Numbered from the stretch's first letter, positions 1 to 64,000 are shown. The stretch: DNA of 64,000 nucleotides from Bacteroidales bacterium (GCA_017620015.1 JAFZRE010000033.1:146530-210529), one strand, 5' to 3'. Notes: generated by a model not told the origin, from the letters alone. Made by a program: numbers and translations.

Positions 1-72
1 ACATTGTTGGAAATAAAAGATGCTGAAACTGGCGAAGTTATTGCAACAAGCGAAAAGACAAGAGAAGAATAA
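1..72 (+). CDS. 3' end of an unidentified CDS entering from upstream of the window
   Basis: Frame 1 is open from nt 1 to TAA at 70-72 (...TLLEIKDAETGEVIATSEKTREE*). A hairpin plus T-run follows. Too short to name. Confidence 0.35.
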   Translation, partial: TLLEIKDAETGEVIATSEKTREE

Positions 73-98
73 GGCATCATTTGTACCTAATATTATAT

Positions 99-130
99 GT
101 CCCTGCCGAATTTTCGTTGGGGACTTTTTT
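99..130 (+). terminator. Putative intrinsic terminator of the upstream CDS
   Basis: gtccc (99-103) pairs with gggac (120-124), followed by T6 (125-130). Confidence 0.5.
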
Positions 131-175
131 ATAAAAAATAATGATTATTCGCAAATTACACAAAAATATTTCATT

Positions 176-490
176 CCGCTCTAGCCGCGGGGGCTTTTAC
201 TTGTTATTCGCCCCTACAAACGATTTTCAACGGTGCTCATGATTGTCTTCGACAATTGTTGGCAAAAAAGTAAACAAAAAACCATGTCCGCTGAGTCTGC
301 TTCGCTAAAAATCAGCTGCACTACGCTAAAAGTCAGAAACTTGCTTCCGCTCTGCTACAGCTTCAAACAGACTGACTTTTTACGCTACGTTCTACCGATT
401 TTCTTAACGCTCACCAGCCAAGGCGGCAATCAAGGTATCGCCAAAGGCGATGGATAAAAAACGAAATCCGTCTTCGTGAGATTCAGTTTT
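176..490 (+). repeat. Copy A of a dispersed ~270-310 nt element (conserved core 264-438); second copy at 47853-48122
   Basis: Direct alignment by eye of the two loci. The core is ~175 nt with no indels. The flanks (ccgcgg.ggc.tttactt...; aaatccgtcttcg) are also shared. Copy A carries a ~45-nt insertion at about 216-262. Confidence 0.7.
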
Positions 491-696
491 TTGTATTGAC
501 TATATGAATCTCCACCTACTTTTTCCGCTGTTCCATAATTAATAACCTCGGAGAGGTTACATATATATAGTAGAATAACGTGAGTTTAGTGGCGTTGGCG
601 CATATTTTTGTCGCGACTCGTGCTGAGCGAAGTCGAAGCAAGCAAAACAAAAATTGTGACAACGCATAATTAAGCGGACAATAATAAAAAAAATTG

Positions 697-727
697 TTTG
701 CGCATTGTAGCAGAATGCTTATTTTTG
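697..727 (+). promoter_or_regulatory. Bacteroidetes-type promoter for the tdh-like gene
   Basis: TTTG (697-700) lies 19 nt upstream of TATTTTTG (720-727), which matches TAnnTTTG. The ATG is at 764. Confidence 0.45.
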
Positions 728-763
728 CCAATCATTTATAAAAGAATTTTTAAGTATAAAACG

Positions 764-1711
764 ATGAAAAACATATTGATTATTGGTGCTGGAGGACAGA
801 TAGGCTCCGAATTGACACGCAACTTGCGCGATGTTTATGGTGACAATCACGTTGTATGTTCAGATTTGCGTCCGTTGAAGGGACAAGATTACGAGCGCGG
901 TCCAATTGAACGCATTGATTCAACCCAAGTTATGCAGATTGCTGCTGCTGTTAAGAAGTACAACATCGACACGATTTACAATCTTGCAGCAATATTGAGT
1001 GCAACCGCCGAACTCAACCCGATGTTGGGCTGGAACGTAGGTATTGGCTCGTTGGTTAACTGCCTCGAAGTGGCTCGTCTTTTCAACTGTGCAGTCTTCA
1101 CTCCTAGCAGCATTGGTGCATTCGGTCCAAGCACACCGCACGACAACACACCGCAGGACACAATCCAACGTCCTAATACAATTTACGGTGTAACGAAGGT
1201 TACAGGCGAATTGCTCAGCGACTACTACTTCACCCGTTTCGGCGTTGACACCCGCAGCGTACGCTTCCCTGGTCTCATTAGTCATCTCACATTGCCTGGC
1301 GGCGGTACAACCGACTATGCAGTAGAAATCTACTACGCAGCAGTCAAGGGCGAAAAGTTCGTATGCCCGTTGAAGAAAGGCACATTCATGGATATGATGT
1401 ATATGCCTGATGCACAGAAGGCTATGATTGACATTATGGAAGCTGACCCGTCAAAGTTGATACACCGCAATAGCTTCAACGTTACAGCAATGAGCTTCGA
1501 CCCGGAGATCATCTACAATGCTATCAAGAAGCACTATCCTAACTTCGAGATGGTTTACGAACCGGAACCAATAAAGCAGGCAATTGCCGACAGCTGGCCA
1601 AACAATATGGACGACAGCTGCGCCCGCAACGAATGGGGCTGGAAACCTCAATACGACCTCGACAAAATGACCGAGGACATGATACTGAACCTGAAAAAGA
1701 AATTATTATAA
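764..1711 (+). CDS. tdh: SDR-type L-threonine 3-dehydrogenase / NAD-dependent epimerase-dehydratase family protein
   Basis: Start refined to ATG 764 (MKNILIIGAGGQIGSEL Rossmann motif). Also YGVTKV (Yx3K), PGGGTTDYAV and IADSWP..DDS, typical of short-chain TDH. Confidence 0.8.
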   Translation: MKNILIIGAGGQIGSELTRNLRDVYGDNHVVCSDLRPLKGQDYERGPIERIDSTQVMQIAAAVKKYNIDTIYNLAAILSATAELNPMLGWNVGIGSLVNCLEVARLFNCAVFTPSSIGAFGPSTPHDNTPQDTIQRPNTIYGVTKVTGELLSDYYFTRFGVDTRSVRFPGLISHLTLPGGGTTDYAVEIYYAAVKGEKFVCPLKKGTFMDMMYMPDAQKAMIDIMEADPSKLIHRNSFNVTAMSFDPEIIYNAIKKHYPNFEMVYEPEPIKQAIADSWPNNMDDSCARNEWGWKPQYDLDKMTEDMILNLKKKLL

Positions 1712-1732
1712 TAGATAAACGTAACAAAAGAG

Positions 1733-1760
1733 AAAAGGTTGTCTTTCGACAACCTTTTTT
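1733..1760. terminator. Bidirectional intrinsic terminator between convergent genes
   Basis: aaaaggttgtc (1733-1743), loop tttc, gacaacctttt (1748-1758). A-run on one side and T-run on the other. Confidence 0.7.
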
Positions 1761-1764
1761 GATA

Positions 1765-2784
1765 TTAATCTTGCTCAACCCCATCCACATAAGGTTTCTT
1801 ATACTTAGCCTCATACGTCAATGGAAACAACGCGATACTTGTTCCTCCAAATTTACTATTAACAAAAAAGGCACAAAGCCAATTACCTTTAACAAAAAAC
1901 TTCGGACTATTGTAACAATCAAAAACCTGTTCTTCTGTATTTTCTTTAATTATTTTATTTACAATAGTTTTAAAATGCTTTATATCAATATTTAACAAAT
2001 CAGCCCAATCTTGTTCTGTCTCTATTTTCTTTTTAGTACTCAGTTGATATGTAACGTATTCATAACTACCGGCAAACATTGGCCCGCAGCACAAACTATA
2101 ATAACAAAGAGACAGAATGTCTTTGTCATTTTGATTTATGGTACAACTGCTTTCTTCACCAAAATAAAATTCATCTGATCTATATAACGCCAATATAGGA
2201 ATGCGTATTTTCTTATTTGAAAATGTTTTTTTCCTTTTTTCCAATGCGTTTCGCCATTGTTCAAGTGAGAACAAATCAGCGACTTCTTCTGACAGACTAT
2301 ATATAAAGTCACCTATAGGTTTCGAAAAAGCTCTTACTCTTAATACATTATTATAATTCAATGGCCCAGAGAATATATAGGAAAAAACATAATCAGGAAT
2401 AGTTTTGGGAATAGGACAAGTTATATCAAGAGAAAAGCCATCGCCAACTGCATTAGGATCAACAACATCTTCTTCGTCCATATATGGATTTTTACCGAAC
2501 TCTAAGTACCTAATAGAAATAGAAATCTTATTGTCATAAATTGAATCTATTTCAACATTGCTCACAATCAAATCATCAAAAAAATTATAATGGCGAACTA
2601 CTATATCTTTATAATCACCATATTTATTATGAAAATAATTGTAACAATCTTCTACATCTCCAGGACAAAAAAAACCATCAAGCCCAAGTTCAGATTCGAA
2701 TTTCTCATACTGGGAATATGCAAATGTACCAATCATTTCCATTACGGAAACTAATACTAAAATCAGAAATATTTTTCTTCTCAT
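1765..2784 (-). CDS. Hypothetical secreted protein
   Basis: 339-aa ORF with a signal-peptide-like N-terminus (MRRKIFLILVLVSV). No recognisable motif. Visibly AT-rich. Confidence 0.6.
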   Translation of the reverse strand: MRRKIFLILVLVSVMEMIGTFAYSQYEKFESELGLDGFFCPGDVEDCYNYFHNKYGDYKDIVVRHYNFFDDLIVSNVEIDSIYDNKISISIRYLEFGKNPYMDEEDVVDPNAVGDGFSLDITCPIPKTIPDYVFSYIFSGPLNYNNVLRVRAFSKPIGDFIYSLSEEVADLFSLEQWRNALEKRKKTFSNKKIRIPILALYRSDEFYFGEESSCTINQNDKDILSLCYYSLCCGPMFAGSYEYVTYQLSTKKKIETEQDWADLLNIDIKHFKTIVNKIIKENTEEQVFDCYNSPKFFVKGNWLCAFFVNSKFGGTSIALFPLTYEAKYKKPYVDGVEQD

Positions 2785-3110
2785 AAATTATTCTTATTCT
2801 ACCCACCAGTACCCCATAGGCAATTCAACATAAAAAGAAGCGTGGCACTGATACCCATAAAAATCTCACGTTCCTAGTAGCAAGACGAGCATAAACGCTT
2901 CGTTAATCCAAAATGTACGGTCGGGCGCAAGCACCAAACCAAGGACAAAAATAAGGAATGGGAACGAGATTACAAAATTTATTTTGAGTTTATAGGCAAA
3001 CCAAAACAGCAATCCTTTTTGTTGCCACAATACCCTATTTCACCTTCCATCGTTTTATAACTTTCCCTTTTTGTTGATAACCTATCTCCAAAAACTCCGC
3101 ATTTTTTCAG

Positions 3111-3118
3111 TAGTTTTG
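3111..3118 (+). promoter_or_regulatory. Candidate -7 box for mutS
   Basis: TAGTTTTG matches TAnnTTTG and ends 22 nt before the ATG at 3141. No well-spaced -33 TTTG. Confidence 0.35.
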
Positions 3119-3140
3119 CAACCTAAATATTTGTTGTAGT

Positions 3141-5744
3141 ATGGCGAAGAATGCGACCGAAACACCTTTGATGAAACAATACTACGAGGTCAAGCACAAA
3201 CACCCCGATGCAATTTTGCTTTTCCGCGTGGGCGACTTCTACGAAACCTTTGGAGATGATGCAGTTGTGGCAAGCAAGATTCTTGGAATCACTCTAACAC
3301 AACGCGCTGGTGCTCCTCTGGCCGGTGTCCCCTATCACGCCATCGACACTTATCTGCCACGACTTGTCCGCGCCGGTCAACGTGTTGCTATCTGCGAACA
3401 ACTAGAAGATCCAAAAACGACAAAAACTATTGTAAAACGTGGCATAACCGAACTTGTCACTCCTGGCATAACAATGGACGACAACGTTCTGGAACAGAAA
3501 GAAAATAATTTCCTAGCAAGCATTTTTAGCCAAAACAAACTCTACGGAATTTCTTTCCTTGACATTTCTACAGGCGAATTCCTTGTCTCTCAAGGCAATA
3601 AGGAATATATAGAAAAACTTTTGCAGAACTTTAGACCCAAGGAAGTCATCTTTGAAAAGGAGCAGAAACTGGAAATTACCGACACTTTCCGCGAACTTCC
3701 TGCCACCTACGACCTTCCCGACTGGATGTTTACCGAGGAAAATGCCTTCGAGAAACTTACGCGGCAATTCGGCTCCAATTCCCTGAAAGGTTTTGGCGTA
3801 GAACATCTGAAGACTGGCGTAATCGCTGCCGGTGCAATCATCGACTACCTTGACTACACCAAGCACGACTGCTGCGAACACATCAAGAACCTAGCCCGTA
3901 TCGACGAGGACAAGTACGTCTGGCTCGACAAGTTTACAATCCGAAACCTTGAACTTTTTGATTCGGGCTACGAAAACGGCAAAAGCCTGATAACCGTCAT
4001 TGACAGCACACAGACTGGAATGGGCGGACGACTACTAAAACGCTGGTTGTCACTACCATTGAAAAATGTTGATGCAATAAATGAAAGGCTAAACGTTGTT
4101 GAGTTCCTGATAAAGCACAAGACGATAAGCGAAAAGATTTCATCGCAACTGGCAATGGTCGGCGACATTGAACGACTGTCGTCAAAAGTGGCAGTACTGC
4201 GCGTAAATCCGCGTGAAATGCTGCAACTGAAATATTCGCTTGATGCCATAGAACCGATAATTAATGCTTGCCGTGATTCAAAATGTCCAGAACTACAAAT
4301 TGTTGGCGAGAAAATGGATTTTTGCCAGGAGCTTAGAGAGAAAATCGGTAAATACATGAATCCCGAATGTCCTAACTTGATAGCAAAGGGCAATGTGATA
4401 AAGAATGGCGTAAATGCCGAACTTGACGAACTGCGCAATATTTCTACTGGCGGCAGAACCTACTTAAATGATCTGGAACGACGTGAAAGCCAAAGGACTG
4501 GCATTCCATCACTGAAAGTCAGCTACAACAACGTGTTCGGCTACTATTTCGAAGTTCGCAACGCACATAAGGACAAGGTTCCGCCCGAATGGACACGCAA
4601 GCAGACGCTTGTCAATGCAGAGCGCTACATCAACGAGGAACTTAAGGAATACGAAGAGAAAATACTGGGAGCCGAAGAACGTATTTCGGTAATCGAGACT
4701 CAACTTTTCAACGAACTTATAAGTTTTGCGACATCACAAATCGGGAAAGTGCAGATAAATGCAAACCTTGTCGCCAGAATCGACTGCCTTATGGCATTTG
4801 CCAAGGATGCACAACTCAACAACTACTGCCGCCCCGAAATCAACGACGGAAATGTACTTGACATCAAGGAAGGCCGCCACCCAGTGATTGAGAAACAACT
4901 AAAATTCGGAGAATCATACATTTCGAACAACGTTTTCCTCGACGACAAGACTCAGCAGATAATGATGATTACAGGTCCGAATATGTCTGGTAAATCTGCC
5001 CTGCTCCGTCAGACGGCACTTATCTGCATTATGGCGCAGATTGGTAGTTTTGTTCCTGCCGAAAAGGCAAAACTTGGAATTGTCGATAAGATTTTCACAC
5101 GCGTTGGAGCTTCCGACAACATTTCAATGGGCGAATCAACATTCATGGTTGAAATGACCGAGGCCGCCAGCATAATGAACAATCTTTCGGACAAAAGTCT
5201 TATCCTGCTCGACGAACTTGGTCGTGGCACTAGCACCTACGATGGCATTTCAATTGCTTGGGCTATAGCCGAATACATACACGAGCACTCGAAAGCAAAA
5301 ACATTGTTCGCAACTCATTACCACGAACTTAACGAGATGGAAAAGGATTTCAAGCGAATACGCAACTACAACGTTTCGGTGCAGGAATCTGGCAACAAGG
5401 TAATATTTCTGCGCAAGCTTCAGCCAGGCGGAAGCGAACACAGCTTCGGAATACACGTTGCAAAGATGGCTGGAATGCCCAAGTCAATTGTCTATCGTGC
5501 AAACAAGATTCTTGAACAGCTTGAAGCCGCAGGCAGCGATGTGAACGGAAGCGTAAATGTCGGCAAACCAGTGGATAGCATTGCTCAGAACCGCGACGGT
5601 TACCAGCTCAGTTTCTTCCAGTTGGACGACCCTGTGCTTTCGCAAATCAAGAAGGAACTTATGAACCTCGACATCGACAGACTAAGTCCGCTCGAAGCTC
5701 TCAACAAACTTAACGACATAAAGAAACTGGCTGGAGCAAAGTAA
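3141..5744 (+). CDS. mutS: DNA mismatch repair protein MutS
   Basis: 867 aa. N-terminal [14 protein letters not shown], Walker [21 protein letters not shown]. Confidence 0.95.
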
Positions 5745-5750
5745 GTCATT

Positions 5751-7214
5751 ATGCTTTTCAACTCTTTTGAATTCGCCATTTTCCTGCCAATAACATTCAT
5801 CCTCTATTGGCTTGTATTCAACAGAAATCTGAAGTTGCAAAACGCATTCATCGTTGCAGTTTCGTACTTGTTCTACGGTTGGTGGGACTGGCGTTTTCTG
5901 ATACTAATCGCATTTACAACATTTTGCAGTTACACAAGCGGAATTTTTATCGACAAGGCAAACCAAAAATCACAAAACAAGAAGGCAAAAATCATATCTG
6001 CCACCAACATAACGATTAACCTGCTGATATTAGGCGTATTCAAGTATTACAACTTTTTCGTCACAAGCTTCGCCGATGCCTTTTCCGCATTTGGGATAAC
6101 ATTGGAAACCACCACGTTAAATATCATTCTGCCAGTCGGAATAAGTTTCTACACATTTCAGGCTTTAAGCTATTCCATTGATGTTTACCGCCGTAAGATA
6201 GAAGCCTCGCACGACATAATTGCATTTTTTGCCTTCGTAAGTTTCTTTCCCCAACTCGTTGCAGGCCCTATCGAACGGGCCACCAACCTACTACCGCAAT
6301 TCACTCAGAAACGCAGTTTCGACTACAGCACTGCCGTTGACGGATGCCGTCAGATACTTTGGGGTCTTTTCAAGAAGATAGTTGTGGCAGACAACTGCGC
6401 AACGACTTGCAACCAGATTTTCGCCACCTACGCCGACCAGCCAGCAAGTATGCTAATGGTCGGTGCTCTGCTTTTCACTTTCCAGATATACGGCGACTTC
6501 TCAGGATATTCCGACATCGCCATCGGCACAGCCAAATTGTTCGGCATAAAGTTAATGCGCAACTTCAACATTCCGTATTTCAGTCGCGACATAGCCGAAT
6601 TCTGGCGCAGGTGGCATATTTCACTCACGACATGGTTCCGCGACTACATCTACATTCCTCTTGGCGGAAGCCGAGTCACAAAGGCAAAGGTTGTGCGCAA
6701 CACCTTGATAATTTTCCTGTTAAGCGGACTTTGGCATGGTGCGAACTGGACTTTTGTTATCTGGGGAGCCTATCACGCACTGCTATTCCTACCGCTTATA
6801 TTGTTGGGAAAAAATCGGAAATACACACACACCATCGCCGAAGGCAAGCACATTCCTTCCATAAAGGAATTTGCAATGATGCTGATAACGTTCCTACTTG
6901 TAGTCGTCGGATGGATTTTCTTCAGGGCGGAAACCATTGGCGATGCGTGGCACTATATTTGCGGACTTTGCAGTTTGAACACCTTCAAGGCTTCTTACCT
7001 ATTCTTTACTTCCACAAAGAATTTCGCAGGAATTTTCGTCATCGTAATGCTTGCAGTAGAATGGTGGCAACGCAGCAAGGAACACGGACTTGGCGAATTG
7101 CATACATCGCTTAAAAGACCTATTTTCAGATGCCTTTTGTATTTCTTCCTATTCTTCTCAATCCTTGCATTCCAGACTTCCGACTCGATACAATTCCTAT
7201 ATTTCCAGTTCTGA
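5751..7214 (+). CDS. MBOAT family O-acyltransferase (AlgI/DltB-like)
   Basis: 487-aa polytopic protein. WRRWHISLTTWFRDYIYIPLGG block with the conserved His. Confidence 0.9.
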   Translation: MLFNSFEFAIFLPITFILYWLVFNRNLKLQNAFIVAVSYLFYGWWDWRFLILIAFTTFCSYTSGIFIDKANQKSQNKKAKIISATNITINLLILGVFKYYNFFVTSFADAFSAFGITLETTTLNIILPVGISFYTFQALSYSIDVYRRKIEASHDIIAFFAFVSFFPQLVAGPIERATNLLPQFTQKRSFDYSTAVDGCRQILWGLFKKIVVADNCATTCNQIFATYADQPASMLMVGALLFTFQIYGDFSGYSDIAIGTAKLFGIKLMRNFNIPYFSRDIAEFWRRWHISLTTWFRDYIYIPLGGSRVTKAKVVRNTLIIFLLSGLWHGANWTFVIWGAYHALLFLPLILLGKNRKYTHTIAEGKHIPSIKEFAMMLITFLLVVVGWIFFRAETIGDAWHYICGLCSLNTFKASYLFFTSTKNFAGIFVIVMLAVEWWQRSKEHGLGELHTSLKRPIFRCLLYFFLFFSILAFQTSDSIQFLYFQF

Positions 7215-7215
7215 T

Positions 7216-8193
7216 ATGAAAAAGTTCCTAATAAAGACAGCATTAATATTCGTGATATTTGCCATTCTGTACATTCCGGCATATAGCATCTTGAATATGA
7301 TTGCCGATAAGGATTCCCAAGAAGCATCCGACTTCGAATATCTAAAAACTACGGAAATAAAGTTCAATGAAATAGACAACTACAAGGACATTGACATTCT
7401 TTTTGTCGGCAGCAGCCATACATATAGGTCGTTCGACCCACGCATTTTCTCAAAAGAAGGATTGAAGGTCTTCAACATAGGGACAAGTTCACAGACCTGT
7501 ATGCAGTCGTGGTTCCTGATAGACAGATATATAGATGCCCTCAATCCAAAATGCGTAGTCTATGACCTATTCCCCGACCTGATGAACAACAAGGGCGAAG
7601 AATCGACAATTGATTTTATATCGTCCAACTTCGAACACAATCAAGCTATGTGGGAATGGACAAAACTGAAGATGGCAATGTGTACAAAAAATATGTACAC
7701 GATAAACAAATGGATATACAAGGCATTCCAACGCCACATACTTCGCAAAGAGAATCAAATTCAAACGATTAAAGATGATGAACTTAGGATAAGAAACGAA
7801 AGATACATAAAAGGCGGATTTGTAGAAAGGGATTTGGAATATTACGATTTAAGTTACGATAATAGGATTGATACTACCTGCAAACTCGGCACAATGCAAA
7901 TGATGTTTCTGCGGAAGACTATTAATCTGCTAAAGGACAAGGGAATAAACTATCTGCTTGTTGAAACGCCAGTGCCGTCGGTTCTATACAACTCATACGA
8001 CGATCACGACAAATACACAGAAAAGATTTCCGAATATGGAACATTTTACGACTACAATATACGACTCAAATTGAATGATTCGTTAGACTTTTACGATTCG
8101 CACCATCTGAACCAAAATGGAGTTGCAAAATACGACTCCTTGCTAATAAAGGACTTATACGAATTGAAGTATATTGGCGATTATGTTCACTAA
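7216..8193 (+). CDS. Membrane-anchored partner of the MBOAT protein (SGNH/DltD/AlgJ-like, tentative)
   Basis: ATG 7216 lies 1 nt after the MBOAT stop. N-terminal TM helix (MKKFLIKTALIFVIFAILYI). FVGSSHTYRSF block. Confidence 0.55.
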   Translation: MKKFLIKTALIFVIFAILYIPAYSILNMIADKDSQEASDFEYLKTTEIKFNEIDNYKDIDILFVGSSHTYRSFDPRIFSKEGLKVFNIGTSSQTCMQSWFLIDRYIDALNPKCVVYDLFPDLMNNKGEESTIDFISSNFEHNQAMWEWTKLKMAMCTKNMYTINKWIYKAFQRHILRKENQIQTIKDDELRIRNERYIKGGFVERDLEYYDLSYDNRIDTTCKLGTMQMMFLRKTINLLKDKGINYLLVETPVPSVLYNSYDDHDKYTEKISEYGTFYDYNIRLKLNDSLDFYDSHHLNQNGVAKYDSLLIKDLYELKYIGDYVH

Positions 8194-8213
8194 AAAGCGA
8201 TAATGTTCACTCG

Positions 8214-8447
8214 GATCCTGAAACAAGTTCAGGATGACTTTGTGAATACCCATTCTGGATTCAGCATCCGTTACTATTACTCACTCTTCACTGTCATGCT
8301 GAATTTATTTCAGCATCTGTTACTAACACCCAGATCCTGAAACAAGTTCAGGATGACTTAGGGATGATCCCTTCGGGTTTCAGCATCTGTTACTATTACT
8401 CACTCTTCACTGTCATGCTGAATTTATTTCAGCATCTGCTAAGGTAT
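8214..8447 (+). repeat. Two tandem ~119-bp units built of hairpin modules (same family as 57889-58130)
   Basis: Module gatcctgaaacaagttcaggatgac at 8214-8238 and 8333-8357. Module ctgtcatgctgaatttatttcagcatctg at 8291-8319 and 8410-8438. Each module is an inverted repeat. Confidence 0.85.
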
Positions 8448-9302
8448 TTACGGTCTAAGTTTCAACCGCTTGCCGACACTCAATATTGAACTTTCCTTTA
8501 TTCCGTTCAAATCGCAAATCTGCTTTACAGAAACCTTGTACTTGCGAGCAATGGCATATAGCGTATCTCCCGACTTAACTATATGATACTGTGAATTATC
8601 CACAAACTTCATATAGTCGAAATTGCTTGCATAAATCGGAATTCTGTCGGCAACCAAAGCACCAGTCTGCACATTAAAGACAATTTCTGGGTCGAAGGCA
8701 TTGTCCTTCAGACGAGTTTCAAAATGCAGATGATTTGATGTCTTTCCGCCAACGCCGACAATTTCTCCAGCATTGATTTTCTGGTTGACCTTGCATTTTA
8801 CATCGTCAAGGTGAGCATATACGGTTTCAAGTCCGTTGTAATGTCTGACTACCACAGCGTTGCCATATTTCGAACCGCTCCAGCCAGCAAAACGTACTAT
8901 GCCATCGAAGGCTGCGACTACAGAATCGCCATAATTAATAGCAATGTCGATTCCAGTGTGCATTTTTCCGCTACGCATTCCAAAACTTGAAACGACTTTA
9001 CCTTTTGCTGGAAAACAAGAAGCTCCGTCGCCAAAATTAATGACACTAGCATCTTTGGTTCGTGCATAATCAGGATTCTGTGCATATACCGAAGTTGTGA
9101 CCCAGTTTTCCGACTTTATGTCTGTAGTATCGATTGTTACTGATTTTACATCAGGCTGTATTTCAATGTATTGCCATGTCTTATCATCGAATATGACCAC
9201 CGACAGGTTGCCACGTGATATTGTATCTACAGCGACTTTTGCCTGCGAAAATGACAAGGTGCAGACAGCGAATAGTGCAATTGCAAGCGATATTCTTTTC
9301 AT
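8448..9302 (-). CDS. M23 family metallopeptidase with C-terminal LysM domain
   Basis: Start refined to 9302 (MKRISLAIALFAV signal peptide). HTGIDIA and NHLHFE M23 motifs. LysM: YHIVKSGDTLYAIARKYKVSVKQICDLNGI. Confidence 0.85.
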   Translation of the reverse strand: MKRISLAIALFAVCTLSFSQAKVAVDTISRGNLSVVIFDDKTWQYIEIQPDVKSVTIDTTDIKSENWVTTSVYAQNPDYARTKDASVINFGDGASCFPAKGKVVSSFGMRSGKMHTGIDIAINYGDSVVAAFDGIVRFAGWSGSKYGNAVVVRHYNGLETVYAHLDDVKCKVNQKINAGEIVGVGGKTSNHLHFETRLKDNAFDPEIVFNVQTGALVADRIPIYASNFDYMKFVDNSQYHIVKSGDTLYAIARKYKVSVKQICDLNGIKESSILSVGKRLKLRP

Positions 9303-9555
9303 ACTGCAAAAGTATTGAATTATTTTATGTAAATTTGCATCGGACAAAAATTTAAACGATTATACTTTAATATTAGCAATATTTGAGACTTTAAGTTACA
9401 CTAAGTTTCTGATAGTAAGCATTGTTGATATTTGGCATAATAATTGCAATAATTTACCCGTCTTTGCAACAAAATGCATTAAAAGACTCCGTGCATCAGT
9501 TACAAACGACAATTTGGGAGTTAATTTATAAATCAGGAGTCTAAAAAAAATTAAT

Positions 9556-10425
9556 ATGAGAAAAATATTATCGGCAATAATGATTTTGCTGCTTTCTGCG
9601 GGATTAGTTCTCGCACAGAATGTCATAACCAAAAAACCGTCGTCGAATTCAGGGAATTCAGGTACAACCACCACGACAACCACAGACAAGTCGTCAACTA
9701 CCAACGATGACAGCCAAGGTTCTACAGCAACAAAGGGAAATCCTAGCACACCATCCACAACTAACAGTACTGAAACATCGCCGTGGGCAAACACCACACC
9801 TACCGATGACACTCCGACAACGACAACTACTGCTAAATCGGATTTCACTCTCGACCACTTCATTATTGGCGGTGGTATAAGTGCAGGTGGATTGATTTCA
9901 ACCGATATTATCAGTACAGGCGGAATGCTGAATGCCGAATTTGAAGTAATGGTACAATTCAAACACCATCGTTTGGGAATTGGTGGAGACAAGACTTTAA
10001 TGCTTAACCTCAGGAACTTGGGAACTGTAATTGGCACCTTGGGCAAGTCAAACTGCAACCTCAACAAGGTATATTTCACATACGAATGGACTTTGTTCAA
10101 ACGCAGTCCAATCAACTTTACTGCTGGTTTCAAGGTCGGTTCTTTTGATGTAGGCAAATCTACATATAGAACAGAACAAGAAGAAGCCGACCAAAAAGTT
10201 ACAAAGTCACCTTTCTTCGCCGCTGCAGCAATAGCATTTGAAGTCGGACATCCTCGTTTCCTGCTTTACATTAAGCCAGAAATCGGTTTTCACTCATACG
10301 ACACAGGCTCGTGGAGAAAGGACATCTATGCAATGGCAACAGTCGGATTCCGCTGGAAGACTAAACGTCTTGACAAGTATGACAGTCTGAAGACAACGAC
10401 TGAACCAGAAAAGAAATATGAATAG
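9556..10425 (+). CDS. Hypothetical secreted protein with Thr/Ser-rich linker
   Basis: Signal peptide MRKILSAIMILLLSAGLVLA, ~70 aa of T/S/P-rich low complexity, then a C-terminal beta-rich region. Confidence 0.6.
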   Translation: MRKILSAIMILLLSAGLVLAQNVITKKPSSNSGNSGTTTTTTTDKSSTTNDDSQGSTATKGNPSTPSTTNSTETSPWANTTPTDDTPTTTTTAKSDFTLDHFIIGGGISAGGLISTDIISTGGMLNAEFEVMVQFKHHRLGIGGDKTLMLNLRNLGTVIGTLGKSNCNLNKVYFTYEWTLFKRSPINFTAGFKVGSFDVGKSTYRTEQEEADQKVTKSPFFAAAAIAFEVGHPRFLLYIKPEIGFHSYDTGSWRKDIYAMATVGFRWKTKRLDKYDSLKTTTEPEKKYE

Positions 10426-10451
10426 TATAATAAATTAAAAATAAGAAGATT

Positions 10452-10853
10452 ATGAAGAAATTAGTTTTAGTAATCATGATGGCTTGCATAGCTTTCTTAG
10501 GCTTTGCTCAGGACAAGAAAGCTGCAATGGAAGTAAAATCGACAGTTGCAAGCGGATTCGACAAATGCGCAATGTACCCTGGCGGCGAAAACGGTGTTAA
10601 TACATTCATACACAAGAACATCGACTATCCTATGGCAGCAATGAAGAGCGGCAAGGAAGGCAATGTAACAGTACGCTTTACAGTAAATACCGACGGTTCT
10701 GTGTCGAATGTGAAAGTTGTAAAAGGTCTTGAACCAAGCATCGATGCAGAAGCCGTAAAGGTTGTAAGCAAGATGAAAGGCTGGACTCCTGCAATGAAGG
10801 GTGGCAAGGCTGTCCCAATGGAATACGAAGTAAAATGCAACTTCCAGAAGTAA
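10452..10853 (+). CDS. TonB C-terminal domain protein
   Basis: Signal peptide plus YP..AMKSGKEGNVTVRFTVNTDGSVSNVKVVKG, a TonB_C-like motif. Confidence 0.75.
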   Translation: MKKLVLVIMMACIAFLGFAQDKKAAMEVKSTVASGFDKCAMYPGGENGVNTFIHKNIDYPMAAMKSGKEGNVTVRFTVNTDGSVSNVKVVKGLEPSIDAEAVKVVSKMKGWTPAMKGGKAVPMEYEVKCNFQK

Positions 10854-10872
10854 AAAAAATCTCTTTCTAACA

Positions 10873-10906
10873 GAAGCCTTCTGTCAAACGACGGAAGGCT
10901 TTTTTA
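10873..10906 (+). terminator. Intrinsic terminator
   Basis: gaagccttctgtc / gacggaaggcttt stem with loop aaac, followed by a T-run (10900-10905). Confidence 0.7.
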
Positions 10907-10957
10907 TTGCAACAACAAAAAAATACATTAACTTTGCCTCGTAACAAATTATCAACT

Positions 10958-11701
10958 ATGAACAAGATTGAAGAAGCGGCAAGAATCATTGCCAATGCAA
11001 AATGCCTGTGCGTATTCACCGGTGCAGGTGTATCAAAGGAAAGTGGAATCCCAACATTCAGGGGAAGCGAAGACAGCGTTTACGAAAACTACGACCAGTC
11101 GATGCTGGAACTAAACACCTATATCCGTCGCACCGAAGAAGCATGGCCTGTGGTCAACAAGGTGTTTTACAAGTTTTTCAAGGATGCACAGCCAAATGCG
11201 GCTCACACGACACTTGCAAAATGGGAAAAAGAAGGATTGGTCAAAGCAGTCATCACACAGAACATTGACTCGTTGCATCAGGCAGCTGGAAACAAGCACG
11301 TTATTGAGTTTCACGGTGGTAAGGGACATTTTGTCTGCCTTAAGTGTGGAAAGAAATACCCGACAGCTTCGCTACAACTCACAAATGAAGTTCCTCGTTG
11401 CGAATGCGGTGGCGTACTGAAGCCGGGGTTCATTTTCTTTGGCGAAGGGATTCCCGAGGATGCCTACAACGAATCGTTCGACCTTGCTGGAAAATGCGAT
11501 GTAATGCTGGTAATCGGAACAACCGGCGAAGTTCAGCCTGCAGCATATCTGCCCCACGTTGCAAAACAGCACGGAGCAAAAATCATTGAAGTCAACCCGC
11601 AGAAATCGGCATACACCGACAGGATTACCGACATTTACCTCGGCATGGGCGCAGTTGAAGCTATGACAAAGATTGATGAAGAAATACAAAAACTGAAGTA
11701 A
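10958..11701 (+). CDS. cobB: NAD-dependent protein deacylase (Sir2/CobB family)
   Basis: Start refined to 10958. GAGVSKESGIPTFRG, QNIDSLH, and a Zn ribbon CLKCG...CECGG. Confidence 0.85.
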   Translation: MNKIEEAARIIANAKCLCVFTGAGVSKESGIPTFRGSEDSVYENYDQSMLELNTYIRRTEEAWPVVNKVFYKFFKDAQPNAAHTTLAKWEKEGLVKAVITQNIDSLHQAAGNKHVIEFHGGKGHFVCLKCGKKYPTASLQLTNEVPRCECGGVLKPGFIFFGEGIPEDAYNESFDLAGKCDVMLVIGTTGEVQPAAYLPHVAKQHGAKIIEVNPQKSAYTDRITDIYLGMGAVEAMTKIDEEIQKLK

Positions 11702-11703
11702 AG

Positions 11704-12648
11704 ATGAAAATAGTACAGGTTGAATCGTTGGGCGTATCGAAGCAGGAACTCGAAAACGCCAAGCAGGAATTTGAAAGTTTAGGTCACCAATATACATACT
11801 ACACCGACATTCCAAAGGACGAGGACGAGCTGATTGCTCGCATGAAGGATGCAGAGATTGTGAATATCAGCAATATAAAGTTGACCGCAAGGGCAATAGA
11901 ATCCTGTCAGAACCTGAAATATCTGAACGTAGCCTTCACCGGCACCGACCACGTTGACATTGAATGCTGCCGCAAGCATGGCATAAAGGTCAGCAATGCC
12001 GCAGGATACTCGACCGAAGCAGTTTCGGAACTTGCCGTAGGTCTTGCCGTCGCACTGATGCGCAACTTCAGCCAGATGGATGCTAACACACGCAAGCTTG
12101 GAAACCGCAACAATTTCCTTGGCACCGAACTTTGCGGAAAGACAGTCGGCATTGTCGGAACTGGCAACATCGGACTTGCTACAGCAAAGATTTTCAAGGC
12201 ATTCGGATGCAAGATACTGGCATATAGCAGGACAAAAAAGGACATTGATGGCATAGACTACGTTACTCTTGACGAACTTTTTGCCCACTCCGACATCATC
12301 AGCCTGCATATTCCTGCAAATCCACAGACGAAAGGCTTGATTAGCAAAGATTTGCTTGCCCAAATGAAGAACTCGGCAATAATCATAAACACTGCCCGCG
12401 GTTCTGTTATGGACAATGCTGCACTTGCAGAACTGCTGATAGCAGGGAAAATCGCAGGAGCAGGAATCGATGTTTACGAAAGCGAACCGCCTCTGCCCGA
12501 GAACTATTCGCTCCTCTCCGCTCCCAACACCATACTTTTGCCACACGTCGGCTACGCATCGAAGGAAGCCATGCAGAAAAGGTTTGTCATTGTTCGCTCC
12601 AATTTGCACTCGTATCTACAAGGACGACAGGAAAATGTGATACTGTAA
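11704..12648 (+). CDS. D-isomer-specific 2-hydroxyacid dehydrogenase family protein
   Basis: VGIVGTGNIGLATA NAD-binding motif. NTARGSVMD and LPHVGYAS catalytic blocks. Confidence 0.85.
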   Translation: MKIVQVESLGVSKQELENAKQEFESLGHQYTYYTDIPKDEDELIARMKDAEIVNISNIKLTARAIESCQNLKYLNVAFTGTDHVDIECCRKHGIKVSNAAGYSTEAVSELAVGLAVALMRNFSQMDANTRKLGNRNNFLGTELCGKTVGIVGTGNIGLATAKIFKAFGCKILAYSRTKKDIDGIDYVTLDELFAHSDIISLHIPANPQTKGLISKDLLAQMKNSAIIINTARGSVMDNAALAELLIAGKIAGAGIDVYESEPPLPENYSLLSAPNTILLPHVGYASKEAMQKRFVIVRSNLHSYLQGRQENVIL

Positions 12649-12652
12649 TATA

Positions 12653-12689
12653 AAAAAATGGAATGTAGCGATTTTACATTCCATTTTTT
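12653..12689. terminator. Bidirectional intrinsic terminator (dehydrogenase / nqrF convergent ends)
   Basis: aaaaaatggaatgta (12653-12667) pairs with tacattccatttttt (12675-12689). Confidence 0.75.
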
Positions 12690-12693
12690 ATCT

Positions 12694-13947
12694 CTATCCA
12701 CCAAAATCATCGAATGCTATCATCTCGGGCGGAACGCCGTAGTCGTCGAGCATCTTGGTGACGGCAGCCGTCATCATTGGTGGACCACAAAGGTAGTATT
12801 CAATTTCTTCTGGCTCCTGATGGTTCTTCAGATAATTGTCCTCGATAACCTTGTGGATGAAGCCTACATAGCCGTCCCAGTTGTCCTCGGACTTAGGCTC
12901 CGACAAGGCAATGTTAAACGAAAAGTTCGGGAACTCGGCTTCAATCTGCTTAAAGTCGTTTTCGTAGAAAATTTCGCGGCGCGAGCGTGCTCCGTACCAG
13001 AACGAAACCTTGCGCGTTGTCTTCAAAGTCTTGAACAAGTGGAAGATATGAGAACGCATCGGAGCCATACCTGCGCCACCACCGATAAACATAATCTCGC
13101 GGTCGGTATCCTTGATGTGGAATTCGCCGTAAGGTCCAGAAATCATAACCTTGTCGCCCGGCTTGCGCGAGAAAATGAACGACGAGCATACACCCGGATT
13201 TACATTCATGAATGTTCCTGCGCTCCTATCCCACGGCGGAGTTGCAATACGGATGTTGAGCATCACCATATTGCTCTCGGCAGGATGGTTGGCCATAGAG
13301 TAAGCGCGGAAAGTCGGTTCGGGATTCGTCATCTTCAACTTCCAGATGCCAAGCTTGTCCCAGTCTTCCTTGAATTCGTCCTCGACCTCGATGTCCTTAG
13401 AATAATCGACAGTAACTTGCGGAACATCAATCTGTATGTACGAACCCGACTTGAAATTAAGAGTCTCGCCTTCGGGCAGCTTGACAACAAATTCCTTTAT
13501 AAATGTAGCCACATTGCGGTTCGACACAACTTCGCACTCCATCTTCTTGATTCCCATAATATCCTCGGGAATAACAAGTTTCATGTCGTTGCGAACCTTC
13601 ACCTGACAAGCCAGTCGCCAGAAGTTCTGTTGCTCTTTGCGTGTGAAGAAGCCCGTTTCGGTCGGTAGGATTCCGTTTCCACCCTGCACCACACGGCACT
13701 TACACATACCGCAACTACCACCGCCACCGCAGGCCGAAGGAAGATGGATGTTGTGTTCCTTCAAGGTTAGCATCAACGAGTTGCCAGTATCGACTTCGAG
13801 AGTATCTTTATCGTTAATCGTAATTTTCACCTTCGACTGAGGCGTAAGTTTTTTCTTGGCAAAAAGCAAAATTGCAACCAAGGCAACCATCACGACAAGG
13901 AAAACCGCAATGGCACTGATAAGAACTATAGATTGAAACAACAGCAT
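12694..13947 (-). CDS. nqrF: Na+-translocating NADH:quinone reductase subunit F
   Basis: N-terminal TM helix, 2Fe-2S CGGGGSCGMCKC, FAD/NADH blocks RAYSMAN and GGGAGMAPMRS. Confidence 0.95.
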   Translation of the reverse strand: MLLFQSIVLISAIAVFLVVMVALVAILLFAKKKLTPQSKVKITINDKDTLEVDTGNSLMLTLKEHNIHLPSACGGGGSCGMCKCRVVQGGNGILPTETGFFTRKEQQNFWRLACQVKVRNDMKLVIPEDIMGIKKMECEVVSNRNVATFIKEFVVKLPEGETLNFKSGSYIQIDVPQVTVDYSKDIEVEDEFKEDWDKLGIWKLKMTNPEPTFRAYSMANHPAESNMVMLNIRIATPPWDRSAGTFMNVNPGVCSSFIFSRKPGDKVMISGPYGEFHIKDTDREIMFIGGGAGMAPMRSHIFHLFKTLKTTRKVSFWYGARSRREIFYENDFKQIEAEFPNFSFNIALSEPKSEDNWDGYVGFIHKVIEDNYLKNHQEPEEIEYYLCGPPMMTAAVTKMLDDYGVPPEMIAFDDFGG

Positions 13948-13951
13948 AATC

Positions 13952-14569
13952 CTACAATTTTATTCCCATAAATCCCATGAATGCGAGTCCCATAAGACCG
14001 ACAATTATGAACGCAATGCCCAATCCATCAAGGGCTTTAGGTATCTTCGAGTATTTAATCTTTTCGCGGATGGCGGCAAGGCTGACAATTGCAAGCAACC
14101 AGCCTATTCCCGAGCCGAAACCGAAAACAGCAGCTTCGCCGACATTGGCATACGAACGTTCAGCCATAAAGAGCGAACCGCCTAATATTGCGCAGTTTAC
14201 GGCAATCAGCGGCAGGAAGATTCCCAGCGAATTGTACAACGACGGCGAGAATTTCTCAATCACCATCTCGACAAGCTGAGTCATCGAAGCCACAACTGCA
14301 ATAAACACTATGAATGTAAGGAACGACAGGTCAACATCGGCAAACGACGGTGAAATCCATGTCATTGCGCCCTTGCAAAGCAAATACTTTTCGATAAGGT
14401 AGTTGATTGGAACGGTAATCGTAAGCATAAACGCCACTGCAACGCCCAATCCGAACGAAGTCTTAACTGTCTTCGACACAGCAAGGTACGAGCACATTCC
14501 AAGGAAATATGCGAAAATCATATTGTCGATAAAAATCGACTTGACGAATATGTTAGCAATGTTTTCCAT
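13952..14569 (-). CDS. nqrE: Na+-NQR subunit E
   Basis: 205-aa polytopic protein at the expected operon position. Confidence 0.9.
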
Positions 14570-15195
14570 TATTTACCCTCCTCCTTTTTCTGCTGGCGTG
14601 CGCGCTGTATCCACACTATCAATCCTACCGCTATCAACGCCATAGGCGGCATAATCATAAGTCCGTTGTTCATGTAGCCGGCATCGTAGAATGCCTGTGG
14701 CACAACCTGATAGTTCCAGATAGTACCGCTACCGAGCAATTCGCGGAAAAACGCAACCACTATCAATATGAAGCCGTAGCCCAGACCATTGGCAAGTCCG
14801 TCAATGAAGCTGCGGCGCGGACTGTTCGACATTGCAAAGGCTTCCAGACGTCCCATGACAATGCAGTTTGTAATTATAAGTCCCACGAATACAGAAAGTT
14901 GCTTGCTAATGTCGAACACGTATGCCTTTAGAAACTGGTCGACGACAATCACAAGGAAAGCCACAACGACAAGCTGAACTATTATCCTGATTCTGTTGGG
15001 TATAGTTTTTCGCAGCAGCGACACAATCACATTCGACAGTGCCACTACAAAAGTAAGGCTCAACGCCATAACCATAGCGGACTGCAACTTGACGGTCACA
15101 GCCAGCGCCGAGCATATACCTAATATCTGTACCGTAATCGGGTTGTTCCTGACTAGCGGATCTAAAAATATTCTTTCTTTCCTATTCTTTTCCAT
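14569..15195 (-). CDS. nqrD: Na+-NQR subunit D
   Basis: 208-aa polytopic protein. Its stop overlaps the nqrE start by 1 nt. Confidence 0.9.
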
Positions 15196-15200
15196 AACAT

Positions 15201-15842
15201 TTATTTCCTTGATTTTTCGATGTATGGCAAGTATTTATTCAAGCAAGACTCTATCATTTCGCTTACCGATGTTGAAGTTATTGTTGCTCCAGAAATTGCA
15301 TCGACTTCGTTTTCGTTCTGTGCGCCTCGCTTGTTAGTTTTTACCGAAACAAACTGATTCTCAGCATTGAAAATCTTCTTTCCAGAAAACTGCGACTGAA
15401 AATGTTCGGTAGCAATTTCGGCACCAAGTCCCGAAGTTTCCGACTTATGGTCGAAGTATGCGCCATAGACCGTATTAAGATCTTCGTCCAGTGAAATATA
15501 ACCCCAGATTGGTCCCCAGAGGCCTTTTCCCGAAAGCGGGAAAACATATTTCAAACCCTTGTCGGTCTGAGCTTTATACAAAACCTGAGCATCTTCTTTT
15601 TCAACCTCGTTGCCAGACGCGTCAACTGCGATTTCGGTCACGATTTTGGCGTAGGTCGATTCAACCTCCTTGGTCTCGACGTTTATCTTAAGAGCCGACA
15701 GAATGTTTCTTTTCTGCTCTATCTCGTAGTTTTTGGCTTGCTTTGGCTGAAGCAATACGGCGACAAGGCTCAGAGCACCAGCCACAACCACGACCAAAAT
15801 TATCGAGTATATAAATATGTATGAATTCTTGTTCCTGTCCAT
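15201..15842 (-). CDS. nqrC: Na+-NQR subunit C
   Basis: N-terminal TM helix. FMN-attachment motif ISGATITS. Confidence 0.9.
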   Translation of the reverse strand: MDRNKNSYIFIYSIILVVVVAGALSLVAVLLQPKQAKNYEIEQKRNILSALKINVETKEVESTYAKIVTEIAVDASGNEVEKEDAQVLYKAQTDKGLKYVFPLSGKGLWGPIWGYISLDEDLNTVYGAYFDHKSETSGLGAEIATEHFQSQFSGKKIFNAENQFVSVKTNKRGAQNENEVDAISGATITSTSVSEMIESCLNKYLPYIEKSRK

Positions 15843-15845
15843 AGC

Positions 15846-17033
15846 CTATCTGTTTTTTCTACGTCTTACGCGTCTTACTTTCACGCGTCTCAACCTCTTG
15901 TTAATGTTTGCCCTTACGACGCAATAGTCGATGAGCGGTGCAAAAATGTTCATCAGCAGAATTGCCAGCATCATACCTTCGGGATAAGCAGGGTTCAGGA
16001 TTCGTATCAGCATGGCCATCACGCCGATAAGGAAGCCATAAATGTATTTTCCCTTTTCGGTTTGTGCTGCGGTAACAGGGTCGGTAGCCATAAATACAGC
16101 ACCAAAGGCAAATCCGCCTAGGCACAGATGCCAGTACCAGTCGATTGGAGTGTACGATTGTAAGGCAAACGCCATTGCAGCACCGCCGGCAAATACCGAA
16201 AACATTATCTTCCAGCTTGCAATGCCAGTAAATAATAGTATGAATGCGCCCAAGGCGATTGCGATTATCGATGTTTCGCCAATTGAACCAGGGATTAGTC
16301 CGATAGTTAAATCCAAAATTGAAGTTGGCTCGCCAAATCCATTTGTTATCACATCACTACCCTCGCCTATCTGAGCCAATGGAGTTGCTCCCGAAAAGCC
16401 GTCCACAGCATTTCCGTCGGTCATTCCTGCTATCCAAATTTTGTCACCCGACATTTTTGAAGGATACGAGAAGAAAAGGAACGCACGCGCCAGCAAGGCT
16501 GGATTCACGATGTTCATTCCAGTTCCACCGAACAACTCCTTTCCTACCAGCACGGCAAAAGCAGTTGCCAGACCGACCATCCACAATGGTGTATCAACGG
16601 GCATTATCAACGGAATAAGCATTCCTGTAACAAGGAATCCCTCGTTGACCTTGTGCTTGCGTACCTGAGCGAAGGCAAATTCGATTGTCAAACCGACAAG
16701 GTACGACACAAGCAACAGCCAGAACACCTTGAGGAAGCCATACCAGAAGACTGTCCAGAAGCCAGTTTCGGCGAGTACTCCCATCGAGTAAAAATGTTGA
16801 TAGCCCACATTGTACATACCAAACAATAAACAAGGAATTAAAGCAAAAACGACAATAATCATCGTTCGCTTCATGTCTATTGCATCGCGGATATGCGAAC
16901 CATTTTCGGTAACATCCTTAGGCACAAAGAAAAAAGTCTCGAACGCCTCGAAAGTCGAGGTCATAAAAGGCATCTTCCCTAGCACCTTAGGCTTTATGTT
17001 GTCAATAATTTTTCGTATCGGATTCATAATCAA
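15846..17033 (-). CDS. nqrB: Na+-NQR subunit B
   Basis: 395-aa polytopic protein. GFSGATPLA FMN-attachment motif. Confidence 0.95.
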   Translation of the reverse strand: MIMNPIRKIIDNIKPKVLGKMPFMTSTFEAFETFFFVPKDVTENGSHIRDAIDMKRTMIIVVFALIPCLLFGMYNVGYQHFYSMGVLAETGFWTVFWYGFLKVFWLLLVSYLVGLTIEFAFAQVRKHKVNEGFLVTGMLIPLIMPVDTPLWMVGLATAFAVLVGKELFGGTGMNIVNPALLARAFLFFSYPSKMSGDKIWIAGMTDGNAVDGFSGATPLAQIGEGSDVITNGFGEPTSILDLTIGLIPGSIGETSIIAIALGAFILLFTGIASWKIMFSVFAGGAAMAFALQSYTPIDWYWHLCLGGFAFGAVFMATDPVTAAQTEKGKYIYGFLIGVMAMLIRILNPAYPEGMMLAILLMNIFAPLIDYCVVRANINKRLRRVKVRRVRRRKNR

Positions 17034-18362
17034 CTATTCCATTTCTTTACGTACTAAATCCAAGCCGTGACGAATCGTCTGCTGAACCGCAATCTTCGAG
17101 GTGCAAACAAATTCGCACAATGCCAAGTCCTCTTCTATAACTTCGTAAATGCCAAGTTCTTCCATCTTGTCGATATCGTCGGTCATTGCAGCTTTTACAA
17201 GCAGTTGCGGATAAATGTCGAGCGGACAAACCTTTTCGTACTGACCAGTAACGACGTATGCACGTTCTTCGCCGTGCATATTGGTGTCGAGGTTGAAGCG
17301 TTTCCACGGCATAAGCATCGAGAGGAAAGTCCGCGAGTTGCTGAACTTGTTTGCACCTGGCAACATCCAGCCGAACATTTCGTATTCGTCGCCTTCTGGG
17401 ATTACCGAAACCTGCATTTCGTTGAAGCCAAGATACGGATTATCAGTAACATTTATACCAGTTAGCACATTGCCGGAAATTATGCGGACATTTTCGGACA
17501 AGAGCATTCCGTTGCGCAACTGCGACAAGTCGGCACCTATGCGAAGCTTGTAATACTGCGGAGCAACTACTTCAGCGCCACAAACAGCTACAATCTTTTC
17601 TGGCTGATATTCACCATGTTTCAACAAGCGGCCAATAATTGGTAGATTCAAGGCGTTGATTGTCCACACCGTTTCACCCTTGTTGATCGGCTTCAACTTG
17701 TTTATCTGCGTACCGACAAGTCCTGCAGGATGTTTCCCAACGAACTCTGTCTTAATGATTTCAGGGTCATCGGGCATAAGCATAGCTAGACGCGAATCCT
17801 TTCCAAACGACAGATATATGTTTCCGCTTGTAAAATGATATAGCGCACGTATTGCAAGTTTCAGATAATCAACATCATCCTTCAGTGCGTACTCCACATT
17901 GCATGCTAGCGGAGCTGTGTCGATAAATGAGATGAAAATGTCGCGTGGAGTTACATTTGGATTCGCCACAATCCCGTAAGGACGCTGATTTATAAGCGGA
18001 TAAATGCCAGCCTTTGAAAAAAGCGTCTTTAAGTCTTCATTGGTGTCGAAGCTTACAGCCTCGTCGCTGCCATCGGCTTCAATTTCAACACGCAGAATCT
18101 TGCGTTTTTCACCACGCACAATGTTTTTGAGAACGCCCGAGCATGGAGACGCAAAGCATATTTCAGGCACGTCCTTGTCGTGGAAAACGACAGTTCCACG
18201 TTTCAGACGGTCACCTTCCTTGCAGTCCATCTTTGGTGTTATACCATGAAAATCTGTTGGTCTGATGCAGTATCGTTTAGGTGTCAACTTGCTAGAAACC
18301 AATTCTTCCGCCCCACCCTGCATCTTGATGTCCAAACCTTTTCTAATCCTTATAGTTTTCAA
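17034..18362 (-). CDS. nqrA: Na+-NQR subunit A (apparent TTG start)
   Basis: 442 aa, N-terminal (M)KTIRIRKGLDIKMQG typical of NqrA. The first codon at 18360-18362 is TTG and there is no in-frame upstream ATG. Confidence 0.9.
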   Translation of the reverse strand: MKTIRIRKGLDIKMQGGAEELVSSKLTPKRYCIRPTDFHGITPKMDCKEGDRLKRGTVVFHDKDVPEICFASPCSGVLKNIVRGEKRKILRVEIEADGSDEAVSFDTNEDLKTLFSKAGIYPLINQRPYGIVANPNVTPRDIFISFIDTAPLACNVEYALKDDVDYLKLAIRALYHFTSGNIYLSFGKDSRLAMLMPDDPEIIKTEFVGKHPAGLVGTQINKLKPINKGETVWTINALNLPIIGRLLKHGEYQPEKIVAVCGAEVVAPQYYKLRIGADLSQLRNGMLLSENVRIISGNVLTGINVTDNPYLGFNEMQVSVIPEGDEYEMFGWMLPGANKFSNSRTFLSMLMPWKRFNLDTNMHGEERAYVVTGQYEKVCPLDIYPQLLVKAAMTDDIDKMEELGIYEVIEEDLALCEFVCTSKIAVQQTIRHGLDLVRKEME

Positions 18363-18388
18363 AATACAATGATTAAAAAATTAAAAGG

Positions 18389-18396
18389 CAAAGTTA
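18389..18396 (-). promoter_or_regulatory. Candidate -7 box for the nqr operon
   Basis: TAACTTTG on the minus strand, ending 26 nt before the nqrA start. Confidence 0.35.
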
Positions 18397-18548
18397 AGGC
18401 TTGCCTTGCAGTCTATCGGTTAATGAAAGGTTAATTTATAAACAAGTTTTCAAACATCAAAAAATGCAATCCGAACATTGCACTTTGCTCCATATCAAGC
18501 AATTGGTAATTGTGAATAACTAATTTCGTTCCATACGATTTTTTCGTT

Positions 18549-18556
18549 TAATTTTG
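18549..18556 (+). promoter_or_regulatory. Candidate -7 box for dnaG
   Basis: TAATTTTG, ending 21 nt before the ATG at 18578. Confidence 0.4.
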
Positions 18557-18577
18557 CATCACAAATTTGAGTTTGGA

Positions 18578-20665
18578 ATGATTGACCGCAATACCATAGA
18601 CCGAATAATGGATGCCGCTGACATTGTGGAGGTTGTACAGGATTTTGTCAGCCTCAAGAAACGCGGTGTAAACTATTTTGGTTGCTGTCCGTTCCACAAC
18701 GAGAAGACACCTTCGTTCATCGTAAGTCCGTCGAAAGGCATATACAAATGTTTCGGTTGCGGAAAAGCAGGAAATGCAGTAGGTTTTGTGATGGAACACG
18801 AACAGATGACCTACCCCGAAGCATTGAAATACATCGCACGGAAATACAACATAGAAATTGTCGAAAAGGAACTTACGCCCGAAGAGCAACAGCAGAACGA
18901 CGACCGTGAAAGTATGCGCATACTCAACGAGTTTGCTGCCAAATACTTCCAAAATAATCTTTTGAATAACCCCGAAGGCATCATCGGACTGGCATATTTT
19001 CGCGAACGCGGATTCACCGACGAAGCCATAAAGACTTTCGGTCTTGGCTACAGCCTTCCGAACAGCACGGCATTCACCGACGAGGCTTTGAAGAGCGGCT
19101 ACAAGCTCGACTTTATGGTTCGCAACGGACTTACAAAGGTGGACGAGAAAACGCAGAGGAAATACGACTTCTTCATAGGACGCGTAATGTTCCCGTTTTA
19201 CAGCATCTCGGGACAAGTAATAGGTTTCGGAGGACGAGTTCTAGACGCACGAACAAAAGGTGTAAACATTAAATACCTTAATTCTCCGGAATCGGAAATT
19301 TATGACAAACGGAAAACCTTATACGGCATATATCAGGCACGTGGCGAGATTGTCAGACAGAAAAAATGCTATTTGGTGGAAGGCTATACCGATGTAATAT
19401 CGATGTATATGGCGGGAGTCAAAAACGTGGTGGCATCGTCTGGAACATCGCTTACCGAAGAACAAATCCGCATAATCCACAAGCTTACCGATGACATAAC
19501 CGTGCTTTACGATGGTGACAGCGCCGGAATACACGCGTCGTTACGAGGCATTGATATGATTCTGGCCCAAGGACTTAACGTTAGAGTTGTCCTATTCCCG
19601 GACGATGAAGACCCCGATTCGTTTGCAAGAAAAAACGGAAGCGAAAAGACTATAGAATATCTAAACACGCACGAGGAAGATTTCATCAGCTTCAAGTCGC
19701 GCATATCGAAGCAGGAAGCCGACAAGGACCCGCTGAAACGCGCAGCAATGATAACCGACATCGTAAAGACAATTTCTGTTATCGACGACCAGATAAAGCA
19801 GACCGTTTATCTTCAGGAATGCAGCAAAATCCTTGAAATAGACGAGAATACGCTTTACTCCGAACTGATGAAGTTCCGTCGCAAGAAAATCAACGACGGC
19901 AAATCGCCCACAGGATACGGACAACTGCAAAAGCCAGAGCCACAACTTCCTAAACAACAAGAAATTCCCAAAGCTACTGGCAACAAGGAAATTGGATATC
20001 TGTCGAAGGAACGTGAAATAATACGCCTATTGCTTCTCTACGGGAACGAAAACATAGCCAACCCTTTCGACAGCAACAAGGAAAACCCGCAGATGCTAAA
20101 AGTTTCGGAACTGATGGTTGGGCTAATGCTCAAGGACAACGTCACACAACTTCGAAACAAAATCAACCAGCAGATTTTTGCCGAAATAAGCGATGCCGTA
20201 TGCAACGGACGTGAAATCAGCGACAAGGAGTTCATCAACAGTCCAGACCCAGCCATAAGCAGTGTGGCCGCCGATGCCTGCGCATCATCGTACGAACTCA
20301 GCAAAATGTGGACAAAACATGGTTCCCTATACTACAAGGAAGAATACAGGCTCACAGAAATTATCCTTGACGTTTACAACAAATATCTCACAGAAATCCG
20401 CAAAGACGAAAAGAAGAAACTTTCGGCAGAATTGAAGTCGCAGATGGAAAATAGCGTAAAGTTGCAGACTCAATTGGCAAATTTGGAAACAGAATACAAC
20501 ACAAGCGACGAACCGAAAAAAGCAGAACTTGACGGAGAACTTGCCAGTCTGCGCGAAGAAACAGAAAAATGCAAAGAAACGACAGTTGGAATCTTAAGCA
20601 GAATAAACCAACTGACACAGGAAATAAAGGAACTTTCGCTAAAACAAGGACGGGTAACAATATGA
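18578..20665 (+). CDS. dnaG: DNA primase DnaG
   Basis: Start refined to 18578. CHC2 zinc finger CCPFHNEKTPSF..CFGCG, TOPRIM EGYTDV...DGDSAG, K/E-rich coiled-coil tail. Confidence 0.9.
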   Translation: MIDRNTIDRIMDAADIVEVVQDFVSLKKRGVNYFGCCPFHNEKTPSFIVSPSKGIYKCFGCGKAGNAVGFVMEHEQMTYPEALKYIARKYNIEIVEKELTPEEQQQNDDRESMRILNEFAAKYFQNNLLNNPEGIIGLAYFRERGFTDEAIKTFGLGYSLPNSTAFTDEALKSGYKLDFMVRNGLTKVDEKTQRKYDFFIGRVMFPFYSISGQVIGFGGRVLDARTKGVNIKYLNSPESEIYDKRKTLYGIYQARGEIVRQKKCYLVEGYTDVISMYMAGVKNVVASSGTSLTEEQIRIIHKLTDDITVLYDGDSAGIHASLRGIDMILAQGLNVRVVLFPDDEDPDSFARKNGSEKTIEYLNTHEEDFISFKSRISKQEADKDPLKRAAMITDIVKTISVIDDQIKQTVYLQECSKILEIDENTLYSELMKFRRKKINDGKSPTGYGQLQKPEPQLPKQQEIPKATGNKEIGYLSKEREIIRLLLLYGNENIANPFDSNKENPQMLKVSELMVGLMLKDNVTQLRNKINQQIFAEISDAVCNGREISDKEFINSPDPAISSVAADACASSYELSKMWTKHGSLYYKEEYRLTEIILDVYNKYLTEIRKDEKKKLSAELKSQMENSVKLQTQLANLETEYNTSDEPKKAELDGELASLREETEKCKETTVGILSRINQLTQEIKELSLKQGRVTI

Positions 20666-21477
20666 TAGACAAGACAATCGGTTTTCCAAACGCAAAAATA
20701 AACATCGGACTCGACATCGTTCGCCGACGCGCCGACGGATACCACGACATCAGCACCTTATTCTACCCCATCAACATTACCGATGCAATGGAAATTATGC
20801 CGAGCGACAAGTTTATCTTCGACAACCGCGGCATAAAAATCGACTGCGAAATCGAGAAAAACCTTTGCTACAAGGCGTACAAGATGCTAAAAGACGACTT
20901 CGACCTACCACCCGTCAAGTTTGTGCTGTACAAGCATATACCTTTCGGGAGCGGACTTGGTGCAGGGTCGTCGGATGCGGCATTTACGATCAAAATGCTC
21001 AACGATATGTTTTCGCTGAAACTATCAGTAAAACAAATGTCTGCATACGCATCGCGACTTGGTGCCGATTGTGCATTTTTCATCCACAACCGCCCTATGC
21101 TTGCAGAAGGAACGGGAAACATACTCCACGAAGCAGAACTGAACCTGTCGGGAAAAACTCTTGTCCTTGTTTTGCCGCCAATTTCGGTAAATACGGCAAA
21201 GGCATACTCTCAGTGCAAACCAGCCGAACCACAATACAAACTCGAAGATTCCATAAAGTTACCTATCGAACAATGGAAAGACCGCATAAAGAACGACTTC
21301 GAGCCGACAGTTTTTGCCGAAAATCCACTCCTTGCCGAAATAAAACAAAAACTTTACGAAAGCGATGCAATCTTCGCACAAATGTCGGGGTCTGGCTCAA
21401 CAATGTACGGCATTTTCGACACTAAACCGCAACTGGATTTAACTGGCTGCAAAACAGAATTTATTGAATTGCAATGA
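20662..21477 (+). CDS. ispE: 4-diphosphocytidyl-2-C-methyl-D-erythritol kinase
   Basis: ATG 20662 overlaps the dnaG stop (ATGA). PNAKINIGLDIV and the GHMP motif PFGSGLGAGSSDAA. Confidence 0.9.
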   Translation: MIDKTIGFPNAKINIGLDIVRRRADGYHDISTLFYPINITDAMEIMPSDKFIFDNRGIKIDCEIEKNLCYKAYKMLKDDFDLPPVKFVLYKHIPFGSGLGAGSSDAAFTIKMLNDMFSLKLSVKQMSAYASRLGADCAFFIHNRPMLAEGTGNILHEAELNLSGKTLVLVLPPISVNTAKAYSQCKPAEPQYKLEDSIKLPIEQWKDRIKNDFEPTVFAENPLLAEIKQKLYESDAIFAQMSGSGSTMYGIFDTKPQLDLTGCKTEFIELQ

Positions 21478-22232
21478 GAAAAGTAGTAACCACTATTATC
21501 GTAATTTTTTCCACACTTTTGTCGCTTTATTCGCAACAGACTTACGACACTACAGGCAATGCAGAATACTACAGCAAATTTGCATTCTGTTCATTTTCAA
21601 ACGAAAGCATAACACTTCCATATCGCGAAGCCTCCCTTTGCCAAAACGGAAGCGGGCAGTCGGCATTGGTGATTTTCCTGCACGGCGGTTCTCACCGTGG
21701 CGACGATAACAAGTCGCAGATTCGTGGCACGGCAATACGTGCCATTGTCAACTATCTGGAAAATAGCAACATAAAATCCATTGTAGTTGCTCCACAATGC
21801 GACAAAGACCACTTTTGGCACGACTACGACGGAAAAGTCAGCACAGCACTCAAACAACTGATTGACAAACTTATGGCCGACAATAGCGACATCGACAGCA
21901 AACGCATTTACATCTTCGGTTATTCGAGCGGTGGCGCGGGCGTTTGGCGCATGATTTCCGACTATCCCGACACTTTTGCCGCAGCAATGGCGGTTGCCTC
22001 GTATCCACGCAACGCGTATCCGAAAAACATTGCCCAGACTGCTTTGTGCTGCGTTATGGCAGGAAAGGACGACAAAGCAAAAGTTTCGTTGGTAAAGCCG
22101 ACAATCAAGGAGACACAGAAATATGGCGGAACAATAAATTTCATTGTCGAAAAGGATTGCGACCATATTTCGGTATGCCCTATTGCATTCAGCGACAACA
22201 ATTTGAAATGGGTATTTGACAAACGAAAATAG
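21474..22232 (+). CDS. Secreted alpha/beta-hydrolase (esterase family)
   Basis: Signal peptide. LVIFLHGGSHRG and nucleophile elbow FGYSSGG. Overlaps the ispE stop by 4 nt. Confidence 0.7.
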   Translation: MRKVVTTIIVIFSTLLSLYSQQTYDTTGNAEYYSKFAFCSFSNESITLPYREASLCQNGSGQSALVIFLHGGSHRGDDNKSQIRGTAIRAIVNYLENSNIKSIVVAPQCDKDHFWHDYDGKVSTALKQLIDKLMADNSDIDSKRIYIFGYSSGGAGVWRMISDYPDTFAAAMAVASYPRNAYPKNIAQTALCCVMAGKDDKAKVSLVKPTIKETQKYGGTINFIVEKDCDHISVCPIAFSDNNLKWVFDKRK

Positions 22233-22255
22233 TATAAACATAAAATAAATAAGGT

Positions 22256-22567
22256 ATGATTTTAGCAAGCATTGACACAATTCCGGGAAAAAACTTTGAA
22301 GTTTTAGGAATCGTAAAGGGAACAGTAGTACAATCAAAGCACATCGGACGCGACATTTTGGCTGGTTTGAAGACCATAGTCGGCGGTGAAATACAAGGTT
22401 ACACAGATATGCTCAACGAAGCACGCAGCATTGCAACAGAACGCATGACAAAGGAAGCAGAATCTCTTGGCGCTGAAGCTGTTATCGGAATGCGTTATTG
22501 CACCTCGGCAGTTATGGAAGGCGCAGCCGAAATAGTTGCCTACGGAACAGCAGTGAAGTTCGTTTAG
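22256..22567 (+). CDS. YbjQ/UPF0145 family protein
   Basis: 103 aa, end-to-end typical YbjQ sequence (GIVKGTVVQSKHIGRDILAGLK..GGE...Y). Confidence 0.85.
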   Translation: MILASIDTIPGKNFEVLGIVKGTVVQSKHIGRDILAGLKTIVGGEIQGYTDMLNEARSIATERMTKEAESLGAEAVIGMRYCTSAVMEGAAEIVAYGTAVKFV

Positions 22568-22860
22568 GCTGACGCCGTTAAAAAGTTTCTATGTTTGAAT
22601 GCCTACGGCGTTTGAATGGCTGACGCCGTTTCTAGGTTTGGGGCTTGCAGGCTTAAAGTCTAACAGGCTGACAGGCTCGCAGTCTTGCAGTCTTACAGAC
22701 AGACTGGTCTTCTGTTAGACTTTTAGCCCTTTAAACCATTAGGCTAACGCCGTTTCTATGCATCTAGCTCCCTGAGCCTGTCGAAGGGGCGGTCTATATG
22801 ACTGATGCCGGTTGAGAGTTTATAGGTTTGAATGGCTTCGCCGTTTATAATTGTTTCTTG
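22568..22860 (+). repeat. Array of degenerate GC-rich intergenic repeats (ggctNacgccgtt units plus a long nested hairpin)
   Basis: ggctgacgccgtt x2, ggctaacgccgtt, ggcttcgccgtt and gcctacggcgtt. ggcttaaagtctaacag...ctgttagacttttagcc and cagtct...agactg are inverted repeats. cctgagcctgtcgaagggg lies at 22771-22789. Confidence 0.6.
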
Positions 22861-22886
22861 GGTTCAAATCTCACAGGATAGCAAGA

Positions 22887-23384
22887 CTATATTTTCTCTA
22901 CTTCTTCCACAGATAGTCCAGTGTACTTCGAGATTAACGATGCATCCATCCCATCGTTTTTCATTCTGCGGGCAATTTCGGTGTTTGTAGCATCATTCTG
23001 AGCAATGCCTGTGTCTTCCGTTGCCACCCATTCGTTCCAATTCGTTTCGGCAAGGTACTTTTCAACCTGCTTACGAAGCTCAGGAATACTATTGACAGCG
23101 GTATCGTAGAGAGTCTCAGAAACAACGTTCGCATAATCGTGAACCAATACATGACGCATTCCCTGTTCAATTTTCCATGGTGTTTCAGGATGAGCATCCT
23201 TGAATGCTTTAGAAAGCATATACGCAGCTTCACCAACAATCTCCACATTCTTCATCACTGAATAATATGTTCGCTTGTCGGAAACAAGACTTTCAAAGGA
23301 ATAACCATCAATCAGCATTGTGACATTGTTTGAATATTCGATTATGTCTTGCAATCTGCCTTTATCTCTAGCTCTTTCTCTCAT
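22887..23384 (-). CDS. hepT: HepT-like (DUF86) toxin of a type VII TA pair, with extra C-terminal tail
   Basis: Rx4HxY motif RHVLVHDY. Overlaps the upstream MNT gene by 17 nt. ~45 aa C-terminal extension. Confidence 0.85.
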   Translation of the reverse strand: MRERARDKGRLQDIIEYSNNVTMLIDGYSFESLVSDKRTYYSVMKNVEIVGEAAYMLSKAFKDAHPETPWKIEQGMRHVLVHDYANVVSETLYDTAVNSIPELRKQVEKYLAETNWNEWVATEDTGIAQNDATNTEIARRMKNDGMDASLISKYTGLSVEEVEKI

Positions 23385-23670
23385 AAATCAGTTTTTTATC
23401 ACGATTTGCAGTTTCGGCTGCGTATGGGCGCAAAGAACCATCTTCAACCAAATCAACTTCACGGCCGAGCAATTCTTTCAAGTCCATATACATTCCTCCC
23501 ATTGTAAAAAGGGTAAACGGCTTTCCGGAACGGTCGGGAACAAACAATATATCCACATCGCTTTGCGGAGTTTCCTCTCCCCGTGCATACGAGCCAAAAA
23601 GCCATGCCTTCAAGACTGGTTGAGTCTTGAAATATTCTGCAATAATCTCCTGCATAGCTTGTGTTGTCAT
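23368..23670 (-). CDS. mntA: MNT-type nucleotidyltransferase antitoxin
   Basis: LFGSYARGEETPQSDVDILF (GSx10-11DxD nucleotidyltransferase motif), 100 aa. Confidence 0.85.
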   Translation of the reverse strand: MTTQAMQEIIAEYFKTQPVLKAWLFGSYARGEETPQSDVDILFVPDRSGKPFTLFTMGGMYMDLKELLGREVDLVEDGSLRPYAAETANRDKKLIYERKS

Positions 23671-23821
23671 AACATTTCAATTTTCAACAAAATTACTACT
23701 TATTTTTTATATGCAAAATATTTTGGCGGATTTTGTGGAAACCGCCAAAAATTCACACAAAAACCACAAGATTTTAAAAGCAAGCCAAATAGATTACAAT
23801 CAAGTACTTACCCATTCCAAT

Positions 23822-23905
23822 TTGGCAATTTGAGGCAATTTTACTTGGCAATTTGAGGCAATTTCGCTTGGCAATATGAGGGACTTTCGCTTGGCAATTT
23901 GAGGA
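23822..23905 (+). repeat. 23-bp tandem repeat, ~3.6 copies
   Basis: ttggcaatttgaggcaattttac (23822-23844), ttggcaatttgaggcaatttcgc (23845-23867), ttggcaatatgagggactttcgc (23868-23890), partial ttggcaatttgagga (23891-23905). Confidence 0.9.
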
Positions 23906-23984
23906 TAGAATATGCGTAAGGTGAAGAATTGTGAAATACTTTGCCTTACGCATTAAGGACTGGCACTATTGACGTCTCTAATTC

Positions 23985-26012
23985 TTATACTTTTAAGCCA
24001 TCAATAAATGTCTTTTTGTCTATAGTTGTTTCAATACCTTTTTCAAACTTGGTTATTTTCCAAGTATTACCATCTAATATAGGTAAATAGAAAATGTGCG
24101 TTGTTTTTTGAGAACAAGCCTTATAGCATTCTTTCAAATTAAGAACCTTTGTATCGTATTCCTCTTCGCTTATATTTAGCGATGATGATTTATTCACGCT
24201 TTTCACCTCGAAAATATGAATTCTGCCTTTTTTGTCTTTCATAACAAAATCTGGATACGAGGAATGTATGCCATCGGAGAAATACTCATATTTTATTTCG
24301 GAATTTAATGGGAAATTCTTGCCCCAGAGAAATTTGTTGTCTTGCAAAAGACTAGTCTGCTTAATACTGCTTTGTCGAATATCCTTCAGCACTTCCGCCC
24401 ATTTCTTTTCCGCTTCACTGTCGAAAGAGAATTCATCCGAAATTTCATCGTTCTCTTTTCTATACCAAACCCAATCGTCGAGAGTGAGCGTTTTTTGTGT
24501 TTCGTTGTAGCAACTGCCATACGGAAAACTTACAGGCTCGCATACCACCATACTATTTTTATAATCAGTAATGTATGAATGATATTTCTTCTTTATTTCG
24601 CCAACATTATCTACAAACAAACGCCATTTCTCGTATGTGTCGGAATAATTGTAACACATATCCACGATTTCGTTCTCACACTGCAAAAGATTACGATACA
24701 TTTCAAAGATATTACCGCCCGTTAGCTTTTGTTTTTTTGCATCAAGTATAGAAGTTACATCAATATCGTTGCTGGCAGTTTCAACCTTCAGTTTTGTGGG
24801 GGTTACACGTATTTCTTTTTCAATATCATAATTGCTAAACAAGTTGACTTGCCTTGGCATTTCTGCATCTTTGGGTTTTATCCCCCATATCCAAGCAGTG
24901 GAAGCCAAGTTCTGTGCATCTTTTGGCAATTTCTCAAAGTCCAAAAGCCGTGGATTACGGCGAACACGTCCCATCACCTGCTCGTCAAGTTGTTTGCTTT
25001 GCGTATCGCGCACCTGAAAGAGCATACAAGCGCGGGGAATATCCCATCCTTCGGAAATAACCATCTTGAAAATGATAACATGGATGCTTGACTCCCGAGG
25101 TTTCATATACTCTTTCCATTTAGAAACAGGAAGTTTGTTCAACCCAGAATCGTTGGTTTTACAACCTTTGCCCGATTGGTCGCCAGTAATGTAAACCCAT
25201 TTCAAGTCTTGATGTTTAGTGTTTGCCAATGCTGGGAATATGGTATTTTTTAATTCTTCCTCGGCTTTATCCTTATTTGAAATCTGAACAATGAAACAAG
25301 GATTCACTTGCAGTTTATTTACATATTCTTTTCTAATTTCCTCAAATTTGTCAAGAGCCGTATCAAGCGAATCGTCTTCAGGCTGAAATTCCACCTGTTT
25401 TATAAGCTTGGCATTTTCGGCATTTATGTTTGATATTTCCACATCGGGCAACTGCTTGCGAGATAGTTTTGGAGTCGCCGAAAAATTGATAACTACGGAG
25501 AAGTAAATACCCAACTCATCGAGATTTTTTGTGGCAATGTGGCACTCGTCTTTTATCACATAAATGATTTTTCCTGCCGTGCCTTTTTGCAAATCGCCGG
25601 TTGTTTCTGACAAGAAATTTAGAAATGAACCCTCATCCTTCAGCTTGCTCTTTTCTTTGTACAAGTCGCGTGGCAACACATATACATTATGGTCTGTTGG
25701 AATGAATATGGAACTTTCGCCACTTGTTTCTGAGTTTATCAAATACGGATTTAGATTAGTAAATGTTCCATTGTCGCACAAGGCGCAAAATGATTTGTAG
25801 TTCTGCTCCGCCAAGTCACTCTTCGAAAGCGAAGAAACAAGAAAAATGATATTGCTGTTAGTGGCAAGAATACGATTCATAAAATCAGCCATCATATAGG
25901 TTTTGCCACTACCTGTTGGTGCTTTTACCGTGTATTCCTTTTTGCCACGCGCGAGCATTGCAACCATTTGCGAAACTGCCCGATTCTGTAAGTCTTTTGC
26001 TTCTTGCAACAT
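23985..26012 (-). CDS. res: Type III restriction enzyme, Res subunit (SF2 helicase plus PD-(D/E)xK nuclease)
   Basis: APTGSGKT, DECH, FSATP, QVMGRVRR. C-terminal YPDFV...IFEVKS. The start lies 2 nt after the mod stop. Confidence 0.85.
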   Translation of the reverse strand: MLQEAKDLQNRAVSQMVAMLARGKKEYTVKAPTGSGKTYMMADFMNRILATNSNIIFLVSSLSKSDLAEQNYKSFCALCDNGTFTNLNPYLINSETSGESSIFIPTDHNVYVLPRDLYKEKSKLKDEGSFLNFLSETTGDLQKGTAGKIIYVIKDECHIATKNLDELGIYFSVVINFSATPKLSRKQLPDVEISNINAENAKLIKQVEFQPEDDSLDTALDKFEEIRKEYVNKLQVNPCFIVQISNKDKAEEELKNTIFPALANTKHQDLKWVYITGDQSGKGCKTNDSGLNKLPVSKWKEYMKPRESSIHVIIFKMVISEGWDIPRACMLFQVRDTQSKQLDEQVMGRVRRNPRLLDFEKLPKDAQNLASTAWIWGIKPKDAEMPRQVNLFSNYDIEKEIRVTPTKLKVETASNDIDVTSILDAKKQKLTGGNIFEMYRNLLQCENEIVDMCYNYSDTYEKWRLFVDNVGEIKKKYHSYITDYKNSMVVCEPVSFPYGSCYNETQKTLTLDDWVWYRKENDEISDEFSFDSEAEKKWAEVLKDIRQSSIKQTSLLQDNKFLWGKNFPLNSEIKYEYFSDGIHSSYPDFVMKDKKGRIHIFEVKSVNKSSSLNISEEEYDTKVLNLKECYKACSQKTTHIFYLPILDGNTWKITKFEKGIETTIDKKTFIDGLKV

Positions 26013-26014
26013 GG

Positions 26015-27667
26015 CTAATCCTCCTGTTTTACTTGTTCCAAATACTTCTGCGTTTTGTCAAAGTTGCTACAAACCCACTCTATTTTCTCTTTAATTGTTG
26101 CAAATTTTTCTTTGCCATAGAGAGTTTCATCTATCACATCGAATGGTGTTTTACCGTTTGTCCATTCGAAATTAGAAACGCCCACTATTTCATACACATC
26201 AAGGTTGCCTCCATATGGCTTGTTTTTCTTTATCCACTCGAAATTATTGCTACCATCGTAACATTCGCCAGTCATAATGCGCTTTAGTCGCTTTGTGGTA
26301 ACATCGTATGCAATGCCGTTAGGTGTTGTATCTGTCTTTTCGTTAAGCTGACAAAGGATGAACGTGCGGTTGCCTTCTGGTGTTTTATCGTTGAGCAAAT
26401 CGCCTTCTTTTGCCTCGCTACGGTTCAAGTCAAGAACAGCGTGTCCTGTGGTACCACTGCCAGCAAAAAAGTCAAGAATAATAGGAGAATACTTGTTTAC
26501 TGATTTTATGAGATATGATATTAACTCTATTGGCTTAGGATTTTTGAATATATTTTTTCCGATAATGTCTTTTATATCCTCTGTGCCTTCTCCGTTTAAA
26601 ATTCCTGTTATCAAGTTTTTAAATGGAGCAGAACGTTTTATTGGATTGTTTTCATTATCAACATAAAGATAATTCTTATAACAAACAGACCAGCCGCAAG
26701 GTTTGTCTTTCGATTTTCGAAACTCAATAAATCCATTTTCAATACCCCATTTTACTTTTTCTTTGCTCCATTTCCAAATCCAACCATCGTTTTCATATTT
26801 GGTTCTTCCATTTGGAAAAGCAATTTTACCATCAGGACATTCAATCCCATAATTCATAGAGTCGCTATAATTAAGCCCTCCTCTATCCAAATTATCAGGA
26901 TAATAATTTCCCCTTTCATCTTTGTATTCATCAGTAAAGCGATAGCGTTTAGTATCAAATGATTCATAATTTTGCGTGAAAATATCATTCCAATTTGATG
27001 GATCTTCATTGTTACAATATACAAGGATATATTCAGTTATTACAGCTATACCTTTTGCATCTGAAGCTCCTGTTTTCTTATGCCAGATATAATTACATAC
27101 GAATCTATTTTCACCAAACACTTCATCGAATAAGCAACGAACATAAGAAAAATTTCTGTCATCTATCGAGCAAAAAATCACTCCGCTATCAGATAGCAAT
27201 TGTTTTGCGAGTACCAAGCGCGGATAAAGCATAGAGAGCAGATTGTCTCGTGTAATTGCATTCTGGTAGTTGGTTTTGGCAAATTCGCCCATACTGTCTT
27301 TTCCGTATGGCGGGTCAATATAAATGACATCAATCTTGCCACGATATTGAATCAGAAGGTTTTGCAAGGCTTCGTAGTTGTCACCAATAATCAGTTTGTG
27401 CGTGGGCTTGTTGTCGTCGGTATGGAACGAAAGTTTTTCATTCTTTTTGAAATACTTAATTGTATCACTCATCTTTTCTAACCTCTTGTCGAAATGCAGT
27501 CCGGTACGTTTGTAAGTTGTGCCGAGAGCAGCAATGTTTATGGCTTCATCAAGCGAATCTGCGTTTTTTATAAGTTTGATGAGCAAATCGGCATTGCTTT
27601 GCTCAAGTATTTTGTCCGAGACACGTTTTTCGATTTCGGCAATTAATGATTCTTTGGTTGCATTCAT
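26015..27667 (-). CDS. mod: Type III R-M DNA methyltransferase (Mod, beta-class amino-methyltransferase)
   Basis: Start refined to 27667 (MNATKESLI). DVIYIDPPYG precedes FFAGSGTTGHA. Confidence 0.9.
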   Translation of the reverse strand: MNATKESLIAEIEKRVSDKILEQSNADLLIKLIKNADSLDEAINIAALGTTYKRTGLHFDKRLEKMSDTIKYFKKNEKLSFHTDDNKPTHKLIIGDNYEALQNLLIQYRGKIDVIYIDPPYGKDSMGEFAKTNYQNAITRDNLLSMLYPRLVLAKQLLSDSGVIFCSIDDRNFSYVRCLFDEVFGENRFVCNYIWHKKTGASDAKGIAVITEYILVYCNNEDPSNWNDIFTQNYESFDTKRYRFTDEYKDERGNYYPDNLDRGGLNYSDSMNYGIECPDGKIAFPNGRTKYENDGWIWKWSKEKVKWGIENGFIEFRKSKDKPCGWSVCYKNYLYVDNENNPIKRSAPFKNLITGILNGEGTEDIKDIIGKNIFKNPKPIELISYLIKSVNKYSPIILDFFAGSGTTGHAVLDLNRSEAKEGDLLNDKTPEGNRTFILCQLNEKTDTTPNGIAYDVTTKRLKRIMTGECYDGSNNFEWIKKNKPYGGNLDVYEIVGVSNFEWTNGKTPFDVIDETLYGKEKFATIKEKIEWVCSNFDKTQKYLEQVKQED

Positions 27668-27788
27668 TATTCCGTGCGGTTTTGTATAGCGGTTGGAACT
27701 TTTTCGGCGACAACAGGCTGACAATACCATCGAAAACAAAAACGGCATGAACTTCCGTTATTGCTTTCCGAGGTATTTGCCGTCACCT

Positions 27789-27850
27789 GTTCCATCAATA
27801 AGTTCCGTCTATGCCGTAGCACGGACGTCTGAACTTATTCTGTATGGAAC
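27789..27850. other. 62-nt imperfect hairpin upstream of mod
   Basis: gttccat/atggaac, aataagttc/gaacttatt, cgtc/gacg and ccgt/acgg are nested stems around the loop agc. Confidence 0.6.
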
Positions 27851-28154
27851 TTCTTCTAATCGGCAAATTTTCGGAAAGTCTCGAATAAATAGCAAACGCT
27901 ATGATTAATAATATGTTACTTCAATCAACTATGTTTCATTAAGTTTAATATTTTCGTTTTTATTCTTCGCAAAAGTACACAAATTTTCGACACAATATAT
28001 ACCGTAAATTCATATTGCCAAAAAATGGGTCAATTGCATCAATTGTGATATTGAAACCACAAATTATTGAGCATCTTTAGCCATTTGAAAATCATAAAGC
28101 ACAAAACACTAGCATACAACAATATACGATTCATATTTTGAAAATATACTGCAC

Positions 28155-28268
28155 AAATCCAAACATAAAATCAAAAATTTTTGTAATAAATCCAAACATA
28201 AATAAGCATTATATTGTAACAAATCCAAACATAAAATCAGATTTTTTTGTAATAAATCCAAACATAAA
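28155..28268 (+). repeat. Four direct repeats with exact 33-bp period
   Basis: aaatccaaacataaa at 28155, 28188, 28221 and 28254. The extended unit is gtaa(t/c)aaatccaaacataaaat. The region is A/T-rich. Confidence 0.9.
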
Positions 28269-28298
28269 ATTAAGGAATCGCATCATCCGCCATTGTAC

Positions 28299-28318
28299 AG
28301 ACGCAAAATTTTGCGTCT
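28299..28318. repeat. Perfect 20-nt palindrome agacgcaaaattttgcgtct (TGTA...gcaa..ttgc...TACA family)
   Basis: An identical 20-mer recurs at 46363-46382. Flanked by tgtac. Confidence 0.85.
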
Positions 28319-28329
28319 CAACGAGAAAC

Positions 28330-28455
28330 CTTCAAACGGCGAAGCCATAGAAACCTGAAACGGCTTTAGCCATTCAAACGCCGTAGGCATAGAAACCGCG
28401 CAGCGAGAAACGGCGTAGCCATTGAAACCGCGCAGCGAGAAACGGCGAAGCCTAA
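28330..28455 (-). repeat. Array of the ggctNcgccgtt repeat family in the opposite orientation to 22568-22860
   Basis: aaacggcgaagcc x2, aaacggcgtagcc, aaacggctttagcc and aaacgccgtaggc, interspersed with gaaaccgcgcagcgag x2. Confidence 0.6.
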
Positions 28456-28499
28456 AAATAAAATCCTTCAATCGTATTTCGTAAATCGCAAATAAATTG

Positions 28500-28507
28500 T
28501 ATTTTTG
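28500..28507 (+). promoter_or_regulatory. Candidate -7 box for the kamE-like gene
   Basis: TATTTTTG, ending 23 nt before the ATG at 28531. Confidence 0.4.
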
Positions 28508-28530
28508 CACTCTCAAAATTTTGATTTGCA

Positions 28531-29322
28531 ATGAGCGAAGGACTATACTCAATGGAAGCCAAGGATTTCGACAAAACCTTGGACTTGACGAAAATAAAGC
28601 CGTACGGCGATACAATGAACGACGGTAAGACACAGATTAGTTTTACCTTGCCGGTACCTGCAGGCGCCGAAGCCGAAGAAGCAGCAAAACAGCTCCTCAA
28701 GAAAATGGGATTCGAAAATCCTCTCGTAGTTTTCTCGAAGGAACTTACCGAAGGCTTCACTTTCTTCAACTGCTACGGTAGCTGCACTCACACTGTTGAC
28801 TACTCGACAATACATGTCCCGAAGGTAGAATCGACCGTGATGAGCATGAAGGAAACCGACGACTTCATCCGCGAACACATTGGCCGCAAGATAATTGTTG
28901 TTGGCGCAAGCACAGGAACCGACGCTCACACCGTTGGTATCGATGCTATCATGAACATGAAGGGTTATGCCGGTCACTACGGACTTGAACGCTACGACAT
29001 GATTGAAGCCCTCAACATGGGCAGCCAGGTACCAAACGAGGAATTCATCGCCAAGGCTATCGAAATGCACGCCGACGCTCTACTCGTTTCGCAGACCGTA
29101 ACCCAGAAGGATGTCCACATCAAGAATATGACCGAACTCGTCGAAATGCTTGAAGCAGAAGGTCTTCGCGATAAGGTTATCCTCGTTTGCGGCGGTCCGC
29201 GTATCAGCCACGAGCTTGCGCAGGAACTTGGCTACGACGCTGGCTTCGGAATGAACACCTACGCCGACGATGTTGCTTCGTTCGTAGCTCAGGAACTCGA
29301 CAAGCGCTTGAACAATAAATAG
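28531..29322 (+). CDS. kamE: D-lysine 5,6-aminomutase beta subunit-like cobalamin-binding protein
   Basis: 263 aa. N-terminal MSEGLYSME.KDFDKTLDL.KIKPYGDTMNDGKTQISFTLP. B12-binding loop GASTGTDAHTVGID (DxHxxG). GGPRISHELAQELGYDAGFG. Confidence 0.75.
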   Translation: MSEGLYSMEAKDFDKTLDLTKIKPYGDTMNDGKTQISFTLPVPAGAEAEEAAKQLLKKMGFENPLVVFSKELTEGFTFFNCYGSCTHTVDYSTIHVPKVESTVMSMKETDDFIREHIGRKIIVVGASTGTDAHTVGIDAIMNMKGYAGHYGLERYDMIEALNMGSQVPNEEFIAKAIEMHADALLVSQTVTQKDVHIKNMTELVEMLEAEGLRDKVILVCGGPRISHELAQELGYDAGFGMNTYADDVASFVAQELDKRLNNK

Positions 29323-29327
29323 TGCCG

Positions 29328-30257
29328 ATGCTTAAAACTGGAACGGTTATACAGTCGAACGGCAGCAACTGCATAGTTACCAGCGACAACCAAAAGTACG
29401 ACTGCGTAATCAAAGGAAAGCTGAGGCAAAAAGGTTACAACTCGACAAATCCCGTAGCAGTCGGCGATATTGTCGAGTTTGACATTTCTATAGAGCCCGC
29501 GACAATCGCCAGCATACACGAACGACGCAACTGCATAATCCGCAAATCAACCAACCTTTCCAAGCAGTCGCACATCATCGCCGCCAACATCGACCAGGCT
29601 GTGTTCGTCTTCACAATGCACCATCCCGAAACCACAACCGTCTTCCTCGACCGCTTCCTAGTTTCGGCTGAATCATACAGCATACCTACAATAATCATCT
29701 TCAACAAGATAGACATTTACAAACCTGAGGAATTCGACCAAGTCGCCGAACTTATGGCTACATACGCCGAAATCGGATACAAGGTGCTTGATGTTTCGGT
29801 GACGAAAAACCACAACATAGATGCCGTGCGCGAAATTCTGAAGGACAAGGTAAGCCTAATTTCGGGACAAAGCGGAGTGGGAAAAACCTCGATTGTGAAT
29901 GCGGTGTCGGGACTAAACCTCAAGACAGCAAGCATTTCGGAATCGCACGACTCTGGCAAGCATACCACTTCGTTTGCTCAAATGCTACCGCTAGACTTTG
30001 GCGGTTACATTATTGATACTCCTGGAGTTCGCGCATTCGGACTTGTGGAACTCGAACGCAACTGCATCTCGCATTATTTCCCCGAAATCTTCAAGACTGC
30101 CGAGAACTGCCGCTTCTACAACTGCACCCACACCAACGAACCGGGCTGTGCCGTGAAAGAAGCAGTGGAAAACGGAGAAATCGCTTGGAGCAGGTACCAC
30201 TCGTACACAAACATTTTCTTCGACGAGGACGAAAAACATAGAAGGGAGGATTACTAA
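29328..30257 (+). CDS. rsgA: Ribosome small-subunit-dependent GTPase A
   Basis: GQSGVGKTS P-loop, DTPG, zinc cluster CRFYNCTHTNEPGCAV. ATG 29328 is preferred over the GTG at 29322. Confidence 0.85.
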   Translation: MLKTGTVIQSNGSNCIVTSDNQKYDCVIKGKLRQKGYNSTNPVAVGDIVEFDISIEPATIASIHERRNCIIRKSTNLSKQSHIIAANIDQAVFVFTMHHPETTTVFLDRFLVSAESYSIPTIIIFNKIDIYKPEEFDQVAELMATYAEIGYKVLDVSVTKNHNIDAVREILKDKVSLISGQSGVGKTSIVNAVSGLNLKTASISESHDSGKHTTSFAQMLPLDFGGYIIDTPGVRAFGLVELERNCISHYFPEIFKTAENCRFYNCTHTNEPGCAVKEAVENGEIAWSRYHSYTNIFFDEDEKHRREDY

Positions 30258-30715
30258 CTTACTCTCCCCCACGTCTTTTCCACCAATTCTGGCTCGAACC
30301 CCCTGCTGTATGCGAAACGGAAAACAGAAGCCTTGACCTTGTACTCATCGTCACCACGCACAGACTTCAACTTCGACTTTATCAAACTTTCAAGAAGAGA
30401 CATATATTCCGCTTCATCAATCTCAGAAAGCGGTTCCGCCATAATATTGTCGGAAATTCCCTTAGCCAGCAACGCCTGACGAATCTTCAGCCGTCCCCAC
30501 TTGTTAAACTTGAAAGCATCGGACACAAAAGCACGTGCATAACGTTCATTATCAACAAACTTGTCTTCCACAAGGCTTTCTATCACCTTGGATATGATTT
30601 CGGAATCAGCATGCTGCTTATATAAGTAGGTACGCACATCGCTTTCGCACTTCTCGGCACGAGAGCAATACGACTGTGCCTTGAGTAAATATTTTTCAAA
30701 TTCTTCTGCGTCCAT
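30254..30715 (-). CDS. recX: RecX family regulatory protein
   Basis: 153 aa with the three-repeat helical pattern (..YCSRAEKCESDVRTYL.., ..FVDNERYARAFV..). Confidence 0.8.
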   Translation of the reverse strand: MDAEEFEKYLLKAQSYCSRAEKCESDVRTYLYKQHADSEIISKVIESLVEDKFVDNERYARAFVSDAFKFNKWGRLKIRQALLAKGISDNIMAEPLSEIDEAEYMSLLESLIKSKLKSVRGDDEYKVKASVFRFAYSRGFEPELVEKTWGRVS

Positions 30716-30754
30716 AATTTTTTTTGGTTCTTGTTTTATGTCAAATTACCTTCA

Positions 30755-30810
30755 CTTCGACCCTTCGACCCTTCGACAAGCTCAGGGAGCGAAGGCTCAG
30801 GGAACGAAAG
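30755..30810. repeat. Short GC-rich word repeats (ttcgaccc x3, gctcaggga x2) related to the ctgagc..gtcgaagg motif
   Basis: ccttcgacaagctcagggagcgaagg (30770-30795) is the reverse orientation of the motif seen at 623-638, 22771-22789 and 52587-52604. Confidence 0.5.
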
Positions 30811-30837
30811 TTTAGGGCAAGGATAGCATTAGAGAAT

Positions 30838-31620
30838 CTACTTGTTTTTCACGTTCAAACCGTTTATGATTGGATTAACTTCATCTTCCACAGGCAGATA
30901 GTCAACAAAAATCTTTTGCATCGACTTGAAGATATTGTGCCTTGCATCTGGAAAACGTTTCTCAATATCGGCAATTATCTCTCCTGCCTGACGACGTTTG
31001 GTCTTGTCTTCGAACGGACATTTAGCCCTTTCGGTCGGGAAGCCCATAATGTTTGCAAACTGACGTATTTCGTTGTTTGTCAACAATATGAGCGGACGAA
31101 TCAGTTCCACACGACCATCAAACATCGGCAACTTTGCAGGCATTGAACTTATGCTGTTGTGGTAGCACATATTTATAAGTAGCGTTTCTACAGCGTCGTC
31201 AAGATGATGACCGAGAGCCAGCTTGTTGCAATTGTGTTCGCGAGTAAGTTCAAACAGACGTTTGCGACGATGCCACGAGCAGACAAAGCATTTGGACTTG
31301 TTGGGATCCTTCTCGAAGTCAACGTTGATGTATTCGCACACAAATTCCACTCCGTTTTTCACACAGAAGTCAGCAATAAAATCAGTATCAGCAAGATATG
31401 GAACATTTTCCACATCAATATGCACGGCTACAATGTCGTAGTTTTCCTTTCCGAAACGTCTCCGCGTAGCCAGCGTAGCCAGCAAAGAGATAGAATCCTT
31501 ACCACCGCTAACACCGACCATAATGCGGTCGCCATCCGAAATAAGACCATACTTGTTGACCGCCTGCCCTATCTTGGAATAAACGTGCTTGACCTTACGC
31601 TTGTCCGAAATTTCCGACAT
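30838..31620 (-). CDS. PP-loop ATPase, tRNA 2-thiocytidine synthase (TtcA)-like
   Basis: SGGKDS PP-loop. CFVCSW and LALGHHLDD blocks. Confidence 0.8.
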   Translation of the reverse strand: MSEISDKRKVKHVYSKIGQAVNKYGLISDGDRIMVGVSGGKDSISLLATLATRRRFGKENYDIVAVHIDVENVPYLADTDFIADFCVKNGVEFVCEYINVDFEKDPNKSKCFVCSWHRRKRLFELTREHNCNKLALGHHLDDAVETLLINMCYHNSISSMPAKLPMFDGRVELIRPLILLTNNEIRQFANIMGFPTERAKCPFEDKTKRRQAGEIIADIEKRFPDARHNIFKSMQKIFVDYLPVEDEVNPIINGLNVKNK

Positions 31621-31621
31621 A

Positions 31622-32632
31622 TTAGTTCACCCTAAATTCAACATTAAGATACACATACGATTTCATAATATCGGTGTTAAGCTTAGGCAACCAACCCTGA
31701 TAATTTATCGAAAGCCGCACATAGTCAACCACTTTCCAGTCGCAACCAGCCACCAATGCCATTCCGTCGCCCGCCACATACCACGAAGGCACAAAACCGT
31801 CGCGGCACCACGAGTCAACATAATCGTAGCGCGCAAACAAATTCAGTTTGTCTTCAAGGAAACCGTATATTAGATAGGTACTTGCGCCATGCTGCAATAT
31901 ATTTCGCGGAGAAAACTTGGCATTGTACTCGGCGCCAAAACGCAAATGCGGGACAATATTCCACCCAACAAAAGCACCAGCGGTGAACAAGTCGTCGTTC
32001 TGGAACGAATATGTTGAATGTATCTTCATCTGCAAGTCCTTCACAGGCTTATAGTTAAGCGACAACGAATAGTAATATTTACCGTACGAAACACTATCAT
32101 CCTTTATAGTGCCCGTCATCATGCCGAACTCAATGGATAGATTGTCCAAAAAGTCGTAACGGCCATTGAACCCAAGGTCGATAGCAGGGATAAAACGATA
32201 CTCGTCAAGATACGACTTGAAAATATAACGTGCACCCCAGAACTTCTGCTGTGTCATGTGCTGCATATTGTCGACAAGACCAGTATTCAGAAGAAATTTT
32301 CCCTTTTTCCACGAAATATACATTGCCCGCAAGTAAACATTCACCGTATTATAGTTTTGTCCGAGCGGCTGATTCGGGCTGACATCGAGACGAATTATCG
32401 ACGAGAAGCCCTTGGGGACATGAAACTGACAACCCAAGGTAGCACGCTTTATCTCGAAGTTAGGTTCGTGAGTATCACCGCCAATACCCTGATGGAAATT
32501 TGAGAAAAGCATTATTTCCGGAACAACCTTGTACTTTGACGAGTCCGGTAGAATGCCCATATATGCATAAGAACTTCTTGCCGAAAATACAATCAGCAAA
32601 AACAAAAGCAAATATTTGAAAATCCGTTTCAT
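31622..32632 (-). CDS. Putative outer-membrane beta-barrel (porin-like) protein
   Basis: Signal peptide, and an alternating aromatic/hydrophobic pattern through to the C-terminus. Confidence 0.5.
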   Translation of the reverse strand: MKRIFKYLLLFLLIVFSARSSYAYMGILPDSSKYKVVPEIMLFSNFHQGIGGDTHEPNFEIKRATLGCQFHVPKGFSSIIRLDVSPNQPLGQNYNTVNVYLRAMYISWKKGKFLLNTGLVDNMQHMTQQKFWGARYIFKSYLDEYRFIPAIDLGFNGRYDFLDNLSIEFGMMTGTIKDDSVSYGKYYYSLSLNYKPVKDLQMKIHSTYSFQNDDLFTAGAFVGWNIVPHLRFGAEYNAKFSPRNILQHGASTYLIYGFLEDKLNLFARYDYVDSWCRDGFVPSWYVAGDGMALVAGCDWKVVDYVRLSINYQGWLPKLNTDIMKSYVYLNVEFRVN

Positions 32633-32732
32633 CTGAAAATTATCGAGTGCAAATTTAGTTTTTTTTTACCACTTTTATTTATTGCGAAAGCAAAAACATA
32701 TTATTTTTGCAACGAATAGAAATACGACAATA

Positions 32733-33374
32733 ATGAAGAACATCATATCCATAATATTAGTATTGCTGTTATGCACAGTTGCTTTCGCGCAGACAAAACT
32801 CAGTCTGCTCGACGGCACACAATACAATGTAACGCAATACACATTCTTCAACGACAACGGCAGTTCGATAGAAGTAAAACTTGAGAAGAAAAACGGCAAG
32901 CTAAAGACCAAATTCGTTGACATCAACGACATCTGGTCTATCGGCGATACAATAATGTATGTACCTACTCAGGAAGGCGAATTTTCAGTCGATGAAATGC
33001 AAAACGTCGTACTCGGCAAGCAAATCGCCAAGGACGAATTCAAACCCTGGTGGGCTTGTGCTGCAGGATTTGCAGTCGGTGCAGGTTCTGTGCTTTACAT
33101 TGGTGCATACGAGAATAGACCAATATTAAGCCTGGCGGTTCCAATTGTTTACGCAACAGGATTTTCATTCATTAGACCGACAAAAAAAGGCATAATAAAA
33201 CGCCATCCCGAATATCAGGACAATGAATATTTTGTCTATGGTTACCAAAACAAAGGCAGAAGAAAAGTCATGCTTAATACAATAATCGGCACATTGGGTG
33301 GAATGGTCGTTGGCAGTGTAACTTCTCTTGCCTTAAAAAGCACAGGCAATATCACTTATATAGTTCGTCCATAA
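32733..33374 (+). CDS. Hypothetical membrane protein
   Basis: Start refined to 32733 (MKNIISIILVLLLCTVAFA). Three predicted TM segments in the C-terminal half. Confidence 0.55.
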   Translation: MKNIISIILVLLLCTVAFAQTKLSLLDGTQYNVTQYTFFNDNGSSIEVKLEKKNGKLKTKFVDINDIWSIGDTIMYVPTQEGEFSVDEMQNVVLGKQIAKDEFKPWWACAAGFAVGAGSVLYIGAYENRPILSLAVPIVYATGFSFIRPTKKGIIKRHPEYQDNEYFVYGYQNKGRRKVMLNTIIGTLGGMVVGSVTSLALKSTGNITYIVRP

Positions 33375-33384
33375 TATAGGAAAC

Positions 33385-34755
33385 ATGAAATCACTTCTTT
33401 GTACTTTTCTACTGACGATACTCGCCAGTGCATCTTTATTTTCTCAAAGCATAATAGGCACATGGAACGGCAATATTGACATCAACGGCATTTCGCTCGC
33501 AATAGTCGTAAACATTGACGGACTGTCTGCCGACAGCATAACAATGGACTCGCCAGAACAGTCGGTTTTCGGCATCAAAGTTGACAAGGCAGAGTTCAAC
33601 GACAATAGTTTCAAGCTAGAAATCAGCAGTCTAAATGCATCGCTAAACGGAGAAATACCAACCGGCGACAGCATAAAAAGCCTGTTCACGCAACACGGGA
33701 AAAACTTTCCGCTTACACTGAAACGTGGCAAATACGTTCCCAAGCCAAAGAAACAAGACCCGAAAGATTTTCCGTACATAGTCGAGGAAGTTGAAATTTT
33801 AAATCCCGAGACAAACGTTAAATTGGCTGGAACACTGACCGCACCATACGACTACAAGTGCGACAAGATTGTTATTCTAGTATCCGGCTCGGGACTACAA
33901 AATCGCGACGAAGAAATATTGGGACACAAGCCCTTTTTAGTTCTCTCCGACTACCTTACACGCAACGGAATTGCCGTCATCCGCTATGACGACCGCGGCT
34001 TCGCCAAATCAACTGGCGACGCTATCAATGCTACCACCTACGACCTTTCGCTCGATGCCGAATCTGTCGTAAAGTTTATAAAAAACGACAGTCGCCTCAA
34101 GGATATGAAAATTGGCATAATCGGTCACAGCGAAGGCGGAATGATTGCCCCAATGGTTGCAGAAAGAAACAATGATGTCGATTTCATTGTTATGCTTGCA
34201 GGTCCAGCCGTGGAAATATCACAACTCATGGCTCGACAAAACTACGATGTGCTGAAATCGAGCGGCATTTCCGAAGATGTTGCAAAACAGTACACAAAAA
34301 TTGTCACAAAGGAATACAAAATCTTAAAGGACAAGAAATTGAGCATTGACGACAAGAAGCCAAAAGTTCTCGCCGTTATGAAGGAAATGGAAAATCTTGT
34401 TCCTTCAGGCTCCGACGATGAAGCACTACAGACAAACGTTGAAATAATGTTCTCGCCGTGGATGTACTATTTCATCAACTTCAATCCGCAGGATTACCTT
34501 TGCAAAGTCAAGGTTCCCGTACTCGCACTCAACGGCGACAAGGATGTGCAGGTTTACAGCAAGGACAATCTTGCCGGCGTAGAAAAGGCTATGAAAAAAG
34601 CGAAAAACTCAAATTATAAAATATTGGAACTCAAAGGTTTGAACCACCTGTTCCAGAAATGTATTTTCGGCAGTCCCAACTTCTACGGACGAAACGAAGA
34701 AACGTTCAACGAGGATGCAATGAAGACGATTGCGGAATGGATAAAATCATTATAG
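33385..34755 (+). CDS. Secreted alpha/beta hydrolase
   Basis: Signal peptide. GHSEGG nucleophile elbow. LNGDKDVQV, and NH near the C-terminus. Confidence 0.8.
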   Translation: MKSLLCTFLLTILASASLFSQSIIGTWNGNIDINGISLAIVVNIDGLSADSITMDSPEQSVFGIKVDKAEFNDNSFKLEISSLNASLNGEIPTGDSIKSLFTQHGKNFPLTLKRGKYVPKPKKQDPKDFPYIVEEVEILNPETNVKLAGTLTAPYDYKCDKIVILVSGSGLQNRDEEILGHKPFLVLSDYLTRNGIAVIRYDDRGFAKSTGDAINATTYDLSLDAESVVKFIKNDSRLKDMKIGIIGHSEGGMIAPMVAERNNDVDFIVMLAGPAVEISQLMARQNYDVLKSSGISEDVAKQYTKIVTKEYKILKDKKLSIDDKKPKVLAVMKEMENLVPSGSDDEALQTNVEIMFSPWMYYFINFNPQDYLCKVKVPVLALNGDKDVQVYSKDNLAGVEKAMKKAKNSNYKILELKGLNHLFQKCIFGSPNFYGRNEETFNEDAMKTIAEWIKSL

Positions 34756-34756
34756 T

Positions 34757-35284
34757 TTATCCAAATATTCCCATTATAAACTCCTTGATAACCACAAAGA
34801 ATACGAAGCAGGAATAGATAAGTTTCATCATTATTCCGCACATCATTCCTAAAAACGCACCAAACGCAGCCTTCCACACACCTTTCATATTGCCTTCAGT
34901 CTTCTGACCTTGCTTCTTCATATACAACAATTCTCCAATAAAAGCGCCAAAAAACGGAGCCAGGAAAATAGCCCACCAAGCCAATCCGAAAAGACTTACA
35001 AGAATACCAATTGCCGCGCCACGACTGCCCCACTTCGTTCCGCCGAATTTCTTCGTTGCCCACGACGGCACAAGAAAATCGAGAACCGTAACCACTACCA
35101 TTACTACACCTAATATTATTAATGTAGATATTTCAAAATGGCAGTAGCTGACAAAAAAAGCGGCAAGAAATCCAGCATACGTTATTGGCGGACCAGGAAG
35201 AATTGGCAAAAAACAACCGATAATCCCAACAATCATAAGGATTATTGCAAGAGCAATAAGTATTATGTCTAGAGCAAAAGTCAT
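34757..35284 (-). CDS. DUF456 family membrane protein
   Basis: GCFLPILPGPPITYAGFL motif, four TM helices. Confidence 0.7.
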   Translation of the reverse strand: MTFALDIILIALAIILMIVGIIGCFLPILPGPPITYAGFLAAFFVSYCHFEISTLIILGVVMVVVTVLDFLVPSWATKKFGGTKWGSRGAAIGILVSLFGLAWWAIFLAPFFGAFIGELLYMKKQGQKTEGNMKGVWKAAFGAFLGMMCGIMMKLIYSCFVFFVVIKEFIMGIFG

Positions 35285-35709
35285 TTGTATTCGGAAATTA
35301 TTTGGTCAACTGATGATTTATTTATCTGCAATGTAGTGGAATAGATATAGTTGCCCGACTTCTGCGAAACGCGCGAACACGATATTTCAGCATTTTCCAG
35401 AACCTTGTTGCGCATCGAGTCAATCTTTTGCTCGAACTTGTCGTCGCGCATAAAGTTTTTGTACGAAAGTTGGTCGGCAATGTATTCGTCAACCTGCGAG
35501 AGCATCAAGCGGTTGGCATCGGCAAGTGCCTTGTCCTGCGACATTTGCAACGACAATGATGTTGCCTCTGCCGAAGCACGGAATACATATTTATCGGTGA
35601 CATTCTTCGTGCATTTAGGTGTAAATATGGATGTTATGGAATTCCAAAATGTGCAGGCATCAAACAGCACCAAGCAGCACAACGCCATCACAACCAGGAG
35701 TTTTCTCAT
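35281..35709 (-). CDS. Hypothetical lipoprotein
   Basis: MRKLLVVMALCCLVLFDAC lipobox-like N-terminus. Overlaps its neighbours by 4 and 1 nt. Confidence 0.55.
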   Translation of the reverse strand: MRKLLVVMALCCLVLFDACTFWNSITSIFTPKCTKNVTDKYVFRASAEATSLSLQMSQDKALADANRLMLSQVDEYIADQLSYKNFMRDDKFEQKIDSMRNKVLENAEISCSRVSQKSGNYIYSTTLQINKSSVDQIISEYK

Positions 35710-36470
35710 TATTCGGCCAGCATTTTTACATCCGACATTGGAATCCAGCCCTCCTTGCCGTCGGCAAGCCTGATGTTGTACATTCCGTTGGCAGAATCAA
35801 CGACCTGCACCTTCAAGCCTTCGCAGATTTCAAACGAGTTGACCGCATCGGCATTTGGCGACGACTTCACCATCGACTGCTCGAAAACCACGGCATAGTT
35901 GTTTTCGGTAATAGCCACCGACGACTTATAGGCACAAACCGCAGTAAAAATAAATACTGCCATCGAAATAACAGCAATGGAAAATCCCAGTTTCCGCAGA
36001 GCCAATCCACTGAAAAACAAATACATTGCAATCCCGATGAAAAGCAATGCCAGCATTATTATATTCAGGATTGTCCACGCATCGGAACTCAGCATATTCA
36101 GTATTTTTATACCCCATCGGGTATAAAATGGCATTGGTAACGGGTCAACGCTCTGCTTCAATGAACGGTTTGCAATGTTAAGGTTGAATTCTGCATCTTC
36201 GTTCGACGGGTCAAGCATCAGAGCCTTCTCGTAATAATACACCGCGTATGGAATTTCGTTCAGTCGGTAGCAACAGTTACCCATATTGTAATATAGGTCC
36301 GACGACGAATAGCCCATATTGCTGACCGAGTCGTAAAGCATAAGAGCATCGGCATAGCGCGTCTGCATAAAATAACTCTGCGCACTATCGGTCAGAGTCT
36401 CCACATCGCTGGCAAGCAACGCATTGAACGACATCAACGAAAGTGCTATATAAACAAAAAACTTTTTCAT
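35709..36470 (-). CDS. batE: BatE-like TPR / SH3b protein
   Basis: Signal peptide, TPR repeats, two TM helices, C-terminal SH3b-like NIRLADGKEGWIP. Confidence 0.7.
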   Translation of the reverse strand: MKKFFVYIALSLMSFNALLASDVETLTDSAQSYFMQTRYADALMLYDSVSNMGYSSSDLYYNMGNCCYRLNEIPYAVYYYEKALMLDPSNEDAEFNLNIANRSLKQSVDPLPMPFYTRWGIKILNMLSSDAWTILNIIMLALLFIGIAMYLFFSGLALRKLGFSIAVISMAVFIFTAVCAYKSSVAITENNYAVVFEQSMVKSSPNADAVNSFEICEGLKVQVVDSANGMYNIRLADGKEGWIPMSDVKMLAE

Positions 36471-36473
36471 AAC

Positions 36474-38312
36474 CTATCTCATATTTTCTTCAAGTTGTTC
36501 AATAATTTCGGTAGTCTCGTCGTATATAGTATGCAGTTCGCTATTTGCCCCCGACACGAAATGAGCAAATTCGCACCTGTCAATCAGTTCAACGAAACGC
36601 CTTGACATTTCCTCGTCAACATTGTGTTCGGCAAAAGCCTGCATTACATTGTCCTTTGTAAGTTGCGAAGTCGGAATCGAGAGCTTGTCGCTTGCATAAC
36701 CCCACAAAGCCGTGATAATTTCCTTGTAGAAATCGGAGGAATTGCCAGCCTGCATATATTTGCGTGCATTTTTCAGTCGCTTGCGAGAAATCTTGCTTGC
36801 CTTCTGGCGTTTCATCAGTTCCACATCCTGACGCTTCTTGATATTCTTACGCAACACAATAACAATCACTACAAAAGCAACCAGCAAACCGATTACCAAC
36901 GCCCAGTACAATCCCGAAAGCATCAGCGGTGAATAGGCGGCAGCAAGTCCAAGTTTGCCCTTATGAATATATCTGACATCTTCGGGATTGATGACCTCAA
37001 CGCCAGTCTGCGAATTGTAGATTGTCCCCGATGCCATATCGCCACTGCCCTTACGCACATTTATTATTATCGGGTCGGTAGAAACTGTCTTGTACGACTT
37101 TGAAGCAAGGTCGTAATATACAAGCGAAACTTCGCCCAAGTTGAAATTACCGCCATAGCGCGGAACCAAGGTAAACTCCCAAGTCTTGCTTCCCGACAAG
37201 CCCGATTCGGTTGGATTAAGTTTGCTTGTAACAACAGGTTCGTATTGTTCAAATTCCTTTGGACAAGATATTTTAGGAGCTTCAATAGTGTTGAAATTTC
37301 CTGAACCTGAGATTGTTATCTTGCATACAACGGCCTCATTTACAGAAACCGTATCGTTAGGCTTGCTAAGTGCTATATTGAACTTGCCAACAGCACCTGA
37401 AAATCCCATAGGTTCCGAAGGCAACGAACTAACATTAAGCGATACAGCAGGAGCCTTCGCTGAAACTGGCGCATTGTCGTAGGTATATCCCCAAAACGGA
37501 TGTCTGCCCGAAACGACCCTTGCCATACACTTTATGCTCGACTCATCAATTTCGGCTTTACCGGCAACTCGCGGAAACACGAGGTATCTCTTCAAGACTG
37601 CGGCATTATAAGTCTTGCCATTTATAGTTTCACGCGACCATTTCAGATTTTGGTCTGTCTCCAATTCCTCGACATAGAAGTTGTTAAGTTTCGGAGCGGT
37701 AAAGTCCTCGATGGAAACCAAATCGATTGCTGTGTAAAGTTTTATGGTTACAATTGCAGCCTCGCCCTTTGCAAGATTTGTCTTGCTTGAATAGGTACGA
37801 AGCAAAACATCGTCAGCCGACACGGTTGCCTTTGGCTGGTTCTGCTGTTGTTGCTGGCGTGAACTTCCCGAACCGAAAATATCCTCGAACGGGTCGTAAT
37901 AGCTTGACTGACGCTGTTGTTGCTGTTGAACTGCCTCCTTCTGGACAGTGACGGAAATTGAGTTGGATGTATATTTTGTTCCTCCGACCACGGCTACTGC
38001 GCCATCGAGAGTGTATGTACCTTCGGAAACGGCTTCAAGGGTATAAGTGTATGTATAAGAGTTTGAGCTGGTCATACTTCCGTTCACAATGCTAACGCTC
38101 GAACTTGAGCTCTGCGACGGTCCGCCAACCATCTTGAATCCCGGAATATTGCCTAGTTGTATCGACGAAGGCTTCTCATTAAGAGTATATTGGACTTGCA
38201 TTCGCTGCCCCACACCAACCCTTGCCGGAGCCTTGCCAGTAAAGGTAACACCGTCGGCAAACAAGGTTAACGATGCGAACAAAATGACTATAATCGACAA
38301 AAATTTTCTCAT
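36474..38312 (-). CDS. batD: BatD-like oxygen-tolerance protein
   Basis: 612 aa: signal peptide, Q-rich linker, single TM helix near residue 480, C-terminal helical domain. This is the typical BatD architecture. Confidence 0.7.
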   Translation of the reverse strand: MRKFLSIIVILFASLTLFADGVTFTGKAPARVGVGQRMQVQYTLNEKPSSIQLGNIPGFKMVGGPSQSSSSSVSIVNGSMTSSNSYTYTYTLEAVSEGTYTLDGAVAVVGGTKYTSNSISVTVQKEAVQQQQQRQSSYYDPFEDIFGSGSSRQQQQQNQPKATVSADDVLLRTYSSKTNLAKGEAAIVTIKLYTAIDLVSIEDFTAPKLNNFYVEELETDQNLKWSRETINGKTYNAAVLKRYLVFPRVAGKAEIDESSIKCMARVVSGRHPFWGYTYDNAPVSAKAPAVSLNVSSLPSEPMGFSGAVGKFNIALSKPNDTVSVNEAVVCKITISGSGNFNTIEAPKISCPKEFEQYEPVVTSKLNPTESGLSGSKTWEFTLVPRYGGNFNLGEVSLVYYDLASKSYKTVSTDPIIINVRKGSGDMASGTIYNSQTGVEVINPEDVRYIHKGKLGLAAAYSPLMLSGLYWALVIGLLVAFVVIVIVLRKNIKKRQDVELMKRQKASKISRKRLKNARKYMQAGNSSDFYKEIITALWGYASDKLSIPTSQLTKDNVMQAFAEHNVDEEMSRRFVELIDRCEFAHFVSGANSELHTIYDETTEIIEQLEENMR

Positions 38313-38423
38313 ATCTGTTCCGATATAAAACTTTCGCGAAAATAACGCATTGTAACAATCAATGTTTCAAAAGAAAAGTTAAAGTTTTATTATAGGTATC
38401 TTTATCTTTGTATGTCACAAATT

Positions 38424-40655
38424 TTATATCAGCACCCCTATCTGATACACTCCAAATGCCACAATCCACGCAAGAACAAGCGACACGCCAGCCGACAAGG
38501 CGGCCCACTTGAAGCCAGATACCTTGCGGATTGCCGATGTGGCACCCAGACATGGGAAACATATCAGCATAAAGAAAACAAATGCCAATGCCGCAACGGA
38601 AGCATTTGCTTCGCCATCATCAGCTTCCGCAGACACTTCCTCTGTCCTATTCAGCATCGACATTGTACTGATTGACAACTCCTTGCCTGCAAATCCAGAT
38701 ATTGCTTCCACCGACATCTTCCAGTCGAAACCAAGCGGACGGAAAACAGGCTCTACAAAGTTGCCGAACTTTGCCAATGCTGATGATTCTATTTGGGCTT
38801 CTGAAACAGATGCATCTTCCCTATTTTCACCATTTTGCGGAAAATATGCCAAAGCCCACACAACTATAGCACCAAGCACAACAATTCCAGAAATGCGCTT
38901 CAGGTACTCCCAAGTGCGATTCCACATGTAACTCAATGAAATAAAGAGCGTCGGTTTCTTGTATGACGCAAGTTCAATAACATACGGATACTCATTGTTT
39001 TTCAGCAATGTTTTACTGTAGATTTTTGCAAATGCTATTGCAAGCAACATTCCCACCAGATATACGATGAACATTATCAAAGCAGGGAATTTCGGGAAGA
39101 ATGCCGACACCAAAAGCAAGCAGACTGGCACACGCGCAGCGCACGGCAAAAACGGTATGGCAAGTGTAGCCAGAATCCTGTCTTTCTTGCTTTCGATGTG
39201 CCTTGCGCTCATTATGGCAGGAATCGAGCATCCAAATCCCAGCACCATAGGAACCAACGATTTGCCCTGCAATCCAAGTCTGCGCATAAAAGCATCCACG
39301 CAATATGATGCACGCGACATATAGCCCGAATTCTCCAGAATACCAACTAACAGATAGAAAATCAAAACGTTAGGTAGCAAGGCAAGCACAGCACCGACAC
39401 CTACGACTAGTCCATCGGCAACAAAACTGCCCATTGCCCCATTCATCGACATTCGCAACGACTCCGACAATGATGCTATTCCGTTGGAAATCCACTCCAT
39501 CGGGAAGCGTCCTAGCTCAAATGTGGCGCAGAAAATTGCAGCCATCATAAGCAGGAACAACGGAAATCCCCAAGTCTTGTGCAACAGTACCGAATCGGCC
39601 TTCTCGGAATCCCACCGCGACTTGCGCACGCCAGTAACCTTCGACATCAGACCATCGATGTAAGAACGGCGAGCCTGCTTCAGAACATAATACACATGGT
39701 TGTTGAACTGCTTGCCAAGCACAGCCGAATGCATTTTTACAAAGCACTTTACGGTGTTGCACGACTTGCATGGAGTGTTGAAGCTATGCACAATCCTGTC
39801 CTCTTCGAGCAAACTTATTGCCATGTACCGCGACGAAGCATTGAAGTCATAACCTTTCTTGCCTTCCAGTTCCCTCTGTATCATGCGGATATGCCTTTCC
39901 ACCTGACGACCGTAATTCACATGAACATAGCGCATATCGGGGTTGTCACCAGCGTATGCCGACAAAATCGTGCGCATCACATTTTCACGACTTTCGCCAG
40001 TCTCATCAGCCTCGTTGTACAGAGCAATTGGAATGCCCATATACTTCGACATCTTATTCATGTCAACATGCAGCCCATCTTCATTTTCCTCGCAGTAGCC
40101 TCTTATGACAAGCACAATCTTCACACCCAAGTCCATAAGCTGGACAACAGGCACCAACTCCGTTTCCAACTTGTGGAAATCGACTACTGCGACATAAACA
40201 TCCGTCTTTTCGGCAAGCACCAAATTACGGAAACGCTTGTTGGCATAATCGTCACCAAAAATGTAATCGACTTGTGGCAAATAAGTTACGTTAATGCCAT
40301 AGTTCTCATACTTTGCATTTGCCTCCCCGCCAAACAATCCCGTGGCAAACGATTCCTTAGTCTGGAACAAGGAAACATTCACAGTATTCAGTTCGTTGAT
40401 TATAAAGTCCTGGCATTGCGGGTCGGAAGCCGAAACTAACGACAGATTAGAGAGATAAGATTTTGGGAATGTACAGTTTCGCTTGCACCCTTCGACAGAA
40501 AAAGTAAGCCGACCATCAGCATCCGACTTCAGTGCGACAATCTTCTTTCCCACCTCCATGCCAAAACCGTCAATTTTCTTACGAAAGTCGTTACAGCCAT
40601 AGATTTTGGCTATATAATATTCTTGATTACAAGCAATTTGCAAATCTTCACCCAT
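38424..40655 (-). CDS. feoB: FeoA-FeoB fusion-type ferrous iron transporter homologue with a degenerate G domain
   Basis: Start refined to 40655 (MGEDLQ..). FeoA-like SH3 N-terminus. Conserved membrane blocks ENSGYMSRASYCVDAFMRRLGLQGKSLVPMVLGFGCSIPAIMSARHIESKKDRILATL. The G1, G3 and G4 positions read FQTKESFA, YLPQ and VIRGYC. Confidence 0.85.
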   Translation of the reverse strand: MGEDLQIACNQEYYIAKIYGCNDFRKKIDGFGMEVGKKIVALKSDADGRLTFSVEGCKRNCTFPKSYLSNLSLVSASDPQCQDFIINELNTVNVSLFQTKESFATGLFGGEANAKYENYGINVTYLPQVDYIFGDDYANKRFRNLVLAEKTDVYVAVVDFHKLETELVPVVQLMDLGVKIVLVIRGYCEENEDGLHVDMNKMSKYMGIPIALYNEADETGESRENVMRTILSAYAGDNPDMRYVHVNYGRQVERHIRMIQRELEGKKGYDFNASSRYMAISLLEEDRIVHSFNTPCKSCNTVKCFVKMHSAVLGKQFNNHVYYVLKQARRSYIDGLMSKVTGVRKSRWDSEKADSVLLHKTWGFPLFLLMMAAIFCATFELGRFPMEWISNGIASLSESLRMSMNGAMGSFVADGLVVGVGAVLALLPNVLIFYLLVGILENSGYMSRASYCVDAFMRRLGLQGKSLVPMVLGFGCSIPAIMSARHIESKKDRILATLAIPFLPCAARVPVCLLLVSAFFPKFPALIMFIVYLVGMLLAIAFAKIYSKTLLKNNEYPYVIELASYKKPTLFISLSYMWNRTWEYLKRISGIVVLGAIVVWALAYFPQNGENREDASVSEAQIESSALAKFGNFVEPVFRPLGFDWKMSVEAISGFAGKELSISTMSMLNRTEEVSAEADDGEANASVAALAFVFFMLICFPCLGATSAIRKVSGFKWAALSAGVSLVLAWIVAFGVYQIGVLI

Positions 40656-40683
40656 TTCAATCTCAATTTCTCTATACAGTTTG

Positions 40684-40691
40684 CAAATGTA
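40684..40691 (-). promoter_or_regulatory. Candidate -7 box for the feoB-like gene
   Basis: TACATTTG on the minus strand, ending 28 nt before the start codon. Confidence 0.35.
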
Positions 40692-40825
40692 AAAAGCACG
40701 AAAATCTTGTCGCAAAAATATCACAACAAGATATTAACCATATTCAATGTTGTAATGTGAATAAAGCAAGGTTCAAATACCACGAAATTTTTCCGTCAAA
40801 ATTTCCGCAACTCGTCTTCTATTAT

Positions 40826-40833
40826 TATATTTG
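40826..40833 (+). promoter_or_regulatory. Candidate -7 box for the LOG-dgt-siaB-siaC unit
   Basis: TATATTTG, ending 15 nt before the ATG at 40849. Confidence 0.4.
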
Positions 40834-40848
40834 TCAAAATTTTTGAAA

Positions 40849-41430
40849 ATGACAAAATCGGTTTGTGTATTCTGCAGTTCGAGCGAAGACTTGCAGAAAG
40901 AATATTACGACTATGCAGAGCGTTTCGGCAAAATCTTAGCCGAGAACAACTTCACAATATACCACGGCGGCGGAATCATCGGTCTTATGGGCGCGATGAT
41001 GCGCGGAGCATATAGGCAAGGCGGTGCAAAAATAATCGGTGTAGTGCCCGAAAAACTTCACCGCGAAGGGATTGTATCTGACGACATGCAGGAACTTGTC
41101 GTGACCGAAGACATGAAGGAACGCAAGTCGTACCTGCGCGAACACGCCGACTCGTTCGCCATTATGCCCGGTGCTTTCGGCACAATGGACGAAATGTTTG
41201 AAATACTGACACTCAAGCAGTTGAAATACCACAACAAAGCGATTGTCATTCTCAACTTCAACCATTTCTTCGACGACATGCTAAGGCAGATGGATAAGTT
41301 CTTCGACGAAGGATTTACCATAAGCAACTACAAGACAACTTATTACGTCTGCAAAACGCCCGAAGAAGCCGTCGAATACCTCAAAAACTACAAGCCAACA
41401 CACGTTTACGACAAATACTTAAAAGAATAG
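40849..41430 (+). CDS. LOG family (TIGR00730) nucleotide 5'-monophosphate N-glycosidase
   Basis: Start refined to ATG 40849. HGGGIIGLMGAMMRG and PGAFGTMDEMFE, a variant of PGGxGTxEE. Confidence 0.85.
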   Translation: MTKSVCVFCSSSEDLQKEYYDYAERFGKILAENNFTIYHGGGIIGLMGAMMRGAYRQGGAKIIGVVPEKLHREGIVSDDMQELVVTEDMKERKSYLREHADSFAIMPGAFGTMDEMFEILTLKQLKYHNKAIVILNFNHFFDDMLRQMDKFFDEGFTISNYKTTYYVCKTPEEAVEYLKNYKPTHVYDKYLKE

Positions 41431-41432
41431 AT

Positions 41433-42551
41433 ATGAGAAACCCACTACCAGACGAAGTATATTCAAAAAGAAAGACTTACAGGGAAACAGACATACGCGG
41501 CGACTATTTCCGCGACCAGACGGCAATAATCCACTCAACGCCGTTCCGCAGGCTGAAAAAGAAAACTCAGGTTTTCTTTGCGCCTGAAAATGACCACATT
41601 TGCACACGAATTGAGCACGTATTGCACGTTGCAACCATCGCATCAACAATATGCAAGGGCTTGAACAAGGTCGGATGGGAACTTAACGACGAAATGGCCT
41701 ACGCAATAGGTCTCGGGCACGACCTAGGTCATACGCCTTTCGGTCACGCCGGAGAAAAGTCACTCGACATAATCCTCTCAAACTCAGGACACGGGCATTT
41801 CGTCCACGAAGTCAACTCATACCGTCAGGTTGCATATCTAGCCAACCACGGAAGCGGACTTAACCTCTGCTATGGTGTCATGGACGGCATAATCTGCCAC
41901 AACGGCGAACGCGATGAGCAGTACGCCTACCCGAACAAGACCGTCAACGACCTCGACGCAATAAAGGACCGCTCCGTAATGCCTTCATCCTACGAAGGTT
42001 GCATTATGCGATTCTCCGATAAGATAGCCTACCTCGGCCGCGACCTCGAAGACGCCTTTGTCGCTGGATTCATAACCGAAGACGATGTTCCGGATGATGT
42101 AAAGGAAATGCTTGGCAACCACAACGGTCAGATTATCAACTCGTTGATTCTAGACCTTATAGAAAACTCGAAGAACCGCGACATGATTGGCTTCTCCGAC
42201 GACACCTACGAAGTGGTCACAAAGCTGAAAAAATTCAACTACGAGAAGATTTACAGCAACAAGATTCTCAACGAATACGACCGTTTCTGCCACAAGATAA
42301 TAAACAACCTTTTTGACTACTTGCACGACATTTACACCAAGAACCAAAAGGACTATGGCAAATACGCTGAATCGACCATCGAACTTGATAGGTATTTCGG
42401 TCAGTACATCAATACTATGGATCACTTCTACACTTCGCGCAACGAAACCGAAATCAACATAATCACCGATTATATTTCGGGAATGACCGATGTTTTTGCA
42501 CTTGAAGCAATGAAGCAGATAACAATACCCAAACCGATAAGTTTCAAGTAA
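41433..42551 (+). CDS. dgt: dGTP triphosphohydrolase-family HD-domain protein
   Basis: FRRLKKKTQVF, TRIEHVLHV, GLGHDLGHTPFGHAGE, YISGMTD. 372 aa. Confidence 0.85.
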   Translation: MRNPLPDEVYSKRKTYRETDIRGDYFRDQTAIIHSTPFRRLKKKTQVFFAPENDHICTRIEHVLHVATIASTICKGLNKVGWELNDEMAYAIGLGHDLGHTPFGHAGEKSLDIILSNSGHGHFVHEVNSYRQVAYLANHGSGLNLCYGVMDGIICHNGERDEQYAYPNKTVNDLDAIKDRSVMPSSYEGCIMRFSDKIAYLGRDLEDAFVAGFITEDDVPDDVKEMLGNHNGQIINSLILDLIENSKNRDMIGFSDDTYEVVTKLKKFNYEKIYSNKILNEYDRFCHKIINNLFDYLHDIYTKNQKDYGKYAESTIELDRYFGQYINTMDHFYTSRNETEINIITDYISGMTDVFALEAMKQITIPKPISFK

Positions 42552-42552
42552 T

Positions 42553-43008
42553 TTGTCAAACGCAAAAACAATATTATCCTTACACTTTTCCGCAGGAAGC
42601 GACTGCAAAAACATAGTAGAAACTTTGGAGAGTCAACTTCAAGAAATCGACAAGCCTCTGCGGAAACGGATAATATCCTGTGCAATAGAACTTTTGCAGA
42701 ACAATTCCATCCACAATAATAGCAACGAAATAGACATTTCCGTCACCGAAACTGACGCCAACATTAAGCTCAACACAGCGAGGAAACTTGACGAGAAATG
42801 TGCAAAATTTCTAAATAATAAAATCCAAGAAATTAATAATATTAGCATAGGTAATTTAAAGGAATTATTTAAGAAGAATCTTAGCGCAGAAAACTTGACT
42901 CAAGGTACTGGAAACGGACTTATTCTCTGCCGTCTGAAATCAGACACTGCCATCGAAACCAAGTTTTCGGGCGAAACATTTGAAATAAACTTAACATTCA
43001 ACAAATAG
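42553..43008 (+). CDS. Small GHKL-fold protein, SiaB/RsbW-like Ser/Thr kinase (apparent TTG start)
   Basis: N-box-like AIELLQNNSIHN and G-box-like QGTGNGLILC. 151 aa. TTG lies 1 nt after the dgt stop, with no internal Met. Confidence 0.6.
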   Translation: MSNAKTILSLHFSAGSDCKNIVETLESQLQEIDKPLRKRIISCAIELLQNNSIHNNSNEIDISVTETDANIKLNTARKLDEKCAKFLNNKIQEINNISIGNLKELFKKNLSAENLTQGTGNGLILCRLKSDTAIETKFSGETFEINLTFNK

Positions 43009-43011
43009 AAA

Positions 43012-43380
43012 ATGAACGTACTAGTAGAAGCAACAGGAAAAACGCCACACATATACGAGGAAAACGGCGACCTCTGCGTATGGGGTGTCATCATACCAGA
43101 GAATCCTACTGAAATATTTGCAAGGCTAAACAACATTGTATCAACAAAATACGCAGAGAACCACAAACTCAAAATCCACTTCTCGCTTGGATACTTCAAC
43201 ACGAGTTCCGCAAAGTTCCTGTACAACTTCTTCAAGAAACTCAAAGGTAATGAAGGCATTACAATCGTATGGCACTACGAAGCCGATGACGAGGACATCC
43301 TCGACAGCGGCAAGGAATTTGAAGAAATTTCAGGGCTAAAGTTCGAGTACTCAGACACTTTGCTGGATGTTTCAAAATAA
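43012..43380 (+). CDS. DUF1987 / SiaC-like regulatory phosphoprotein
   Basis: 122 aa. LGYFNTSSAKFLYNFFKKL and WHYEADDEDILDSGKEF are typical of DUF1987. Confidence 0.7.
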   Translation: MNVLVEATGKTPHIYEENGDLCVWGVIIPENPTEIFARLNNIVSTKYAENHKLKIHFSLGYFNTSSAKFLYNFFKKLKGNEGITIVWHYEADDEDILDSGKEFEEISGLKFEYSDTLLDVSK

Positions 43381-43387
43381 TGACATG

Positions 43388-43425
43388 ATATTGTAGCGAC
43401 GCAATGCATTGCGCCGCTACAATAT
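43388..43425. terminator. 38-nt palindrome closing the four-gene unit (TGTAGC...GCTACA family)
   Basis: atattgtagcgacgcaatgcattgcgccgctacaatat, with one mismatch. Starts 8 nt after the stop. Confidence 0.65.
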
Positions 43426-43534
43426 GTTATTTCATTCAATATTTTAGGGATTATGGAAAACAAACAATGTTAAAAAACATTTTTCCACATAAGAAAAATT
43501 TATTAACATTGTGAAATTTTAAAATTACATAGAC

Positions 43535-44842
43535 ATGGCTAACACACCAATTTGTGACACAGTTATTCAGGAACAATGCCGTAAGTTGGGAATCAACAAC
43601 ATAGGCAAATCGACAATCAGAGAAATTGTCGGATTAGTAAATTGCATAGAGAAGGAAACCGGCGTGAAATTCGTCAGGATGGAGATGGGCGTACCGAGCC
43701 TCAAGCCGCCAAAGGTTGGCACCGATGCAGAAATCAAGGCTCTCAACGACGGCGTAGCTGCCATCTACCCGATGGTGGACGGTGTTCCAGAACTCAAGAA
43801 AGAAGCATCAAGGTTCGTAAAGAACTTTATCGGAGTTGACATATCGCCAGAATGCTGCATACCGACAGTCGGATCAATGCAAGGCGGTTACGCAACCTTC
43901 CTCACCTGCTCGAACCTCGACCCGCAGAAGGACACCGCTCTGTTCATCGACCCAGGATTCCCAGTGCAGAAACAGCAGTTCAATGTAATGGGACACAAGT
44001 ACGAAAGCTTTGATGTTTACGATTACCGCGGCGAAAAACTTCGCGAAAAGCTGGAATCTTACCTCTCGAAAGGCAACATCAACTCGATAATCTACTCCAA
44101 CCCCAACAACCCGAGCTGGATATGCTTCACCGACGATGAACTGAAAATCATCGCCGAGGTTGCCGACAAGTACGATGCAATCGTAATCGAAGACCTTGCT
44201 TACTTCCGCATGGATTTCCGCGATGACACCTATCATCCAGGATTCCCGCCATATCAGGCATCGGTCGCAAACTACACCGACAACTACATACTTATGATTT
44301 CAGGCTCCAAGGCTTTCAGCTATGCCGGTCAGCGCGTGGCTGTTGTGGCAATTTCCGACAAGGTTTTCCACCGCAACTACCCCAACCTACAGAAACGCTT
44401 TGGTAGAGAACAGTTTGGCGCCACATTCGTAATGCGAATCATCTACGCATTGAGTTCGGGCGTTTGCCACTCGGCACAGTATGGTCTGGCAGCAATGCTT
44501 AAGGCCGCAAACGATGGCACTTTCAACTTCATAAAGGACATCGAGGAATACGGAAAGCGTGCCGAAAAGATGAAGAAACTTTTCGTTGACGCTGGATTCT
44601 CAATAGTTTACGACAAGGATATCGACAAGGACTTGGCAGACGGATTCTACTTCACCATAACCTACAAGGACTGGACTGGAGACAAGTTATTGGAAGAACT
44701 TCTGCACTACGGAATCAGCGCAATCACCCTTGACAACACAGGTAGCAAAAAGTACGGACTTCGCGCCTGCGTATCGCAGATTACGCCAGACAAGATGGAA
44801 TTGCTCGAAAAGCGTCTAGAAATATACAAGCAGAACCACTAG
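43535..44842 (+). CDS. Class I/II PLP-dependent aminotransferase
   Basis: 435 aa. NPNNPSW, and SGSKAFSYAGQRVA carrying the PLP lysine. Confidence 0.85.
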   Translation: MANTPICDTVIQEQCRKLGINNIGKSTIREIVGLVNCIEKETGVKFVRMEMGVPSLKPPKVGTDAEIKALNDGVAAIYPMVDGVPELKKEASRFVKNFIGVDISPECCIPTVGSMQGGYATFLTCSNLDPQKDTALFIDPGFPVQKQQFNVMGHKYESFDVYDYRGEKLREKLESYLSKGNINSIIYSNPNNPSWICFTDDELKIIAEVADKYDAIVIEDLAYFRMDFRDDTYHPGFPPYQASVANYTDNYILMISGSKAFSYAGQRVAVVAISDKVFHRNYPNLQKRFGREQFGATFVMRIIYALSSGVCHSAQYGLAAMLKAANDGTFNFIKDIEEYGKRAEKMKKLFVDAGFSIVYDKDIDKDLADGFYFTITYKDWTGDKLLEELLHYGISAITLDNTGSKKYGLRACVSQITPDKMELLEKRLEIYKQNH

Positions 44843-44845
44843 GGT

Positions 44846-45157
44846 ATGCAAGAACTATCGGCAAAGAAACAGGAAATCTACGACCTAATCAAGTCAAACT
44901 ACAGCAAGACCGTGATTAGGAAGGGTGACATTTATGTTTACGACGGTTCCATCCTTCACATTGTCGAAGAAAAGAAAAAAGGCATAAAGGTTAGCAGTGT
45001 CCTGAACATGAGGTACTGGGTGCTGCTACTTTTTTTGGTAATAACAGGTATCTGCCTCGGAATCATAGGCGTAGCCATAACCGTGGTAATTGCAAACCTT
45101 ATTGCCATCAAGGCAAAAAGGACAAAAAAAGCTAAATTAATCTCAATAATAAACTGA
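44846..45157 (+). CDS. Small hypothetical membrane protein
   Basis: 103 aa with two TM helices in the C-terminal half. Tightly packed between neighbours. Confidence 0.5.
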   Translation: MQELSAKKQEIYDLIKSNYSKTVIRKGDIYVYDGSILHIVEEKKKGIKVSSVLNMRYWVLLLFLVITGICLGIIGVAITVVIANLIAIKAKRTKKAKLISIIN

Positions 45158-46350
45158 TGCCCAAAGTATTAAGGATAATAAACAGGTTCAATCTTGGCGG
45201 CCCTACATACAACGTAAGTTATCTTACGAAGTATATGGCGCCCGATTACGAAACTCTGTTGGTTGGGGGCATGAACGACAAGTCGGAAGCTTGTTCCGAT
45301 TATATTGTGCAAAAGCTTGGGATACACGCCATCAAGATAAGCGAGATGATAAGAAGCATCAACGGCTACAACGACATGGTGGCATACGAAAAGATTAAGA
45401 ACATCATCAAGCGCTACAAGCCCGACATTGTCCATACCCACGCTTCAAAAGCCGGAGTACTTGGGCGACAAGCAGCCATAAGTTGCGGTGTGCCAGTGAT
45501 TGTACACACTTTCCACGGACATATATTCAACTCGTATTTCAACAAATATGTAACTGCAACTTTCAAGCGTATAGAACAATACTATGCCAAAAGGTCATCA
45601 GCTATTGTTGCCATAAGCGACATTCAGAAATACGAGCTCTCTGAAGTTTACAAGATTGCGCCACCTGAAAAATTCCACGTAATACCTTTAGGATTCGACC
45701 TTAACCGTTTCCAGGAAAACCAAGCTATGAAACGCGATGCATTCCGCAAGCAGTATGACATTGCCGATGACGAGATTGCAGTTTCTATTGTTGGTCGTCT
45801 GGTGCCAGTGAAAAACCACAGAATGTTCATCGATGCCATTAGGGATGTAAAGTCGAAGACCAACCGCAAGGTTCGTGGCTTAATTGTCGGTGATGGCGAT
45901 TTGCGGAACGGACTGCTGGAATATGCAAGTCTGCACGGGCTAACAGCATCGACTCCAGAACATAAAGTTCCTAATTCCGACCTTATTTTCACATCGTGGA
46001 TAAAAGATGCCGACTATGTATTTGCTGGTTCAGAAATTTCCGCACTGACATCATTAAACGAAGGCACTCCTGTATCTATAATTGAATCGCAGGCTGCAAA
46101 TGTACCTGTGGTCAGCACTATTGTCGGTGGAATCAGGGATGTCGTTATTGAAGGCAAAACAGCCCTGCTCTCTCCTACCCAAAACGTCGAAGCATTCAGC
46201 GAGAACCTACTGTCGCTCATCGAAAACGATGAAATGCGCAAGCAGATGTCTGAAGACGGCTGGATATTCGTCCGCGACAAATTCCACTACACCCGCCTCG
46301 TCAACGACATGAAGAATCTATACGACGAGTTGCTGGCAAACAGGAAATAA
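45157..46350 (+). CDS. Glycosyltransferase family 4
   Basis: GGPTYNV N-terminus, HTHASKAG, C-terminal EGTPVSIIESQAANVPVV (EX7E). Confidence 0.85.
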   Translation: MPKVLRIINRFNLGGPTYNVSYLTKYMAPDYETLLVGGMNDKSEACSDYIVQKLGIHAIKISEMIRSINGYNDMVAYEKIKNIIKRYKPDIVHTHASKAGVLGRQAAISCGVPVIVHTFHGHIFNSYFNKYVTATFKRIEQYYAKRSSAIVAISDIQKYELSEVYKIAPPEKFHVIPLGFDLNRFQENQAMKRDAFRKQYDIADDEIAVSIVGRLVPVKNHRMFIDAIRDVKSKTNRKVRGLIVGDGDLRNGLLEYASLHGLTASTPEHKVPNSDLIFTSWIKDADYVFAGSEISALTSLNEGTPVSIIESQAANVPVVSTIVGGIRDVVIEGKTALLSPTQNVEAFSENLLSLIENDEMRKQMSEDGWIFVRDKFHYTRLVNDMKNLYDELLANRK

Positions 46351-46362
46351 GCCAATTCCGTA

Positions 46363-46382
46363 AGACGCAAAATTTTGCGTCT
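46363..46382. terminator. Perfect palindrome agacgcaaaattttgcgtct
   Basis: Identical to 28299-28318. Lies 13 nt after the GT4 stop. Confidence 0.6.
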
Positions 46383-46411
46383 GTACAAATGCAACGGTTC
46401 ATATAAAAAAC

Positions 46412-46441
46412 TGTAGCCTCGAAATTCATTGCGAGGCTACA
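46412..46441. terminator. Hairpin tgtagcctcg...cgaggctaca
   Basis: 10-bp stem, preceded by an A-run and followed by aaaatt. Lies between convergent gene ends. Confidence 0.6.
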
Positions 46442-46472
46442 AAATTATTAATTGTGCATTATCAATTGTACA

Positions 46473-46997
46473 TTAATCGACAAACCTTACCCCTTCCAAA
46501 ACTTCGTGCAAGTCGGGATTAGTGGGGTCGGTTATATTGTCGGTGGCGACGCGGACTACATATTTCTTTTCTGTGTTGTAGATGTAGCAGCACATCTTGA
46601 AATAGTCGTTGTCATCGGTGAAGACCTTCCATGTATAGTCGCCAATTACAATGTCATCGTGACGGCTTTCGGCAGGATACTTTGAAATGGTTTCCTCGAG
46701 GCTTGGCGAATCCCAGTGTTTTACTTCAAACTCAAGTTTAGAACCCTTTTTCCTAATTCCTGAATTAGAATAGGCAATATCGACTTCCCATTTTTCTGTA
46801 GGCAAAGTGATTTGATAATCGGAATAGTGATAATAAGTCTCTGGTTCTGGTGCTGACTCCTCGTTATCTTGCTCTACATTAGCCTCGACATTCTTTGTTT
46901 CAGTTTCCTCATTTGCAGGTTCGGAAGTCTTTCCGTTTGCATTGCAGCCCATTCCCGCTACGGAAATGAAGGCTAAGATTAATAAGATATTTCTCAT
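46473..46997 (-). CDS. Hypothetical lipoprotein
   Basis: Start refined to 46997 (MRNILLILAFISVAGMGC lipobox). Acidic linker. Confidence 0.6.
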   Translation of the reverse strand: MRNILLILAFISVAGMGCNANGKTSEPANEETETKNVEANVEQDNEESAPEPETYYHYSDYQITLPTEKWEVDIAYSNSGIRKKGSKLEFEVKHWDSPSLEETISKYPAESRHDDIVIGDYTWKVFTDDNDYFKMCCYIYNTEKKYVVRVATDNITDPTNPDLHEVLEGVRFVD

Positions 46998-47040
46998 GTT
47001 CAAAAGTTTAACGTTCAAAAATTCAAAGTTCAAAAGTTTC
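46998..47040 (-). promoter_or_regulatory. TTGAAC-rich leader shared by three lipoprotein genes
   Basis: Minus strand reads cttttgaactttgaatttttgaacgttaaacttttgaac-ATG. Near-identical blocks at 48994-49050 and 49811-49870. Confidence 0.5.
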
Positions 47041-47067
47041 TAATTTCTGTGGCGGTGCCGTTTGTAG

Positions 47068-47087
47068 AGACACAATGAATTGCGTCT
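47068..47087. repeat. Imperfect member of the gacgcaa...ttgcgtc palindrome family
   Basis: agacacaatgaattgcgtct, flanked by tgtag / gtaat. Confidence 0.5.
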
Positions 47088-47138
47088 GTAATATTGGCTG
47101 TGCCAGATTATTAATTAGAAATCCGGTTGCAAAGTTAA

Positions 47139-47831
47139 TTATTTCTTGCAAACCGGACGAACAGGCAGTCCCATATAGCGACCTTCCTCGAGCATCCGTT
47201 TGCCAGTAAAATCGGTTTTCCACGCAAACGAAGGATTTTTTTCGCCAAGCGAACTTGTCCAGTAGTAACCATTCATGCCAACTTCCCTAGGTTCGGTGAC
47301 ACGATAGCCTGGCAGCGGCAAAAGTATTGTTTTTCCGTTCGGTCCCTTGACTTCGAATCCATTCGACTTCTTCATCCAAGTACACTTGTCAATCAACTCC
47401 TTGAACTCTTCCTTGGTAGGCAAACGCCAACCATCGCCCCAGTTGACAGTTGCGGCATCGTCACTAGGTTCAAGGGCTGTCTTGTTGTCGGCAAAGGCAT
47501 TGTCGCCATAACCAGGATCGTTGCAATACTTTGTAATATTATTATAGTCAAAATACTTGCATGTACTCAACAAATATTCTTCCTTGGCTGCGGTTTCGCC
47601 CCATGAAAAATAATCGCCGTTTTCTTCTGGAGCATTGGCTCCGACATTGCAGGTAGCCCAAAGCGTTCCACTTGGCAAACCAAGGTCAACCCAGTCGTGA
47701 CCGTTAATAGTGCCTTCAGTTGCACCATTGTTCTTATCTGCCGATGCGTTTCCAGTTCCGTTTCCGTTGCAATTTACCAACATTAGAGACACTGAAATGA
47801 CGGTTAAAACAATTAAATAATATTTTTTCAT
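47139..47831 (-). CDS. FISUMP (Fibrobacter succinogenes major paralogous domain) lipoprotein
   Basis: Start refined to 47831 (MKKYYLIVLTVISVSLMLVNC). WATCNVGANAPEENGDYFSWGE, WRLPTKEEFKELIDKCTW, VRPVCKK. Confidence 0.8.
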   Translation of the reverse strand: MKKYYLIVLTVISVSLMLVNCNGNGTGNASADKNNGATEGTINGHDWVDLGLPSGTLWATCNVGANAPEENGDYFSWGETAAKEEYLLSTCKYFDYNNITKYCNDPGYGDNAFADNKTALEPSDDAATVNWGDGWRLPTKEEFKELIDKCTWMKKSNGFEVKGPNGKTILLPLPGYRVTEPREVGMNGYYWTSSLGEKNPSFAWKTDFTGKRMLEEGRYMGLPVRPVCKK

Positions 47832-47852
47832 ACTTAAAACAATAATAAATTT

Positions 47853-48122
47853 CCCGCTCATGCCGCGGTGGCATTTACTTTTTATTGGTAAAAAGTAAAC
47901 AAAAACCATGTCCGCTGCGTCTGCTTCGCTAAAAATCGATTGCACTTCGCTAAAAAGCATAAACTTGCCCCCATTTCATTTCGGCTTCAAACAAAATGCT
48001 TTTTTACGCTTCGTTTCACCGATTTTCTTGACGCTCACCAGCCAAGGCGGCAATCAAGGTATACTCCGCTCCGCTTCGTATTTGTATAAGAGGTCGTAAA
48101 AATCCGTCTTCGCAAAGATTAG
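47853..48122 (+). repeat. Copy B of the dispersed element (core 47890-48062)
   Basis: Aligns with 176-490. The core has no indels. Confidence 0.7.
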
Positions 48123-48284
48123 CGACCGCCTTCGGCCTATTTACAGCTTCGAAATATTTGTTCAATTTGAAATTAATTTGTACAATTTGGCTTACGCCGA
48201 GCTAAAGGTTAACTTCGTTGAGGGCTTCGCCGTTATGCCCTTTAGGGCACTGAAAAAATAATCACAGCAGACATTTAGAGCAAC

Positions 48285-48320
48285 AAAAAACAGCAGCTAG
48301 CCCGCGCCAACTGCCGTTTT
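48285..48320 (-). terminator. Putative terminator of the 48334 lipoprotein gene
   Basis: The cagcag...ctgccg stem is flanked by A6 and T4. On the minus strand the hairpin is followed by T6. Confidence 0.4.
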
Positions 48321-48333
48321 ATTTTGACCCTCA

Positions 48334-48993
48334 CTACTTTGCACAAACAGGACGAACTAATTTTCCGTGTCCGCGACTGTCACTGTTCAAACCTGTAAAT
48401 TTTGTATGGAATACAAGTTCATATGCAGCATAGCAGTTTTCATAGCACGAACTTGTCCAGTAATTACCCTTGCAGTGGCTAGTGCTAGTACCATCATTTA
48501 CAGGAAGGAAAATAGTTTTTCCGTTGGGACCCTTAACCTCAAAGCCCTTATTGTCCTTAATTGTCCAAGTACACTTGTCAACAAGTTCCTGCATTTCGTC
48601 CTTGGTCGGCATACGCCATTCCGTACCCCAGTTGGATGTTGCAACATCATCGTCCTTATCCAAGGTTGTAAGGCTATCTGTATAATTATACTTGGTCCAT
48701 TCGTCATCAACTTTGTACTTATTGTCAAAATTGAAATCCGATTCCTTTGCTTTTGTTTCGCCCCAACCATATTTATTACCATATTCTTCGGGAGCATTAG
48801 CACCAACATTGCAGGTTGCCCAGTTTACGGACAGACCAAGGTCAACATAACAATAACCTTGCACCATACCAACTTCTTCAGCTTCTGCTGAGTTTTCTTC
48901 ACTTGTGGCTTCGGCAGCCTTGCCATTGCCATTACAACTTGCCAACATTCCTGCTACAGAAACAATGGCGAAAAATAATAATAATTTTTTCAT
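48334..48993 (-). CDS. FISUMP lipoprotein
   Basis: Start refined to 48993 (MKKLLLFFAIVSVAGMLASC). WATCNVGANAPEEYG..YGWGE, WRMPTKDEMQELVDKCTW, VRPVCAK. Confidence 0.8.
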   Translation of the reverse strand: MKKLLLFFAIVSVAGMLASCNGNGKAAEATSEENSAEAEEVGMVQGYCYVDLGLSVNWATCNVGANAPEEYGNKYGWGETKAKESDFNFDNKYKVDDEWTKYNYTDSLTTLDKDDDVATSNWGTEWRMPTKDEMQELVDKCTWTIKDNKGFEVKGPNGKTIFLPVNDGTSTSHCKGNYWTSSCYENCYAAYELVFHTKFTGLNSDSRGHGKLVRPVCAK

Positions 48994-49050
48994 ATACAAC
49001 AATTTAAAAGTTTAACGTTCAATGTTCAAAAGTTCAATGTTTAAAGTTGG
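48994..49050 (-). promoter_or_regulatory. TTGAAC-rich leader (copy 2)
   Basis: Plus strand reads aaaagtttaacgttcaatgttcaaaagttcaatgttt. Confidence 0.5.
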
Positions 49051-49126
49051 GCTTGAAGGCTTTGATGTCCGACAGTCTTAACGATAGACAGACTGGTCTT
49101 CTGTTAGCCTGCTAGCCTTTAGCCTC
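49051..49126. repeat. GC-rich hairpin element
   Basis: gacagtctta.c.a.agacagactggtcttctgttag matches 22690-22718. Contains tagcc/aggc word repeats. Confidence 0.5.
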
Positions 49127-49810
49127 TTATTTTGCGCAAACTGGACGAATTTGGTGTCCGTAGTAACGTCCGTCACAGCTAACTTGTTTTCTTTGGTCTG
49201 CGAAAGATAAATAATAAGCTTTCATAGAGCCATCTGCAGTGCTTGACCAATAAAGGCCATCTATCTTTTCATTGCACACACTGCCATTCCAGAAGGCACC
49301 GGTAAGCGGCAAGAATATGGTTTGTCCATTTGCACCCTTTACCTCGTAGCCGTTGTCCTTCCATGTCCAAGTACATTTATCTATAAGTTCCTGGAACTCT
49401 GCCTTTGTAGGCATACGCCATACATTGCCCCAGCTATTCGAAGCAGCATCGTCGGCAACCTCCAATTTTTCCAGATTGTCGTCGCTTGTGTACTTGGTAT
49501 ATTTTGGACCAAACTCACCTTCGCCACCATAAAACTTGTGTGATTCAGCAGTATAGTTGTCCTTTTTTGAGGTTTCGCCCCAAGCATAATAGTCACCTAA
49601 TTCTTCTGGAGCATTAGCACCGACATTGCAGGTTGCCCAATTTACCGACAGGCCAAGGTCAACATAGCAATAACCTTGCAACATGCCAACAGCTTCAGCT
49701 TCTGCTGCGTTTTCTTCACTTCCAGCTTCGGCAGTCTTGCCATTGCCATTACAACTTGCCAACATTCCTGCTACAGAAACAATGGCGAAAAATAACAATA
49801 ATTTCTTCAT
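49127..49810 (-). CDS. FISUMP lipoprotein
   Basis: Start refined to 49810. The first ~70 aa are nearly identical to the 48334 gene. WRMPTKAEFQELIDKCTW, IRPVCAK. Confidence 0.8.
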   Translation of the reverse strand: MKKLLLFFAIVSVAGMLASCNGNGKTAEAGSEENAAEAEAVGMLQGYCYVDLGLSVNWATCNVGANAPEELGDYYAWGETSKKDNYTAESHKFYGGEGEFGPKYTKYTSDDNLEKLEVADDAASNSWGNVWRMPTKAEFQELIDKCTWTWKDNGYEVKGANGQTIFLPLTGAFWNGSVCNEKIDGLYWSSTADGSMKAYYLSFADQRKQVSCDGRYYGHQIRPVCAK

Positions 49811-49870
49811 ATTCAAATGTTTAAAAATTTAACGTTCAAGGTTCAAAAATTCAAAGTTCAATGTTTTGGG
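49811..49870 (-). promoter_or_regulatory. TTGAAC-rich leader (copy 3)
   Basis: Plus strand reads aaaaatttaacgttcaaggttcaaaaattcaaagttcaatgtttt. Confidence 0.5.
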
Positions 49871-49955
49871 CGAAAAGGCCAGAAGGCTCAAAGGCTTGAA
49901 GTCATTTTGGGGCTTTTAGCCTGTTTGCCTTCAAGCCTGTCAGCCTTTCAGCCCT
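49871..49955. repeat. GC-rich hairpin element
   Basis: ggcttgaag...cttcaagcc inverted repeat. Contains ggcc/aggc/tagcc/cagcc words. Confidence 0.5.
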
Positions 49956-50948
49956 TTATTTGCGCACCCAGTCGGTAACTTCGTGCCAATGTCCATGTCC
50001 TCTTTCTGTACCACTTTCACGACCCCATTTATTTGACAAATAATTGAACACTACAATATTACGACCATCGGTAAGTTCGTAAACCACCCAATAGTTTATT
50101 GTCTTTACCCAAGTTGTTCCGTCATAACTTGTACCCATAGTGGCTGTATATTTTTTCTCTTTCCATTCACTGGTAAGACCTACTGCTGCAACCTTGCAGT
50201 TCTTCATTTCGGGATGTTCCTCCCTATTGTATCCAGCATAAGGACGCGATGATTCATATTCCATTATTTCGCCCTCGGCAGCAGCATTCTTCCATTCTAT
50301 CTTGTCCTCCAACTGTTCGGTCGTAAATTTAAGTTCTGGGTCGTAACCAAACTCTTTAATTGTGTACATCCTTTTATCTAGCAAAAGACCATAATATACA
50401 TACGCAGAAAGTAAACGAGTTGGTGCTCCTGTATATGGACCTACTATATATCCCGAACAAAAACCTTCAGATGTAAGATTTCCAATCGACTTGCCTTTAT
50501 ACTTAACATGATATTCCATACCATAAACGCCAGCGTTTTTGGCCTCTAACTTAAATTCGCCAAGATGCGTAGATACGATAGTTCCGTCTTCGCTTATTGA
50601 ACCCTTGTCTTCGCCACGGTTGTTTGTAAACTTGCCGGTGTTGGGGTCAAGTTTAATGACATCGCCCTTCTGATTGCCAGACATTTCAGTAAGCATAGTG
50701 ATTTCTAATGTTGCTGGATTCCAAGTACAAACTGCAATTTCACCATTTTTACCCACAGAAAAAGTCACTGGTTTTGCCTTTGCATCGGGCTGTGGCATTG
50801 CACATGCCTTGTTCTGACTCGACTGCTGTGTTTTGTTCTTTACAGCCTTTGCAAGTCCACCTAAAAGTTGAGCCTCGGCGTTATAACTTACACCAAACAT
50901 AATGGCTACCATTGCCATTACCTTAAAAAATGTACTAATTCTTGCCAT
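49956..50948 (-). CDS. Hypothetical secreted protein (paralogous leader with 51008-52285)
   Basis: MARISTFFKVMAMVAIMFGVSYNAEAQLLGGLAKAVKNKTQQ. No known motif. Confidence 0.6.
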   Translation of the reverse strand: MARISTFFKVMAMVAIMFGVSYNAEAQLLGGLAKAVKNKTQQSSQNKACAMPQPDAKAKPVTFSVGKNGEIAVCTWNPATLEITMLTEMSGNQKGDVIKLDPNTGKFTNNRGEDKGSISEDGTIVSTHLGEFKLEAKNAGVYGMEYHVKYKGKSIGNLTSEGFCSGYIVGPYTGAPTRLLSAYVYYGLLLDKRMYTIKEFGYDPELKFTTEQLEDKIEWKNAAAEGEIMEYESSRPYAGYNREEHPEMKNCKVAAVGLTSEWKEKKYTATMGTSYDGTTWVKTINYWVVYELTDGRNIVVFNYLSNKWGRESGTERGHGHWHEVTDWVRK

Positions 50949-51007
50949 AACTATTTTATTTTAAAATTATCAAATTTGTTAATCAACTACTTGTATCTTA
51001 CTGTTGT

Positions 51008-52285
51008 TTAATAGTTTACAAAATACCAGTGGAACTTACCGTACAGATATTTCTCGGTCGTTGCATTTGCGACAAATCTTGACTCACCATAAGTGCCACC
51101 ACCTAAATAATCCTGACGGATTGAGTACTGCGTTGCCAACTTGTGGCCAGGATGCTCATCGTCGATAATGATGACTTCTGCATATTTGAGACGGTACTCG
51201 GGAATTCCAACAGAATTCTTAACTATATCCCACTTTGCCGTTGCATCGGCTGGACAAAAAACTTCAACAAGTTGCATTGAAGGATAGTTTTTCTTAAGTT
51301 GGCTCTTCAGGTTGTTCTCGATTGCTGCATCACGCTGTGACGGCTTGGTTACCGATCTCGTGGCTTTCTCGCAATGTGCAATACGTGCCTTGTCGAGTTC
51401 GTCGGCAGTACGGAACTTAATAGGAAGATTTGCAATCGAATCGGCTGGCATCTTGTCCATAAACGATTTAAGTTCATTAAGATAGAGATTTTCGGCAGTC
51501 GGGAAAATCTGTCCTTGTCCAACTATTTCGGTATCAATCCAATGCAAGATTTCGCGGATGAACCACATTTTTGCAACATCGGTCTTGCAGGTTGCTGCCT
51601 TATCGAGTTGTCCGCGCACATAACCGCTAATGTCGTTGAAAGCCGGAGTAACATCCTGTTCCATCGCTGTCTTTACATACATATTGTATAAGGTATTGTA
51701 ATCAAGGACTTGTCCCATATTTACCATGCTGAGTAAGTCGGAAACCATATCTTTATCGTTAGATTTATTTTCCCAAGGCGACTTGTTCGACAAATTAGAC
51801 TGTAGCGAGTAGAGTTCTCCAGTTGTTACTGGCCAATCTCCTGTTACATAACCTATTACAAATTTAGCCTGCGGCAACGCACCGATAAGCACATCGTAAT
51901 CGATGCCGTACCTGAGGCTAAGCGCTTGTTCGAAGAAAACGAAGGCACGGGCTATGTCCTCGGGAGCCGACTCCTTGGTGACTGTGGTTGCAACATGGAA
52001 GTTGTATTCGGCAGCAGTCTCATACGGCGACATCTTATCCAATGCAGCCTTATCAACAGGGCTTAAAGATTGCTGTTGCTGTGCTTTCGGACTGCTTGAA
52101 TTCTGTTGCTGACTTTTTCCGTTCTGCGTTTTGTCGGTCTGCGACTGGTTGTGCTGAATCTGCTGAACAGCCTTGTTCTTTGCCTTGTTTAGCACTCCTC
52201 CCAACTGAGCATCAGCAGTGTAACTAAATCCTAACAAAATGGCCATTATTGCCATTACCTTAAATAAATTACTCATTCTTACCAT
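51008..52285 (-). CDS. Hypothetical secreted protein with Q-rich linker
   Basis: MVRMSNLFKVMAIMAILLGFSYTADAQLGGVLNKAKNKAVQQ, then a Q/S-rich stretch. No known motif. Confidence 0.6.
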   Translation of the reverse strand: MVRMSNLFKVMAIMAILLGFSYTADAQLGGVLNKAKNKAVQQIQHNQSQTDKTQNGKSQQQNSSSPKAQQQQSLSPVDKAALDKMSPYETAAEYNFHVATTVTKESAPEDIARAFVFFEQALSLRYGIDYDVLIGALPQAKFVIGYVTGDWPVTTGELYSLQSNLSNKSPWENKSNDKDMVSDLLSMVNMGQVLDYNTLYNMYVKTAMEQDVTPAFNDISGYVRGQLDKAATCKTDVAKMWFIREILHWIDTEIVGQGQIFPTAENLYLNELKSFMDKMPADSIANLPIKFRTADELDKARIAHCEKATRSVTKPSQRDAAIENNLKSQLKKNYPSMQLVEVFCPADATAKWDIVKNSVGIPEYRLKYAEVIIIDDEHPGHKLATQYSIRQDYLGGGTYGESRFVANATTEKYLYGKFHWYFVNY

Positions 52286-52523
52286 AATATTTTCAAATTA
52301 AAAGTTACTAAAATTAAAAACATTGTCACTCCTACGAGTTTCTGGAAGCAAAGTTAGGACTACAAGGGAGTTGCGCGTTTGGCAATTTATGACAAAGATT
52401 GTGCAGATGGTTACAAAGTGCAGGGGCGAATGCAAAAAACAGGAAGTGTTGCCCCCATCATTAAGGTCGTTAACGGTCTTAATGGCCTTAACGCAAGGGG
52501 GGGCACACCTTCTCTTCTTTTAG

Positions 52524-52622
52524 CCTTTTAGCCCAGTTTTAGGCTAACGCCAGTTTGAAGATTTGACAAACTCTTAACTTTCGGTTCCTGAGCGAAGTCG
52601 AAGGATAACTCTTAACTATCAA
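52524..52622. repeat. GC-rich word repeats downstream of the AraC-type gene
   Basis: ttagccttttagccc, aggctaacgccagtt, cctgagcgaagtcgaagg (52587-52604). Confidence 0.45.
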
Positions 52623-54296
52623 CTACTTTCCCCTATATTCCGTTGGAGATTTACCAAAGAACTTCTTGAATGCACGGGTGAAACTCGACTGGTCGTCGTA
52701 GCCACAACGAAGCGCAACATCCAAAACGGTAAGCGACGAATCGGTATCGAGCAGGTTACGGGCTTTCTGCATACGAATGCTTGTGATGTATGCCTGAGGC
52801 GTGGTGTTTGCCACTGCTGCCAGACGACGGCGGAACTGCGAAGTACTCATAGCAAGCTTAGAGGCCAACTCGTCAACATTTACGCACGAAGCATCTATCT
52901 GGTCGTTGATGATGGTCATTGCCTTCGACAGGAACTGCTTATCGCTTTCCGAAATATCTTCGGCATCTGGATTCTCAACCCTAATGATGTTCGCAAACTT
53001 CTCGTAAAGTTGTTCGTAATTGTTTTTCAACTCGTTGAAATCCAGAGAAATCTGCTTCAAACGATTTTGCTGCAACCGTGAACGACGGCGCACTCGCATG
53101 TAAAAGAACACAATAACACCCAGTAGCAATATTGCTACCACAATTCCTACCGCCAGTATTATATTTCTATTCTTTACCTTTTGGTTTTCGTCCGACAATT
53201 GTTCATTGTCGTACTCGGCGGTGTAACGCGCAAGGCTCTCAGTAGCACCATCATAATAAAGTTTGTTCTTGATGTCGTTGTACTTGTCGAGTTCGATTTT
53301 TGCGCTGTCGGGATTTATATCCCACAAGGCCTCGTAAAGTCCCTTGCGTGCCTGCAATTCGTTGAAAGGATTGTTCATCTTGTTGCACAAGTCCGCCGAC
53401 TCACGGAAATTATCCACAGCCAGCCTTTTCTGACCGAGAGCCATCAGCGCAGTACCGTTGTTGGTCAACGAAATAGCCAGCGACTGCACATTACCGGTTT
53501 TGCGGAAATAAGGGATTATGGTGTCGAAAATCTCAACGGCTTCTTTGCTACTGCCCATCTCCGTCAAAATCGTTGCCTTCTGTGCTAGATGAATGTTGGT
53601 GTGCATTTCCCTATTCTGCTGACGATCAAGCGCTATAGCACGATCAACATATTTGATAGCCTCGTCGAAATGCCCGAGCGAAAACTCGGTTTCCGACAAA
53701 GTTCCGCAGGTGCGCGCTATTCGTGCCGGGTCACCAGTCTTTTCGGCATACACCAGAGCCTCCTCCAAGTAAACAAGCCCTTGCTTCGACTGCTTGGCAG
53801 CAACATAGATAGAACCAATTATGTTCAGGGAAGCACTTATGCGGTCGTTGTCGCCCGATTCGCGGTCAATCTGATTGCAGAGTTTGGCGTAACTGATAGC
53901 ATCGTCGTACTTCGACTGACGCATATAGCAGATAGCAATCACGCTCAGGCATTCGCGCTCGTTCTCCTTGTCGCCACATGCTTGCAACAAGGGCAACGCA
54001 ACCAGACTGTAATCAGAACCTTTGTCGTAACGCCCTGTTGCCAAATACCATTCGCCAGCCCAGAAACTGACGGTTTTGCGCAATGTGTCGGCCGGAGCAG
54101 TGCTATTGAAAACAATGCCACTATCTGCTATCTGCCTTTCAGCAAAGCAGTTCATCAACCTGTTGCCAACTGTCACTGTCGGATTTTTGTCAAACTCCAC
54201 CAGTAAGGAATCAATCTCGTCAGCCTTAACAAAATGAATGTCAAGCACAATACACAATAGTGTCGCTGCTAACAATTTTGCAAATTTCACTTCCAT
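52623..54296 (-). CDS. Transmembrane TPR sensor / AraC-family HTH regulator
   Basis: Start refined to 54296 (MEVKFAKLLAATLLCIVL signal). ~350 aa of TPR-like repeats, a TM helix (ILAVGIVVAILLLGVIVFFY), and a C-terminal AraC HTH (..RMQKARNLL..VALRCGYDDQSSFTRAFKKFFG). Confidence 0.8.
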   Translation of the reverse strand: MEVKFAKLLAATLLCIVLDIHFVKADEIDSLLVEFDKNPTVTVGNRLMNCFAERQIADSGIVFNSTAPADTLRKTVSFWAGEWYLATGRYDKGSDYSLVALPLLQACGDKENERECLSVIAICYMRQSKYDDAISYAKLCNQIDRESGDNDRISASLNIIGSIYVAAKQSKQGLVYLEEALVYAEKTGDPARIARTCGTLSETEFSLGHFDEAIKYVDRAIALDRQQNREMHTNIHLAQKATILTEMGSSKEAVEIFDTIIPYFRKTGNVQSLAISLTNNGTALMALGQKRLAVDNFRESADLCNKMNNPFNELQARKGLYEALWDINPDSAKIELDKYNDIKNKLYYDGATESLARYTAEYDNEQLSDENQKVKNRNIILAVGIVVAILLLGVIVFFYMRVRRRSRLQQNRLKQISLDFNELKNNYEQLYEKFANIIRVENPDAEDISESDKQFLSKAMTIINDQIDASCVNVDELASKLAMSTSQFRRRLAAVANTTPQAYITSIRMQKARNLLDTDSSLTVLDVALRCGYDDQSSFTRAFKKFFGKSPTEYRGK

Positions 54297-54634
54297 CCTT
54301 CCAATCTCTTTTAAACACTTAAAGTTTAAGTTATCTGTCAATAGACTAATCAACAAAGATACTCCGCAAGCCGAACATCCATTTGACATTTTCTTACAAA
54401 ACTTGTGCAGAATATTACAAATTGAACAGCAAAACAATGCAATATCGTATTTGTTAATCTTCTGTAACGCACTATTATTCAACAAATTTCTCATTTTCAT
54501 ATCAACCTTTACACTGAAAAATCCAAACAAGCCAAAATCATAACAAGTTTCACTTGACACATTATGTTTTTTCAGTAAAATTTCTTTGCAAAAATAGGGA
54601 AAAAGATGGAAAGAAAAAAATCACCTCAACAATC

Positions 54635-54664
54635 TGTAGCGGTGCAATGCATTGCACCGTTACA
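54635..54664. repeat. Palindrome tgtagcggtgcaatgcattgcaccgttaca
   Basis: The core cggtgcaatgcattgcaccg (54640-54659) is perfect. Lies in a divergent promoter region. Confidence 0.75.
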
Positions 54665-54783
54665 ATTGAATTATAGAATTATTTTATTTTTTGTTGTTAA
54701 TATTTTTGTTATTTTCCTATTCAATTCATTTGCTATTCCTATACCAATTATTCTTATTTTTGGAAAATTTTATTGGCAAAAAT

Positions 54784-55380
54784 ATGTTTCTTGAAAGGAC
54801 GAGAAAAGGAGAACACAAGACTGGCTGGATAGAAGTCATTGCAGGCTCGATGTTTTCGGGTAAGACAGAGGAACTTATCCGCCGGTTGCGCCGCGCAGAA
54901 TTTGCAAAGCAGAAGGTCGAAATCTTCAAGCCTAGCATCGATGTGCGATATTCGGAAGAAGATGTTGTTTCGCACAACGCAAACGCCATACGCTCCACCC
55001 CCGTCTCCTCGTCCTCCAACATTCTGCTTCTAGCCACCGATGTCGATGTGGTCGGCATCGACGAAGCACAGTTCTTCGACAACGGCATTGTCGATGTATG
55101 TACCACCTTGGCAAACAATGGAATACGCGTAATCGTGGCAGGGCTCGACATGGACTTCCTTGGTCGTCCCTTCGGACCTATGCCCGCCCTGTTTGCTATT
55201 GCCGAAGAAGTCACCAAGGTTCACGCCATCTGCACGCACTGCGGCGAACTTGCACAGTACAGCTACCGCAAGTCGCAGAACAAAGGCGTCGTGCTGCTAG
55301 GCGAAAAGGACATCTACGAGCCTCTGTGCCGCAAATGCTACAACGAAGCTATCGAAAACGACAAAAACAATCAGGAATAA
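54784..55380 (+). CDS. tdk: Thymidine kinase
   Basis: Start refined to 54784. [12 protein letters not shown]-loop. Zn ligands CTHCG...CRKC. Confidence 0.9.
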
Positions 55381-57839
55381 TGCAGACATTCAAACTACAG
55401 GAAGTATCGGAAATTGTTTCCGGCACACTCGTCGGAAACGGTGAACTGGAATTCTCAAAAATAGTAACCGACAGCCGTAACATCATAAACCCGTCGTCGT
55501 GTCTATTCGTGGCTGTAGTCGGCGAACAACACGACGGACACAACTACATCGACGACATATACCGCTCAGGCGTAAGGACTTTCCTCGTCAGCAAGGACAT
55601 AGACACTGCCAAATACGCTGGCATATCGTATGTGAAAGTGGCAAACACACTTGAAGCAATGCAGAAAATCGCCACCTACAAGCGCCTGAGATTCAACATT
55701 CCTGTAATCGGCATCACGGGCAGCAACGGAAAGACAATCGTCAAGGAATGGCTGCATTACCTGCTCAGTCCCTACTTCAACATCACACGAAGCCCAAAGA
55801 GCTACAACTCGCAGATTGGCGTTCCTCTGTCGGTATGGCTACTCGAAAAGGACACCGAACTTGCCATATTCGAAGCCGGTATCTCGCAGCCTGGCGAAAT
55901 GGAATCGCTCGAAAAGATTATCCGCCCTACAATCGGCATACTTACCAACATCGGAAGCGCTCACCAGAGCAACTTCGAGTCGCGCGAACAGAAAATCGAC
56001 GAGAAACTCAAGCTTTTCGAACACTGCGATACCATTATATATAATTGCGACGACGAATATGTCCACTCAAAAATCATAAATTCGGGAATCGGCAGAAACA
56101 GAATCACTTGGTCGGAAAAAGGAAACGGCACCATCAACCTGCTCGAAAAAAGTTTCCAGAACGGCAAGAACAACATCATCCTGCAGACCAAGCGCGATAC
56201 CTACATGATTAACATTCCGTTCGGCGACGACGGTTCCATCCAGAACTGTATCACATGCTTCTGCGTGATGTATTTGTTCAACAAGCTCGACAGCCAGACA
56301 ATTTTCAAGCAGTTCCGCTCGCTACCGGGAATAAAGATGCGACTTGAAACCCTCGACGGCATCAACAACAGCATACTCATAAACGACAGCTACAACTCCG
56401 ATATAAATTCGCTCGAAATTGCTCTCGACTACCTCAACCAGAAGAAGTCGAACCGCGAATCGCTGGTGATAATGTCGGACATCCTGCAAAACAACACCGA
56501 TGAAGTAAACCTTTACCGTGAAGTCGCAAAACTTTTGAAAACCAAGCAAGTTGACAAATTTATTGGCATTGGAAAGTCGATTATACACAACAAGAACCTC
56601 TTCCCTGCCAACTCGGTATTTTTCCAGAACACCGACAGCTTCATAAAGGCGTTCTCGACGCTCGATTTCGACCGCAAGGCAATACTTCTGAAAGGTGCGC
56701 GTGTGTTCCAGTTCGAGAAAATTTCGAAGAAACTACAGAACCAGACTCACGAGAGCGTCATCGAAACCGACCTCAGCCTGATGAAGCAAAACCTGCAGTT
56801 CTTCCAGTCGAAACTTGCACCGGGCACCAAGCTCACCGTAATGGTAAAGGCTTTTGCCTACGGAATCGGCTCACTCGAAATCGCCAATTTCCTGCAACGC
56901 AACAAAGTTGATTATCTGGCAGTTGCCATTGCCGACGAAGGCGTAGAACTGCGAAATGCCGGCATCAAGACTCCTATCATCGTTATGAACCCGAATATCA
57001 ATTCGCTGCAGAACATGATAGAATACGGTCTTGAACCCGAAATTTATTCGCTGTCACTGCTACGCAAGTTCATAAAGGAACTTAAGCGCAACAACACCCA
57101 GCACTTCCCTATCCACATAAAGCTCGACACGGGAATGCACCGTCTTGGCCTCAACTACGACGACCTCGACGACTTCTGCGCCGAAGCCGTCAGTACCGAC
57201 TGCATAAAGATAACATCGGTTTTCTCGCACCTTGTCGGTAGCGATGACCCCGCATTGGACTATTTCACCGAAGAGCAAGTAAGTCGTTTCGGCAAGATGT
57301 ACGACCGCATCTGCGAACTAACAGGCTCACGCCCAATGCGTCACATTCTCAACAGCGCAGGTATCATCCGCTTCCCACAGTACGACTTCGAGATGGTACG
57401 CCTCGGCATTGGCCTTCACGGACTTATGCCTCAGATTACCGATGCGCTGACACCAGTAACTACCTTCAAATCAATAATTTCGCAGATTCATCGCGTTCCT
57501 GCCGGCGAAACCGTAAGCTACAACCGCAAGGGTAAACTCGACCACGACGCACTAATCGCCACTATTCCAGTCGGTTATGCTGACGGAATCGACCGTCATC
57601 TAGGCAACGGCAATTGGTATTTTATGGTCAACGGCAAGAAAGCCCCAATCATCGGCAATGTTTGCATGGACATGTGCATGATTGACATCACAGGCATCGA
57701 TGCCGAAGAGCGCGACGAAGTTGTAATTTTCGGCAAGGACAACCCCATCTGCGACATGGCAAAAGTCCTAGACACAATACCATACGAAATACTTACAAGC
57801 ATTCCGCACAGAATTAAAAGGGTGTATTTTGAGGAATAA
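55380..57839 (+). CDS. murF: Bifunctional UDP-MurNAc-pentapeptide synthetase (MurF) / alanine racemase
   Basis: ATG 55380 overlaps the tdk stop by 1 nt. GITGSNGKT in the Mur ligase half. VMVKAFAYGIGS (PLP Lys) and YADG in the racemase half. Confidence 0.9.
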   Translation: MQTFKLQEVSEIVSGTLVGNGELEFSKIVTDSRNIINPSSCLFVAVVGEQHDGHNYIDDIYRSGVRTFLVSKDIDTAKYAGISYVKVANTLEAMQKIATYKRLRFNIPVIGITGSNGKTIVKEWLHYLLSPYFNITRSPKSYNSQIGVPLSVWLLEKDTELAIFEAGISQPGEMESLEKIIRPTIGILTNIGSAHQSNFESREQKIDEKLKLFEHCDTIIYNCDDEYVHSKIINSGIGRNRITWSEKGNGTINLLEKSFQNGKNNIILQTKRDTYMINIPFGDDGSIQNCITCFCVMYLFNKLDSQTIFKQFRSLPGIKMRLETLDGINNSILINDSYNSDINSLEIALDYLNQKKSNRESLVIMSDILQNNTDEVNLYREVAKLLKTKQVDKFIGIGKSIIHNKNLFPANSVFFQNTDSFIKAFSTLDFDRKAILLKGARVFQFEKISKKLQNQTHESVIETDLSLMKQNLQFFQSKLAPGTKLTVMVKAFAYGIGSLEIANFLQRNKVDYLAVAIADEGVELRNAGIKTPIIVMNPNINSLQNMIEYGLEPEIYSLSLLRKFIKELKRNNTQHFPIHIKLDTGMHRLGLNYDDLDDFCAEAVSTDCIKITSVFSHLVGSDDPALDYFTEEQVSRFGKMYDRICELTGSRPMRHILNSAGIIRFPQYDFEMVRLGIGLHGLMPQITDALTPVTTFKSIISQIHRVPAGETVSYNRKGKLDHDALIATIPVGYADGIDRHLGNGNWYFMVNGKKAPIIGNVCMDMCMIDITGIDAEERDEVVIFGKDNPICDMAKVLDTIPYEILTSIPHRIKRVYFEE

Positions 57840-57888
57840 TGGATAATTAACAATTGATAATTGACAATTAACATTGAAAGAACGTAAA

Positions 57889-58130
57889 CTGTCATGCTGA
57901 TCCCGAAATGTCATGCTGAATTTATTTCAGCATCTGAGATGACCCCTTCGGGTTTCAGCATCCGTTACTAAGATCCTGAAACAAGTTCAGGATGACCAAA
58001 GGGACCGATGTTTCTAGTCTTGTTTCTCTACACTGTCATGCTGAATTTATTTCAGCATCTGTTATTATCAGATCCTGAAACAAGTTCAGGATGACTTTTG
58101 GGGATGACCAACTTCATTTTTCCGCATCCG
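57889..58130 (+). repeat. Hairpin-module repeat cluster (same family as 8214-8447)
   Basis: gatcctgaaacaagttcaggatgac at 57972-57996 and 58071-58095. tgtcatgctgaatttatttcagcatctg at 57909-57936 and 58033-58061. gatgaccccttcgggtttcagcatccgttact at about 57938-57969. Confidence 0.85.
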
Positions 58131-58295
58131 TTAAAAACACACAAGACCTACTTCAACTCACCTCATTTCAATTCCACCGAATGTTCTACGATGAACGGCT
58201 CAAAGATTAGCTATTTTTATGTTATATAGCATCTTTTATGTCGGATTTTGCAATATAAAATGACATAACTTTGTAGCAAACTAATAATAACGAAT

Positions 58296-59315
58296 ATGAA
58301 GAAATGTAATTTTTGTGGTACTGAAAATGAAGATATTGCCGTATTCTGTGACGAATGCGGAAAGTCATTTTTCAAAAAGAAATGCGACAAGTGCGGAGCC
58401 GAAAACAGAATGTCCGCAAAGTTTTGCAATCAATGCGGAAGAAGTTTTAATGATGATGCAAAACCAGAAAGCAAGAAGGCAGAAGGTACAAAATCTAAAC
58501 ATATACCTATTAATGAGCCCATTGAAGAGCCGAATATAATCTATTACGAGGCTACTCAAAAAATAGAATTGCTTTTTATCAATGTATTTACCCTTTCGCA
58601 CAAATTTGCAAACGGCAAAGGCGAAGTCAAACTAATAGATGCAACTCCAAGAATATGGGAAAATGCATTCGCCAACAGCGAAGCTCTAACTTCAATGGTT
58701 ATTCCAAATTGCGTAAAAAAAATCGGGAAGTTTGCATTTGACAGATGTATAAACCTATCGAAAGTATATTTGCCAGAATCGTTAATTGAAATCGGAGAAT
58801 ACGCATTTAGAGACTGCTTCAATCTGTCGGAAGTTGAAATGCCAGATTCGGTAACAACAATAGAAAGTGGTGCTTTTGAAAGATGTGCCAACTTACACTC
58901 TGTAAAGTTTTCAAACAGCTTAAAGAAAATATCCGCTTACACTTTCAGAGATTGTATCAATTTGTCAGAAGTTGTGATACCTGATTCTGTAAATGAAGTC
59001 GAGTCTTCTGCATTTGAAGGTTGCAACAGCTTGCGTTCGGTGGTTATACCAAAATCAATAGATAAAATTAACAATTATTTATTCAATGATTGTATCAACT
59101 TGACATCTGTAGTAATTCCCGATTCTATAACGAATATTGGCGAGTGCGCTTTTAATGGGTGTATAAATTTGACATCCATAACAATTCCTGATTCGGTAAA
59201 AGAAATTGGCCGTGCTGCGTTTTTCGGATGCAACAATCTGCCAGCAGAAATCAAGGAAAGAATAATGGGAATAAACGAGGATGCCTTTATCGAAGAAGAA
59301 GGTTTGCCGTTTTAA
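58296..59315 (+). CDS. Double zinc-ribbon / BspA-type leucine-rich-repeat protein
   Basis: CNFCG..CDECG and CDKCG..CNQCG, then ~8 repeats of ~23 aa (IP.SV..IG..AF..C.NL.SV). No signal peptide. Confidence 0.75.
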   Translation: MKKCNFCGTENEDIAVFCDECGKSFFKKKCDKCGAENRMSAKFCNQCGRSFNDDAKPESKKAEGTKSKHIPINEPIEEPNIIYYEATQKIELLFINVFTLSHKFANGKGEVKLIDATPRIWENAFANSEALTSMVIPNCVKKIGKFAFDRCINLSKVYLPESLIEIGEYAFRDCFNLSEVEMPDSVTTIESGAFERCANLHSVKFSNSLKKISAYTFRDCINLSEVVIPDSVNEVESSAFEGCNSLRSVVIPKSIDKINNYLFNDCINLTSVVIPDSITNIGECAFNGCINLTSITIPDSVKEIGRAAFFGCNNLPAEIKERIMGINEDAFIEEEGLPF

Positions 59316-59366
59316 TGACAATTATACGAGAAAAACACTATTTTTGCAACAAATAAAGGATTTACG

Positions 59367-61676
59367 ATGAAAAAAATTTTGTTGATTTTGGCAACTTTGC
59401 TCATTGCAACGCAGTTTGCAACAGCAACTCCTGGATGCTACTGGGTATTTTTCCGCGATAAGGCGAATACGTCTTTCAATCCATATGAATATTTTGATGC
59501 TAAGGCAATTGAGCGCCGAGAGAAGTTGGGTTTGTCGCTATATGACATTACAGATTATCCGCTCAATGGCGGTTATGTAGATGCTGTTTCGGCTTTGTCG
59601 GAAGAAGTTGTCGGTGAATCGCGCTGGTTCAATGCAGTCGGCATTATGGCAGAGAACGAAAATATCGAAAAGATAAAGGCTTTGCCGTTTGTGTCGCGCA
59701 TTGTTGAAATAGCTGGCGAAATGGTTGTCGCTTCGTATGCAGGTATGGTTGACGAAGAAAACGATGAAAACTACGACATCGAAATGCTGAAGCCCGAACT
59801 TCTGCCACAACTTCTCAGAATGGAGGGCGAAAAGTTTGCCGAAAACAACATCGATGGTAAAGGCGTCAGGATTGCCGTATTTGACGGCGGTTTCCCGAAA
59901 GTTGACAAACACGAGATTTTCAGCCACCTTCGCGACAACAATCAGATTCTCAAGACATGGAACTTCCCGAACAAGAAAGAATATGTTTATAGTTGGAGTA
60001 CGCACGGCACAATGACTTTGAGCTGTATTGCAGGTGTGTACCAGACCGCTACTGGTGTGAAGAAGTTAGGTTTGGCTACAGGTTCTGAATTTCTGCTTGC
60101 TCGTACCGAGGTTAATCCCGAACCTTTCAAGGAGGAAATCTGGTGGACCCAGGCAATGGAGTGGGCTGACCAGAATGGTGCCGACATCATCAGTAGTTCG
60201 CTCGGTTACGGCAAGGATCGCTACTATACCAAGGATATGGATGGCACTTCGCATGTTGCCAAGGCTGCAAATATGGCGGCTCGCAAGGGTATGCTTGTAT
60301 TCAACTCGATGGGCAACGAGGCCGACGATGCCAGCTGGTACGTGCTTATTACTCCTGCCGATGCTGACAGTGTTATATCGGTTGGTGGAATCGAGGATTC
60401 GCTCGACAAGTACCGCCACATCGACTTTTCATCGTTCGGACCTACTGCCGATGGTCGCCGCAAACCTAATGTCGTCGCTTTCGGTCATGCATACGTTGCA
60501 AATCCAAAGGGTGGAATGACAACGGCTTACGGAACTTCGTTCTCGTGTCCACTGGCGGCTGGTTTTGGCGCTTGTGCTTGGCAGACAAAGCGCGACCTTA
60601 CCGCTATGCAACTGAAAGATGAGATAGAAAAGTCAGGTGATATTTATCCGTATTTTGATTATGCTTTAGGTTATGGCGTTCCGCAGGCAAGTTATTTCGT
60701 AGAAGGTGGAAAAAAGACGGTAGAACCTACATTCGAGTTCGAAAAAGATGGTAACACATTGAAGATAAAGTGTCAGCAGTTTAATGAAAATACCGAGGTT
60801 TTCTACAACCTTATGCGTGAGGATGGCAGATTGCATTCGTACGAACATGTTAATGCAGAGGGAGATGCGGTGATTACCATTAATAATATTGACTTGTATT
60901 CCAATTTTACGGTAAATGTGTATTATCACGGATATGTTGGCTCGTACAAGATTGAAGGTAACAAAGATGGGAATCTGGTATATGCACGCCAGCCTAACAC
61001 AAAAGTTACCGATGCAACAAAGATAATATCCCGAAATGAAAATCAATCGAAACGAGAGTTCGGCAAGCCGAAGAAAACACATTTGCTGTTGCAGATGAAC
61101 GCTGGTTTTGCTGGTGTTAAGACTTTTGAAGGCACTACAAACAAGCAGAAGTCAACGTTTTCGGCACTTATCGGTATGCAGTGGAACGCTTGCAAGAAAT
61201 ATAGCCTTGCTTTTGGCGTAGGTATGGGATTGGATGACTATAGAGGCGAAGCTCTTGATGGTATTAATTATGTTAGCTTTGCGTCTAGTGATCCGAATTT
61301 AATTCGAGAAAGATTCCGCACATCCAACCTTAACATTGAATTGTTCCAGCGTGTGAAACTTGCAAGCGGAGGTCTTCTTAGCAACGGACTTACTTGGGAT
61401 TTGGGCGTTTTCGGAATGTGGAATTTCGAAGACCGTTATGTTCAGGTTTGGCAGGCAGCGCTTGGCGACAATTACAGAAAGTCAAAAATCATAAATAAGA
61501 ATTACGACTTTATCAATCCGTTCCAGTGGGGTGTGAAGACTGCAATAACCTACGATATTGTTTCTGTTTATGCAAAACTTAGGATTTCCGATTTGCTAAA
61601 TCCATCTTTGTATCCAGGAACTTACAAGGACTTTATGAAACTGGAAATAGGTATGCAGTTGATTTTTGTTAAATAG
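59367..61676 (+). CDS. S8 (subtilisin) family serine peptidase with ~300-aa C-terminal extension
   Basis: Signal peptide. Catalytic D (VRIAVFDGG), H (HGTMTLSCIAG) and S (GTSFSCPLAAG). Beta-strand-like C-terminal region. Confidence 0.85.
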   Translation: MKKILLILATLLIATQFATATPGCYWVFFRDKANTSFNPYEYFDAKAIERREKLGLSLYDITDYPLNGGYVDAVSALSEEVVGESRWFNAVGIMAENENIEKIKALPFVSRIVEIAGEMVVASYAGMVDEENDENYDIEMLKPELLPQLLRMEGEKFAENNIDGKGVRIAVFDGGFPKVDKHEIFSHLRDNNQILKTWNFPNKKEYVYSWSTHGTMTLSCIAGVYQTATGVKKLGLATGSEFLLARTEVNPEPFKEEIWWTQAMEWADQNGADIISSSLGYGKDRYYTKDMDGTSHVAKAANMAARKGMLVFNSMGNEADDASWYVLITPADADSVISVGGIEDSLDKYRHIDFSSFGPTADGRRKPNVVAFGHAYVANPKGGMTTAYGTSFSCPLAAGFGACAWQTKRDLTAMQLKDEIEKSGDIYPYFDYALGYGVPQASYFVEGGKKTVEPTFEFEKDGNTLKIKCQQFNENTEVFYNLMREDGRLHSYEHVNAEGDAVITINNIDLYSNFTVNVYYHGYVGSYKIEGNKDGNLVYARQPNTKVTDATKIISRNENQSKREFGKPKKTHLLLQMNAGFAGVKTFEGTTNKQKSTFSALIGMQWNACKKYSLAFGVGMGLDDYRGEALDGINYVSFASSDPNLIRERFRTSNLNIELFQRVKLASGGLLSNGLTWDLGVFGMWNFEDRYVQVWQAALGDNYRKSKIINKNYDFINPFQWGVKTAITYDIVSVYAKLRISDLLNPSLYPGTYKDFMKLEIGMQLIFVK

Positions 61677-62138
61677 TTGAAAGTTAGTATTATCTGAAAA
61701 AAACGAATCGTCATTCCACAACCTTTAGCTCACGCAGCGAAGCAAGTAAAGCAGAGTGAACCGACTAAGGAACGTGTCGTGTGAACTCGCTTATGCGATA
61801 CCTTCAGCTCGGCGTAGCCAATCTCCCATTAGTACTTAGAGGAGATTACGGATAGCAGTCTTCACAACGCTCCCCATTCTGTATCGCGTGTTTCGACTAG
61901 CTTCCGAAATGACGCCCCTTTTTCACTCTTTCATCTTGCGCCAATCCTTCCACGAGATGTTTTTATGCCGTTGATTTCGCAGGATTGGTAAAAATATAAA
62001 GTTTTGAGCAAGGATTTTTTTGAAAAAAATGATATTTGTTTTGTAGTGTATTGACTGTTAGAATGTTGTGCTAATATAAATGAGTATCTGTTCTATGAAG
62101 ATAGGATTGGTTTACACTACAAAGTTTGTTGTCACAAC

Positions 62139-62168
62139 AAAAAAGGATGCGATTTCGCATCCTTTTTT
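62139..62168. terminator. Bidirectional intrinsic terminator after lpdA
   Basis: aaaaaaggatgcga tt tcgcatcctttttt. Confidence 0.75.
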
Positions 62169-62184
62169 GCATTTATAACATCGA

Positions 62185-63576
62185 TTAAATGTGAATCACT
62201 TCGTTGTGTGCTGCGGCTGCGGCTTCCATGATGGCTTCCGATAGGCTCGGATGCGGATGTATGGTCTTTATGAGCTGCTTTGCCTTGCCATTCAACTTCT
62301 TGAATGCTGACATCTCGGCAATCATTTCGGCAATGTTGTCACCAATGAAGTGTGCGCCAAGCAGTTCATCGCTGTTAGCATCGAAAAGAAGCTTTACAAA
62401 ACCGTCCCTGTTGCCAGCTGCCATTGCCTTGCCCGATGCGGTGAACGGGAACTTGCCGACCTTGTACTCGATGCCCTTGTCCTGCAGTTGCTTTTCGGTA
62501 AAGCCGACCGATGCAACTTCTGGAGTCGTGTAAACGCACGACGGAATATAGTCGTAGTCAATCTTTTCGACATCAAGGCCTGCAATCTTTTCAACACAGC
62601 AGATACCTTCAGCCGATGCGACATGCGCCAATGCCGGTCCGTGAACGATGTCACCTATTGCATAAACGCCTCCGCATGAAGTGCGGTAGTAGTCGTCAAC
62701 AACAACCTTGCCACGCTCGGTTGCAATGCCAAGTTCTTCAAGGCCAAGGTTTTCGATGTTGGTAACAACGCCAACTGCCGACAGAACCTTTTCGCATTCG
62801 ATCGAATTTTCGCCCTTCTTGTCGGTGTATTTAACCAAGCACTTTCCATCTTGGATTTCAACGCTTTGTACGGCTGTGCCAATCATAACCTTTATGCCCA
62901 TCTTCTTGAACGAACGTGCAAGTTGCTTCGAAACTTCCTCGTCCTCGAGCGGAACTATTTCGGGAAGGAATTCGATTATTGTAACCTGGCAACCCATTGA
63001 GTGGTAGAAAAATGCAAGTTCGGAACCTATTGCACCTGAACCAACCACAACCATTGATTCGGGAAGTTTCGGCAAGGTAAGAGCCTCGCGGTATCCGATG
63101 ATGTTTACGCCGTCCTGTGGAATGTTTGGCATAACCTTCGAACGAGCACCCGTTGCAAGGATTATATGGCTGGCTGTTAGATTCTCTACGCTTCCATCTT
63201 CCTTTGTTACAGCGAGTTTGTGTGGCTCAACAAGTTTTCCTGTACCGTTGATAACGGTAATGTTGTTTTTCTTGAAAAGGAACTCGATTCCCTTGCTCAT
63301 TCCAGCGGCAACTTCGCGGCTACGTGCGATAACCTTTTCGAAATTAGGTTTTGCAGTTCCTTCGAGTTCGATGCCGTAGTTTTCGGAGTGCTTCATGTAG
63401 TTGTAAACTTGTGCCGACTTCAGCAAAGCTTTGGTAGGAATGCAACCCCAGTTAAGACAAATGCCACCGAGTTGTGCGCGTTCAACAACAGCAACTTTCA
63501 TTCCGAGCTGTGATGCCCTTATGGCAGCTACGTATCCACCGGGACCGCTGCCCAATACTATAAGATCAAAATCCAT
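62185..63576 (-). CDS. lpdA: Dihydrolipoyl dehydrogenase
   Basis: VLGSGPGGY, redox-active CLNWGCIPTK, C-terminal HPHPSLSE. Confidence 0.9.
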   Translation of the reverse strand: MDFDLIVLGSGPGGYVAAIRASQLGMKVAVVERAQLGGICLNWGCIPTKALLKSAQVYNYMKHSENYGIELEGTAKPNFEKVIARSREVAAGMSKGIEFLFKKNNITVINGTGKLVEPHKLAVTKEDGSVENLTASHIILATGARSKVMPNIPQDGVNIIGYREALTLPKLPESMVVVGSGAIGSELAFFYHSMGCQVTIIEFLPEIVPLEDEEVSKQLARSFKKMGIKVMIGTAVQSVEIQDGKCLVKYTDKKGENSIECEKVLSAVGVVTNIENLGLEELGIATERGKVVVDDYYRTSCGGVYAIGDIVHGPALAHVASAEGICCVEKIAGLDVEKIDYDYIPSCVYTTPEVASVGFTEKQLQDKGIEYKVGKFPFTASGKAMAAGNRDGFVKLLFDANSDELLGAHFIGDNIAEMIAEMSAFKKLNGKAKQLIKTIHPHPSLSEAIMEAAAAAHNEVIHI

Positions 63577-63603
63577 GTCGTTTTACTATTAAAAATTGTT
63601 GTG

Positions 63604-63611
63604 CAAAGTTA
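63604..63611 (-). promoter_or_regulatory. Candidate -7 box for lpdA
   Basis: TAACTTTG on the minus strand, ending 27 nt before the start codon. Confidence 0.35.
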
Positions 63612-63666
63612 TTGCTTTTTTTGATAACGAGTGAAAATTATGCGGATTGTTTTTGTCCGAAAAAGT

Positions 63667-63696
63667 TTTGTATAAGCGACTTTTTTATTAAGTTTG
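63667..63696 (+). promoter_or_regulatory. Candidate promoter for the last CDS
   Basis: TTTG (63667-63670) lies 18 nt upstream of TAAGTTTG (63689-63696). The ATG is at 63721. Confidence 0.4.
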
Positions 63697-63720
63697 CAAT
63701 TTGTTCAATAAATATTTGTT

Positions 63721-64000
63721 ATGGCTGATTTATCGAAACTGAATAAGGAACAGAAAAAAATAATTGCGGACTTGCATAGTCCCGACGAAGATATAGTTGT
63801 TGACACTTTGTACAGGATTCGTGAGGTTGGCGACGAGTACTGCATCGACCCGATGATAGAAGTGTTCTTTACAACGCCGTTTGCCAATGTTCGCACGGAA
63901 ATTGGTCGCGTATTCCTCGACCTCAAGAGCGCAAAGGTGTCGAAGCAAATTCTAGAAAGTCTTTCGGGATATATGAACCACGAACTTATAGGAGAATTTA
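63721..64000 (+). CDS. 5' part of a hypothetical protein running off the window
   Basis: ATG 63721 is followed by an open frame to the end of the window (MADLSKLNKEQKKIIADLHSPDEDIVVDTLYRIREVGDEY...). Absent from the ORF track because it has no stop. Confidence 0.5.
   Translation, partial: MADLSKLNKEQKKIIADLHSPDEDIVVDTLYRIREVGDEYCIDPMIEVFFTTPFANVRTEIGRVFLDLKSAKVSKQILESLSGYMNHELIGEF

Follow-up and report, generated by a model that had tools for sequence, protein, structure and literature searches.

A SiaB/SiaC-type gene pair in a conserved LOG-dNTPase operon of uncultured Bacteroidales suggests an undescribed control of DNA-building-block pools

The closest described counterpart of the locus treated here is the SiaABCD system of P. 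aeruginosa (PDB 6KKO, 6KKP, 7E6G), which consists of (i) the kinase SiaB, (ii) the DUF1987 protein SiaC, (iii) the PP2C phosphatase SiaA, and (iv) the diguanylate cyclase SiaD. DUF1987 proteins have been proposed by the authors of one study to modulate adjacent proteins in general (PMC8457831). A related arrangement occurs in RsbW/RsbV and SpoIIAB/SpoIIAA, in which a GHKL Ser/Thr kinase acts on a small alpha/beta antagonist whose phosphorylation site lies at the beginning of a helix; this antagonist is a STAS domain, and the kinase holds a sigma factor as the output. Further, uncharacterised pairs of a DUF6272 protein and a SiaC protein are found in Flavobacteriales and other Bacteroidota.

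The pool of dNTPs in bacteria is known to be controlled mainly through synthesis, by ribonucleotide reductase, and through nucleotide allostery of the dNTPases that degrade them. The known control of bacterial dNTPases is allosteric, exerted by nucleotides or by DNA, and phage T7 Gp1.2, which regulates E. coli Dgt, offers a small-protein precedent for the control of Dgt-family enzymes. The literature searched describes no bacterial dNTPase under the control of an endogenous, phosphorylation-gated protein.

The window, the whole 64-kb stretch of Bacteroidales DNA that was analysed, contains four consecutive plus-strand genes: a LOG-family gene (40849-41430; 193 aa), a dGTPase-type HD gene (41433-42551; 372 aa), a SiaB-like gene of the DUF6272 family (42553-43008; 151 aa), and a SiaC-like gene of the DUF1987 family (43012-43380; 122 aa). 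They are separated by 2, 1, and 3 nt, respectively, and the ORF listing and the sequence both agree with the first-pass annotation in this. The start that the ORF lister gives for LOG, TTG 40831, falls within the promoter box, and ATG 40849 matches the start site of homologues. The SiaB-like gene begins with a TTG 1 nt past the HD stop codon, which is aligned to the ATG starts of its relatives. The SiaB-like and SiaC-like genes lie in the same frame across a TAG, and a read-through linker would be 2 residues long.

A Bacteroidetes-type -7 box, TATATTTG (TAnnTTTG; 40826-40833, plus strand), is located 16 nt before the LOG start codon and is the sole TAnnTTTG on the plus strand between 40500 and 43600. 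In 17 related loci the box is conserved 23-24 nt ahead of the LOG ATG, three of them (L001, L003, and L006) with different upstream genes, and TATATTTG probably acts as the promoter, judging from the known Bacteroidetes consensus. At the other end, 8 nt past the SiaC-like stop, lies a terminator-like palindromic hairpin of 38 nt with one mismatch (43388-43425, plus strand), for which the RNA fold attains -24 kcal/mol (z = -4.83; equalled by 0 of 200 shuffles); the next gene, an aminotransferase, starts at 43535. A sigma-70 promoter/terminator scan, which is uninformative for Bacteroidetes, missed this palindrome because it has no U-tract. Rumen metatranscriptome contigs cross all three gene junctions, namely LOG-HD (X23 rec18, X24 rec28/30), HD-SiaB (X35 rec8, X32 rec7), and SiaB-SiaC (X21 rec8); their depth is low, they stem from relatives with 90-97% identity, and some DNA carry-over may be among them. 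With one -7 box, a terminal hairpin, and RNA-derived contigs over its junctions, the block is a single co-transcribed operon, as the first-pass annotation had read it.

The first two genes encode enzymes of well-populated families. The LOG protein scores 156.6 bits against TIGR00730 (cutoff 96.35), matches PF03641 with E = 1e-34 in the profile search, and matches the solved LOG structures 2a33, 5zbj, and 1t35 with E-values of 1e-31 to 1e-35. Its motifs GGGIIGLMG and PGAFGTMDE are found in the translation; in the latter, the second Gly of PGG is replaced by Ala in the sublineage of the window, and deeper relatives have PGGFGT. It scores 114.5 against the cytokinin-LOG equivalog model, below the cutoff of 300. 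By its TIGR00730 family, the protein is a type-I LOG-like nucleotide 5'-monophosphate phosphoribohydrolase.

The HD protein comprises the PF01966 and PF13286 domains, scores 178.9 bits against TIGR01353 (cutoff 152.35), and carries the motif GHDLGHTPFGH. Its nearest solved relative is the Thermus dNTPase 2dqb (E = 2e-29), and it shares the HD and HD_assoc domains and the catalytic motifs with the housekeeping dNTPases TT1383 of Thermus thermophilus (PDB 2DQB) and EF1143 of E. faecalis. Residues H62, H96, and D97 and the remaining metal-motif residues are invariant across 11 aligned orthologues. From these family features it is classed as a dGTPase-type dNTP triphosphohydrolase.

The SiaB-like protein reaches 46 bits against PF19788 (DUF6272; cutoff 26.6) and 34.9 against the NCBIfam model SiaB_fam_kinase (NF038262), below the cutoff of 85. 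A single-sequence phmmer search of the PDB returned only noise, and a family profile was needed; built from 16 homologues, it matches P. aeruginosa SiaB (6kko_A) with E = 4e-20. The AlphaFold model (pLDDT 92.3) has 6kko_A/B as its best PDB matches (TM 0.75-0.77), followed by SpoIIAB and RsbW, so that the protein is predicted to have the SiaB / GHKL anti-sigma-kinase fold. An N-box (ELLQNNSIHN) and a G-box (GTGNGL) are found in the translation, and Glu45, Gln48, Asn49, Gly119, and Gly121 are invariant among 63 homologues. Glu45 aligns with SiaB Glu61, the predicted catalytic Glu of that kinase (10.1101/674879). The SiaB-like proteins of the HD-linked clade lack the TGN (G1-like) motif, and their G-box region is 2 residues shorter. 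Kinase activity is not certain on account of these two losses and of the score below the NCBIfam cutoff.

The SiaC-like protein scores 70.5 bits against PF09345 (cutoff 24.5) and 47.4 against the biofilm regulation phosphoprotein equivalog NF038265, below the cutoff of 150. Since both small proteins fall below the NCBIfam SiaB/SiaC cutoffs, they are members of these families and not orthologues of SiaB and SiaC. In the alignment to P. aeruginosa SiaC (6kko_C), NTSS falls on NTSS (YFNTSS vs LNTSS), which places Thr64 on the SiaC phospho-acceptor Thr68 (cf. PMC8457831). Thr64 is kept in 37 of 38 SiaC homologues, with Ser in the remaining one (L175), and begins helix 64-76 in the AlphaFold model, as Thr68 does in SiaC. 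All of the top 8 PDB matches of this model (pLDDT 92.8) are P. aeruginosa SiaC, with TM values of 0.77-0.80 and rmsd of 2.1-2.9 A. The model thus gives the protein a SiaC fold with Thr64 as the predicted phospho-acceptor. The helix-2 residues after the Thr are clade-specific, reading A[KR][FY]LY vs SKCIL. Among the best 150 family representatives, no SiaC-HD fusion occurs, and only double-SiaC and other fusions were seen. The motifs quoted in the first-pass annotation, including FNTSS, are all present in the translations, and its family assignments for the four proteins hold, as TIGR00730, TIGR01353, PF19788, and PF09345 are all matched above cutoff.

The pair therefore resembles SiaABCD in several respects: the kinase gene is followed at once by the phosphoprotein gene, the folds agree (TM 0.75-0.80), both the predicted catalytic Glu of SiaB and the N-T-S phospho-acceptor that begins SiaC helix 2 are retained, and the pair is co-transcribed with a plausible output enzyme. 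Unlike SiaABCD, this operon has no SiaA-type phosphatase or GGDEF protein, its enzymes are a dNTP triphosphohydrolase and a LOG nucleosidase, its kinase has 151 aa vs ~180 aa with no TGN and a 2-residue G-box deletion, and its host lineage is Bacteroidales. A SpoIIE-domain HMM built for this analysis found no PP2C/SpoIIE protein either in the 64-kb window or among the other HD-linked loci, and GGDEF domains were absent from the four block proteins, from the nine neighbours scanned, and from the gene tables of related loci, which upholds the earlier observation that the block contains neither. A kinase-only switch without a phosphatase is unusual and counts against a Sia-type model of this operon.

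The pairs of Flavobacteriales and other Bacteroidota share the Pfam families, the gene order, and an invariant YFNTSS with the pair described here. Their kinase, in contrast, is long (~180 aa) with TGN and GGGGLG intact, and they never occur near HD or LOG in the loci examined; the same SpoIIE-domain HMM finds a Reg_prop/Y_Y_Y-SpoIIE sensor phosphatase nearby in ~20 of these loci. They constitute a separate clade, set apart from the HD-linked clade by a long, fully supported branch.

The HD-SiaC linkage itself was found at 30 loci from uncultured Bacteroidales of gut and rumen, whose neighbours belong to at least 9 families on the upstream side and at least 13 on the downstream side. Because the same block recurs in 30 loci with shuffled flanks, its adjacency is far beyond chance, which answers the question of neighbourhood conservation that the first-pass annotation had raised. 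Throughout all lineages the block junctions remain at -23 to +22 nt. In the tree, the HD-linked SiaC proteins group together as one clade (support 100/99), and the HD-SiaBC linkage has a single evolutionary origin, without independent convergent association. Distance matrices calculated for the four genes are correlated (r = 0.76-0.92), which indicates co-divergence, and all four are under purifying selection (dN/dS < 0.25), with values of 0.01-0.06 for LOG, 0.004-0.03 for HD, 0.11-0.24 for the SiaB-like gene, and 0.04-0.10 for the SiaC-like gene. The block has evidently been inherited vertically, as a unit. The SiaB/SiaC pair shows an excess in dS and may, on this basis, have been exchanged between strains.

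Exceptions to the full block are informative about its assembly. In two loci (L087 and L174), LOG and HD occur without the SiaB/SiaC pair, which implies that the enzyme pair is older than the four-gene block. In three others, the kinase is affected and SiaC stays beside HD: in L107 SiaC directly follows HD although the kinase is absent, in L088 the kinase is truncated before the G-box, and in L175 it is replaced by another small ORF. These three lineages bear directly on a wiring of the Rsb type, in which the SiaB-like protein would bind and inhibit the dNTPase or LOG, and the unphosphorylated SiaC-like protein would sequester SiaB and thereby relieve the inhibition. Such wiring would fit the SpoIIAB and RsbW structures that follow SiaB as second-best matches of the SiaB-like model, since those proteins hold their targets directly, and the SiaB-like gene abuts the HD stop codon at 1 nt. 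The retention of SiaC without an intact kinase is, however, hard to reconcile with SiaB as the effector-binding subunit, and in the one SiaB/SiaC system that has been characterised the output is not bound by SiaB (PMC7278518). Wiring of the Rsb type is accordingly considered improbable. Unlike in the Rsb and SpoIIA systems, the phosphoprotein here is a DUF1987 protein and no sigma factor is linked.

A stronger competitor is that the pair is co-transcribed with LOG and HD and binds a target encoded elsewhere (for instance an enzyme, a transcription factor, or a sigma factor), with the conserved gene order reflecting co-expression or the plain inheritance of an ancestral arrangement. As the linkage arose only once, its conservation could partly be phylogenetic inertia, and the linked HD sequences exhibit no visible adaptation: an alignment of 11 sequences revealed no HD residues specific to SiaBC-linked loci (unlinked orthologues being few and distant), and the HD protein of the unlinked orthologue L087 does not obviously differ from linked ones, no docking feature having been found. 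In other Bacteroidota, members of these families have very different neighbours (among them a Reg_prop-Y_Y_Y-SpoIIE phosphatase, an ABC transporter, and a methyltransferase), which shows that a neighbour need not be a target; the phosphatase must be unlinked in any case. Against an unlinked target stand the block's failure to split through all of these flanking rearrangements, the stability of its junctions in every lineage, the persistence of SiaC beside HD even in lineages that have lost the kinase, and the clade-specific helix-2 residues, which are consistent with a clade-specific target. An unlinked target is rated as rather unlikely, yet it is the most serious alternative of those weighed.

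A role in anti-phage nucleotide depletion, in which a dGTPase effector would be restrained by the SiaB/SiaC switch until infection, was the defence option of the first-pass annotation. The PADLOC dGTPase model matches the HD protein at 199 bits, and the SiaB-like gene evolves fast (mean pairwise distance 0.67 vs 0.26 for HD), with the possible strain-to-strain exchange of the pair pointing the same way. Enzymes of the dGTPase family and of the SLOG/LOG fold are known from defence systems (10.1101/2021.04.26.441389). The PADLOC match is, however, to a generic dGTPase model only, with no match for the LOG, SiaB-like, and SiaC-like proteins, and the HD protein scores 151.4 against the NCBIfam anti-phage dGTPase model NF041026 (cutoff 400) and 131.1 against NF003701 (cutoff 383). 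Its orthologues are 60-90% identical, remain ~60% identical even across phyla, and are very widely distributed, and its dN/dS is typical of core metabolism. Neither a defence-island context nor a patchy distribution was found: the neighbours are housekeeping genes (feoB, an aminotransferase, and a glycosyltransferase in the window; dnaA in several lineages, glnA, and yceG in relatives), and descent is vertical. The defence reading was rejected on these grounds and is regarded as highly improbable.

The reading preferred here is that a Sia-type switch was recruited once to an older LOG-dNTPase pair and that phosphorylation governs the binding of its SiaC-like protein to the dNTPase (or LOG), for which the chances are judged to be about even. 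A SiaB/SiaC-type pair would have joined the 3' end of a housekeeping pair of LOG and dNTPase genes in the ancestor of a clade of uncultured Bacteroidales. The unphosphorylated SiaC-like protein would bind the neighbouring dNTPase, or less likely LOG, and change its activity or oligomeric state, a step drawn by analogy with SiaC, which activates its neighbour SiaD. The SiaB-like kinase would then phosphorylate Thr64 with ATP, and SiaC would be released. A single mRNA encodes all four proteins and the locus offers no phosphatase, so resetting may depend on protein turnover or on a phosphatase encoded elsewhere, and the breakdown of dNTPs and nucleotides would then follow the ATP level or the growth state of the cell. 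An action of the switch on the two enzymes is suggested by the conservation of gene order and by the retention of SiaC beside HD after kinase loss.

A more specific form of this proposal holds that the SiaC-like protein is a phosphorylation-gated subunit of a housekeeping dNTPase, that the kinase reads the ATP or energy state, and that dNTP breakdown is thereby coupled to growth; if so, a bacterial dNTPase would for the first time be seen under endogenous protein-partner control, and a Sia-type switch would for the first time have an output other than c-di-GMP. It is a tentative proposal, with appreciably less than an even chance of being correct. The ancestral position of the block beside dnaA hints at a coupling to replication. 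As the proteins are small and appear soluble, the hypothesis is directly testable in vitro.

In eukaryotes, the dNTPase SAMHD1 is gated by phosphorylation, and a Ser/Thr partner switch wired to a dNTPase and LOG would, if true, represent the bacterial counterpart of this gating. The DUF1987/SiaC switch would likewise extend beyond c-di-GMP signalling, and a testable role would be available for DUF6272, a domain without mention in the literature searched. The combination of the four genes also lacks a description in that literature, nor was the first-pass annotation aware of one. The operon suggests an undescribed control of DNA-building-block pools in its carriers, which are abundant uncultured Bacteroidales of the rumen and gut.

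The four genes make up one operon. They lie on the same strand with gaps of 2, 1, and 3 nt, an arrangement listed in the first-pass annotation and borne out by the ORF listing and the sequence: a LOG gene (40849-41430), a dGTPase-type HD gene (41433-42551), and genes for a 151-aa SiaB-like protein (42553-43008) and a 122-aa SiaC-like protein (43012-43380). All motifs quoted for them were found in the translations. The LOG ATG at 40849 agrees with the N-termini of all homologues (the ORF lister's TTG at 40831 falls within the promoter box), and the TTG start of the SiaB-like gene aligns to the ATG starts of relatives. The box and closing palindrome proposed to delimit the unit are both present. 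The box, TATATTTG (40826-40833, + strand), is the sole TAnnTTTG on that strand across the block and recurs 23-24 nt 5′ of the LOG start codon in 17 related loci, some with a different upstream gene; the 38-nt palindrome (43388-43425) folds strongly as RNA (-24 kcal/mol, z = -4.8). Rumen metatranscriptome contigs from relatives 90-97% identical, which are of low depth and may include DNA carry-over, cover all four genes and span the LOG-HD (contig set X23 record 18, 41090-41647; X24 records 28 and 30), HD-SiaB (X35 record 8, 42457-42716; X32 record 7), and SiaB-SiaC (X21 record 8, 42854-43353) junctions. Together with the single -7 box and the terminal hairpin, these contigs uphold the reading as one unit.

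Both enzymes score above the profile cutoffs of the families to which they had been assigned. LOG reaches 156.6 bits against TIGR00730 (cutoff 96) and resembles canonical type-I LOG structures in the PDB. The HD protein matches PF01966+PF13286 and TIGR01353 (178.9 vs 152); among solved structures, the Thermus dNTPase 2dqb is closest to it. Among the orthologues that lack the switch, two have nucleoside-salvage genes beside them: PNP_UDP_1, AdoHcy hydrolase, and an amidohydrolase in L092 (4001-8640), and in L174 (4001-5925) a gene of Cu-oxidase_4/YfiH type that overlaps the HD stop codon. Such neighbours agree with a part for the HD enzyme in catabolism or salvage.

The SiaB-like assignment holds at the level of domain and fold, the 151-aa protein passing PF19788 (DUF6272; 46 vs 26.6) and falling short of the NCBIfam SiaB-family model (34.9 vs 85). 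A 16-sequence DUF6272 profile matches SiaB (6kko_A) with E = 4e-20, and the invariant Glu45 aligns to SiaB Glu61, the predicted catalytic residue (10.1101/674879). The AlphaFold model (pLDDT 92.3) has a GHKL fold that best matches SiaB (TM 0.75-0.77), followed by SpoIIAB and RsbW. Set against SiaB and the long Flavobacteriales-type DUF6272 proteins, the HD-linked kinases have no TGN motif and a G-box region 2 residues shorter, so kinase competence is likely but not certain. A 290-aa natural fusion (L139:4075-5366) of an N-terminal DUF6272 and a C-terminal SiaC domain, followed by a second, free SiaC-like gene and with no HD close by, lends Rosetta-stone support to a DUF6272-SiaC interaction.

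The DUF1987 assignment of the 122-aa protein holds: it passes PF09345 (SiaC; 70.5 vs 24.5), scoring below the cutoff of the NCBIfam SiaC equivalog (47 vs 150), and the eight best PDB matches to its AlphaFold model (pLDDT 92.8) are all SiaC (TM 0.77-0.80). Its YFNTSS aligns on YLNTSS of P. aeruginosa SiaC (6kko_C), in which Thr68 is phosphorylated by SiaB and, with N67 and S69, touches the diguanylate cyclase SiaD (PMC8457831; 10.1101/674879). Thr64 starts helix 64-76 in the model. After the Thr, helix 2 reads A[KR][FY]LY in the HD-linked clade versus SKCIL elsewhere, which fits a different target. Many 245-281-aa double-SiaC proteins occur among the family representatives listed.

The full block is found in 15 loci from uncultured Bacteroidales of the rumen and gut, nine HD-linked among the 80 from a SiaC-side scan of species-representative genomes and six fetched separately. 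Compared with the window, their SiaC is 43-98% identical, HD 73-99%, and LOG 52-98%, but SiaB only 35-85%. Neither LOG nor HD was found within 7 kb of the DUF6272+SiaC pair in the 71 Flavobacteriales and other Bacteroidota loci, where SiaC is ~40% identical; an ABC transporter and a methyltransferase recur near this pair, as does, in ~20 loci, a Reg_prop/Y_Y_Y-SpoIIE phosphatase. Contigs carrying dGTPase orthologues of varied divergence hold the full block at 69% (L088, kinase truncated), 67% (L091), and 66% (L089) HD identity to the window, LOG-HD only at 70% (L087), LOG-HD-(92-aa ORF)-SiaC at 61% (L175), and HD alone at 60% (L090; L092 and L093, judged non-Bacteroidota). At 62% (L174), LOG and HD are followed by the Cu-oxidase_4 gene. 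Since LOG-HD occurs without the pair in L087 and L174, the enzyme pair is the older unit. With the loci added by a metagenome scan seeded with divergent members (L096-L105 and L107), HD-SiaC linkage extends to 30 loci, whose flanking genes belong to at least 9 families upstream and at least 13 downstream; the neighbourhood is thus conserved despite varied flanks.

HD-linked SiaC proteins form one clade (support 100/99) with a long branch to the rest, and matrices of pairwise distance are correlated among the four genes (r = 0.76-0.92, a level reached by no more than 2 of 2000 permutations); the block has therefore arisen once and been inherited as a unit. On average, pairwise divergence rises from HD (0.26) through LOG (0.41) and SiaC (0.53) to SiaB (0.67). 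The dN/dS values against close relatives (HD 0.004-0.03, LOG 0.01-0.06, SiaC 0.04-0.10, SiaB 0.11-0.24) show that each of the four genes is functional, with constraint weakest on the kinase. Against L011-L013, the regulatory pair (42553-43380) has dS of 1.6-2.3, which may be saturating, versus 0.5-1.0 for the genes on either side (LOG, HD, and the aminotransferase), suggesting that the pair has been swapped between strains by recombination.

The output could be held by the kinase itself (Rsb-type wiring) or contacted by the phosphoprotein (Sia-type). In three lineages with a compromised kinase, a SiaC-like gene still follows HD directly: L107 has HD, 9 nt, then SiaC; in L088 a stop codon cuts DUF6272 before the G-box; and in L175, whose SiaC carries YFNSSS, an unrelated ORF takes the kinase place. 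This retention favours Sia-type over Rsb-type wiring and ties SiaC to HD (or LOG), not just to its own kinase. The L175 ORF (5145-5423, 92 aa) encodes a zinc-ribbon-like CxxY...CxxC motif and a C-terminal hydrophobic, TM-like helix, with no Pfam match.

As had been noted, no phosphatase or GGDEF protein is linked: an HMM of the SpoIIE domain built from Flavobacteriales-type phosphatases has no match in the 64-kb window or other HD-linked loci, and a domain scan finds no GGDEF in the block or its neighbours. In L030 (3113-6322) and ~20 other Flavobacteriales-type loci, a ~1070-aa sensor phosphatase (Reg_prop beta-propeller, Y_Y_Y, TM, SpoIIE/PP2C) lies just 5′ of a long-type DUF6272+SiaC pair; it is an analogue of SiaA with another sensor and no obvious output enzyme.

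The genomic context is housekeeping, with BatD-like, feoB-like, aminotransferase, and glycosyltransferase genes in the window. The FeoB-like transporter (38424-40655, - strand) has a partial FeoB_N G-domain match (positions 42-148 of 156, 42.8 bits). In several deep lineages (L089, L091, L096-L099, and L175), dnaA lies divergently upstream, in some with one small ORF between, and the operon's ancestral place may be beside this replication-initiator gene. The suggested defence role fares poorly: PADLOC matched its generic dGTPase model alone, the HD protein is below the cutoff of the anti-phage dGTPase model (151 vs 400), and vertical inheritance and extreme HD conservation likewise make an anti-phage function unlikely.

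SiaABCD, the closest known system, has the kinase-phosphoprotein core in common with the block, which lacks the phosphatase and GGDEF output and has nucleotide hydrolases as candidate outputs. The combination appears undescribed, as first surmised: in the literature library searched, no paper mentions DUF6272 and none connects DUF1987 with a dGTPase. By analogy with SiaC, which drives a pentamer-to-dimer switch of SiaD (PMC8457831), the unphosphorylated SiaC-like protein would bind the dNTPase (or LOG) and change its activity or oligomeric state. The SiaB-like kinase would release it by phosphorylating Thr64 with ATP, and an unlinked phosphatase or turnover would reset the switch. We give this mechanism as a whole an even chance of being correct; if true, it would couple the breakdown of dNTPs and nucleotides to the energy or growth state of the cell.
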